From Octopus vulgaris (taxonomy: Eukaryota), in the NCBI GenBank assembly GCA_951406725.2, contig OX597820.1, positions 78,182,001 to 78,246,000 of the forward strand: a DNA stretch of 64,000 nucleotides, given 5' to 3'. Below the pieces are notes generated by a model that saw only the letters and a program-made list of their open reading frames with translations, did not search any database and was not told the DNA's origin. Below are positions 1-64,000 of this stretch, piece after piece. The stretch's first letter is position 1; each line of letters starts with the position of its first letter. The translations under genes were made by a program, and so were the position numbers.

Positions 1-159
1 AATAAAGTCTATTATATATTCCATCTCCTATTTTGTTAATGCTCTTACCCCAACCGCCACTAGATGACTTCCCTGCAATAAATCTAGGGATAACAACAGG
101 TAATCGAAACTGTGCTGGCGTATTACTCATCATCCATTTATACATTTGTACAATTTCTC

Positions 160-525
160 CATTCACATGGTGCCAGGTTCAGTCCTACTGCGTGGCACCT
201 TGGGTAAGTGTATTCTTCTATAATCTCGGGCCGACCAAAGCCTTGTGAGTGGATTTCGTAGACGGAAACTGAAAGAAGCCCGTCGTATATATGTATTCGT
301 ATGTGTGTGTTTGTGTTTGTGTGTCTGTTTTTGTCCCCCCTCTCAACACCGTAACTCAGCGGTTCGGATGAAGAGACCGATAAAATAAGTACTAGGCTTT
401 CAAACAATAAGTCCTAGGGTCGATTTTCACGGTTATTTGGTATTCTAAAAACTGGATAACTTGGTACATGATGAAACACCTCATTACATGGTTTGCAGTC
501 AAATGACTGAAACAAGTAAAAAAAG
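160..525 (+). mobile_element. tRNA-derived SINE family A, 5'-degraded copy
   Basis: Matches the fuller copy at 49533-49940: B-box-like GGTTCAGTCC, GTGGCACCTTGGG...GACGGAAACTGAAAGAAGCCCGTCG, internal (TG)n, and 3' tail CAGTCAAATGACTGAAACAAGTAAA. Confidence 0.8.
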
Positions 526-589
526 AGAATATATATATAAATGTGTGTGTCTGTGTGTCCGCGCGCGCGTGTATGAGTGTGTGGTGTAT

Positions 590-800
590 GTCTGTGTTTG
601 TATTTGCCTCCTCAACCGCTTGACAGCCGGTGCTGCTGTGTTTAAGTCATCGTAACGAAGCCGTTCGACAAAAGACACCCTTAGAATAAGTACCAGATTT
701 TAAAAACTTACTGCTGGAATTGAATCATTCGACTGAGGAAATTCTTCAAGCCGATGCCCCAGCATGGCCGCAGTCTAATGACTGAGACATGTAAAATATA
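590..800 (+). mobile_element. SINE family A, 3' half
   Basis: CCGCTTGACAGCCGGTGCTG...CCCAGCATGGCCGCAGTCTAATGACTGA matches the family A 3' half. Confidence 0.65.
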
Positions 801-1831
801 TGGAAGTGTAACCGGTTTCATGGTGTTGGGCTACATATCAGTTTGCATGACAAACATATCTCTCGAGTCATTGTGGGATGTAATGTCTTTGCGAGCAACA
901 AGGATCATATGCCTTGTAATTTTGTGTGAGCCAGTAAGGCCAAGAGGGGTTTTCTCAGTTATAAATAACCAATTACTTGGAATTTCATTTACAGCGTATT
1001 TCCCTGGTGGCAACAATAGACAAATGGATTTTTCCATGAATGCATACTGTAGGCTGCCCTTTTATGCGCAGTTTCTCACAGAAGCAATGCTGATATTTAT
1101 GAGTTCTGCGACAGTATGAAGGGACTAGTCATCAATTAAGTTGGAAAGTCGTTTCACAGGGTTCTGGAATCACTAAATGAAGCCTGACAGGGAGATAAGC
1201 TTTTCACTTTGCCTACAATTAAAGGAATGCAAACGTTAGAAGAGTATAATCTCGTCTCCCAACACAGAGCCTATATAATCAATTCCAATGCAATAACATA
1301 AATCACACATCACTTGTCCTAAGATATTACCACCAAATAAAAATATATCTCAAATCAAACATTCTCGAACTAAACACAACCCAGATAAAGAGCAACACAT
1401 GTTCCTGCATAATTCATGTCCGACTTGAAACATTAATAACTTTTCTGTACAATTATTAGACGATAATATGACCCCACACAAGACATATCGTATAATAACC
1501 ATCCGACTCTTGAACTCATAACACGGTTCACTCAGCGAACTTGAAACACGAATTTCATCTAACAAATAAGACAACTCACATCGTTCACTTCACAAGCAAA
1601 TAAACAAATGCAGGCGAGTGGTAAAAGAGGCGCAAATAATATGGTTTTGCAATTATGAAGCTAGCATTGCAAACACACAGCTATATAGTTTCAAGTTCAA
1701 TTCCACTGCACGCCACCTTGAACTCACCAATACCTTCTGAATGAATTTTGTCGACAATAAGTGCATGGAATCTCGATGTATAGAGGTGTGTGTGTGTGTA
1801 TTCCCTCAAGTTTTATCGGCAAAAGGGTTCG

Positions 1832-2001
1832 AAAATATAAGGACACAGATTGTATCGCACAGTCAGCTGGAAAAGATGTCCTCTGGGGCTAAATTACAGC
1901 AACATTCGTCCTAAACCAGAACTGCCATGTTATGTTGGCAAATAATCTTCACTACAAAATACTGTTGCTAAATATCTCTCGTTTGTGAGATTTAGAAATA
2001 G
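1832..2001 (+). repeat. Partial copy of the HHR-bearing repeat at 56957-57430
   Basis: AAAATATAAGGACACAGAT...GGGGCTAAATTACAGCAACATTCGTCCTAAACCAG...GTTGGCAAA aligns with 57307-57420 and, reverse-complemented, with 56957-57125. Confidence 0.75.
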
Positions 2002-3261
2002 TAATTTTTATACAAAAATAAGTATGATGGAAAAAAGTTCTCAAGGGAGTTGAACAGCAGAAGCTCTTCAAAGAAGAAACTGTCTCTGGTTCAAGTGCTT
2101 CGGCCCGTAACTTCTTGCACACTAAGGTAGCCGCGTCCAGATCATGACTCCTGGGTGCCCTTCTGCTGACTTTTTTGAACCATTGATTGTGTGCATTTAA
2201 ACCGATTGGAGATTTCATCTAGTTGTAATTCCTCTCTGTAGACTCAGCTTTCAAGCTAATACTTAAAGCAGAAATAATGTTGGTTGCCATGGTAGCAGTG
2301 AAACGTCAAGGCTATTACAATGACTCAATCATAGTTACTTCCCTTAACGTTAAAACAAACGTATTACCTTCAAACGGTATGGAAGATGTTTTTGTTCCTC
2401 CTCGACAAGACCCAGCTCGAAGATCTCGACGCTGTCTTGGATTTGGACTTTATGGCTTTGGTGGTGTTCTTCCAAGAAACTAAGAATTGTTTCTACTAAA
2501 TCCCTGAAGATGGAGCTCCAGTATGGTCGCAGGGATATAGTTCGAACATGTAAAATATAAAAGATAAAGGTAAGAGCAGTACTAAAACAAGAGTAGAAAA
2601 CAACCTGCTAAATGCCATAGCAAAGCAAAACCGATACTGTCCATATACAGACAGTTCTGCACCTCCAAAAAGCCAATACAGGATTCATTAAAAAAAGCAG
2701 CAACTCGTTTATGGTGAAGTAGAAACTCTCATACAACGTTGAAAATAGAATGGGGATGATAAAATCTTGTGCCTATAAATCAGGGCTTAATCGAATTTCC
2801 TCTTTACGAATTTCCAGGAAATCAATGTAAAAATATGTTTCGTATTCATTTCCTGCCATCCGCTTCTGTTTTCTCTTGTAGTCAGCTTCTTACATCTCCA
2901 CGCACGAAACTCACGAACATAAACCAACATCAAAGAAATTATTATTGTCTGTTAATTTGACGCTGCAATGAAACCTGTTTATAGATTATCAACGACATGT
3001 CTATATCTATATAGATTGAAATATGGGAAGCAGTTATGAATACGATTAGACATGCAGAAACTGCATGAGAACAATTGACGTTATCATGATCAGTTCCTAA
3101 ACAAGATACGGTAGTTCCGAAGAATTTATTATATAACACGAATATTTCGTTCCGTATCATCATCATCATCATCATCATTATCATCATCATCATCATTTTC
3201 AGCAGCAGCAGCAGCATCTCCTTGACGTTGCCGTTGTTGTTGTTATTTTTTTTATTATTAT

Positions 3262-3500
3262 TTCCTTCTTTCTTCAAATTTTCTTCCGTTTCTCGCCGAG
3301 TATTTTCCGTAGGGGAGAGAAGCTCATTGTATGCATTCCCAGATTACACACACAAATTCACAGGTAAAATATGTAATTAAAAATATTAATAAATAAATAA
3401 ATTCATGAATAGATGTTGTTTTCACAGTGATAATGCTCTTCTCAGTACATGAGTCGTTCCAGTTAACACGATTTTTTGCACTTCCTGTGGGGATGGCAAG
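3262..3500 (-). mobile_element. R4/Dong-type LINE 3' end
   Basis: The reverse complement resembles the coding end and 3' UTR of the 5952-6920 element (CAAAAAATCGTGTTAACTGGAACGACTCATGTACTGAGAAGAGCATT; CTCGGCGAGAAACGGAAGAAAATTTGAAG). It abuts a trinucleotide repeat. Confidence 0.75.
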
Positions 3501-3719
3501 AAAAAAAGTCGATATATATGACAGGTTATCTTAAGAGGTTAAGCAGTTGCGGTCGATGAAAAAGGTGGTAGTAGTACCAATTAAAGTCGGATCCCTGGGA
3601 ACAGTGAGTAAAAATTTTGAGAAATACATGGAATAAATAAGGGTGGAACACTGGAATACTCCAGATGGTGCTTAGTGAACAGATGACACCATAGTACATC
3701 TGCAGAGGTAGAAGCTGTG

Positions 3720-5290
3720 CAGCCGCCCAGGTTTTGATAGATTCAATTTTATTCTGTCCGTTAAATTTCGACTTAAGTATCAGTCTCAGTCTGTGCAAGT
3801 ACTCCATCTTCAATTTTCTGTCGATTCTTTCTCCATCAATTTATCCATTTGCAATATCCCCAAGTACTTATAACCCGTCTCTTCTATCTGCTTCATAACC
3901 TCCCCCGACGGTATCGCTAGCCTGTCCATACATTTGATTTCGCATCTCTTCAAGACTAAAAAAAAAACACACTTTTTCAGTCCGAACTCCATTCTGATAT
4001 CAACACTGTATGTATACAGTGTATCAACGAGGGAACTGATTTGGGATTCATCGTTACCATAAAGTTTGAGGTTATCCATGAATAATAAAAGGTTGTTTCT
4101 TTGTTGGCAGCTTTTGAATACACATCCAGCCTTTGCATTCCTCAGAATTAGTGTTATTGGTATCATGCACAGTACAAAGATCAGTGGGGAAAGGCAGTCC
4201 CCTTGGAAGAAACCTCTCTTGATTTCTGTTGTCGTAAACTCCTTCCATATGCTGTCAGTTCCTTCCTCCACTTCGCTATACTTTTTTCGAGCAATCACAA
4301 TATTTTCTATATAAGTAGCCAACAGGATATCGGCCTGTAATTGTCTACCGTATTGTCTTTTTCTATGTTTTTCAAGCAAAACATTGTCCTACACATTGTC
4401 AACCACTCTGGTTTTACTTGGTCAGCATTTAACAAGGCGTTCAGTTGTGTAGCTATCCGTGCATTACATTCACCAAATCTTTTGATCCAGTAGCCTTGAA
4501 CTCCATCTGGTCCCGGGGCCCTGAAGTTGCTCATTTTTTTGCTGATTTCCATTACTTCCGACTGAAATGACTAGTTCTGCCTGTTTTGGACACACTGGTG
4601 TTTGTTTCAGTTCTTGCAACCATTCGGCATCCTTCTTGTACTCCTTGTCTTTGCTCCAGATGTCACTCCAAAACCATTGACTTTCAATGTTATCTGGTAT
4701 CAAACTTCCATCTGTACACTCTGTTTAAGTTATTTCTTTGTAGAAGCTCTTCTGATCTACTCTGAATAAACTATTCTACTGGAATCCTTTCGCTCATTGG
4801 TCGTATCTTTGCTTTATTTGCAACGTGGAGCTGTTTTAGTTCCTTCATTACCACATTCGGCTCCTTTCTTTCAATATAATACTTTCTGTTCAATGCCCTG
4901 TATTTTTCTATCGCTTTTAAGCTCTCCCTTCTCTTTTCGGTCTAATACAGAAATATCTTTCGAGAGCATATCTAACCCTGCCTGTATTCTTCTTTTCTAC
5001 CATGGATCTTTTCTTTTGTCACTCCCATTATATTTCTTTTTCTTGATATCAACATCCACATTTTCTACTACAAAATACTTGCTGCCTTGATGAAGGTATT
5101 TGTTTTTGTGTCGTTTTTTATATATTTCAGAATTTCATTCATGTTTTTCCTTTCTTTGTTCAGTTTCTACCGATCAACCTTTTTAAGGTTCTAAATAATG
5201 TCGCTATTGTTCTCCTGTAGCCATGCCTGTATTCTGTGGTAGATTGCCATTCACGTTTCTCTTTTGTCACCATTAGTTTTATTGACTTCT
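3720..5290 (-). pseudogene. R4/Dong-type LINE reverse transcriptase region, frameshifted
   Basis: Split ORFs carry RT motifs: APGPDGVQGYWIK, NYRPISC, IKRGFFQGDCLSPLIFVLCM, LLFMDNLKLY (YMDD-like), MEFGLKKC, YKYLGI. Confidence 0.9.
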
Positions 5291-5295
5291 AACAG

Positions 5296-5790
5296 ATGGT
5301 CAAAATGCCTCTCAAACCCGAAGGCATAATCGAAAATGATAATGCAAAGATCCTATGGGTTTTTATGATTCAGTTTGACCATGAGATACAGAATAAGAAA
5401 CAAGACATAGTGATAACTGAGAAAGAAAGCGAGCGATGTTGGATTATAGATATAACATGCCCAGCTGACGACAAGGTATGCAATAAGGAAAGAAAGAAAA
5501 GTATATAAATATGACAGGTTAGTTTGGGAGGTTAGGCAGTTGTGGTTGCTGCAAAAGGAGTTACTAGCATCAATAATTGTCGGAGACCTGGGAACTATGA
5601 ACAAAAATCTTGAGAATTACATGGAACAAATAGGGGCTGCAATAAGGGTGGAACACCTGCAGAAAACAGTACTGCTTGGAGCCGCTCGAATACTCTGGAA
5701 GTTGCTCGGAAAATAAGATGTGTTAACTGGTAGTGAACAGCTGACACCGTAGTACATCTCCAGCGTTAGAAGCTGTGTAAAGGCAATGAC
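5296..5790 (+). pseudogene. R4/Dong-type LINE REL endonuclease 3' end, degenerate
   Basis: PEGIIENDNAKILW...KQDIVI...CWIIDITCP is the PD..D REL motif. It runs into (TAA)n. A second fragment of the same subfamily lies at about 3515-3720. Confidence 0.8.
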
Positions 5791-5866
<76 letters not shown>

Positions 5867-5895
5867 TTAACAAAAACAAAAACAACAACAACAAC

Positions 5896-5951
<56 letters not shown>
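5786..5951. repeat. (TAA)n/(CAA)n microsatellite
   Basis: Read directly. Similar tracts lie at 6920-7020, 7772-7890, 8630-8695 and 8828-8917. Confidence 0.95.
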
Positions 5952-6920
5952 GCAACGAAAAAAGCGCACGAGCAATTGGCTGATAGGTGGGAGGAGAAAC
6001 CTCTGCACGGCAAATATGTGGCCCGTAGCAAACAAGCTGATGTTGACCAGAAGCAAACCCATCAGTGGCTACGGAGCTCAGGGCTAAAAGCAGAGAGCGA
6101 CGGTTTCATCCTGGCTGCTCAAGATCAAAGCCTATTAACCCGGAACTACCAGGCCAATGTGATGAAAAATGGAGCAGACCCAAAATGCCAAGTCTGCAAC
6201 GACATGATTGAAACAGTGGACCACCTAATCTCTGGATGTAAAGTCTTAGCACCAGTGGAGTATAAATTAAGACATGACAGAGTTGGCCAATATCTACACT
6301 GGCTAATAAGTCGGCATTACAATATCAAAACTGCCGACAAGTGGTATAATCACCACCCTGAGGCTGTAACTGAAAGAGAAAATGTAACGATGCTGTGGGA
6401 CTTTCCAGTATATACAGACCGAACCATCAAAGCCAATAAACCGGATATTGTTATGAAAGACCAAAACAATAAAGTTTGCTTATTGATCGACATGAGCATC
6501 CCCTGTGATCATAATATCTCGGCGAAAGAGTTTGACAAGCTCAGAAAATATAAAGACCTGCTCATTGAAATTGAGAAAATGTGGCATCTCAAGGCGGTTA
6601 CAATACCAGCGATCGTAGGAGCACTAGGAATGATCAAGAAGGGAACTGAAAATTATATGAGAATGATCCCTGGCTTACCATCCCTGCAAGAAGTGCAAAA
6701 GATTGTCTTAACTGGTACATCACACGTATTGAGAAGAGCATTGTCGATGTGAGAACTATTACTACCCATGTATTTTAATTTAACTTTAAAATAAAAATAA
6801 AAAATGAACGAACTATTGAGTTTAGTTTAATGGCCTACCAATGTATACTATGACACTTGCCCTAGGAGTCGGGAAGACACTCGGCAAGAAATGGAAGCAA
6901 ATTTGAAAGAAGAAAAAAGA
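5952..6920 (+). mobile_element. 5'-truncated R4/Dong-clade non-LTR retrotransposon inserted in (TAA)n
   Basis: Open C-terminal frame plus 3' UTR, with (TAA)n on both sides. Dong-type elements are known to target TAA repeats. Confidence 0.9.
5976..6752 (+). CDS. Partial ORF: CCHC knuckle plus restriction-like endonuclease of an R4/Dong LINE (no real start codon)
   Basis: KPLHG, AAQDQ, CQVC..ETVDHLISGC, YKLRHD, WDFPVYTDRTIKANKPDIV..LIDMSIP, K..KYKDL, IVGALG. Confidence 0.9.
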   Translation: MADRWEEKPLHGKYVARSKQADVDQKQTHQWLRSSGLKAESDGFILAAQDQSLLTRNYQANVMKNGADPKCQVCNDMIETVDHLISGCKVLAPVEYKLRHDRVGQYLHWLISRHYNIKTADKWYNHHPEAVTERENVTMLWDFPVYTDRTIKANKPDIVMKDQNNKVCLLIDMSIPCDHNISAKEFDKLRKYKDLLIEIEKMWHLKAVTIPAIVGALGMIKKGTENYMRMIPGLPSLQEVQKIVLTGTSHVLRRALSM

Positions 6921-6924
6921 TAAC

Positions 6925-6994
<70 letters not shown>

Positions 6995-7021
6995 TTAATA
7001 TTATTAATAATAATAATAAAG

Positions 7022-7378
7022 AAACAGTGATAGCTTGCCCGATGAGAGACATAGATGCTCTGGTAAAAGACAATAAAACTAATGGTGATATGAGAGATGG
7101 GTGAAAGGCAATCTACCACAGAATACAGGCATGGCTAAAGGAGAACGATAGCGACATTATTTACAACCTTAAAAAGGTTGATCGGTAGAAACTGAACAAA
7201 GAAACGAAAGATATGAATGAAATTTTGAAATACACGAGAAAAAAAAACGTCACAGAAACAAATAAAGGCAGCAAGTATTTTATAGCAGAAAATGTGGATG
7301 TTGATATCAAGAAAAAGAAATATAATGGGAGTGAAAAAAGAAAAGGCCCATGGTGGAAAAGAAGAATACAGGCAGGGT
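7022..7378 (+). mobile_element. R4/Dong LINE N-terminal fragment
   Basis: Reverse-complement match to 4975-5290 (GGCAATCTACCACAGAATACAGGCATGGCT...GGTTGATCGGTAGAAACTGAAC). Confidence 0.75.
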
Positions 7379-7379
7379 T

Positions 7380-7772
7380 CTTTCAATATGATATCTGGCC
7401 TATTCGCATCTATCTTTCTGTCAGTTTGAATGGTGAAGTTCCAGAGGAGTGAGATGTGGTCATTTTCAAGCACAGAAGGTGGTTTGTGTTCCCACCAGTT
7501 TTTATCATGGGGTAAGTCCAGGCTTTTGCAAATTACCCAGTGAATATATGGTGTAGCTCTATCATACCCATTGAGATACTCTGTAGGCGCAAGAAGACTG
7601 GACTTGGAGAAAACATGATCAATGGTTTCATTTTGTTGTTGACATACACGACATGTTGGGCTACTGCCGTTCTTCAATATGTTGGCCTGGTAGTTCCTTG
7701 TAGGTAGGCATTGATCTTGAGCTGCTATTATAAACCCTTATGTTTCAGATTTTAAGCCAGAGGCCATTCGCC
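7380..7772 (-). pseudogene. R4/Dong LINE CCHC/REL fragment
   Basis: CRVCQQQNETIDHVFS, HWVICK, WNFTIQTDRKIDANRPDII. It starts at a (TTA)n tract. Confidence 0.85.
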
Positions 7773-7783
7773 ATTATTATTAA

Positions 7784-7833
<50 letters not shown>

Positions 7834-7842
7834 TTATCATCA

Positions 7843-7891
<49 letters not shown>

Positions 7892-8057
7892 GTAAGGCGG
7901 TGATTGTGTAGAGACGTTAGCACATAGGACGAAATGGTTAGTGCTATATCCGGCTTTACCTTCTTTAATTCATCTTTTAGAGATGTAAGTGACTAGACTC
8001 CTCCCACAAAATTTCCGGCATTGTGCCTATAATAGCCACGATGATTATCATAACTGC

Positions 8058-8111
<54 letters not shown>

Positions 8112-8650
8112 CAGCAGCAGCATTTACTCTTATTTCACCTGATTGGTGTATTATGCTTTCTTCTGAACCAAAACTGTGATCTCTAATGAGTATTTCGTTA
8201 TATTCCTAGAACGGTTTTTTTTTTCTACTCTGCATAACTCTTTTCACTTTTCTACTGAGGACATTTGGATAATTTTTGCGAACCTAATAATCATGCTTTC
8301 TATTTCGTATCTACCCTTAGATTAGGATCAAGTTTTCTTTCAAGGCTCTGATGGCAAATGTTTTGTTTTTTTTATCATTTTTCTCTCTATTCTCAGTGTT
8401 CCGTTTTTTTTTGTTCTTTTTATGTTTTTTTTTTTGGCTTCTTTTTATTATGGTCACAAATGAGAATGTCATGTCAATTACAACACATAGCTTCTATTTC
8501 TTGTCAACAATATGGCCAGCGTGTTCTATTTTAATCAGCTACGTACCATCGTTTTTCGAGAGCTTGAATTTCCTGTTATCTTCCAATTCTTTATGGTGTA
8601 TATTTTTTCTCCTGAGCATCCACACTGATTACTATTATTATTTATAATTA

Positions 8651-8695
<45 letters not shown>

Positions 8696-8697
8696 GT

Positions 8698-8825
8698 TTT
8701 TTCCTTCTTTCTTCAAATTTTCTTCCGTTTTTCGCCGAGTGTTTTCCATACACCTAGGGCAGAGAAGGGCATTGTATGCATTCCCAGATTACACGCGCAA
8801 ATTCACAGATAAAATATATATTTAA
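8698..8825 (-). mobile_element. R4/Dong LINE extreme 3' end between (TTA)n tracts
   Basis: Near-identical to 3265-3385. Confidence 0.75.
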
Positions 8826-8840
8826 AAATTATTATTATTA

Positions 8841-8917
<77 letters not shown>

Positions 8918-8919
8918 TA

Positions 8920-9120
8920 AGGTAGCGAGCTGGCAGAAACGTTAGCACGACTGGTGAAGTGCTTTAGCGGCATTACGTCTGTCTGAGTTCAAATGTCACC
9001 GGGCTCGACTTTGCGTTTCATCCTTTCGGGGTCGATAAATTAAGTATCAGTTTCCCACTGGGGTTCATGTAATCGACTTAATCCCTTCCCCCAAATTGAG
9101 GCATTGTGCTTCCAGTAGAA
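8920..9120 (+). mobile_element. tRNA-derived SINE family B
   Basis: GGTAGCGAGCTGGCAGAAACGTTAGCA head, GAGTTCAAAT B-box-like motif, and GACTTTGCGTTTCATCCTTTCGGGGTCGATAAATTAAGTA core. Confidence 0.8.
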
Positions 9121-9222
9121 AATATTATTATTATTAATACTACTTCTACTACAACTACTACTACTACTACTACTGCTACTATTATCATCATCATCATCAT
9201 CATCATCATTATTATTATTATT

Positions 9223-9765
9223 GAATGTGAGAGCAACGCACCCCATTAAAGTGACACTGGTATAAAATATACAAAGCCCATTATACCCTTCATGACCACC
9301 CACTTTATTAGGGTGCATCAGACACATACACCCCAACCATATGTTCTCGACATGGTGATCTAATATGAAGATGAACATCGCATAACCTTGCAAGTGGGGC
9401 TCAGTTAGACATTTTCTTGGTCTAGTAGCCCACCCCGCACAAAAGATACCTGGATAAGAGTTGGTTAAAGATGATGAACAAAATACCAATGTTTCCAGAG
9501 GTGAATCATTCAAGACCCAAAGATGTCCTCTCAACACATGGCTATGATATTTCTCCACAACTCCTACTCGTGATTAGAGATGTACATATTGAACGCCGCT
9601 AAGGAACATACTTAATTGTTTAAGGTCAGGCAACAGATGAGCAAATCTGTGGTATTGAGCACAGTATATGCTGTACTTTATCTTTTATACGAAGACAAAA
9701 CATATACATAACACTTCAAATCAGTAATGATCAGGGACTATGAGAGCATTGCCCGGTCCTCCATT
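9223..9765. repeat. Unclassified, probably interspersed, repeat
   Basis: GC-richer non-coding block bounded by simple repeats. No second copy is present in the window. Confidence 0.3.
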
Positions 9766-9914
9766 ATGACATTTATTGTTGTTGTTATGATTATTATTAT
9801 TTTTCTTACTTCTAATTTGCATGTTTGTTACAATCACTTGCCCAGACACACCTAGCGTCCTTGGCGAGTGAAGGATAAGGGATGTTAAAGTATGACTGAA
9901 AGCTTATTATTGGT

Positions 9915-10478
9915 AAGGCGGCGAGCTGGCAGAATCGTTAGGACGCCGGGCGAAATGCTCAGCAGTATTTCGTCTGTCACTACATTCTGAGTTCAAATTC
10001 CGCCGAGGTCGACTTTGCCTTTCATCCTTTCGGGGTCGATTAAATAAGTACCAGTTACGCACTGGGGTCGATATAAACGACTTATTCCGTTTGTCTGTCC
10101 TTGTTTGTCCTCTCTGTGTTTAGCCCCTTGTGGGTAGTAAAGAAATAGGTGAGCTGGCAAAATCGTTGGCACTCCGGGGAAAATGCTTAACATCATTTCG
10201 TCCGTGTCTACGTTCTGAGTTCAAATTCCTCCGAATTTTACTTTATTATTATAATTTAGGTGTTATTGACAGGAATGGCTCGATAGATATTCGTTTCTAC
10301 TCTAGGCACAAGGCCCGAAATTTTGGGGGAGGAGGCCAGCCGATTATATCGTCTCCAGTATGCAACTGGTAATTAATTTATCGACCCCGAAAGGGTGAAA
10401 GGCAAAGTCGACCCCTGCGGAATTTGAACACAGAACGTAAAAATACTGCTAAGTATTTCGCCCAGCTCTCCGCCTTAC
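9915..10478. mobile_element. Two SINE family B copies, + (9915-10235) and - (10290-10478)
   Basis: GGCGGCGAGCTGGCAGAATCGTTAG...GGTCGACTTTGCCTTTCATCCTTTCGGGGTCG and its reverse complement. Confidence 0.8.
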
Positions 10479-11289
10479 GCTTTATGGCTCAATAGACATT
10501 AGCTCTGTAAAATGTAGCTTTTGCACGATTCAGAATGTTTCCGACGGCTTTTTTTTTTTTTGTCGGTTCTACAGATGAACTAATTTCTTTTCGCTGAGTT
10601 ATCTTTTCTCTGTTTCAGAATTCTCCCTTCCGGAAGTGTCCTCTTTTTGTATTTGCATCATTTAGCATTTTCTAAATAGAAAAATAAAACATGGAAAACA
10701 GACAGCAACACGAACCCAAGCGAAAGAATATCATTGTTCACGAGATAGGAATGTGTCAAACAGCAAGTAACAGATACGGCATTAAAAACAATGAGAGAGT
10801 ATGCAGATAAATACAAGCAGCTAGGGGTTCTTTTGATGATAATACCATTGTTAAATTCATAGCAGGGACATTGTAGCGGAAAATTTCCCGTCGAATGCTC
10901 GGGTGGTTTTCATAGATACTGAGCTAACATGAACAATTACAAGAAGCACGTCAATATAAGCAACAACAAAAAAAGAACATGTACAGCAAGAAAAGAAAAT
11001 ACAAAACAATGGTAATAACATGTATAAGAAAGGTAAGGAAATAACAAAAATGATGACAGCAAAACTTAACCCTTTAACATTCAAACGAGCCATATAAGCC
11101 CCAAATTTTCCACCTGCTTATGTTCAAACCAATGTGGCCCCTAACATCTAACTTACAATGTTATACTGATAATAAAGAATCAGATTTTGTCACCACCAGA
11201 TGATGCGTGATTAATATAAATTAATGTGAATAAATAAGCATTACATTTGATAGAGAAATATGAACACTAGAAAAAAACGAAAAAGTAAA

Positions 11290-11670
11290 TAAACGTTAGC
11301 ACGCCGGGCGAAGTGCTTACCGGTTTTTTGTCTGCCGTTACGTTCTGAGTTCAAATTCCGCCGAGGTCGACTTTGCCTTTCATTCTTTCAGGGTCGATTA
11401 AATAAGTACCAGTTACGCACTGGAGTCGATATAATCGACTTAATCCGTGTGTCAGTCCTTGTTTGTCCCCTCTGTGTTTAGCCCCTTGTGGAGAGTAACG
11501 AAATAGGCATTTCATCTGTCTTTATGTTCTGAGTTCAAATTCCGCCGAGGTCGACTTTGCCTTTCATTCTTTCGGGAGTCGATAAATTAAGTACCAGTTG
11601 CGTACTGGGGTCGAACTAATCGACTTCCCCCCTCCCCCAAATCCCGGGTCTTGTGCCTACAGTAGAAAAG
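11290..11670 (+). mobile_element. SINE family B with internally duplicated core
   Basis: The core GTTCTGAGTTCAAATTCCGCCGAGGTCGACTTTGCC occurs twice (about 11342 and 11526). Confidence 0.85.
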
Positions 11671-12346
11671 GATATGAATATTAAACATTAAAAAATATGT
11701 ATTCATCTTTGTCATTCACCAGTTCCTGGTAAAAAGATTTGTACCTTGAAATATTTTAGCCGTATAACTTGAACAAAGGTTATGAGACATCCAACCCAGA
11801 AGACGCTCTTTGAGATTTGCTTTCCCATTAAAGCCTTTTGCTTTGGGTGTTCGTGAACTCAGATATATTTTTAACGATGTGTGACGATTTTGAGTAAGGT
11901 TATGGTTCGCTTCGTTTTCTTCACATTCTTATCTGATCAAATTATTATTAGAACTTGTTTGCTTGGAATGTTCCTGCATTCAGTCGTAGTGTCTTTCGAT
12001 ATTGAGAGTTTCTTCTTTTCATGCAGCTCATGTCAGCACATACACTGCTCCTATCTGTATATACTGATATGTACCTTTTATATTTCACTTGTTTCAGTTA
12101 TTGAAATGCGGCCATACTGGGGTACCGCCTTGAAGAGTTCAGTCGTACAAATGGACGCAAGTACTTCTATTTTTCTTGTAACGCATGATACTTATTATGT
12201 TGGTGATTTTTCCACCCGCATCACTACCATACGTGGACATAAACAAACCAACACCAGTTTTCAAGTGGTGGTGGGGAAAGCTCACAGAGAAAGACACACA
12301 CAGATATATACGTATGTTTGGGAAATATATATACATGCATACACAT

Positions 12347-12394
<48 letters not shown>

Positions 12395-12395
<1 letters not shown>

Positions 12396-12649
12396 AAATA
12401 ATAGTTATCGCCATACTAATATGGCATTCCTATAAAAATAAGAAAAAAGCTGTCCGCTTATTACTAGGTTATATGGATGCAGTTTGTGTATCAAATAGCT
12501 AACTTGGGGCGATGGCCTCATGGAGCTAATAAGCGGACAGCTTTTTTCTTATTTTTATAGGAATGCCATATTAGTATGGCGATAACTATTATTTTCCGGG
12601 AACGCTGCCGCTGTTCTCTTTTAGAGAGACTTAGTTATTTTAATATTTC

Positions 12650-12650
<1 letters not shown>
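12395..12650. repeat. Terminal-repeat fragment with a perfect 69-bp inverted duplication, in (TA)n
   Basis: Arms at 12395-12463 and 12527-12595. Homologous to 56316-56500 in the opposite orientation. Confidence 0.8.
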
Positions 12651-12698
<48 letters not shown>

Positions 12699-12718
12699 CA
12701 TATATATATATAAATATA

Positions 12719-12775
<57 letters not shown>

Positions 12776-12778
<3 letters not shown>

Positions 12779-12821
12779 CCTTGTGAGTGTATTTGGTAGA
12801 CGGTAACGAAAGAAGCCCGTC

Positions 12822-12880
<59 letters not shown>

Positions 12881-13260
12881 CGTATGTATGTATGCGTTTG
12901 TGTATCTGTGTTTGTCACCCCAACATCATTTGACAACAGATGCTGGTGTGTTTACGTCCCCGTAAATTAGCGGTTCGGCAAAAGGAAACCTACAGAATAA
13001 GTCCTGGGGTCGATTTGCTTGACTAAAAGCGGTGCTGCAGCATGGTCACATTCAAATGACTGAAATAAATAAAAGAATAAGAGAACATATATAATGAGTT
13101 TCTTTCAATTTCCTTGTATCGTTCTACCAAATCTCACAAGGTTTTGGTGGGCCCGAGCCTCTAGTAGAAGACACTTGTCCAAGGTACTACCCAGTGGGAC
13201 GGAAATCGTCACCATGTGTTTGAGAAGCAAGTTTCTTATCATACAGCCACCTCTGCGCTT
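12776..13260. mobile_element. SINE family A fragments, + (12776-13085) and - (13095-13260)
   Basis: Family A body and tail, followed by a reverse-oriented head. Another - fragment lies at 12075-12300. Confidence 0.75.
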
Positions 13261-13718
13261 ATATATTTATATACATATTGCGTTCCCATCATAGCTTATT
13301 ATAGTTGTCTGAAACTCCAAATCAGCTTAGAGAGATTACCAGGTTTCAGTGGCCAAATCAGCGTCTATTGGTGTGCTTAAAATATATCTCCATTATCTTT
13401 TATCAGCTTTCGCGTCGAACGGTAGCCATATTACCTGTAGGAATAGCTACCGAATCTAAAGTCTCTGTAACTTAACTCAAACTTTGAAACACCTGGACAC
13501 CCAGAAGCACAGACATAAAATGTCTCATAGTACTATTTGCATATCTGCCACAAATATTAGCATCTGCTTTAATTCATATCTCTGAAAATTTACAGCGAGA
13601 CTAAATTCAAACGAATTTGTTCTTTTACACTGGAAAAATTGAGCCATTGTTGACTTCTAACTTGCTGTTCCTGTTAATGTCATTTATCAAAGAAATCTTC
13701 ACTATATAATTATTATTA

Positions 13719-13771
<53 letters not shown>

Positions 13772-14147
13772 GTTGTTGTTGTTATTGTTGTTGTTCTTGT
13801 TGTTGTTCTTGTTGTTCTTGTTGTTCTTGTTGTTCTTGTTGTTGTTACCTTTATTACTGACAATTTGATTTAGAAACTTACTTTATTGTTGTTTTTAATC
13901 TTTAGATTGTATTTTAGACGTTTCTCTGCAACATTTTTTCCCCGCAATCAATCAACATTGCTGCCGAAATTAGGCACTAGGGAAGCTAATCAATTATATA
14001 ATGACATTATCGTCTGGACAATGGGTAATTACTTAGAGACAAACATACATACACACACACACACAGACGCATACACACAAGCACACATACACACATAGAG
14101 AAGTTGCTTATATATGATATATACTTATATATATATATATATGTATA

Positions 14148-14198
<51 letters not shown>

Positions 14199-14226
14199 CT
14201 TAAATGCATATATATATATATATATC

Positions 14227-14314
<88 letters not shown>

Positions 14315-14539
14315 CACATAGACACACACACACACATATATATATATAGAAAGAGAGACACAGAATGACAGAGAGAGAGAGAGAGGGAGAACTAGGTTCA
14401 TGAACTAGGGGTCAAGAGAATTTGCCACCACAGCGTAGCAAAATGACTTCAATAAAGTTAAATATATGTGTGCGTGTACACACACACACTCACACACATA
14501 TATATATATATACATTTATATACATATACATACATACAT

Positions 14540-14582
<43 letters not shown>

Positions 14583-14712
14583 CATATATATACATATATA
14601 TATATACATACATACATATACATATACATTTATTCACGCGCACAAACTTCCATACATATTTTACTTTCGCTTTCAACAAAGTGGCCCTTGTATTTATTGT
14701 CTTCTTCATACA

Positions 14713-14785
<73 letters not shown>

Positions 14786-14822
14786 TATATATATATGTAT
14801 ATATACATATATATACAGATAT

Positions 14823-14856
<34 letters not shown>

Positions 14857-14857
14857 C

Positions 14858-14926
<69 letters not shown>

Positions 14927-14929
14927 TTT

Positions 14930-15330
14930 AGCCTGTAATTGAAGGACCATCAATATCTAAACTCATCAGGTGTTTGAGCATACAACCAATTGGTCTATAA
15001 TAAAAAGAAAACGCTAGGCTATGCAAAAGAATATCACCAATATGTAACTTATGTCTTGAGGAAACTCTAGAGTTCATCACATCCCGGGAAAACACTGAAG
15101 TAATCATATCAGAAGTAGACATTCCGTAGTAATCATATCAGGCAAACATAAGATCAAGGCATCCTTCCTAGAATTCGAACAGAGTTTTATGAAACAGAGA
15201 AACACCAGCTGCCATGTGCATTTAATGAAACAAGAGAAGAACTTATAAACAAACACAAAAACATGATTTTCCTATACAATGTCACAGCGCCACTAAACAT
15301 AATTAAAAGGACCCTTAAAGAGAACATTAT
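14930..15330 (+). pseudogene. Degenerate Penelope-like GIY-YIG C-terminal remnant
   Basis: Manual translation gives WSII..KENARLCKRISPICNLCLEETLEFITS, resembling the W.I...C.LC..E motif of the 32261 and 51329 ORFs. Confidence 0.5.
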
Positions 15331-15879
15331 TTGTCAACTAAGGCAATGAATTCAAGACCAAACTAAACTTTCCTCCCAACCAAACAAAATCTGAGTTCCT
15401 TCAGGGAGGGCCTGCTGTGACTAAAGCCAAACCAGCGAACTATACTCCCCATCCGTACATCTGAACACAAATATGAGAACAAGTGTAGCCTCACCATGCA
15501 ATTCTCCCTATCCTTTATTATTACCTTTCCTTTCTTTACTTCTATCAGGTATTCTTTTCTACCTGATAGAGAACTGCCCAGATATCATAGTGAACCTTGT
15601 CACAGATGAAAACTGATAAACAAATTTCAGTTATACGTTCGTTATTTTCAACTTTAACGTTACATCGCCTGATGAAATGAACGCATGAAGTATGGTCCAC
15701 CTTATGTCCATTGATATTAGGGTTTGTACAGTAATCATCCCAGTATACGGACAATCATCGTCAGAAACGTGATTTTTGTACAAACGCGCGTACCAATGCA
15801 TTGAAATAGTGATAAATTCGATGCATGGATTATTATCTAACCTATAAAATGAAGAAGGCGAACGTTGATACAAATTGAA

Positions 15880-16685
15880 TATTTATGTAAAAAGGGGTCT
15901 AAATGGGGCTGGAAGGAGATTAAAATTTACAGTGTGGGTAACTTGGGGTGAGAAATTGATTGGGAGACGTTTTGGGGCGCTACAGTGGTTGCTTTAGTAT
16001 GAAAACGGGGATTTTATTGTTTTTTGGGGACACTTTGGGGTCTAGATTGGACACCTTCTGCCTGATTTCAATCAAATTTTCAACATAGTAAAGTCGAATC
16101 GGATTTATAATTTAAGCGCAGAAAATAGGTTCGAAATTTTGAAAATTAAGGCAGGATTTTGAAGTTGAAAAAAAATTCTCATTTTTACGTATTTTTGCCA
16201 TTTAGTTTTTTATTATTTACAGTTTTCATTTATTTTTTAAAGAAATTTAGAGCTGCATGTAGCCCGTGTTTAGAGCTTTCATTTGCATGGTCAATCGACG
16301 AAAAATTCCCGAAATATGTACTAAATTTTAAAAAGAGATATTTTTTTAATTTTTAATCGCTCAAATAGTGGCACGTACAAAAGGCAAGTATGCTTTCTGT
16401 TGTCACTACCTGATATTTATGATTGATCTTTCAAAATATTTTCTTTTTCAAATTACTCAAGATCTTTTGTATTTTATAAATGGGAGAGAGATAGATAGAG
16501 AAAGATAGAGAGTAAGAGAACGCGAGAGAGAGTCCGAGAGAAAGGTAGAGTAAGAGAGTGGGAAAGTGAGAGAGAAAGGAGGGAGAAACAAAGAGAGAAA
16601 ATGTGGTGATAAGAAACAGAAAGGAAGCAACGGAAAGTAACAACCACACCCTCACCCGCGCGTAGAGCGGGTCACCTTAAGCTAG
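15880..16685 (+). mobile_element. Probable non-autonomous Helitron (3' end clear, 5' end uncertain)
   Basis: GC hairpin ACCCGC-GCGTAGA-GCGGGT (16654-16672), followed about 10 nt later by CTAG (16682-16685). Confidence 0.5.
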
Positions 16686-16769
16686 CTAATACTATAAATA
16701 TATTGACATATAAATGTGTTTAGATCGCTAGCTTCTTCATTTTCTCACATTCTTTATTTTCTCTTGTTT

Positions 16770-16806
16770 CTTTCTGTGGAAGAGCGTAGGCTCGAAACGT
16801 TAATGA
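16770..16806 (+). ncRNA. Minimal type I hammerhead-like motif, variant core CUGUGGA
   Basis: CTTT-CTGTGGA-A-GAGC(GTAG)GCTC-GAAA-CG-TTA. One of four family copies. Confidence 0.5.
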
Positions 16807-16944
16807 CTCTTTCACTTCCCGAGCGTTTCTGTTTGTTGTCTACACCACCTTTCTTCGTCTTTTGTTTGTTTGTTTTTTTGTGAATTCTCCCTATATGTAT
16901 ATATATATATATTGACCGTATAATATCGGTATCACTTTTAAAAT

Positions 16945-17312
16945 CCACCTGATGCTTGGTCCCCGTGACATGCGTGCTCTACAGAAATGTGCTCTCAGCA
17001 CATCAGAACACTAAGACGGAACTATTTCTCCTCAAATGGACCTGCTCTTTTTAACAACATTCCAAAACATATAAAGGAGGAAAAAGATTTCATAATCTTC
17101 AAAAGGTTCCTGGATGAGTACATCCAACAAATTCCTGATAAACCACCTACACCCGGATATACTGCTGCAAACGACAACGCTTTAATCGAATGGGCAATGG
17201 TGCATAAAAATAACTATACAGAAATACATTACTAAATGTATTTTCCAGGTGGTGCTATTAAGTTAGCTCTCGCATGTGCCAATGTGGCCAAGACCTACCT
17301 AAGTATCTAAAT
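16945..17312 (+). mobile_element. CR1/L2-group LINE 3' fragment
   Basis: RNYFSSNGPALFNNIPKHIKEEKDFIIFKRFLDEYIQQIPDKPPTPGY is homologous to the end of the 33332 ORF. The 3' UTR motif CCAGGTGGTGCTATTAAGTTAG is also shared. Confidence 0.85.
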
Positions 17313-17334
17313 AAATATATATATATATATACAT

Positions 17335-17600
17335 ATAACGGGAAGGTTTACGAAAATAATCAATAGACGAAGGCAGGTGGAGTACAAACAAACAAATGTA
17401 TTAGTATGGCGCTCAGGGATAGAAATAGAACAAGTCTTTTACGTTTCAAGCCTACGCTCTTCGACAGAAGCATACACAGAAAAAAGCAAGGAGAGAAACA
17501 AGGGGAGAAAAATATGCGTGTAGGAGCTAACGATCTATCATGGCGTCCTGACTTTGGACAGTGGTCAGGGGAGATAACAGGGTCAAGTGACTTCCAAAAC
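17335..17600 (-). mobile_element. Short non-coding repeat family with a variant HHR (17436-17470)
   Basis: AACGGGAAGGTTTACGAAAA...GTATTAGTATGGCGCTCAGG...ACGTTTCRAGCCTACGCTCTTC recurs at 21601-21815 and 25860-26120, and in reverse at 16745-16895. Each copy abuts (TA)n. Confidence 0.75.
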
Positions 17601-18212
17601 GAAGGTGCCCCCAACACAAAGGTGCGTGTGTGTATAAGAGAGTATGTATGTGCGTGTGAAAGAGGGCTGGTGGTCTGGACATGTGTGTGTATGTATGTGT
17701 TGGTGTGGAGATGTGGGAATGGGTGTGTGGGCGGTGTTTTGTGATGTGATATGTGTATGTATGTGTAGGTGTAAAGATGTGGGAATGGGTGTGTGGGCGG
17801 TGTGCTGTGGGTGGTGTGTTGTGATGTGATGTGTAATGTTGTATGGTGTAGTGTAGTGTGGTGTGATGTTGTCGGGAGGTGGGGAGGCGAGAGTGGGGAA
17901 GACACGACAGGCCTCTTTAAGTTTCCGTCTGACGAATCCGTTCGCAAGGATTTGGTCGGCCTGAGGCTAAGGTATGTTTCTTTATTGGCCACACAGAGCT
18001 GAACACAGAGGGGACAAAATACAAAGTACAGCTTTTCTTTTTCGGAAGAAGAAGACAAGAAAAAAGAAAACCAAAAGTGGGTCAAATTCCGATCAAAAGG
18101 GATCGTGGAAAAAATGGTAGAAGACACTTACCAAGGATGTCACGCAGCAATACTGAACCCGGAGCCATGTAGTTGGGAAACAAGCTTCTTACTACACAAG
18201 CATACGTGTGTG

Positions 18213-18272
<60 letters not shown>

Positions 18273-18381
18273 TGTGTATATATGTATGTCTGTATGTATA
18301 TATATTTATATATATATATACTTACTTGGAAATGAATGCGTCGCATTCAACTAAATACGAAATAGTAAATAATGTATACAT

Positions 18382-18419
<38 letters not shown>

Positions 18420-18661
18420 CTTATAAATACGGGCAAACGAAAAATTTCTAGTGTCAAATATGCCATGGAAGAAGCAAAACACTAAGTCATGAGCACAATT
18501 AAGTACCCCAAATACATCTAAAATAGAAATACTCCAACCCATTCAAGCCACGTGCGATTTGAACTGAGGCTCTCACAGAGTAAATTTATATTGACTCATG
18601 ACTTAGTGTTTTGCTTCTTCCATGGGTATGAGTAAGTATCTCATTTATTTCTTTACCACAT

Positions 18662-18721
18662 TTATCACTGACGAAGGGAGGGTTCTTACGAGCTAACCCT
18701 GAAATCGGTCCGATATGGTAA
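18662..18721 (+). ncRNA. Type I hammerhead ribozyme
   Basis: Helix I TTATCA/TGGTAA; core CTGACGA; helix II AGGG..GGTTC(TTAC)GAGCT..CCCT; GAAA; helix III TCGG-T-CCGA; AUA cleavage triplet ending at 18715. Confidence 0.8.
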
Positions 18722-18949
18722 TAATGGAATTTTTTCAGAAATTTCTGTCGGCTTTTTTTCGAGTAGCGTGCGAATTGTGATAAATTATATGGTAATGGAC
18801 AATATGTCCAATTTTTCGGCATATTTGGCATTAGAAGTTTTTTCGTTTGTCCTTATATGTAAGTTGTTTATAATTTTAACCTTTAAAGGTATTTTTAATA
18901 TGCTGGCCATTGATAAATTTTTTTTTTCGAAAGAATTTTATCCTACATT

Positions 18950-19051
<102 letters not shown>

Positions 19052-19377
19052 TATATATATATATATATGTCTATATATATATGTCTATGTATATATATAT
19101 ATATACATATTTTTAACCTTTAAAGGTATTTTTTAATATGCTGGCCATTGATAATTTTTTTTTTCGAAAGAATTTTATCCTACTTTAAATATAAATTTAA
19201 GTGTTCACTTCCGGACTCTCTCACTCTGTGAGAGCCACAGTTCAAATCGCACGTGTCTTGAATGGGCTGGGGTATTTCTATTTTAGATGTATTTGGGGTA
19301 CTTAATTGTGCTCATGACTAAGTGTTTTGCTTCTTCCACGGGTATGAGTAAGTATCTCATTTATTTCTTTACCACAT

Positions 19378-19437
19378 TTATCACTGACGAAGGGAGGGTT
19401 CTTACGAGCTAACCCTGAAATCGGTCCGATATAGTAA
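19378..19437 (+). ncRNA. Type I hammerhead ribozyme, second copy
   Basis: Same core and helices II/III as 18662. One helix I mismatch (TAGTAA). Confidence 0.75.
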
Positions 19438-19669
19438 TAATGGAATGTTTTAGAAATTTCTGTCGGCTTTTTTTTTTTCGAGTAGCGAGCGAATTGTGAT
19501 AAATTATATGGTAATGGACAATATGTCCAATTTTTCGACATAGTTGGCATTAGAATTTTTTTCCCCTTGCCCTTATTTATAAGTTGTTTATAATTTTAAC
19601 CTTTAAAGCTATTTTTTAATATGCTGGCCATTGATAAATTTTTTTTTTCGAAAGAATTTTATCCTACAT

Positions 19670-20120
<451 letters not shown>

Positions 20121-20485
20121 ATTATAATGTAATATATATTATAATATAATATATTATACTGGGGTTTAAAGTTATGATCGGTTTTGATGTAATATATGTT
20201 GTGCTTTACAAGGGGTTATATTTTATGTTCATCACTTTCATAGGTCCTGTACATCTCCTTCATGTAATATAACACTGTGTGTGGTTTGTATATTTCCATT
20301 CGGTTTACTTTGATATATTTGTGGTAGGGTATTCTGTCTTTATTCTTTAAAGGCTTGGTCCTCTAATCTATCTAAATATCTCTCGTCAATTTATGCCCTT
20401 TCTCTATATGCATGCATACATTTATATATATATATACTGCCTCATGCATATATTTATATGCATATACATACATATGCACATACAC

Positions 20486-20523
<38 letters not shown>

Positions 20524-21114
20524 TTTAACATTATGTATACGATATTTAACAGTACCTCCTTATTTAGGTGTTTTCTATAGCCTCTAAATGTTTATAGTTA
20601 CCTAATTATTCACTCAAACCTTTCATTTCGAGTTAAATATACGCTTTTATGTTCATGGGATTTTTATCGTCACGAATATATCCTGAATAATTTTATTCCA
20701 TGCTGTGAAAATTGCAAACAATTCGTTCCCTCGATAGACATCTTTTAGAGCGGTTGATACAGAACCGCTCACTTTGATAGGTTTTTCCGTCCCAGTTGAT
20801 TTGGTATCCAACCGAATGTAACCAGCGGCTATATATATTCATCGTTCGCCCACTGATAAAATGTATAACAGTGGAGCAAATACCATTTCCTGTGCAGAAT
20901 ACATAATAATGACATAGTCCTCAGCTTAGATCTATTAACATGGTGTAGGAAATGTGTATATTTTCCTTATTATTTTTCCTTCACAGGAGAGTTATAGCAT
21001 AAACGAAGAATTATTTATGATAACATATTCGGTGAATAATTTGTATGAGATACATTTCGACAAACAAGTTTTCAGATATAGTCTGTGAGTCTATATATGT
21101 TCGTGAATGTGTGT

Positions 21115-21215
<101 letters not shown>

Positions 21216-21449
21216 CTAGCCCCTACATATCTCTCTCCTCTCCTTCCACGTGACCGGTGTTCGGCCAAGCCTGACCTTACTTTCTTGGTTCGACTATCAT
21301 CCGTGTAGCATCTCTTGTATTCCTTCCCATGATTTTCATCTCTTATACCCCTGCTGTAAGGCTTCATTTCCGCACACGCCAGCTTAAGTTAATTCATCCC
21401 TTGTCGAACGACACCTGTTCTTAATGTCCTGTTGTTCGTATTTGTAACT

Positions 21450-21569
21450 GTGTTCTGGGTTCGGTCCCACAGCGTGGCACCTTTTCCAAGTGTCTTCTCG
21501 GGCTGACAAAAGTCTTTTGAGTTGATTGTGTAGACGGAAACTGAAAGACGCCCGTCGTGTATGTATATA

Positions 21570-21604
<35 letters not shown>

Positions 21605-21818
21605 CGGGAAGCTTTATGAAAATAGACAAAAGACGAAGGCAGGTGGAAAACAAACGAACAATTGTATTAGTATGGCGCTCAGGAAATATAAATAAAACAA
21701 GTCTTTAACGTTTCGAGCCTACGCTCTTCAACAGAAAGATACACAGAGAGAAAAAAAACGCAGAAAGAAGGAGAGAAAAAAATGCGTGCAGTAGCTAACG
21801 AATCAACATGGCGATCTG

Positions 21819-21851
<33 letters not shown>

Positions 21852-22125
21852 AATATGTATGTATATATGTATGTATGTATATGTGTGCGTGTATGAATGT
21901 ATGTATTTGTGTCTGTGCTTGTCCCCTCATCACCGTCACTTGACGACCGATATTAGTGTGTTTACGTAAGTGTAACTTAAGGGTTTCAACAAAAGACAAC
22001 CGATAGAATAAGTACTAGACTAACAAAGAATATGTCCTGTGGTCGATTATTTCGACTAAAGGCAGTGCACCAGCTTGGCCACAGTCAGATTACTGAAACC
22101 AGTAAAAGAATAAAAGAATAAGAGA
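21450..22125 (+). mobile_element. SINE family A interrupted at its internal microsatellite by the HHR repeat (21601-21815)
   Basis: The SINE head (21450-21560) and tail (21900-22125) flank the insert. Confidence 0.75.
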
Positions 22126-22482
22126 ATAATGTAAAATCCATTTGTGGATTTTATAATTCATGTATAATAGAATAGATAAAAGGAGTTTATAGTAAATCTA
22201 CAAATGTTTCGCTTTGAGATTTTATTCAAAAGTAACTCACTACAGGTCCGCTTGTATAGACCCGCCATAAGATTAAGCAATAACCTCCGTTGCATCTCTC
22301 AATTCTTTGGGGTTTTACTGCAATTAAGAGAGTAAAGTAATAATATGTTGGCATGATGATTTGTATCATGCTGTCTAACCATCATAATTGGCGTCCTTTA
22401 CGTTGACCTACCTTGATCTTTTCAATAGGACCCACATTAATCCGCCTTTCTCTCTCTCCCTATGTCTCTGTCTCTGTCTCTG

Positions 22483-22530
<48 letters not shown>

Positions 22531-22558
22531 TTACTTGGAACAGGATGCGTAGCGTTCA

Positions 22559-22603
<45 letters not shown>

Positions 22604-22699
22604 GTAGTAATAGAGAAGGAATTTCGATTATCCCCACGTGGTAAGTTGTAATGTATATAAGAAATTTAAAAAGGAAAGTAAGCACACTTACATAGTTTT

Positions 22700-23320
22700 A
22701 ATATAATTTTTAATATATCGACCGGTTTCGCTATCGCTATTCATGATATTATGTTTTACTTATTTGAATATATATTTTTTCTTAAGAAGAAATTTGGTCA
22801 ATGTTGTGCGTGATGAGTGAATGACTCCACAAGTGAATGACTCCACAAGTGAATGACTCCACGAGTGAATGACTCCACAAGTAGATAAATGAAGGGATGT
22901 AATTGGTCGTCGCTATTATTGTTGTTGATGTGTGTAAGGGAGATAACTGTTCAGCTTTCGGTAATGGGTGGGGAGTAAATATGTGTACAGAACAGAGAAA
23001 GGTTTTAAAAACCTTGTTTAGTAAGGGATTTATGTACAGTGATGTAACCGTGAATTGAAATATGTAAAAATATAAAAGTTGGTTATGCGTGCATATTAAG
23101 ACGTGTTTTGTATTATTCAATGAACAACGTTTCTTTATTTAAACGTTCTAGTTGAGAAATTGCGTCTTGGCACTGGTAGAAAGGGAAGGCTGTGAAATTT
23201 GGTTTGATGTTACCTACACATTTTTCTATATGTTCACTGAGATGAATTTGTCTGTATTGCGGGAACCGGATTTGCTCCTTATGTAGAGTGGTTCTCTTTC
23301 TCAAGGTCATATACGTAAGT
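22700..23320 (-). pseudogene. Penelope-like 3' remnant: GIY-YIG C-terminus and degenerate HHR (22715-22749)
   Basis: TLRKRTTLHKEQIRFPQYRQIHLSEHIEKC...PFYQC...ERLNKETLFI. Downstream on - reads ATATC-atgaata-GC(GATA)GC-GAAA-CCGG-TC-GATAT. Confidence 0.65.
22816..22882. repeat. 4 x 16-bp tandem repeat AGTGAATGACTCCACA
   Basis: Read directly. Confidence 0.9.
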
Positions 23321-23483
23321 ATATGCCCATACATCTATACGGATATTTGCATATGTGGGCACAGGGCGTCATGAAGCGTGTGCAACAAAAAAGTACGAAG
23401 CACGTTTACATCAAACATGAACTATTCTTTCGAATAATGAAAGACACGATCACAAAACAAAACAAACATAAAGAACGGCCCTT

Positions 23484-23525
<42 letters not shown>

Positions 23526-23570
23526 AAGGGTCATTCATTAAGAATGAGAAACCAAGTTCGAAATTTCCCA

Positions 23571-23616
23571 GACACCTGATGAAGACTGGAGAGTATATCA
23601 GCCGAAACGTTGTGTT
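23571..23616 (+). ncRNA. Minimal type I hammerhead ribozyme
   Basis: GACAC-CTGATGA-A-GACTG(GAGAGTATAT)CAGCC-GAAA-CG-TT-GTGTT. A partial - homologue lies at about 60880-60995. Confidence 0.7.
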
Positions 23617-25633
23617 AACAGCAAACAAGAGGAGGACAAATATCCGTCAAATGTAAATAATGTAAATGATGTAAGATCTTTTTTATTCGGCGTTGTTGTT
23701 TTCTGTCTTTTGTAACCTATATATTTTCATACATTCTACTATATCATTTTCCATGATGTCTTTTGTGCACATCTAACGCCATCTTCATAAAAAGGTCAAT
23801 CTATGACATAAGAGTTAAGGAAAACAATAAATCCTATGAGAGGAGGAGCAATCCAGAATATTGTAGGCCTAGTATTTTATAGGATGAGAGTAGCAAACGT
23901 CGGTATCGAGAATGTCGTATAAAGAAAATTGAAGACTTCATATAAATGAAAAATTCAGTTTAGAAACAGGAAGGAACATTGATTTATCTATTAGACACAA
24001 AGTTCTTACATCTTCAAATATAAGACGACAATCCTTCAGACTGACTACAAGATATTACAAGCTTTCATTGCATTGATAAGCAAATAATGAAAGAGCAAAT
24101 GTATATATGAATTTATTAACGCCAGGATTACATAACTCTTTGCTGTGTCGACCACTCGATGAACACAAACATTTTCCGCTACATGGATATTACGATTCCA
24201 TAAGGAATTAGGAAACCTTATTCCTATGAAGTTGCTTTGCAGAATTTGGCATCAGTTACATATAGATATTATGCAAACGTATCACATGAACAGAAGAGAA
24301 ATGGAATTACACGTATTGGAATATATCAGTTAGATAAATATATAAGTGAGATAAAACATCGATCGAGTTTTTGTATTTTATCCTTGTCATCTTCGTAATA
24401 TTTAGTATTCTTTATATGGTACTAACATTGGGAAATCTTCGAATAAAACGAGCGAAGAAAGAAGAGAATCTAAATTCCATATCCTTTCCCTAGGGCTATA
24501 AGGAATCTGTAAAATGCAACACGTTAAAATAGAAATGCAAAAATGGTGGCTATGTATTCGTACGTAGATGTAAATAAGATTATACATGCAGAAATACATT
24601 ATGCTGTATTTACAAATTTGGGAAAATATAGCAAGAAAATAAGAATATGCGCTGGAAGATTAAATGTTACAATAAGTATATTATAATGAATGGTATATCC
24701 AAAGAATTATAATATATTTTTAATTCTTTAACCTGTTTATTGCGTAGAAAAAACCCTGCTGTGTATCGGATGAGTTGTCACAAATAAGTTTTTGTGCATC
24801 TTCATGAATATTTCTGCAGTATAAGAATGTGAATTATCAGTGATGATTACAGTTTAAAACTCGTGACAGACTTGTAAATAATAGACTTATTCTGATTGGT
24901 GGATTTATTGATGACAACCAATATAGATGTCATTAACCGAGATACGTGTTGATAAGAAAATGGCTCTGATATAATACATACATGCATAGAGGCATACACA
25001 CATATTCGCACGTGTGTGTGTGTTTGTGTGCGCGCGCGCGTGTGTGTGTGTCTGTGTGTGTGTTGCGTGTTTCCTACAAAATCGAAAGCGCGATTACTCT
25101 GAATAATGTACGCGTATAAATGCTTAACTTACAATGAATAACTTCTAAAGCAAGTTTATACACGCTTTCCTATATGTATGTAGTGTGTCTATGTGGGTAT
25201 ATGTGTCAATTTCTTTTACCTTTTTTTTTTTTGCTCTTTTTTCTCTATATACCCGTGTATATGAGACGAGTTTTACCGCTATAATTTATCCTTCTTAGTT
25301 GCGCTGAGCTGGCTATATGTATCTCGATAGCCGACTAAGTAAGCGTTTCCTTCTATGTAAACGTTATCTCAATGAGCGAACAAACGATACGTAGTAACTC
25401 CATACCACCTCAATATATAGTTTCGCGAAAGATTCGGAGATTCTCTGGTATAAGAATCTCTAGTATTAGATAAATAGTACGCTGGCAGTACGTTGCATGA
25501 TACAGAGAAAACAATTTGAGGGAAGGGGTAAGTCATTCACATGGAAACGGTGACATGATTTATTTTATCGGCAACGAATAGATGTAAGTCAAACTTACCG
25601 TAAAAAGTAGTCATATGGCCTTAGACAGACAGG

Positions 25634-25671
<38 letters not shown>

Positions 25672-25821
25672 TACACAAACACACACACACACGCATATGT
25701 ACGTATGTGTATATATGTATATATATGTATATATATTTATGCATGTATATAGATAGATAGATAGATACATACATACATACGTACATACATACATACATAC
25801 GTACATACATACATACATACA

Positions 25822-25857
<36 letters not shown>

Positions 25858-26414
25858 TAGGGAAAGTTTACGAAAAAAACGAAAGCGAAGATAGGTGGTG
25901 TACAAAACAAACAGATGTATTAGTATAACGCTCAGGAATAGAAAAAGTCTTTTACATTTCGAGCCTACGCTCTTCTACAAAAAGGGACACAGAAAAAAAA
26001 GGAGAGAAACAAGGAGAGAAAAAAAATGTGTGTAGTGGCTAACGATCTATCATAGCGTCTGACTCGGACAGAAGGGTCACACACGAGAGGGGAAGTAGGG
26101 GAGATAACAAAGTCATGATGCCCTCCCCCAACACGAATATATATATATTATTTACTTCTAATATAATGATAAAAGTTCTTTTATCAATGGCCAGCATATT
26201 AAAATACCTTTTAAGGTGACAATTTATAAACAATTATAAACAAGGGCAACAACAAAAACTTTTCTATGCCAATATGCTGAGAAATAAATTTTAGATCGTC
26301 CTACCATGTACTATATTTTTCATATGCTGTTGTTAAACTTCAAGCATCACGGAAGAGAATCAAACTGTTTTAAATACTATAGATATAAATGTAGGGCGAG
26401 TGTATATAGATGTT

Positions 26415-26575
26415 GACGGGCTTCTTTCAGTTTACGTCTATCAAATCTACTCACAAGACATTGGTCGGCCTTATACTATTCTAGGAGACACTTATCCACA
26501 ATGCCATGCTGTGGAACTGAACCCGGAAACATGTGCTTGGCAAACTAACTTCTTACCACGCAACCATGCCTGCAC
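26415..26575 (-). mobile_element. SINE family A, 5' half
   Basis: Reverse complement of the family A head and body. Its head is the first unit of the adjacent array. Confidence 0.75.
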
Positions 26576-28346
26576 CTACATTCACAAACTCACACACACA
26601 AACGCCCACATACATAGACGTTTGTGCTTGGCAAGCTAACTTCTTACCACGCAACCATGCCTGCACCTACATTCACAAACTCACACACACAAACGCCCAC
26701 ATACATAGACGTTTGTGCTTGGCAAACTAACTTCTTACCACACAACCATGCCTGCACCTACATTCACAAACTCACACACACAAACCCCCACATACATAGA
26801 CGTTTGTGCTTGGCAACTAACTTCTTACCACGCAACCATGCCTGCACCTACATTCACAAACTCACACACACAAACGCCCACATACATAGACGTTTGTGCT
26901 TGGCAAACTAACTTCTTACCACGCAACCATGCCTGCACCTACATTCACAAACTCACACACACAAACGCCCACATACATAGACGTTTGTGCTTGGCAAACT
27001 AACTTCTTACCACGCAACCATGCCTGCACCTACATTCACAAACTCACACACACAAACGCCCACATACATAGACGTTTGTGCTTGGCAAACTAACTTCTTA
27101 CCACGCAACCATGCCTGCACCTACATTCACAAACTCACACACACAAACGCCCACATACATAGACGTTTGTGCTTGGCAAGCTAACTTCTTACCACGCAAC
27201 CATGCCTGCACCTACATTCACAAACTCACACACACAAACGCCCACATACATAGACGTTTGTGCTTGGCAAGCTAACTTCTTACCACGCAACCATGCCTGC
27301 ACCTACATTCACAAACTCACACACACAAACGCCCACATACATAGACGTTTGTGCTTGGCAAACTAACTTCTTACCACGCAACCATGCCTGCACCTACATT
27401 CACAAACTCACACACACAAACGCCCACATACATAGACGTTTGTGCTTGGCAAACTAACTTCTTACCACGCAACCATGCCTGCACCTACATTCACAAACTC
27501 ACACACACAAACGCCCACATACATAGACGTTTGTGCTTGGCAAACTAACTTCTTACCACGCAACCATGCCTGCACCTACATTCACAAACTCACACACACA
27601 AACGCCCACATACATAGACGTTTGTGCTTGGCAAACTAACTTCTTACCACGCAACCATGCCTGCACCTACATTCACAAACTCACACACACAAACGCCCAC
27701 ATACATAGACGTTTGTGCTTGGCAAACTAACTTCTTACCACGCAACCATGCCTGCACCTACATTCACAAACTCACACACACAAACGCCCACATACATAGA
27801 CGTTTGTGCTTGGCAAACTAACTTCTTACCACGCAACCATGCCTGCACCTACATTCACAAACTCACACACACAAACGCCCACATACATAGACGTTTGTGC
27901 TTGGCAAGCTAACTTCTTACCACGCAACCATGCCTGCACCTACATTCACAAACTCACACACAAACGCCCACATACATAGACGTTTGTGCTTGGCAAACTA
28001 ACTTCTTACCACGCAACCATGCCTGCACCTACATTCACAAACTCACACACACAAACGCCCACATACATAGACGTTTGTGCTTGGCAAACTAACTTCTTAC
28101 CACGCAACCATGCCTGCACCTACATTCACAAACTCACACACACAAACGCCCACGTACATAGACGTTTGTGCTTGGCAAACAACTTCTTACCACGCAACCA
28201 TGCCTGCACCTACATTCACAAACTCACACACACAAACGCCCACATACATAGACGTTTGTGCTTGGCAAACTAACTTCTTACCACGCAACCATGCCTGCAC
28301 CTACATTCACAAACTCACACACACAAACGCCCACATACATAGACGT
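26532..28346. repeat. Minisatellite, 20 x 91 bp, nearly identical units
   Basis: Unit TGTGCTTGGCAAACTAACTTCTTACCACGCAACCATGCCTGCACCTACATTCACAAACTCACACACACAAACGCCCACATACATAGACGTT. The 91-bp period is visible in the ORF start spacing. Confidence 0.97.
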
Positions 28347-28347
28347 A

Positions 28348-28569
28348 TACAAAGGTTGTGCTGAAAACTTCATGCCTTTGAGTAACAGAACATACAGGAG
28401 GATAATTTAATTATGATTTTATTCAATATATTTCCTTCTCAGATTTACACTCTTATTGCTGCGGTCCTTCAGTTTTTCTAAGTTTTATAGAAGAGTTCGG
28501 AAGGTTGAGCCTCCAACAAGGCTTTTCACCATAACATTAAAGCCAGCACCTTTTCAGCTCTCCCTCGTA
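28348..28569. mobile_element. Mariner-type MITE
   Basis: TA-CAAAGGTTGTGCTGAAAACTTCATGCCTTT ... AAAGCCAGCACCTTTTCAGCTCTCCCTCG-TA: degenerate TIRs with TA at both ends. Confidence 0.6.
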
Positions 28570-28712
28570 TATATAAACTATTTTATGATATTACATAGTA
28601 CATGTCACATAATCAGAGATTTCTGAATATAAATACCCGTATGTAACTGCCTAATGTACAGACGCAAATGCGCAAGCATATATGAATATACACTAGCATA
28701 TATGAATATTTT

Positions 28713-28806
<94 letters not shown>

Positions 28807-28929
28807 TTACATACATACTCTGTATATGTATATATGTATATATATTTACATATGTACAGAGATAGATATATTATAGATAGATACGTATACATGTACATAT
28901 ATATATATATATACATGTATGTATGTATC

Positions 28930-28966
<37 letters not shown>

Positions 28967-29329
28967 AAATGTGTGTGGAAATGTGTGTATGTAGGCCTGC
29001 TTATGAATTTCTGAGCGAGTATTCATACCTAGAGATCGGGAAATGATATTTCGAGATTATTTGTTAAATATGGCATGAAAAGAGGCCCAGAGCGAAGGGC
29101 CCTTCACTCTGTGAATATAGCAGATGCGGAAGCGTAGATACCAATCTACGTCCTTTGCAGTGGTGTATATGAATACAACGGAATATTCCTGGGAATAGGA
29201 ATTGTGACCAATCTCATGCTATATGCGCACAAGTTAGAAAAAAAGAAAGGGTGGTGTCATATTTGCTTTTGCTATATGGATTCAAAAACATAAACACACT
29301 CATGTGTGCGTGTATATATAAGTATATAT

Positions 29330-29557
29330 TTACTCTCTTTTTACTTGATTCAGTCATCCCACTGTGGCCATACTGGAGCACTCCCTGTAGTCTAGCAAAT
29401 CGACCCCAGGACTTATTCTCTGTAAGCCTACTACTTATTCTATCAGTCTCTGTTGCCGATCCGCTAGATTACGGGGACGTAGACACATCAGCATCGGTTG
29501 TCAAGCGAGGTTGGGGGACCAACACAGACACACACACATATACACACACACACATAC

Positions 29558-29612
<55 letters not shown>

Positions 29613-29780
29613 TACGACGGGCCTCTTTCAGTTCCTGTCTACCAAATCTACTCACAAGACTTGGGTCGACCCGAGGCTATAGTACAAGACACTTGTCCAA
29701 AGTGCCACACAGCGGGACTGAACCCAGGACCATGTGGCTGGTAAGCAATATACTTACCACACAGCCACTCCTACGCTTAT
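29330..29780 (-). mobile_element. SINE family A, near full length
   Basis: Reverse-complement match to 49533-49940. Confidence 0.85.
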
Positions 29781-29805
29781 ATATATAAATAATGTATATA
29801 CATAC

Positions 29806-29847
<42 letters not shown>

Positions 29848-29883
29848 ATTATACGTATATACATATATATGTGTGTGTATACG

Positions 29884-29928
<45 letters not shown>

Positions 29929-30089
29929 GTTGTATAAAGTCAACAAAACGTGACAGTCTCGTAGAGGGAATTACACCACCGCTATATAACCCTAGGAAGC
30001 ATCGACGATTCCTGTCAGCTTTGACAAATTTTCTGTGTCCTTATATTTGCAAAAGGGAGGCAAGCACCCCCACCAGCTAGGACTAGCAA

Positions 30090-30135
30090 CCTGAATACAT
30101 GCATGTTTCTGGGTATTGACCGTCATCAGTTCAGG
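30090..30135 (-). ncRNA. Minimal type I hammerhead (helix II partly mutated)
   Basis: The - strand reads CCTGAA-CTGATGA-CGGT(CAATA)CCCA-GAAA-CATGCATG-TA-TTCAGG. Confidence 0.7.
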
Positions 30136-31244
30136 GTAGAAATTCCTTATTATCAAAGGAAATGTCCGAATACAGAAGTAGAGAAAAGGTTGGAAACAAC
30201 AGTGGAAGAAAAAGCAACCGATGAAGAGAAGATGGAGAACAATAATAGAACGAATATGGTGAAGAGAAGGAAGAGAGAACAAGTCACCACCTTTGGAAGA
30301 GGCAAAAAAGAGTAAAACAGCGGCAGAGAATATAACTTTTCAGAACGGTAACACAGAGGAGCCAACTATGGAAGGGATAGAGAGTGCGATGGAACTGCAA
30401 TACGAAAACGAAATAGAGCGAGAAAATTTAGAGTTGTGTGAGCTAAAAGATAGAGAACAGATGGAGGAGACGCATTTGAAAAAGTCACCAACTTTTATAA
30501 GAAACGGAAAAAAGTAGTGGAATGGCAGAGAATATAACAGACCAGGACGGTAACACTGAGAGAATATATATGGAAGATATGCTGAGAGCGATGAACCTGC
30601 ACAGCGAAGAAGTGTGGCAGTGGTTTAGGCTCAAAGAAAAAGAACAGATGGAAGAGAAGTATTTGCAGTCGGGAGAAAATTCAGATATACAAACGGAGAT
30701 GAACGAAGAAGTATACTCGAGAAGAGAAACACAAGAAAAGAAAGAGAACGAGAGGAAAAAGAAATGTAACAATAATAAATGTGGAAACAAAACGTAGACG
30801 GTAAGTATAATTAAGAGTGTAACGCAACGAATTTTTTTTTTTTTAAATATGAAATGAACTGCAAATGAACTGAGAATTGAACTTGTGTTATTTGTCTGTG
30901 AAATTTAATATGTAAAAAAAACGAAAAAGTAACGACTGGAAAAAAAAGATAAAATAGAAAAAGAAAATGCAAAGACTAATGTGAACAATTAATGATAAAT
31001 TTTACGATATTGATAAGAAGACCATCGCGGTTTTGCCTCACACTGAGACCCGATGGTATTGAGAATTAATGTGAAAAATTTCACTGTTCGTCTCACAGCG
31101 GGAGTGAGTCGAACAGCTTCATTCTCATTATTAATCACTCCATCAATCATACATCATTTGATTTATATTCCCGTTTTGTCTTGTTTTGTCCCCTCTATGT
31201 AATCAAACCATTGTGCCTATAATAAAAAGAAAAGGACACGCTAC

Positions 31245-31290
31245 TCTGAACTGATGATGGGCAATACCCAGAAACATGCATGTATTTAGA
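31245..31290 (+). ncRNA. Minimal type I hammerhead ribozyme, intact
   Basis: TCTGAA-CTGATGA-TGGG(CAATA)CCCA-GAAA-CATGCATG-TA-TTTAGA. GUA site ends at 31284; helix III is palindromic. Confidence 0.88.
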
Positions 31291-31512
31291 TTGCTGTTCC
31301 TAGCTGGTGGAGGTGCTTGCCTCCCCTTTGCGAATATAAGGACACAGAAAATGTGTCAAAGCTGACAGGAAGCGTCGATGCTTCCTAGGGCTATATAGCG
31401 GTGGTGTAATTCCCTCTACGGGACTGTCACGTTTTGTTGACTTTATACAACCACTTTATCGCTCCACCACCGCTCATGTCTCGTTGAGACATTTAGTAAT
31501 TCATTATTTCCA

Positions 31513-31604
<92 letters not shown>

Positions 31605-31652
31605 CATATATATATATTTATATACATATATATATATATACATATATATATG

Positions 31653-31683
<31 letters not shown>

Positions 31684-31701
31684 ATATACATATATATATA
31701 C

Positions 31702-31832
<131 letters not shown>

Positions 31833-32260
31833 TATATACATATATAAAAAGATGAGTGTATTTTTACCTTGTTCATCTCCGTTTGTATATCTGAATTTTC
31901 TCCCGACTGCAAATGCTTCTCTTCCATCTGTTCTTTTTGTTTGAGCCTAAACCACTGCCACACTTCTTCGCTTTGCAGGTTCATCGCTCTCAACATATCT
32001 TCCATATATATTCTCTCAGTGTTACCGTCCTGGTCTGTTATATTCTAGATATTACTCTATTATCAATTCACATACGGTTAGGATAGGTTTTTCAAACACA
32101 AAAAAATCTCTTACAAATTATCTCTTCACTTAATAACAAACTGTTAAATATTAATACATTTACTAATACTAACATTAATTTAGCTAATACCATCCAAACC
32201 TCAATAAATATTAATAACAAGGTTATTGTATCTGAAGTCAATTCCAATACAATTAAGTTT

Positions 32261-32650
32261 ATGTCAAGTAACTCTAAGATTAAAAATTCTATATACCAGT
32301 GTATAATCAGTACTCGTAATAAAGTACGATTTTACATTGGAAGCACATCGTTAGAGTTATCTAAAATAATTTCTATCCATTACTCAACATTTAGGGATAG
32401 AAATAAACGTAATAGTACCGGTCTCAGCAAACTGATTTTGGATTTAAAAGACCACAATGAACAATTTCATTTAGAATGGTTGATTCTCTCAATTTCGATA
32501 CCTTATGACAAAGTCAAGGAATTCTGTCTTCTCTGCAATTCTGAGCTATTTTTCATTATTTTTTCTAAAAATACTCTAGTAAACGCGGTTATAGAACGAG
32601 CATGCAGATGTAAGCATTGGCAAAAACACACATTTAGTGCGTATAAGTAG
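32261..32650 (+). CDS. Penelope-like GIY-YIG endonuclease fragment (5'-truncated)
   Basis: IYQC...FYIGST, H.STF, STGLSK.I..LK, W.IL, CLLC..E, C.CKH. Homologous to the 51329 ORF. Confidence 0.85.
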   Translation: MSSNSKIKNSIYQCIISTRNKVRFYIGSTSLELSKIISIHYSTFRDRNKRNSTGLSKLILDLKDHNEQFHLEWLILSISIPYDKVKEFCLLCNSELFFIIFSKNTLVNAVIERACRCKHWQKHTFSAYK

Positions 32651-32852
32651 TCTCTATCATTATATATAATTTAAACTTTAATTTCCTTTATATTTAACAT
32701 TCACTATTGGTATCCCTACTCTTTCTGTTAGCTACTTATGACGTTATATCATATAACGTTTTTTTAAGCAATATTAATAGCGTTCTGTCAATCGCTATAC
32801 AAATCCATCATTTTTTGCTAAAATGTCTTATTGACATGTTTCGTGTTTTTCC

Positions 32853-32936
32853 CTTTCCCGAAGAGAAGATTGCATTGTTTATACCATTTATTCTTTTGAA
32901 TAGTATCAGTGGAATTTTCGAAACATGTGTCGAAAG
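32853..32936 (+). ncRNA. Hammerhead motif with long helix II in the PLE 3' repeat (core CCGAAGA, U4C)
   Basis: CTTTC-CCGAAGA-GAAGATT...AATTTTC-GAAA-CATGTG-TC-GAAAG, about 200 nt after the GIY-YIG stop codon. Confidence 0.65.
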
Positions 32937-33232
32937 TAAAAATATTTGATTTACACCTGCGTTAAACTCCATTTATTTATTCATATATACATATATATAC
33001 ATATATATACATATATATATACATATATATATATACATACATATATATATATACATATATATACATACATATATATATATACATACATATATATAGACAT
33101 ATATATATATACATACATATATATACATGCATACATATATATATACATATATATATATACATACATATCTATATACATATATATATAAATATATATATAT
33201 ACATATATATAAATATACATATATATATATAT

Positions 33233-34345
33233 ATAACTTAGAATAACTTAGAATAACTTAGAAAGGTTTTTGGCCAGTATTGGCCCAGGCCATGTCTAAC
33301 TTAATAGCACCACCTGGCGAAGTCTTTCAGTTCAGGATTTGGGCACCAAGGCCCATTCGAGCAGAGAGTTATTGTTTGCGGAGACATATCCGGGTGTGGA
33401 TGGTTTGTCCGGTACTGTTTGAAGGAATTTGTCCAAAGACTTCTTGAATTTTGTGTGGTCAGTTTCTTTTTTGACGTGTCCTGGTGTAATGTTGAAGAGA
33501 GCGGGTCCAATTGAGGTGAAATAGTTGTGCCGTATTGTCGTTATGTGATGCGATTTAGATTTTTGTTGTGGACGGATGGCACGTGGTCCAAGCCTTGGAT
33601 GCATTTTGAAGGTGATGCCAACATCATTCGGACAGTGCTGATGGAATATTTTCCACATCATACAGATAATGTAGCGTTCACGGCGTCGTTGGAGTGAATA
33701 CAATTTCAGCTTCTCTAGTCTACCCCAGTAGTCAAGGTCTGACATGCCATCTATCTTTTTTGTGATTGACCTTTGGGGAGCTTCAATTCTCATAATATTT
33801 TGTTTTGTGTAGGGAGACCACAGTGGACAGCAGTATTCAAGGTGGGGTCGGGCAAAAGTGGAGAAGAGAAGGATAATAGCGTGGGAATCTCTCGACTGGA
33901 AGGTTCTGAGAATCCAGGAACACATTCTGCGGGCCATGTCAACTTTGCTGCTTATATGTGTAGCCCAGCTTATGTTGTTGTCCACTGTTACTCCCAGGTC
34001 TCTGATGTTGTTGGATGCCATGAGAATTTCTCCAGAAGGAAGAGAGTATGGGAGTTTCAGAGCGTCCTCCCTTCCAAAGTGGATCAGTTCGAATTTGTCT
34101 TCATTTAGCAACATGTTATTCTTTTCCGCCCATTGGACAACAGCTAGTAGGTCTGACTGAAGGTTTATTCGGTCATCCACGCCATTGATGACCTTCTGGA
34201 GCTTGGAATCATCAGCGAAGGTTCTGATGTTGCTGTGTTTGATGGTGTCAGTAATATCATTTATGTAGATGATGAAGAGAAGTGGGCCCAACACAGTGCC
34301 TTGTGGGACACCACTGCTGACTTTGGCTGGGCTGGATTTGACTCC
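33233..34345 (-). mobile_element. 5'-truncated CR1/L2-group LINE inserted in (TA)n
   Basis: Uninterrupted RT frame, a short 3' UTR with hairpin GGCCA(ATAC)TGGCC, and a (TCTAAGTTAT)3 tail. Confidence 0.92.
33332..34345 (-). CDS. Reverse transcriptase C-terminal half (CR1/L2 group). The ORF-track N-terminus is (TA)n noise.
   Basis: [53 protein letters not shown]. Confidence 0.92.
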
Positions 34346-34444
34346 TATACATATACGTATATTAATATATATATACATATATATATATACATATGTATAT
34401 ATATACATATATATATATACATATATATATACATATATATATAC

Positions 34445-34475
<31 letters not shown>

Positions 34476-34536
34476 AATATATATATATACATATATATAT
34501 AAATATATATATATACATATATATATATATACACAC

Positions 34537-34583
<47 letters not shown>

Positions 34584-34729
34584 TACATATAAAATTAGTG
34601 TACATTTCTATACTAAAAAGAGGCGAGCTTAACAGGACACCTTACATGCTAAAAAAAACAGTCACATCTCAAACCACGGTTATGAGTAACTTTTAAGGGA
34701 ATGAAAACTAAAAACATTTTCAGTAGTTA

Positions 34730-34797
34730 CATGTACTTAGGTTTCGAACATCAAAGAACAAATGAAATAATTTGCCATCCGTGTCCTCATCAGCACG
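34730..34797 (-). ncRNA. Type I hammerhead ribozyme with extended helix II
   Basis: The - strand reads CGTG-CTGATGA-GGACA..GGCAAAT(TATTTC)ATTTGTT..TGTTC-GAAA-CCTAAG-TA-CATG. Confidence 0.75.
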
Positions 34798-34970
34798 GGC
34801 GCTATAACTAATGTATATTTGTGGAACGCACATGTTTCCATCTATATACACTATGAGGTTTCAAATCCACCGCGCAAGCTCAGTTATATTCTACAGCAAA
34901 TAAAAATTTATGTACCAACATTTCTTCAAAATTACGAATAATTCTATTAAGAAAATATAGATGCTAGAAA

Positions 34971-35041
<71 letters not shown>

Positions 35042-35757
35042 CATATATATATGCATACATATATAGATACATACATTATACTATATTAAGTATATATGTG
35101 TGGGTGTATGTGTGTATTGGCGCTACACATTTGCATCTGTTTCTGTACAGTAAGGCAATGACTTCAAATATCTCTGAGATTTTGCCCTCATTTCTATACA
35201 TAATTTCAAATTCAAATAATAAAGGATGTAGATAGTAGCGTCGCTATCAGATTTAATTATTCAGTGAATTTAAAATTAATTATTAAAAAAAAAACGCGTC
35301 TAAAAGGATAAAAAGGCGAAATTGGAAGCAGAATGCTTATGGAGAAATATAATAAGCAATAATGTAAGAATAAAAAATTAAAACACAATAAATCTAATAT
35401 AATGAATCTTGTCAATTAATTGTTTTGTCGTTTTTGTATTTTTGCTGTAACCGCAGCGGTATTATTTATTAAAAAAAGGAAGATAGCAAAAGTGTATATT
35501 TCAATGTGTGTGAGCTGAGTTAAAATGTGTGACATAAAAGATAAGAAATGCTATCACAATGATATAAATGAAATATGAAATTGAGAATTATATTACTTAG
35601 GAGACGTAAAAGATAAGAACTCTTATCACGTTTCTATTAGCATTTTTTAAATACTGTATTGTCTAAAAATATATATCGACATTAAAACTGTATAATTTGT
35701 TTGAATAGCTGCTTTCGTGTCCATTGCTTCGACTGAGGTCGATTTTGATAGTCAAGC

Positions 35758-36650
35758 AAGGCGACGAGCTGGCAGAAACGTTAGCACACCGGGCGAAATG
35801 GTTAGCGGCATTTCGTCCGTCTTTACGTTCTGAGTTCAAATTCCGCCGAAATCGACTTTGCCTTTCGTACTTTCCGGGTCGATAAATTAAGTACCAGTTG
35901 CGGGATCTTTTCGGTTTGAAAGGCATTTTTTAAAAATAATTTCTATGTAACTAAAAAATGTTAAACTTCGTATACTGGTAGAATGTGTTTATAAAACGTC
36001 TTTTTCTCTTGGCTTTCTTGAGAAAATTCTGTAGTAAGATATTTAGTCTTTAATTTCTTGCATTTTTGCAATTTCAACCAATCAATGACGTCTATTGAGG
36101 TGAAAACAATATCTGCCGAAGTCTGTCAGCAGCAATTTTTTGCGGTGTCATATGAAAATATCCCTGCTATTTATGAGAAAAAAGATACCAGGTAGCCATA
36201 AACTGAGGGGTCACTCTTAAACAGAGCTGGATAACAAAACCGTTCCCTCTTTAGTGTCCACACATAATTATGACCCTAGTATCGATCTATTGCATTTCAA
36301 TCTGTTTTAGGGTTAGTTAGAGTTAGGGTTAAGGTTAGGGTTAGGGGTGGGGGAAGGGTATCTTTTTTCTTCAGAAATGTAAATAAACCCAATCTGTTTC
36401 TTAGAGACATTAAAGACCAAATATCTTACAAACTACAGAATTTTCTCAAGAAAGCCAAGAGAAAAGGATGTTTTATAAACACATTCTATCAGTATACGAA
36501 GTTAAAATTTTTTTAGTTACATAGAAATTATTTTCAAAAACTGCCCTTCAAACCGAAAAGATCCCAGTTGCGTACTGGGGAGGGGACAATGTAATTGACT
36601 GGCCCCATCTCCCACCAAAATTTCAGACCTTGTGCTTAGAGTAGGAAAGG
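35758..36650 (+). mobile_element. SINE family B interrupted by a MITE
   Basis: Head at 35758-35901. The SINE resumes at 36566 (AGTTGCGTACTGGGG). Confidence 0.85.
35902..36565. mobile_element. MITE with ~150-bp TIRs, 6-bp TSD (AGTTGC) and internal TTAGGG-like repeats
   Basis: Ends GGGATCTTTTCGGTTTGAA...TTCAAACCGAAAAGATCCC. The TSD is at 35896-35901 and 36566-36571. Confidence 0.92.
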
Positions 36651-37099
36651 ATCTTGATAGTCGAGTATAAATTTATTGTAAACGTATTATGCCGTTTTTA
36701 AGGAGCACTTTCGGCCACATCTACCAAATGTTATACCCAAACACAGTGACTAGTTCATTGAAACTCTATCTGTAATCTTAAGGAGAATTTATTCCAAACT
36801 AAAGCAAAGAAAATAACTTTGTTAGTATATAACACTTCTAGACACTAATTGCTTCTTTTTGCTTTTTTTTTACTGTTTTTGTTTTCTTAAACAACTAAAT
36901 TAGGAGCAAGTCTCTTAGACATTACTGTGTTCGAATCCTAGAACTCGTAGGGCAGGTACCCGGTTTTCGTGACATACAAGTGAGCGAGAACATAACACGC
37001 CATCACACTGAACAGGACATTAGTGAAATGGAGCAATGTGAAATGAGACAATTTGGATTTAAATCTAAAGGAATCTAAATGAAATTCATAGAAGTCAAT

Positions 37100-37650
37100 A
37101 ACTTTCAGTAGAGACTATGTGGCATAGTACGAGAAACACCAAAATATAAAAATGTGTACATACAATCCAAAAAACCAAGAAATTTATATCAGATTGATTA
37201 TGACATATAAACACATATTAGATTCAATCGCCAGCCGCAAACTAGAAATAAATATCATAATCGAAATCAGCGAACAATTGAATTATTACAGAGTAATATC
37301 AATGAGAAAAGTGAATCTTTTCTCCCACAGATCTTATATTCCACCACCAAAATCCTTATGAAAATTACTCGCAAAAACAGAAATTATGTTTAATTATTTC
37401 CGCAAATATTGACTTTGGTAAAAGAAGAAAAGGTTTATTTGATGGAAGAATCCCCAACTAGTAAATATTTACCCTTCTCCTTCTATAGAATAATACTCAT
37501 TGAGGGTTAGATTGGTTTAGGTCTATGTAAAAAAAATACTGAGAACGATAGCAATTAATGCACAACAATGTTCAAAGAACGCTGCAACCAGCATATACAC
37601 ACCTTTAGTAACTGTACCAGGAAAAAGGCATCTCAGTCTTAAATATGACC
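37100..37650 (+). pseudogene. Degenerate Penelope-like ORF remnant
   Basis: Manual translation gives TMFKERCNQHIYTFSN, like the GIY-YIG F.ER...H..SF motif. Heavily decayed. Confidence 0.4.
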
Positions 37651-37689
37651 TTGAGAAACAAGTATTGTTTATTTAATTGCTGAGACCCA

Positions 37690-39220
37690 AGGAAGGAAAA
37701 GAGAAATTACAGGCTCTTAGAGACGAATGAGATTAATACCATTAATGTCCAATTAGAACTGTTACAGTTTAATACCTAAAGAAAAGACATGTGCAGGGAG
37801 GAAATTCCAGAGGAGCAACGTTCTAGGAATGAAAGTTTGGATATAGTGCAGTCAAAGGCTGGTTAGATGTACCATCTATGGCAAGGGGTGGAAAGACGAG
37901 TGGATCGAGGTGCTTATGTAGAGAAAGTACGAGAGCAACCAAATCCAATGAGGAGAAAACATTGGATATTAGCAACCGAAAAAAGAGACAACACGTATGA
38001 GCCAGAGGTTGGAATATGAGAGCCAATCTATTCAGTGGACATTCTCTGGATGCTATCAAGAATATCAATGAGCATAGCAGTAACACCGTCCTTAAAGTGG
38101 TAGAAATACTTCATTGTGAATCTCACTGGAGCCTTGTAGGATGCCATCAGCTATTTGGTATGAAATAATTTCTGGTACTAAAAAAGAGGTCAAGTCCTTA
38201 GTCCTTAGTATGTGGGTCTTGCTATTTTAAATGACGTATTTACATCTGACGAATCCTCAGTGATAGTGAGTCGTAGAATCTGGAATGGCTATGAAGTTTC
38301 TGACTAAGTGCCGCTTATTTTGGGGGGGCACTTTCCTTGATATGATAAGTACTTGTGTTTTGGGGGAGCCTTATTCAAAGAGACATAATTTACATGGTCG
38401 CAAAGAGTATTCTGTAAAGGTTTTCGTTGATAAAATTATACATCTTGATTGCTTACAAACGATGCATTGTTAAGTAAGTCAGATATGAATGAAAGGTGTA
38501 TCTTCTGCATAAGAATGAGCAATGTGAAAAAGAGGGAAAATAGTTCATTGATATTTTGTAGGAATAAATGGCTGAGGATAAAACCGAACATTAGAATTTA
38601 TTGGCACAGAAAGAGTTCCTTCAGATATTTCTGTAATGAAGTGATCCAATATGAAGTTATCGAGACGTGAAATGAGGGTGGGAGGAACTTGTAGGCAGGA
38701 GGTTTTTAAAAAAAAAGACTTGGATGCCAAACAACTTTGAAGGGATCGCAGTTGTTTGGAGAAATGCTGATATTCTCAAAAGCGGGAGCCTGATGATGGG
38801 TGACATACGAGTGTAAGTCGCCTGTGGACCAAACTTTGAGGAAAGGGTATTTTTGATCACTGAGGAACGGGAAAGATAAATCATGATATAGATTATAAAA
38901 GCGAGAGCAATGGACCGATAGTTGGCTTTCGTTAGAATAAGGGACAGTGGAGCATGATTCAAGTTATCAGAACATATACCTGTAGAGAATGAGAGATTAA
39001 AGAGTTAAATAGATATAGGAACAAGTTCAAGGGTGCATTCTTTGAATGTAATGGAATGGACGTTGTGTATGGAGCATTTGTAACGAGGCCATCGTTGAAC
39101 GACCCGAAACGTTTAACAGGAGTTATTTCAGAGGTGCAAAAGAGATCAAAGGTGTTCGGGTCGTCTGCGTGACGGTCTGACATGTGAGTAGAGGATGAAC
39201 ATGAATTTACAAAACACTGA
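37690..39220 (-). pseudogene. Old APE/RT LINE remnant (CR1/Jockey group)
   Basis: THMSDRHADDPNTFDLFCTS (APE end), NYRSIAL, HPTLIS, FQPLAH fragments, with many disruptions. Confidence 0.6.
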
Positions 39221-39483
39221 GATTTCAGACTCGATAACGGCAATATATGATATATGATATAAAATTTTCTATATATATATATATGTATACAAGAGAACAA
39301 AATTGAAGCAATCTCTTCAATAAATACTAATAAGAAATTGCAACATGTATGCCTAAGCAAGATATGCAAAATATAAATCTGTTACACTTACAAGAAAGCT
39401 TTTAATAAAAACAACCCCATCGCAAAGTATTTCTCACCTGCATACTTCAAGATATTTAAATTAATAACAACTTCTTCTACAAT

Positions 39484-39514
<31 letters not shown>

Positions 39515-39984
39515 GACTATGTGTGTGTGTGTGTGTGTGTGTGTTTGTGTTTGTGTGTATGTGTGTGTGTATGTGAAAAGTAAAAAGAAAAAAGAGAAAA
39601 TGTACATTGGATATAAAAAAATAAAGGCTTTTTTATAACAGGTAACGATATATATATATATACAATTAGATGAGCTGAGGTAGAATTAAGAGGTATAAAA
39701 GTTATGAATTGTTAAAGATACAGAGTCATACCGGTATCGTCACAAGCTGATCACTGACTTTGAATGAGCACCGATTTCCAAACGGTGTCGGATCTAATAG
39801 TCCCTGGCTAAAAAGATTACATGCAAGGTAGGTAAGCAGTTCTGGAAGTGATGCAATTAAGGTAGATATAAACACTGTAATATGAATTGAGTATGGGAAG
39901 TATGGAAATTAATGGTTTTATTGGTAAGGTTAGTAGTGTCCTGTATTCTGCTGGGTGTTCAAGTTGAGATGAGCATGATATTTA

Positions 39985-40750
39985 TTAACATGCCTTATAA
40001 ATTAATATACCTTATAATCTAGCGAAAACAATATGTACCATAGTTTCGGACACCAATACTCGTGAACGAAGACTCCTTGAAATCAGATCAATACTAATCA
40101 AGAGACATTACCCGACATCATTAATAAATGAAGGGATTAAACGTGAAAAGGAATTAGACATATGAACATTAAGGGAAGTCCACCGAAATACTACACCAGA
40201 CTTAAAAATACTCCCATACATCTCCACAGATAACCCTAGAAACAATGGTGCCTTCAATATCATCATCCAAAATCTACCCATTCTCACAAGAGATAAAACA
40301 ATGTACAAAATTTTAGGGTCACACAGAATTATCAAGAGCAAAATGCAACCGCCATTAACAACGGAACCAAAAGTGAAAAAATGCAGACGGTCTAAATTTG
40401 GAGGGTTCCACTTTAAACAAGGTGAAATATTTAATATAAAATCAAATTTCACCTGTGCCTCGGAAAAACCTAATCTATGCTATTACCTGCTTAGGGTGCG
40501 GAAATCACTATATATGCCAAACAAGAATGTCACTCCGACGAAGAACAACTCTTCGCAAAGAATAAATCCGTTAGTCACAATAAAGACAGACACAAGCCAG
40601 TGAGCACGTAGAAAGTTGTGATAGAATCCTTAAACCCAAATTCCTAAATTTCATTTCTATCACTGTTCAAAGAACCTCAGTTCAGCAAAGAAGGAATAAA
40701 ATAAGATGCAACTTTCATTAATAAATATCATCTGCAATTCAACATGAACA
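39985..40750 (+). pseudogene. Penelope-like RT-linker/GIY-YIG remnant
   Basis: LPYISTDNPRNN, IIQNLPIL, KSKMQPP, FNIKSNFTCASE. A degenerate - strand HHR lies nearby at 39724-39759. Confidence 0.6.
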
Positions 40751-41210
40751 TACAACATATGTATGTATATGTTTCTGCGTCTGTGTTTGACTCTCCACCA
40801 TCGCCTGACAACGGATGTTAGTGTGTTTACGTCTCCGTAACTTAGCGGTTCGGCAAAAGAGACCGATAGAATAAGTATTAGGCTTACAAAAAATAAGTCC
40901 TGGGGTCGATTTCTTCGACTACAATGCGGTGCTCCAGCATGGCCGCAGTCAAATGACTGAAACAAATAAAAGAATAAAAGAATATAATAAACAACAACTG
41001 ACCCCATAGAGTAACACTTAGTGGCGGAAGTAAAGTAAGAAGAATAACAACAACAAAACAAAAACCATTTAACATTTTCACTTTCTTCAAACCATTTGTC
41101 TCTGGTGCTTTATTTGTTCTCTGTGAGTTAGGAAAGAGTTTTATATTTTCCAAATTGTTTCTGTATCATCGTCACCACCACCATCATCATTTTCATCATT
41201 GATGCTGTGG

Positions 41211-41302
<92 letters not shown>

Positions 41303-41777
41303 GGTAATATTTAAGGATTGATGTCAATTCTCCCGAAGGTAAAGGAACAATAAGAAGAATGCGGCTGTTATCGAATGAACAATATTTCGACACTTCGTGT
41401 GTCTTCCACATGTTCAAAATATTCCTCTCAATCTACTTTATTGAATGTAGACGCGATAAAGATAATTCATGTGATACTCTAAATTCACCTGTAGCCCTCA
41501 TGTATAGATATCTGTACACTAACCGGGGTTGGTGTGTTTCAGTCCTCGTAACTTTGACTTTTGATCAAAAGGGTACTGGAGTCGATTCATTCCAATAAAA
41601 TGTCCTCAAGATGGTGCCCCAGCATGACCGAAGTCTAATGACTGAAACAAGTAAAAAATATCTGTGTAAGCATGTATGTATGTGTGTATGTATGTATGTA
41701 TGTATGTATGTATGCTTGCATTTCTGTATGTCTGTCTTTCTGTATGTATGTATGTATGTATGTACATACGTACATAT

Positions 41778-42150
41778 GCTGACTTGTAGTGTCTGTGCAA
41801 GACCCTGCCTCAGTAAAGCTGGACTCAAGAGTTTTCTTCGTAGTCATAAAGCAAGACAGATGAGTGACGACCTGGCTACTGGTGACGGTGTTACACACCA
41901 TACTAATCATATATGTCAGGCATGTGGAAGAGAGTGTAATTCGGCAGGAGGACTTAAACGACATGCAAAAGTACATGAATCCCATTTACAACTACAGCCG
42001 GCTATTACCGGTAAAGGTTTTAGTTGCCAATTGTGTACAAGACATTGTAGATCTTTGGCTGGACTAAAAAGTCACGTTCGATCACAGCACCAGTAACAGT
42101 TAAGCTTCGTGCAATGGCCGTACTCGATAACGAGGGGGCAGCCATAATAA
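41778..42150 (+). mobile_element. RTE-like LINE 3' end with three C2H2 zinc fingers
   Basis: CSVCARPCLSKAGLKSFLRSH, CQACGRECNSAGGLKRHAKVH, CQLCTRHCRSLAGLKSHVRSQH. Short 3' UTR with a CTCG(ATAA)CGAG hairpin and a TAA tail; flanked by (TATG)n. Confidence 0.7.
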
Positions 42151-42944
42151 TGTATGTATGTTTGCATGTCTATCTGTCTGTCTGTATGTATGTACATGTG
42201 TGTATTATGAGTCTATGTAAATGTATGGCTTATTACTGCTGGATTAGAAATAGATAATGCTTATATTGTAAATGCCAAAGGATACTTTATGTGGACGCAT
42301 GCCGCAACTGAAAAGTCGAGAAACATAGACATATATTAGCGGTATTATACAAACTGCGTTGGTTATCTCGTGTAGCATTTGAATGTATTATGTAAATTCA
42401 CATATATCTGTCAATGTAATTTTCAAAGGACAGAATTAAAGATTAATTGTAATGGAGTTATGTAATAGGTTAGGCGCTATGTAATAGCAACCAGTTTAGC
42501 GAGATGTAGAGAAGGAAATAAATTAACATTAAAGGTGGTAGATCGGAGATCAGAAATGGAGGCGCTAAAATCAAATTACGTTGGTGATCTAATGTAATAT
42601 TTGGTTGTATAATGTGAGGTTTAAGAGTGATATTTGTGTAGATGTCAGCTTATATGGAATGAATTACTTATGCTGGGTTGCTTCATATATTGTATTATGA
42701 ATTTGCTTTAGTTAAGAAAGTAGGCTTTAAGAGATTAGAGGAGAAAGAAAATATGTAGATTTTATCTTGTATTTTTTTAGTTATTAAACTGCAACTATGT
42801 GGGGGCGTCGCTTTGAAGTGTTGTAGTCGAATAAATCAACACCAAGATTTACTTTTAATCTGGTAATTATGCTATCGATCTCTTTTGGTGGACTGCTTAG
42901 TTTCGGAGAGTTGAACATCCAACGCTTGACCAGAAGCATACTCT

Positions 42945-43169
42945 TTACTCTTTTACTTGTTTCATTCATGTGAGTGTGCCCATGCTAGAGCACGGCCTTT
43001 AGTCGAACAAATCGACCCCAGGACAACTTCTTTGTAAGCCAAGTACTTATTCTATCTGTCTCTTTTGCTGAACCGCTAATTACGGGGACGTAAACACCCC
43101 AGCATCGTTTGTCAAGCGATGTTGGGAGGACAAACAGAGACACACAAACATACAGATACACACACACAT

Positions 43170-43235
<66 letters not shown>

Positions 43236-43635
43236 AGCCCCAATGGCCCAGTGGTGAAGGCAGCGGACTCGCGGTTTCGATTCCCAGACCGGGTGTTGTG
43301 ATTGTTTATTGAGCGAAAACACCTAAAGCTCTACTCTTTCTTCTGTTGGCCTGCTCGCTTAGCCAGCGGGGTGGGGTCATTTGAGGGCTAAAACAATGTG
43401 AAGCGCATTGTGACCAGCGATGTGTAGCAACATCTGATAGCCTGGTCGGTCACGGTGATATACATATATACGACGGTCTTCTTTCAGTTTCCGTCTACCA
43501 AATCCACTTACAAAGCTTTGGTCGGCCCTAGACTATAGTAGCAGACACTTGCCCAATGTACCATGCAGTGGGACTGAACCGCGAACCATGTGGATGGTAA
43601 GCAAGCTAGTTACCACACAGCCACTCTTACGCCTG
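42945..43635 (-). mobile_element. SINE family A with a nested family C SINE (43231-43460, +)
   Basis: The family A halves flank GTGGAGCCCCAATGGCCCAGTGGT...GGTTTCGATTCCCAGACCGGG, a tRNA-like head. Confidence 0.75.
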
Positions 43636-43859
43636 GGTAATCATGTTCACATAGATATAATAATGTTCACAAAGAGATACAGGGACAAATTATTTTTGCC
43701 AGCTGAATGGTCTGGAGCAATGTTAAATAAAATGTCTTGCTCAAAGATATAATGTGCCGCCGAGAATTGAACTCGCGATCGCAAGATCGTGAGCCGTAAA
43801 CCTTGTCCATTAAGCCAGTCGCCTTCACAGTGGAATACCTGAGTCACTAAGCCACACGG

Positions 43860-44232
43860 TGTATGTGTGTGCGCGCACACACACACACACACATGTACGC
43901 ACAGAACACACACAGACGCACACACACATACACGCGCGTGCAGATGCTCACACGCACACGAACGCACAGACGCATACAGACACACACACGCACGCACAGA
44001 CGCACAGATGCACACACACACATACACGCAGGCAAAGAAGCACACACATGCACGCACACACAGACGCACGCACAGCCGCACGCACACACACGCACGTTCA
44101 GACGCACACACACACACACTCATGCACAGACGCGCAGACACATGCACAATCACACACACGCACAGACGCACAGACGCACACACACACGCACGTACACACG
44201 CACGCGCACGCAAAGACGCATGCACACACTTA
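43860..44232. repeat. Compound (CA/CG/GA) microsatellite
   Basis: Read directly. It explains the His/Thr- and Cys/Val-rich ORFs here. Confidence 0.9.
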
Positions 44233-44509
44233 TATTCAACGGGATTCCACAAAGTTTCCAAACTACCAAATTCCCTCACAAGGCTTGTTAGTAAAGGACG
44301 CATTTCCCAAGGTGCAGCGCACTAATAAACTCAACTCGAAACCAAACGATTGCAAAGCGGCTTTGTTAACAATAAAACCTATGCCTTCGCTCTATAGAAT
44401 CGTACTGTTTTCATAGAAAAAAAATAATAATAATTTTAGGAGCGCAATGTTATGAATGTAACGCGAATGGCTCTGATTCCATATCAGATATCAAAGAATA
44501 ACATTCGTT

Positions 44510-44960
44510 TTGAGTCTTGGCACATGGCCAGAAAATCGAAGAAAGGCATGAGTCCATTTCATGAACCCTAGTGCTTAACTGGTACTTATTATAGCGACCC
44601 CGAAAGGCTAAAGGCAAAGTTGACCACGACAGATCTTAAAGTCAGAATTTGAACGTAGAATGTGAAGACAGATGGAATATCTTTTCCACTAAAGACACAA
44701 GGCCTGAGATTTGGGGGAGGGAACTAGTCAATCACATCGACCCCAGTGTTTCACTGGTATTTATTTCATCGACCCCGAAAAGATGAAAAGCAAAGTCGAC
44801 CCCAGCGGAATTTGAACTCAGAACGTAGCGAGAAGCGAAACACCGCCAAACATTTCGTCCAGCGTGCTAACAATTCTGCCAGCTTACCGCCTTAGACGGA
44901 CGAAATATCGTTAATCATTCTGCCTGGTATGCTAACAATTCTGCCAGCTCCACGCCTTAG
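44510..44960 (-). mobile_element. Nested SINE family B copies
   Basis: Reverse-complement family B cores at about 44575 and 44750. Confidence 0.75.
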
Positions 44961-45060
44961 ATCGAAGAACAACATTGGTTTCACAATTTGGCCTGCCGTA
45001 AAGGATAGTCGATTGCATCGACCCCGGTGCTAAACTGGTAGATTTTTATCAAGCCGAAAG

Positions 45061-46474
45061 GGTCACTATAGAAATCCTCACCCGTTAACGAAAATAAAAT
45101 AAAAAAAACAGCCTTCTGGGTGTTAACAACTGTGTAGAAAACGAATATGAAAAAATAATTGCGCAAGCGAAAGAGGGTTACGCAGAGAGGACTTTCGGAA
45201 AATTTACAACATCCCATTCTTCCCAAATAACTTTCAAGAAAATGGATGTATATTGAAAAGAAAAAAAAGATCAACACTTCCCCTCCCTATTCTACGGCCT
45301 AGGCCTTCAGGCAGGTTATCCACAGGCTAGAAATAATCTCAAATGGCCAAGACCATTTTCAGTTCCACAAACACACGAAGTTTTGCGCTGGTCAAATGAT
45401 TCTGTTTAATTTCACCTTGTCACAGTATTTCTTTGCTATTTTTATTTTCTTTTTTCAAAAGAGCTTGCTGTTATTTCTACACTCATATTTTTGTAACTTT
45501 CAAACCAAAAAAACAAATCAAATTACTTTGTCATATTACAGCGGGAAATTACTCTGAAAGAAATCGTTGCAGAAAGGTGAGTAGATTGATTACATATTTC
45601 TTTCATTATGTTATCGCAGTTTTCTGAGATTTGACTGTTATTTCTAGCATGTGTATAGCCTGCGTAGAATTGGAAGGGGCGGAGCTTGGTGCATTTTTTT
45701 CTGTTTTTTTTTTTTTTTAATTGAAATTATACTGACAATTTCTTTTCAGAATCGGATTCCCATAGCCGAAAACGTGGGGTTCCATACAAAAAAATAATCA
45801 ATATATATCTGGTTTGGGGATTTGGTTTGCAAGATTCTCTATGTGAATTCGTGTGTTGAAACATATTCTGTTGTGTCTGGAGAGAGTCATTTTCCGTTTT
45901 TGTGTCATTTCTTTTTTATAATTTAACACTCACCGGTCAAATTTCCACTTATTTTTTTTTTATTTTTCTAAAATTTTCGTTGCGTCTTGCAATCTTTTCA
46001 ATAGTTTTGACACTGTCCGTTATTCCCACTGTTCCATTTTGTTTGTTTGTGCGCATGTGTGTGGGTTAGTGTGCGTGTGTGTGTGTGTGTGTGTGCCTAC
46101 ACATGCATCTATGTATGTATACATGTCTACGTATGCATATATGTCTGTGTGTGCATATGTATATATGTATGTGTGTATATTTGTATGTATGTATTCTACA
46201 TATTTGCGAGTCCGTGTTTGTGTGTTTTTATGTATGTGTGTGCGTGCGTGTGTGTGTGTGTTCTGCAACTATGTACCGTGTTTATATGTATGGATGTGCA
46301 TATCCATCTCCATATATATCTATTTTCCTGAAAGTTGTGAGGGAAAAATCGGATCTTATGAATTTTCCCAATGTCCTCCCACCACCACCACCCCAGGTTT
46401 ATTTGCGCAAAAAGCAGGCTGTTTTTTCTTTTTTTCTTTTTTTTTCATCAACGGGTGTAAATCAATGTCAAACC
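45061..46474. mobile_element. Non-autonomous DNA transposon with GGT termini and 8-bp TSD (Merlin-like)
   Basis: The TSD GCCGAAAG at 45053-45060 and 46475-46482 splits a family B SINE. Imperfect TIRs include CACCCGTT..AAACAGCCT and AGGCTGTTT..AACGGGTG. Confidence 0.7.
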
Positions 46475-46704
46475 GCCGAAAGGATGAAAGGCACAGTCGA
46501 CCTTGGCCGCATAAGAACTCAGAAAGTGAAAACGGACTAAATGCTGCTAAGCGTAACACGAAATAACTATACTCCCCTTGAATGAGTAAGTATTACGCAC
46601 CTCCAGAGAAGTTTAAACACGGAAAAGCAGTACCTCGGCCTATCTTATAAAAAAGATACCTGTTCCGAACACGATGTCGTACCGTGAATTAATGCTCCAA
46701 AATG

Positions 46705-47122
46705 CCTATTTCTTTATTACCCACAAGGGGCTAAACACAGAGGGGAGAAACAAGGACAGACATAGGTATTAAGTCGATTACATCGACCCCGATGCGTAAC
46801 TGGTACTTAATTTATCGACCCCGAAAGGATGAAAGGCAAAGTCGAGCTCGGCGGAATTTGAACTCACAACGTAACGCAGACGAAATACCTATTTCTTTAT
46901 TACCCACAAGGGGCTAAACATAGAGGGGACAAACAAGGACAGACATAGGTTTTAAGTCGATTACATCGACCCCAGTGCGTAACTGGTACTTAATTTATCG
47001 ACCCCGAAAGGATGAAAGGCAAAGTCGACCTCGGCGGAATTTGAACTCACAACGTAACGCAGACGAAATACCGCTAAGCATTTCGTCCGGCATGCTAACG
47101 TTTCTGCCAGCTCACCGCCTTA
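46705..47122 (-). mobile_element. SINE family B with a ~183-bp internal tandem duplication
   Basis: 46705-46887 matches 46888-47070. Confidence 0.85.
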
Positions 47123-47411
47123 ATGTTCCAAAATACCAACGCTCTCATCGCTACAACGAAATGTAGAGCATATTAATTGGTATGTGTGCGTGTGTATTTA
47201 TGTGTGAGTGTCCCTGTGCTTCTGTTTTGGCTTGTTTAGCGCCAGTAAACTAGGGGTTCAACAGAGGAGGAAGATAGAGTACATATCAGACTTTAGAAAT
47301 GAGTAAAGTGTTCTATTTTTCCGACTAAACTCTTCAAGGCGGTGCCCCAGCATGGCAACAGTCCAAGGAATAAAACATTAAGATAATTTAGGAGTGTCAG
47401 AGTAGTAATAT

Positions 47412-47780
47412 AAGTCGTCGTAGCACTCAGTCGGTTACCACAAGGGTCCCAGTTGATCCGATCAACGGAACAGGCTGCTCGTGAAATTAACGTGCATGTG
47501 GCTGAGCACTCCACAGATACGTGTACCCTTAACATAGTACTCGGGGAGATTTAGCCTTACACGGAGTGTGACAAGGATGGCCCTTCGAAAACAGGTGCAA
47601 CAGAAACAGGAAGAGAAAGTTTCGGTGAAAGAGTGCAGCAGGGTTCACTCCCACCCTTGTTGGAGCATTAGGTGTTTTCGTTCAGTAAACACGCAAAAAT
47701 GCCCGGTCTGGGGATCGAAACTGCGATTCTACGACCGCGAGTCCGTTGCCCAAACCACAGGGTCATTGCGCCTCCACAGT
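47412..47780 (-). mobile_element. tRNA-derived SINE family C
   Basis: The - strand head GTGGAGGCGCAATGACCCTGTGG...GTTTCGATCCCCAGACCGGG matches 43231-43290. Confidence 0.7.
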
Positions 47781-48041
47781 AGTATGAATAAAAAATGATG
47801 ATATAATAAAGTTTTGCTATTGCACAACCTGTTCAAATGTGTAACTTGCTGAAACCTACGAGTCAAGTGTGTGTCTGAAAGTTTTACCAGTGAATATAAA
47901 TGTAAAACTTAGGATATCTAATAAACAATTTTGATTTATAGTGGAAAAATAAGATGTCTACGTGTGCATTATATATAAGCATTATATAGTTTTATTATCC
48001 CAAAAGGAAATTTTGGGATAATAACAACAATTAAATATTAT

Positions 48042-48134
<93 letters not shown>

Positions 48135-48238
48135 GCGATATACACTCATATATTTGCTATGAATGTGTATGTGCGCTCGTGTATGTGTATGTGTGTAAAT
48201 ATAGATTGATAGATAAGCAGACAGACAGAGAGACAGAC

Positions 48239-48321
<83 letters not shown>

Positions 48322-48345
48322 CAGATAGCTAGTTAGCTAGCTAGC

Positions 48346-48428
<83 letters not shown>

Positions 48429-49128
48429 CAATGTATCTATCTGTATACGTGATTGTACGTGTTTACTGTAAAAGAGTAAAAGAGTTACATAGTAAATTTA
48501 AATTAAATAAAAAGCGTTCTTACTTGGGCGTTAAGGCTATTAGAATATTAGAAACCATCGACGGAATCCTCACGTGAAGAATTAAAATTTTTATATTCTT
48601 AATATCTAATTTCAACAATAAATTTTATGACAGTTGACTCTTGTATAAGAGAAAGAAAGAAAATCATATAAGCTTATGTAAGTACGAGAAAAAAATTCAG
48701 GCAATAATAACGTTCGATATTGCATCTTTTTTTATTCCGTTATTTTAGTAGGTATATATGAATACAAAAATCGTAAAACTGCGTCTAATAACGAAATTAT
48801 AGCAGAATATATATTGTCGTATATTATTAGAAAATCAATGGAATTTTCGATAAATCCGAGAATGTAAAACTACCATAATGCATGTCTTTGAATTGGTCGT
48901 TGAAGATTTTAGTTTTTATGGTTAAAAAAATCAATATATTCAACAAAAGATAGAAAAAAATTTAGGTCAATCAGAACTCTAGTGGGCGCCAATTTTTCTG
49001 AAATTTACATGGAATTTAATAAAATATGTAAGGTTTGTGCGTGTGTGTATGAGGGTGTGCGTGTGTGTCTATTGTTTCTGTGCATATATACAGACACACA
49101 CTTACTAGCATGTATCTATCTATCTATC

Positions 49129-49224
<96 letters not shown>

Positions 49225-49238
49225 TTTTTATATATATA

Positions 49239-49289
<51 letters not shown>

Positions 49290-49515
49290 TTGCACAAAGT
49301 AGATGTAGCAGTTTTTAAACCAAAGCTGGACATCTTCCTGTCGAGAGTCCCAGATGAACCTCCCTCACGGCAAGAGGTGCAAATGAGAGTAGCTATGGCA
49401 AACTCCATTCTTCACCAAGTGCCACATATTAGGGGAGGTTCTTCGTAATAACACTGTAGCACAAAACGGCGGTGCATCAGCATGGCCGCAGCTCTGAGCT
49501 GAAACAAGCAATAAA
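49290..49515 (+). mobile_element. CR1/L2-group LINE extreme 3' end (different subfamily)
   Basis: [22 protein letters not shown] aligns with [22 protein letters not shown] of the 33332 ORF. Confidence 0.75.
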
Positions 49516-49532
49516 TATATATATATATAGAG

Positions 49533-49940
49533 AGACGCAGGAGTGGCTGTGTAGTAAGTAGCTTGTTTACCAACCACATGGTTCCGGGTTCAGTCCCACT
49601 GCGTGGCACCTTGGGCGAGTGTCTTCTGCTATAGCTCCGGGCCGACCAATGCCTTGTGAGTGGATTTGGTAGACGGAAACTGAAAGAAGCCTGTCGTATA
49701 TATGTATATATATATATGTGCAAGTGTGTGTGTGTTTGTGTGTCTGTGTTTGTCCCCCTAGCATTGCTTGACAACCGATGTTGGTGTGTGTACATCCCCG
49801 TAATCTAGCGGTTCGGCAAAAGAGACCGATAGAATAAGTACTGGGCTTACAAAGAATAAGTCCCGGGGTCGATTTGCTCGACTAAAGGCGGTGCTCCAGC
49901 ATGGCCGCAGTCAAATGACTGAAACAAGTAAAAGAGTAAA
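49533..49940 (+). mobile_element. SINE family A, full length
   Basis: A box TGGCTGTGTAG, B box GGTTCAGTCCC, body, internal (TA/TG)n, and hairpin tail CAGTC(AAAT)GACTG. Confidence 0.9.
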
Positions 49941-50447
49941 AAAAAAGAGTATATATATATATATATATGTTAAATTACATGATAAAATAAAGCCGAGGCA
50001 GTGTGAAATTTCTTGGACATTTTTGAGAAAGCTAATCTTACAGCTGTTTCAGGGATATGAGAGATATCCCATTATCAGAGACGATATGAGAGAGTTAAGT
50101 AGAGGGAAATATTACAGTTCAATATAAGAAGTAAGGAGTGAGTAATATAAGATATATATACATGCATACATATATATATATAAATATATATATATGTATA
50201 TATACATATATATATATGTATATATATATGTGTGTCTGTATGTGCGTTGTAGGCACTGGAGTGGCTGTGTGATAAGTAGCTTGCTTACCAGCCACATACT
50301 ACCGTGTTCAGTCCCACTACGTGGTACCTTGGGCAAGTGTCTTCTACTATAGCCTTGTGAATGGGTTTGGTAGACGGAAACTGAAAGAAAGCCGTCGTAT
50401 ATATGAATATATATATGTATCTGTGTATATGCTTCTATGTCTGTGTA

Positions 50448-50810
50448 CACTACCGTCAGAAATTAATTAGCACCCTTGATTTGCTCTTCACTCAAGGTAT
50501 GTGCTGTCACCTAGTGGCCATATCTCGAACTATTGCTTTGTTGCGAGTTCACTGTTGCGCAGAACGATGACGTAACTTTGTTTGCAGAGCAGTTTGAGAG
50601 TCTACAGCCTTATGATGTTGACATAGCAGTGCAACAACAACTTGGAGTGCGGATGCAGACAAATCTTCCTTTGTTTAATAGATATAGGTAGCGCCTCGCA
50701 AGGACCGAAATCACACCATACTAAGACGTTTTGAACAGCTCATAGGTAAATTGATTTAACCTATTCAATGTAGAAATTTGAGAAGTGCTAATTAATTTCT
50801 GACGCAAGTG
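50448..50810. mobile_element. Tc1/mariner-type MITE inside a family A SINE (50250-51000)
   Basis: TA-CACTACCGTCAGAAATTAATTAGCAC ... GTGCTAATTAATTTCTGACGCAAGTG-TA. Confidence 0.85.
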
Positions 50811-51328
50811 TATGTCCCGCAACATCGCTTGACCACCGATGCTGGTGTGTTTACGTCCCCGTAATTTAGCGGTTCGGCAAAAGAGTCCGAGAGAATAAGT
50901 CCTAGGATTACAAAGAATAAGTCATGGGGTCGTTTTCTTCGACTAAAGGTGGTGCTCCAGCATGGTCGCTGTCAACTGACTGAAACAAGTAAAAGAGTAA
51001 AAAAATATTACAGTTCAATATAAGAAGTAAGGAGTGAGTAATATAAGATATATATACATGCATACATATATATATATAAATATATATATATGTATATATA
51101 CATATATATATGTATATATATATGTGTGTCTGTATGTGCGTTGTAGGCACTGGAGTGGCTGTGTGATAAGTAGCTTGCTTACCAGCCACATACTACCGTG
51201 TTCAGTCCCACTACGTGGTACCTTGGGCAAGTGTCTTCTACTATAGCCTTGTGAATGGGTTTGGTAGACGGAAACTGAAAGAAAGCCGTCGTATATATGA
51301 ATATATATATGTATCTGTGTATATGCTT

Positions 51329-51538
51329 GTAAGACATGCCACTTATTATAATGAGGCCCTTAGAGGGGCAGGTTATAATAGGAATATTAAATTTTATAAT
51401 ATTGATGACATAGATTTAAATAATTTTCGAGATAATTATAATAATAATTATAATTTTGTTGGTATTAGTGGTATAAATATTAGAAATTATAAAATTAAAA
51501 ATAAAAATAAAAATAAAAATAATAAAAATAAAAATAAA

Positions 51539-51615
<77 letters not shown>

Positions 51616-52486
51616 TAATAAAAATAAAAATAAAAATAAAAATAAATTGAATAATAATAATAATAATAATATGGATAAAATTAATAACATTAATAATTCC
51701 TTAAATGCTGTATATAAATATAATTCTGATAATAATTTTAATAATATGAAGAATTCTAAATTTAATAATTATAATACTGACAATTATAATAAGGTGAATA
51801 AGAATAAAATTTGGTTAATAGTTCCTTATGGTGATCAAGTAAAAACGAATATTATCAAAGAGATTTTAGATATTATAGAACTATTTATTAGAGATAATCG
51901 TAAATATAAAAATATTTTCTCTAGTGATAATTTTGGAGTAGGTTATTCCACTACTAATAATGTAGGTAACATTATTTCTTCAGTTAATAAATTTAAACTG
52001 AATAATTTTTATAAAAATAAATTATTTGATAATAATAATAAGGATAAGACATATATTAATTGTACTTGTAGAGATAAATCTAAATGTAAATTAAATAATA
52101 AATGTGATATTAAAGATGTAGTGTATAAATGTATAGTTACATTACATGATAATAACTTTAAGAAGAATAATTACCCAAAAGCGGTTTATATAGGGTCTAC
52201 TTCCTCTAAAATAAAATTAAGAATCGCACAACATATGAATTCTTTTAAAAATAAAAACTTAATAAACTCCACTGGACTTAGTAAGTACATTTGGAGAATT
52301 AAATCACAAAATATTAATTATAGTTTAAATTGGGAAATAATTTGTAAAACTAAATCATATACTATAGGAGCGAATTGTTGTTCTTTATGCTCTAATGAGT
52401 TTAAAGAAATTTTATTTTATAAGTATGATAATTTACTTAATATAGGTGAAGAGCGCAAAATAAAATGTAGACATATATTACTTTAA
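51329..52486 (+). CDS. PLE RT-linker plus GIY-YIG endonuclease (partial), with poly-Asn expansion
   Basis: YNEAL..AGY, CTCRDKSKC.....C, VVYKC...VYIGST, KLRIAQH..SFK, STGLSKYIW, W.II, CSLC..E, KCRH. This Cys pattern resembles Naiad-type PLEs. Confidence 0.88.
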
Positions 52487-55400
52487 CTATATAATAGGTT
52501 CCATGATAAATAAAATTAATAGCCCCCTATTATAGGTTATTTTAGGTTAATTTGTTTTTTGTTTTTAGTTTAGAGTACTAAGTATATATTCTAATTTTAT
52601 AGTTTAGGCTTTAATTATAGTTAGTATTTAATTGGTATTTCTTTGTTTTGTATTTAATTAATATTTTATTGAGTGTGGGAATGAATAATAGTGTATATAT
52701 CGAGTTTGTACGTAAGTATATGTATGTGTGAGTGTGTATTTGGTTATGTTTGTGGGTGTGTGTATATATGTGTGTGTATTTGTGTGTATTGTGTATGAAA
52801 GGGGTTTTATCTTTATCTTTTTATTTGTATGTATGGACTTCATTATCATGATTAGTTTAATAAGTATTTTGCATGAAGGTATGGGTGTGTACAAGTGTAA
52901 GTATAGATGCGGTAGTGTATGAGTGCTATGTAATTGAGTGTAATTATTTATGCAATTGTATACATGCAAGTTTTGAATGTCTGTGTGATTGCACCCGTCT
53001 GCGTGTACACATTCATTTTTATATATATATATATTAATATCTATTTGAGTTTTAGTTTTTTATGGGTTTTTTAAAGAATTGTAGAAAGTTTTGTATATTC
53101 CATTCATATTATGTGTAGAAATGTTGTTTTTCTTTTGTATGTTTATGTATGTGTGAATGTGTGTGCGTGTGCGTTTTTGCTTGTATCGAGTTTTGTACGT
53201 ATGTATTTGTATGTGTGAGTGAGTATATGGTTATGTTTGTGGGTGTGTGTATATATGTGTGTGTATTTGTGTGTATTGTGTAAGGGGTTGTATCTTTATA
53301 TTTATACTTGTATGTATGGATTTTATTTATCATGATTATTTTAATAAGAATTTTTGTATGTAGGTATGGGTGTATATGTATGTGTGAGTGTGTACAAGTG
53401 TAAGTGTAGATGTGGGAGTGTATGGGTGCTATGTAATTGGGTGTGATTATTTATGCACTTGTATACATGTAAGTTTTGAATGTGCGTGTAATTGCACCCG
53501 TCTGCGTGTACACACTCTTTTATATATACTTTTTTATATATACTTTAATATATATATATGAGTTTTCGTTTATCATGGTCGTTTTAAAGTTTGTTTGTAT
53601 CGAGATTTGTACGTATGTATTTGTATGTGTGAGTGTGTGTATCGTTATGTTTGTGGGTGTGTGTATATATGTGTGTGTATTTGTGTGTATTGTGTTAGGG
53701 GTTGTATAGTTATATTTATACTTGTATGTATGGATTTCATTCATAAATGATATATAAATTAATAAAATTAATAGGCCCCTATTAAAGGTTACTGTAGATT
53801 AATTTGTTTTTAGTTTAGGGTACCATATATATATTTTTAGTTATATAGTTTAGACTTTAATTATAGTTAGTATTTAATTGGTATTTCTTTGTTTTGCATT
53901 TACTTAATATTTTATTGAGTGTGTGAATGAATATTAGTGTATATATCGAGTTTGTACGTATGTATATGTATGTGTGAGTGTGTATATGGTTATGTTTGTG
54001 GTGTGTGTATATATGTGTGTGTATTTGTGTGTATTGTGTATGAATGGGGTTTTATCTTTATCTTTATATTTGTATGTATAGACTTCATTATCATGATTAG
54101 TTTAATAAGTATTTTGTATGTAGGTATGGGTGTGTATGTATGTGTGCGTGTGTACAAGTGTAAGTATAGATGCAGTAGTGTATGAGTGCTATGTAATTGA
54201 GTGTGATTATTTATGTACTTGTATACATGCAAGTTTTGAATGTCCGTGTGATTGCACCCGTCTGCGTGTACACACTCATTTTTTTATATATATATTAATA
54301 TCTATATGAGTTTTCGTTTTTTATGGGTTTTTTAAAGAATTTGTAGAAAGTTTTGTATATCCATTCATAATTTTTTAATTTACGTTTGTTTACTACGTGC
54401 TAAGAATTTTATATTCCATTCATAATTTTGAAGACGCTGTTTTACGCGGCGCTAATAATTTTTATATGTTCGGTTCCATGGTAACGCAATTTTTGTTTAT
54501 TGTAATAACGGATAAAGTTATTCACTTCAAAATTTGATAATGATTAGAAGGTATGTATATTTTTCTCCTTTGTTAATCTTGTTACTTATGATAATCTGAT
54601 TTCTTATGGAGTATTTTATATATCGTATTATGTGTAGAGATGCTGTTTTCTTTTGTATGTTTATGTATGTGTGAATTTGTGTGCGTGTGCGTATTTGATT
54701 GTATCGAGTTTTGTACGTATTATTTGTATGTGTGAGTGTGTATATGGTTATGTTTGTGGGTGTGTGTATATATGTGTGTGTATTTATGTGTATTGTGTAA
54801 TGGGTTGTATCTTTATATTTATACTTGTATGTATGGATTTTATTTATCATGATTATTTTACTAAGAATTTTTTGTATGTAGGTATGGGTGTGTATGTATG
54901 TGTGAGAGTGTACAAGTGTAAGTGTAGATGTGGGAGTGTATGAGTGCTATGTAATTGGGTGTGATTATTTATGCACTTGTATATATGTAAGTTTTGTATG
55001 TGCGTGTGATTGCACCCGTCTGCGTGTACACACTCTTTTATATATATATTAATATATATGAGTTTTCGTTTTTTATGGTCGTTTTATTAAAGTTTGTTTG
55101 TATCGGGACTTGAACGTATGTATATGTATGTGTGAGTGTGTATATGGTTATGTTTGTGGGTGTGTGTATATATGTGTGTGTATTTGTGTGTATTGTGTTA
55201 GGGTTTGTATAGTTATATTTATACTTGAATGTATGGATTTCATTTCCATTCATAATTTTTTTAAATGTTTGATATCCACGTGCTAAGAACTGTTCGGTTT
55301 TCTTTTGAGTGTTTATGTATGTGTGAAAATGTGTGTGTGTGTGTGTGTGATTGTTTGCGTAATTTATTTATCTTATGGGTGTGGGTGTTTATATATTGGT

Positions 55401-55877
55401 ATATATCGTGTTCTGTATGTATGTGTATGTATATGTATGTGTGAGCGGGTATATGTATATTGTTTATGAATTGAGTGTTGTATGTGTGTGTGAGGAAGTA
55501 TGAATAAGTAATGTGTTGAGTGTATGAGGATGTATGTGTATATATAGTTTATTTTTTGTTTTTTGTTTTTTGTTTTTTGTTTTTAGGTTTTTGTTTTTGT
55601 TTTTTGTTTTTTGTTTTTTGTTTTTTGCTTGTTGTTTTTTGGTTTTTGTACATTTTTAAATATGAGAACTTTTATAATAGGTTTTTATATTCAATTGTTT
55701 ATAGGGTTTATTTTAGATTATTTTAGATTATATATTGATTATATATAGATTATATATAGATTATATATAGATTATATTTTTATTTTTTTACATTCTTTCA
55801 TTGATAATTTTATTGTTTTATTATTTTAAATTATTTTAAATTATATTTTAAAATATTGCTATTTTTAGATCGAAAAT

Positions 55878-55920
55878 CCACCTGAAGATTGTCGGAGCAG
55901 ACATAAAACATTTGTAGTGG
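55878..55920 (+). ncRNA. Degenerate minimal hammerhead (G12A)
   Basis: CCAC-CTGAAGA-T-TGTC(GGAGCA)GACA-T-aAAA-CATTTG-TA-GTGG. Confidence 0.6.
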
Positions 55921-56004
55921 CGGTTTATTTAATTTATATTAAAATTTTATGTATTGATTAAGTCTTTCCTTGTTTGGTTTTAAAATAGTGGTTTTGTCTC
56001 GAAT

Positions 56005-56043
<39 letters not shown>

Positions 56044-56150
56044 TAGGTGAATGAATTATCCTAGCATGGAAAATTCGGTTAACTGTGGGCACCATGTAGG
56101 CAGTCATCAAAACGTTTTTGTTCGTCTTGAGGCTGAAAGAGGCTCCTTAT

Positions 56151-56233
56151 CTTTCCTGGTGAGAAGATGGCATAATGCACCCTTTATTCCTTCGGAATTA
56201 AGAGTATGCCGTCTTCGAAACATGTGTCGAGAG
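56151..56233 (+). ncRNA. Hammerhead motif with a 12-bp helix II capped by UUCG (core CTGGTGA, A6G)
   Basis: CTTTC-CTGGTGA-GAAGATGGCATA...TTCC(TTCG)GAA...TATGCCGTCTTC-GAAA-CATGTG-TC-GAGAG. Same family as 32853. Confidence 0.7.
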
Positions 56234-56280
56234 TAAAGGAATTGTGTTAAAATCTTCGTTCGACTCCATTATTTCATTTA

Positions 56281-56316
<36 letters not shown>

Positions 56317-56544
56317 ATAGAAATATTAAAATTACTAAGTCACTCTAAAAGAGATTACGGCAGCGTTACTGGAAATTAATTGTTATCGCTATATTAATAT
56401 GGCAGTCTTATAGATATAAGACTAAAGCTGTCGCTGATTAGCTCCATGAGGCCATCGCCTTAAGCTAGCTATTTGACACACAAACTGTGTCCATTATAAC
56501 CTTCGAACAAGGGAGGTCAGCCGCTTCACACTGCCAGTCAGACA

Positions 56545-56587
56545 GCTACAGACGCGTTTCATGGTATTTGCCCTTTGTCAATGTAGC
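56545..56587 (-). ncRNA. Degenerate minimal hammerhead
   Basis: The - strand reads GCTACA-ttgacaa-AGGGCAAATACCAT-GAAA-CGCG-TC-TGTAGC: perfect helix I and two core substitutions. Confidence 0.55.
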
Positions 56588-56956
56588 GTAGTCAGACCCA
56601 GCAGGTGTCGCCACTGATCGTCTCTGTTCGAAGGGCTTATTTGTGTGTATGTATGTTATATATATATAGAGATAGATAGATAGATAGATAGATCGATAGA
56701 TAGATAGAGAAGTATATATATATGTGTTTTTGTGTGTATGTATGTTATATATATATAACATACTACTCGGTTTAATGACTGCACAGGGCGGGAATGTATG
56801 GGAAACGACTGAGTGATTAAAAAACAAACTCTCAGAAATTTATTGAGAAATTTTTCTTATCTCGTTATCAAAATGATACACGTGTGTACGTATTCTAGCA
56901 GAAAACTACTCGGAAAGCAGTATTACTGCTAGTAATAATAATATTAATTGAAAAAT

Positions 56957-57430
56957 CCTATTTGTAAATCTCACAACGGGATATATTCAGCAACAATACT
57001 TTGGAGTAAAGATTATTTGCCAACATAACATGGTGGTCCTGGTTATGGACTAATATTGCTGTAATTTAGCCATAGATCACATCGTCTCCAGCTGGCTGTG
57101 CGACAATCTGTGTCTTTATATTTTAGAACAAGGGAATCTAGCACCCCAACTCAGCTCAAAACAATATCTGTGTATCGCGATTTCCGGGTTATTTCCCTTC
57201 ATCAGCACAGAATAATTGTTTTGTGCTGATGAAGGGAAATAACCCGTAAATCCCGATACACAGATAATGTTTTGAGCTGAGTTGGGGTGCTAGATTCCAT
57301 TGATCAAAAATATAAGGACACAGATCGTTTCGTACAGCTATCTGGAGACGATGTGTCCGGGGCTAAATTACAGCAACATTCGTCCTAAACCAGGACTGCC
57401 ATATCTTGTTGGCAAAAATCTATACTCCAT
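56957..57430. mobile_element. ~430-bp imperfect palindrome with head-to-head hammerheads at its centre
   Basis: Arms at 57002-57210 and 57221-57429, with an AT-rich spacer of about 10 nt. Confidence 0.85.
57167..57211 (-). ncRNA. Minimal type I hammerhead ribozyme
   Basis: The - strand reads TCTGTG-CTGATGA-A-GGG(AAATAA)CCC-G-GAAA-TCGCGA-TA-CACAGA. A mutated mirror copy lies on + at 57221-57264. Confidence 0.8.
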
Positions 57431-57611
57431 AATAATAATAGTTTCTAACTTTAGCAAAATGTCAGCAACAACGTGGGAGAGGTGTCGGCCGATCAGATTG
57501 ATCACAGAACTCAACTGGTACCTATTTAATCGATCCAGAAAATGTTGAAAAGCCTATGGGAACTCGGCAGAATTTTCTACATTCTGTGTAGGTTTGTATA
57601 TGCATGTATGA

Positions 57612-58016
57612 ATGCGCAGCAGTGGCTGTGTGGTAAGTAGCTTGCTTCCCAACAACATGTTTCAGTGTTCAGTCCCATTGCGTGACACCTTGGGCAAGTG
57701 TCTTCTACTACAGCCTCAGTCCGAACTAAGCCTCCTGAGTGGATTTGTAAGACGGAAACTGAAAGAAGCCCACCGTATATGTATGTGTGTGTGTGTATGC
57801 CTGTGTGCCTGTGTCTGTCCCTCCACCGTCGCTTGAAAACTGTTGCTAGTGTGTGTACGTCCCCGTAACTTAGTGGTTCGGCAAAACACACCGATAAAAT
57901 AAGTACTAGGCTTACAAAGAATAAGAGCTTCGGGGCCGATTTGTTCGATTAAAGGCGGTGTTCCAGCATGGCCGCAGTCAAATGACTAAAACAGGTAAAA
58001 GAATAAAAGAATAAAA
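57612..58016 (+). mobile_element. SINE family A, full length
   Basis: Colinear with 49533-49940. Confidence 0.88.
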
Positions 58017-58068
<52 letters not shown>

Positions 58069-58101
58069 TCAAAAATAAGCAACAAGAATGACTCCGGTAA
58101 T

Positions 58102-58187
58102 TTGGTACAATTGTTTCGCACTACATCATTTTATTAAAAGTCGTAAGTATTACAGCAGATTTAAGATGCTGAGTGCTCATCAGCCAA
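58102..58187 (-). ncRNA. Type I hammerhead ribozyme with a large helix II insertion
   Basis: The - strand reads TTGG-CTGATGA-GCACT..(~50 nt)..AGTGC-GAAA-CAATTG-TA-CCAA. It overlaps an inverted repeat (58071-58158 / 58231-58319). Confidence 0.8.
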
Positions 58188-58435
58188 TTATATAGGTTTT
58201 CCAATAATACAAAAGCTTTCAAATCAAGTACTGCTGTAATACTTACGACTTTTAATAAAATGATGTAGTGCGAAACAATTGTACCAAATTACCGGAGTCA
58301 TTCTTGTTGTTTATTTTTTATTATAATCACCCCCGCAATTTTTTATGGATAACACCATGCAAAATTCTGGTGCATCTAAATTAAGTACCATATTCATTTG
58401 AATCTAAATTGTTGCTTAACTTATATATATATATA

Positions 58436-58952
58436 CTAGCAGTATCGCCCGGCGTTGCTCGGGTTTGTAAGGGAAATAACTATATAAGCATTTTTAGAGA
58501 GTTACTTCCTTTATAGATGCCAATTCGGGCTTTCTTAGCCATTTCTGTTTTGGTGTCTTCAAGCCATGAAGTCGTTGTTCTAAAAGAACGCTGGTCTCCT
58601 TGACAACGCATTACGACGTTGATTTCCTTAAACTCCCTTCCCCACAGCTTCACTAGGGAGGGAAGAAGGGGGAGAAGCAAAAACAGGTGCAGGTGTTTGA
58701 GCTTGGACGCCAACTCCGCCGCCATCGACACACGAAAAATTATGCATTAAAATGGAATAAAAAATAATGTTAAATTATTTTTAAAATCGTAGACTCATCG
58801 TAGACGCGCGCTAATACTCAGACGGGCTCGATATGAATCACGACTATAAGATACCCGGTTTTGGTTAAACTGCACCGCAAAATGTGGGAGGAGTTAGGAA
58901 TCTAAATCGTAGGAGACAGACACTCACACAACTACAGTTTTATATATATAGA
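58436..58952 (-). mobile_element. Non-autonomous Helitron
   Basis: The - strand starts A|TC and ends with hairpin CCCG(AGCAACGC)CGGG followed by CTAG|T. No TSD. Confidence 0.8.
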
Positions 58953-60399
58953 TATATATATATATACGTTGACAAAAGTGCGCACGCACACGCAGATGCC
59001 TGCTTGCCTGTCCATTATTGATCAGTATAACGGCATGATTACGCTTACGTGTGCGAGTATGGAACACTGAAAGAAAAATATTCGTATTGTGATGCGCATT
59101 GATTACCTACTGTCTTATGAAATATATTCATAGTTTTTATTGATTCAGCTATAGGAAAAATAAAATAAATGTTTCAGGCCTAATCATTGCTTAATTATCG
59201 TCTTCAACATATTGATTAAAAACTCTGAGTTGTTGAATAATTTTTCGATGCTTATAATTAGACAGCGACATCTTCCAAAACTGTGTTTTCTCTAGTGTTG
59301 CTCAAGGGCCAACCGTGCTCTAATGCTCTTTGTTTATGTAGGACATGTACGATTTTGTTTCTTATGCTGTCAATATTGTAGTTATATTTGTTTGACATGA
59401 ATAGGCATTCATTAGAGACCCGATGTATTTATGCCATCATTGGTTTACCATTGTGTTTAGTGTCAAGTGTTTTGTGTTTAGCGTGTATATATTTGTATTA
59501 TAGTTGTGAGGATCTAACAATTTGATTTTATGTATGAGTATGTGTGTGCATGTTTGTCCACGTGTGCACATGCATGTATACATACATGCATACTTTCATA
59601 TGCATGTTTTTATTCATTAGATCTATATTATTGATAACGTTGTTTTGACATCGGTTTTTATATTTGTGTAGCTGTAAATTTAAATTGAATGTTTTCTAAA
59701 TTACATCTACGCACTATCACATCATTCGCGGGCGCGCACACACACGTGTGCACACAGAAATCCACACACACACACACATATGAGTATATATGCGTATATA
59801 TGTATATGTGCATGTATGTATGTATGTATGTGTGTATATATGTATGTATATGGATATATGGAGATGCATACATACATACATACATGTATACATACATATA
59901 AACATACATACTTGCGTATATATATATATATATTCATACATACATAGCTAGTTTATTTCAAATACATTCTGCATAATTTACAACTGAAAGAGCCTCGTTC
60001 TCGATCTTCAGTTTTGTTTAAAGGACATTATTCCACTTTATTTAACAGTATAAGTAATTGTTTTCGCTTAATTGCATTTCATAGCTTTGCTGTATACAGA
60101 ATCTTCGAGGCTGGCTTGTAAATAAGGGTGGCAGTTAAAATTAATTGTAATGGATGGGAAAATTTCAATATTATATAATGCAAAATATTCTTTACAGGGA
60201 AATGCATGTATAGAAAACTTTCAAAAAACTTAGGCCGAATATTTTTAAATGATCAAATAAAGATATCTAAAATTAAAAGGTGATTGCGGAAAGAATTGAA
60301 TTAGAAGTACAAAGAGTTAGGTTGACAGGATGTAGGAAAAGAAAAAATATTTATTGTTTTTACTTAAGAACAAGGTCTGAAGTTAGTGGAGACGACACT

Positions 60400-60782
60400 T
60401 GAATGAACCCCAGAATTTTTGGGGAGAGAGCCAGTCGATTAGATCGACCCCGGTATATAACTGGCACTTAATTTATCGGCACCGAAAGAATGAGAGGCAA
60501 AATCGACATCGGCGAAATTTGAACTTAGAACGTAACAGCAGACGAAATACCTATTTCTTTACTACCCACAAGGGGCTAAACACAGAGAGGACAAACATGG
60601 ACAGACAGACGGATTAAGTTGATTATATCGAATCCAGTGCGTAACTGGTACTTAATTTATTGACCCCGAAAGGATGAAAGGCGAAGTCGACCTCGGCGGA
60701 ATTTGAACTCAGAACGTAGCGGCAGACGAAATACCGCTAAGCATTTCGCCCGGCGCGCTAACGTTTCTGCCAGCTCGCCGCA
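60400..60782 (-). mobile_element. SINE family B with duplicated core
   Basis: Reverse complement of the 11290-11670 architecture. Confidence 0.85.
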
Positions 60783-61104
60783 TTAACTTTAAAATTTATA
60801 GATATTCGCATGGTGGCAGAATCATTAGTACGTTGGACAAAATGGTTTATTCACATTACTTCTCTGGCCATTATTTACATTATTTACATTTGACGGATGT
60901 TTGTCCTCATCTTGTCTGATGTTAACACGTTTCGGCTGATATACCCTCCAGCGATGGAAATTTCGAACCTGGGTTCTCATTCCTATGGTATTTTTCGATG
61001 TTGTTGTTGTTATTATTATTATTGTTGTTTTTGTTGTTATTATTCAGGTCACTGCCTGGAATTGAGGTCGGAATCTTGGGGTTAGTAGCGTGATTAAGAC
61101 TGGT

Positions 61105-61830
61105 TAAGCGTTTGGACGTCGCGTCGAATTCTGTCAGGATCTACGTCAGCGTGCCACTGATGACCCCTCCTTCATGTCGGGGATCGTCAGCGGTTACGAG
61201 AGTTTGGTTTAAGGGTTCAACTCTGAGACGATAAAGCAGTCGTTACAATCGAAGAGCCCTTCATCTGCACGATCGAAGAAGACATGATAGAGCCTCAGCC
61301 AACTCAGGAGCATGCTCATCGTTTTGCTTTCGACATCGTCGGCATTATGCATCGAAGATTCGTTCTGCTGGAGCAGGATGTCAATCGAGGGTCCGACTGC
61401 GATGTTTAGAAGTGTTTGAGGGAGAACATTCAACGAAAGCGACTGATCTGTAGAGCGCGAAGAATTGGATGCTTCACAACAACAATACATCCCGTGACCC
61501 AGCTCTCCTCACCCGTCAGTTTATCGCCAAAAAAAAACAAAACAAAAAATACACAACATGATATCGCTTCCGCACTTGCTTCGTACACGAGATTTAGAAC
61601 CTCTGGACTTCTATCTCTTCCCCCACCCCTACCCTCAGAAGAAAATGGAGATCAAATGACGCCGTTTTAACACCGTTATCGAGATCCTGATCGAATCGCA
61701 GAAGGTCCTCGATTCGCTTACGGAAAACGACCCCTAAACCGGAGTCCAAAAGTGGCACGAATGCTGGGTCCAGTGAATTGCTGTGCAAGGTGATGTCAAA
61801 ACTTAGCTAAATAATTTATTTTGTTATCAA
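61105..61830 (+). pseudogene. Degenerate mariner transposase (catalytic region, internally deleted)
   Basis: Manual translation gives DDPSFMSGIVSGYES (ITGDESW-like), SMLIV, LRENIQRKR and an SPDLAP-like region. Confidence 0.75.
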
Positions 61831-62720
61831 ATATAACTAGTCTGGGATACCACGCCGTATGTATGCGTGTGCCTGTGTATGTATATGTTTTGTCTTGTAT
61901 TGTATATCCCAAGGCCTTTTTGTTTTTTGTAATTATATATCTGGGTATGTCATATTTTCCGTTTCTTGTCCTTTTATTTAATCCTGAAAATATTATTTAT
62001 ATAACGCACGCAGTCATTTAACTTTTTACCAATTTGTAGAATTATTCTTGGAATATTTTTGCGCCACTCTGTCTCTTACCTTTACTTTGCTTCTCTTAAT
62101 TTCCTTTCTTTCTCTCTGTTTCTCTCTGTTTCTCTCTCTCTCTTTCTCTATCTCTTTCTCTCTCTCTCTCTTTCTGTTTCTCTGTTCCCACTATCATGTG
62201 ACACGTGATGACCTAAGACGGTGTCATTCCTTTCGGCGCTGCCTTCCACCGTACTGGATAAGATTTTATAAGCTTCTCGCTCAACCCCTTCCGTGTCTCT
62301 AGTTCCTTAGGGCAATTTTCATTTCTCCGCGTTACCCACTTTTGTCTTGCCTTGCAGCCCCAAGGCTTTTTGTTCTATATGCATCATCATTATTAATTGT
62401 CTTCTTGAGGCCCTAATACTTTATTCTGTTTATTGTTTTGTCCCACGTCTGTCCACTAACGGTCTCGTCTCGGGCATGTCTCGTTTTGTTATGTTGTGCT
62501 CCTATTCCCGGCAAGATTTTTGTCGGTGCCCCCGGAGTGGAAGCAATATTATCGATAATTGCTAAAATTGCGCTTGACCCTCTGGCCGATAAGTGATGAA
62601 GAATCGGTGACCTTCTGTGATTTCTATTCGCCTGAGTATTTAGTATGTGTTCGTTTGTTTATTTACTACACGTTTTTTAAATTATATGTATATAGAGATA
62701 TGTCATATTCTCCGTTTCTC

Positions 62721-62795
<75 letters not shown>

Positions 62796-63431
62796 TATAT
62801 ATACATACATACATACAAATATCTGTGTTTGACTGTGTGTGTATCTGTTTGTCTGTGACATAATATATACCTGTACATGATTCTGTGCAATAGTAGAAAT
62901 TAAAGCATTAAAAATTTATTTGTAGAGATAACTAGCTAAAAAGACCAGTGTGGTGGAATGGTTAGTGGCGTATAGGTTAAATCTCAACGGAAGAATCTTC
63001 AGCGATATTCTAGTCGATTTTGTAAGCTAGTCCTAATTGATAAAAAACAGCAACAATATAGTAATGTGCAAAGGATATGCAATGAGAGAGAAATACCACT
63101 GTCGATAAAAACAAAAATTAAAAATGGTAAAGCAATTTCAAATTAAACATATATACCAACATGTATTTGTAAGAGAGAAGATTGGAAAATAAGGTGCAAA
63201 GCGGAAGAAAGAAAAACTTAATATACGTAAAAATAACACTTCGTGTAAATGAGTTGAAACGATACACGATGGTTTTCCATTTTTTTTCTTTTGCGTTTGT
63301 GGAGGATTGGTACCTGAGATTTACGTAAGAGATTAGCGATGTGAAATAGTAATCGATATGTAATCAACAGGAAATAGAAGAGATACCATTACCTCTCATA
63401 ACCTCTGTCTCTCTGTCTCTCTGTCTCTCTG

Positions 63432-63553
<122 letters not shown>

Positions 63554-63599
63554 ATATATATATATATATACATGCACGCAAAGATACACACACGCATAC

Positions 63600-64000
63600 A
63601 CAGGAGGTGGTATCACACTAGTTTTGTTTAATAAAAAATTGAGTTTTGACATCAACTTCTTCGAGTCATATTGCACAGCAATGCACCGGTCCCAGCATCC
63701 ATGACAAGTTTTGAATCAAGCCAGGAGGTCGTTTTCCGTAAGCGAGGCGATCTGGATCTCGAGAATGGTGCAAAAACGGCCATATTTGAGCTGCATTTTC
63801 TTCTGGGGGAAGAGATGGAAGTCTGCAGGTGCTAGTGCGGAAGCGATATCATGCTGTGTATTTTGGTGGGGGGGGGGCGAGAAACTGACGGATGAGGAGA
63901 GCTCGGTGGACAGGGTGTATTGTTGTGAAGCATCCAATTATTCTCGCTCCACAGATCAGGTCGCTTTCGTTAAATGTTCTCCCTCACACACTTCTAAACA
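63600..64000 (-). pseudogene. Second mariner copy, 3' part, running off the window
   Basis: Reverse complement of 61403-61815. SALAPADFHLFPQKKMQLK resembles the mariner YSPDLAPxDFHLF motif. Confidence 0.8.

Follow-up and report, generated by a model that had tools for sequence, protein, structure and literature searches.

A hammerhead retrozyme joined to an ORF1-only LINE in Octopus vulgaris, a composite likely copied whole by a Penelope-like enzyme

Layout of the locus and its two hammerheads

The window analysed here is a 64,000-nt stretch of Octopus vulgaris DNA (contig OX597820.1, positions 78,182,001 to 78,246,000, forward strand). It contains an element with inverted arms between two (TA)n tracts, the right one followed directly by a second insertion. 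The features of this region, in window coordinates, are as follows.

29890..29925, (TA)n microsatellite in the left flank, by its sequence the likely insertion target; many copies elsewhere end in (TA)n
29921..30139, minus strand, left arm, an inverted retrozyme equivalent to positions 8-226 of the 281-nt hammerhead segment
30090..30135, minus strand, left hammerhead, type I, predicted cut between 30096 and 30095, helix III palindromic
30140..30155, plus strand, 16-nt junction insert that by eye resembles the 3'-terminal stretch of the retrozyme
30156..30797, plus strand, 3' half of the cassette ORF, cut within a CCHC knuckle (last Cys codon 30163-30165), with a Glu/Lys tail in three broken frames
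30253..30665, plus strand, degenerate ~190-200-bp tandem duplication in the ORF tail (67-84% identity), single-copy in the relative at locus L075
30798..31233, plus strand, cassette 3' UTR and a 3' tail that we take to be Tx1-type, poly(A)-signal hexamer at 31221-31226
31234..31514, plus strand, right hammerhead segment, 281 nt of a ~365-nt retrozyme, main 3' end at 31514 and a second near 31459
31234..31250, plus strand, target site, the stretch duplicated on either side of full-length cassettes; it includes the 5' strand of helix I
31245..31290, plus strand, right hammerhead, type I, intact core at 31251-31257, predicted cut after 31284, palindromic helix III at 31275-31282
31517..31845, (TA)n microsatellite in the right flank, from the sequence
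31846-32970, separate 5'-truncated Penelope-like insertion (GIY-YIG end and 3' UTR)
31868..32046, minus strand, within the Penelope-like insertion, inverted copy of interior 30529-30708, 97-98% identical to the window element and 93-94% to other copies

An initial annotation had described inverted ends of ~215 bp, each with an outward-facing hammerhead at its inner edge, around a purine-rich interior with a ~200-bp duplication, Glu/Lys-rich broken frames and no RT or transposase motif. These features are all present. The ends align over 219 nt at 93.2% identity (29921-30139 on the minus strand against 31241-31459 on the plus strand, E 9e-90; 228 nt and 92% in an ungapped comparison), both hammerheads are type I, the duplication is degenerate and ~190-200 bp long, and no RT or transposase motif was seen in six frames of the interior. 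Its view of the ends as the terminal repeats of one element, each encoding a hammerhead, did not survive: the arms are asymmetric and are not fixed between copies. The right end is 55 nt longer than the left, with 31460-31514 having no left partner. Nor is this a single element, since the arms are retrozyme, the interior is a LINE ORF1 gene, and the two arms appear to derive from different templates.

Our hammerhead call is based on pattern and covariation. Across 43 distinct motifs drawn from 57 cassette-hammerhead junctions (12 of the 57 could not be parsed), helix I is 91.5% paired, compared with 67.7% in a shuffled control that ignores relatedness (maximum 77.1% over 2000 shuffles); 33 of the 43 have a palindromic helix III. 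Among the 150 of 210 Rfam matches listed, the hammerhead was absent, and those listed were microsatellite-driven miRNA matches. Under unconstrained folding, which is not a measure of activity, the monomer showed no hammerhead fold and two copies paired via helix III.

The two hammerheads of the window element are not equivalent. A G-to-T change at 30119 breaks one of the three G-C pairs of helix II in the left motif; it is absent from 21 of 21 compared copies, and the left hammerhead is predicted to be weak or inactive. The two helices I do differ with pairing kept, as had been noted, and the difference is private to the right arm of the window copy: all three changes lie there, at 31245, 31287 and 31290, sister copies differ from it at each (12/12, 12/12 and 12/12), and a 29-mer over 31245 occurs once in the genome. 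These private changes thus provide no evidence for selection on two ribozymes. The expectation that transcripts of either strand would be cut near their 3' end stands as geometry only, with the left hammerhead predicted to be damaged and the right predicted to cut 230 nt from the end.

Contigs from four sequencing runs, none recorded as RNA, cover the element in part and none spans the whole; one of them (X6 record 9), from a run not recorded as RNA, bridges the left junction at 30102-30217. Elsewhere in the window, 27000-28479 holds a 91-bp unit repeated in tandem at least 14 times, with identities between copies of up to 99-100%.

A retrozyme family and the LINE cassette that inserts into it

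We assign the arms, from their sequence, to a non-LTR retrozyme of ~365 nt. A search of the 2.8-Gb genome with the arm gave 1941 candidates, of which 40 were scored and 30 loci retrieved; the genome holds 109 exact hammerhead cores. In these 30 loci, most copies are a unit of ~365 nt, made up of the 281-nt segment (31234-31514) and an 83-nt upstream piece, and often lie in partial tandems. Copies end at one of two places, equivalent to 31514 or ~31459, mostly in (TA)n, and some bear inverted partial copies on the 5' side; the left arm of the window element stops at the second of these preferred 3' ends. Empty retrozymes without any cassette also show inverted arms (L026-L028), and those at unique sites are flanked by variable duplications of ~10-13 nt, judged by eye. 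The family combines a type I hammerhead, a conserved core and covarying stems with a dispersed, non-coding, partly tandem unit in the 150-450-bp range that defines retrozymes. Animal non-LTR retrozymes are described as type I hammerheads in low-GC units of 150-450 bp (350-390 bp in mussel) forming partial tandems, and their mobilisation by the enzymes of Penelope-like elements (PLEs) has been proposed (PMC7229834; bioRxiv 10.64898/2026.07.22.740005).

The interior has a different origin. It gave 31 matches in the genome. Longer copies, whose 3' half it matches at 88-92% identity, run upstream into an ORF with a CCHC knuckle; the window copy is truncated at 30156. For the full ORF (P0001), the Pfam zf-CCHC match (E 0.0015) is below the cut-off, a PDB sequence search matched only the knuckle, and a structural model shows a tandem RRM fold plus knuckle (pLDDT 75) whose matches are all weak (best E 3.5e-4, low TM). 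P0001 has 136 scored relatives in the genome. Its closest named proteins are octopus hypothetical proteins, with four relatives filed so, and a search of protein representatives returned 2154 unnamed matches. Among 20 distant loci, homologues of the ORF (21-28%) lie directly upstream of an endonuclease-plus-RT ORF2 in L111, L116 and L118, and other loci hold ORF1-only units ~1.9 kb long, partly as tandems. Cassette 3' tails resemble those of complete LINEs. Because the ORF is homologous to a LINE ORF1 and is not accompanied by an ORF2, and because the cassettes have LINE-like 3' tails and duplicate their target, we assign the interior to an ORF1-only LINE derivative, of which it represents the 3' half; this derivative has a predicted tandem RRM, a CCHC knuckle and a Tx1-type tail. 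The Tx1-type label is our assumption, made from the APE+RT ORF2, the RRM+CCHC ORF1 and the site specificity.

Complete LINEs are also present as a young family with an intact 1132-aa ORF2 (L111, L115-L120, L253-L282), which has the same non-ribozyme 3' junction sequence in 25 of 30 loci and beside which lie trains of 504-aa ORF1-only units. A short repeat at L221:1370-1520, presumably SINE-like, ends in the same kind of LINE tail.

A search for a cassette tail with a hammerhead core 8-36 nt beyond it gave 66 exact matches, compared with 0 for the control. For the first 30 of 116 tail matches, the sequence that follows is a hammerhead core in 19, a variant core in 1, the target plus another cassette in 4, a target stub in 1 and other DNA in 5, so that the retrozyme target is found in 25 of 30; upstream of these same tails, ORF1 is present in 28 and ORF2 in 0. 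Full-length cassettes, which belong to several subfamilies and occupy several retrozyme families, sit 18-38 nt upstream of cores, and on either side of them the sequence immediately before the core is duplicated over 12-23 nt. Second cassettes are stacked at the same site in L071, L074, L123, L182, L197 and L216. Based on the 66 exact junctions, the duplications and the same-site tandems, we conclude that cassettes insert site-specifically. In L065, the cassette subfamily of the window element occupies a different retrozyme and has a piece of an earlier target at its 5' end; in both L061 and L065, the same cassette has also inserted alone.

Extra pieces of an earlier target site are present at cassette 5' ends in L181, L203, L205 and L065, which suggests transcription from within the previous host retrozyme. 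A TATA-like tract lies ~30-45 nt upstream of insertion sites, and the tract and the earlier-target pieces together fit promoter borrowing from the retrozyme. No autonomous Tx1-type element was found at the retrozyme target: ORF2 was directly upstream of 0 of the 30 tails, the 57 junctions showed a single exception, a Tx1 end next to a truncated cassette at L195, and two further sequence patterns for an autonomous LINE at the target gave 2 and 0 matches, none fitting. A reading of the cassette as an intron, from the AG/GT at the borders of one family, was rejected because the repeat is a duplication and the borders differ in other families.

Further hammerheads were seen in passing. The window holds a well-formed type I motif of another retrozyme family at 57159-57213 (minus strand), a family that is the cassette target in L196; two near-identical hammerhead-like motifs with a long helix II at 18660-18726 and 19376-19442 (plus strand), 716 bp apart and possibly a larger retrozyme tandem; and, at 23568-23629 (plus strand), a hammerhead-like core without an obvious helix I. 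Variant cores (U4C; U3-A8 replacing C3-G8) are found in L121, L123, L128, L230, L231 and L235, in related retrozyme families that also serve as cassette targets. L073 (reoriented 2961-4124) contains an unrelated, inverted hammerhead pair 1.1 kb apart, a two-armed shape in another family.

Composite copies, the inverted arm and the Penelope-like neighbour

Once a cassette had inserted, the composite of cassette and retrozyme likely moved as one unit. In a tree of hammerhead segments (219 alignment columns), the right arm of the window element belongs to a clade of 15 rows that represents 11 loci, each of them linked to the same cassette subfamily; its support (93/90) is below the starred level of the tool. 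Hammerhead segments of this clade have common diagnostic bases that are absent from empty copies. If each cassette had inserted independently, truncated ones would be expected to retain the upstream target. The retrozyme upstream piece was found at the cassette 5' end in 0 of 11 sister loci. The 57 junctions include some segmental duplicates and some pairs of arms from a single locus. Among them, the upstream hairpin stands before 25 complete cassettes and 0 of 21 cassettes without a recognisable head; later insertions or divergence past the references affect about half of the 21, which leaves ~10 clean truncations. The remaining junctions comprise one weak hairpin match inside the ORF (L194) and 10 headed cassettes, tandem or clipped, with none. 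The absence of the target thus argues against independent insertion. Inversions that span both cassette and hammerhead occur at L002, L064, L091, L126, L197 and L209 and need a template holding both. Composite 3' ends are the two ends used by empty retrozymes, in (TA)n and not at the Tx1 target. No host-site duplications were found around truncated composites beyond simple repeats.

The inverted arrangement is not fixed among the genomic copies collected, which either have no inverted arm or are broken elsewhere. Five of the 11 sister loci have no inverted arm and have unique flanks, and the other six carry inverted pieces with different breakpoints; L052 and L058 have the layout of the window element, again with other breakpoints. 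The inverted arm is, from the copies compared, a variable by-product of insertion. In the tree, the left arm falls outside the composite clade, among empty retrozymes, and its diagnostic sites are mixed, with empty-type bases in the inner ~100 nt (4/4), composite-type bases in the outer part (2/2) and one site that is neither. This grouping and these mixed bases point to different templates for the two arms. The simplest reading would be a template switch during second-end synthesis, and the 16-nt junction insert at 30140..30155 is likely a template-jump scar. Alternatively, the left arm could come from an unsampled intermediate subfamily or from an independent neighbouring insertion. The window copy itself is dead.

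At its 5' junction, the Penelope-like insertion at 31846-32970 has an inverted 3' tip of its own and an inverted 180-nt copy of its neighbour's interior. The reverse copy, at 31868..32046, is, as read from the sequence, a local example of template jumping. The PLE family to which this insertion belongs, which we take to be Neptune-type, occurs in very many copies; intact 778-aa ORFs are present and inverted pairs are frequent. It has an unrelated 3' end, no clear hammerhead and no Pfam match, and because the 3' end differs it was set aside as a candidate partner of the composite. Among the one PLE family compared and the GIY-YIG matches in all retrieved loci, no autonomous PLE with the ends of the retrozyme was found, and PLE RT or GIY-YIG sequence was absent from all units examined. 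Another GIY-YIG fragment lies at ~52109-52474 of the window (coordinates possibly those of the reverse strand) and is distant from the neighbouring PLE, with 37% identity.

We infer that the carrier of the composite would be a Penelope-like RT. PLEs are described as undergoing 5' truncation, forming partial tandems and carrying an inverted 5' copy that can frame an insertion in inverted repeats; as favouring (TA)n and having a hammerhead in the terminal repeat, with cargo carried in trans also mentioned; and as having had no in vitro system for Penelope-type insertion as of 2021 (10.1101/2021.04.23.441226).

Mechanism, rival explanations and known systems

We propose that the window element is a 5'-truncated composite, an ORF1-only LINE placed before a retrozyme hammerhead, that was likely copied whole by a Penelope-like enzyme; we consider this account probable. 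The cassette would have been inserted before the hammerhead by a Tx1-type endonuclease/RT acting in trans. A promoter in the upstream piece of the retrozyme would then drive RNA through the cassette. An RNA ending at the cassette tail could re-insert alone into another retrozyme, and read-through past an uncut hammerhead, or a circle formed between two hammerheads, would take along the retrozyme 3' end. Such composite RNA would be copied from two preferred 3' ends into (TA)n by the presumed Penelope-like enzyme, often halting within the cassette. Priming of the second end may have begun at the alternative 3' end, with a later switch to an empty retrozyme as template; the resulting inverted arm would look like a terminal repeat. 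Thus, Penelope-like copying would also account for the inverted arm. The initial annotation had argued for PLE-type retro-mobilisation and against a MITE; this mode of copying does best explain the shape, while the interior comes from a LINE, not from a PLE. A more ambitious version supposes a two-engine coding retrozyme: a hammerhead-delimited RNA of ~2.3 kb, possibly a circle, would alternate between LINE and Penelope machinery, the RRM-CCHC protein would be kept for packaging or chaperoning retrozyme RNA, and the composite would be the selected unit. We regard this version as doubtful.

Several other explanations have to be weighed against copying of the composite by a Penelope-like enzyme. 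The composite could have arisen by 3' transduction, in which a read-through RNA of the half-LINE and retrozyme was copied by a Tx1 ORF2 protein, with twin priming producing the inversions. Both processes are established for L1, the LINE-tailed cassette can move by itself (L061, L065), and Tx1-type LINEs with intact ORF2 are active and abundant. However, composites end where empty retrozymes end, in (TA)n rather than at the Tx1 target, and the cassette-free retrozymes of L026-L028 show the same inverted arms, which makes transduction unlikely in our judgement. Each cassette could instead have inserted independently, with later deletion of the upstream target and with an unrelated adjoining retrozyme as the left arm. 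Site-specific insertion is real, the two arms differ by 7% and the left one falls outside the composite clade, and in a study of crocodilian SINEU-3 a similar test favoured independent insertion (PMC4494074). Against this stand the missing upstream target in all 11 sister loci, the diagnostic bases that set sister hammerhead segments apart from empty copies, the inversions across cassette and hammerhead at six loci, and the two composite-type states in the outer part of the left arm. We find independent insertion quite improbable.

Two further explanations treat the element as a single entity. If it were an internally deleted non-autonomous PLE with inverted pLTRs, the ORF would be its own, as in Chlamys-2_cBra, a PLE with an upstream zf-CCHC ORF described in 10.1101/2021.04.23.441226, and full copies (inverted arm, partial arm, ORF, arm) do have a PLE layout. 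Yet the homologues of the ORF are LINE ORF1s, the ORF is bounded by target duplications whose offsets vary by retrozyme family and is stacked in tandem, and no unit examined holds RT or GIY-YIG; this explanation is largely refuted and keeps very little probability. The 219-nt inverted arms and TA flanks would suit a MITE or another DNA transposon whose terminal inverted repeats are genuine. The arms, however, are asymmetric and of mixed origin, the inverted arm is missing from 5 of 11 sister loci and the others break at different points, and copies are polar and 5'-truncated with hammerheads that covary. The survey of copies found no fixed matching terminal inverted repeats, and a MITE or DNA transposon was rejected as next to impossible.

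These sequences give evidence that ~2 kb of coding cargo can be carried by a retrozyme and that a single element may switch between two unrelated reverse transcriptases. The copies also form a natural record of Penelope-type insertion, with two priming ends, template jumps and inverted arms of mixed origin, and they indicate a route by which non-coding ribozyme RNAs could gain a nucleic-acid-binding protein. Such composite copies are prone to mis-annotation as MITEs or host genes. A literature search, mostly by title and abstract, did not find the combination of cassette and retrozyme in print, and Repbase/Dfam may hold these families; PMC13282606 mentions neither hammerhead nor retrozyme. Each layer of the structure has precedent, and what is added is the composite moving as a unit.

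The cassette, which we label Tx1-type, differs from HAL1, HeT-A and Ag-Sponge in being site-specific for hammerhead retrozymes and in having a second route of spread. It resembles these ORF1-only non-autonomous LINEs, derived from L1, Jockey and CR1, respectively, in having kept ORF1 and lost ORF2 and in its LINE-like 3' tail (PMC5786205). Target-specific Tx1 LINEs are known from Tx1 in Tx1D and from Tx1-Mar, together with SINEU, in Mariner-N4_AMi (PMC4494074). The likeness lies in a fixed site within a mobile element, duplications of ~16 nt, tandems that sandwich the duplication and possible target-derived transcription, whereas the target here is a ribozyme retroelement. Hitchhiking was rejected for SINEU-3 in that study, and a similar test supports it here (PMC4494074). 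Like the non-autonomous partners of PLEs, the composites show 5' truncation, partial tandems, an inverted 5' copy and microsatellite targets; unlike PLEs, their unit has no RT or GIY-YIG, and what they carry is itself a mobile element that has a separate route of spread. Finally, the arms share with metazoan non-LTR retrozymes a type I hammerhead, a low-GC unit (here ~365 nt) and partial tandems. Those retrozymes are described as non-coding, whereas a subset here bears a coding LINE cassette of 1.6-2.1 kb that apparently moves with them.
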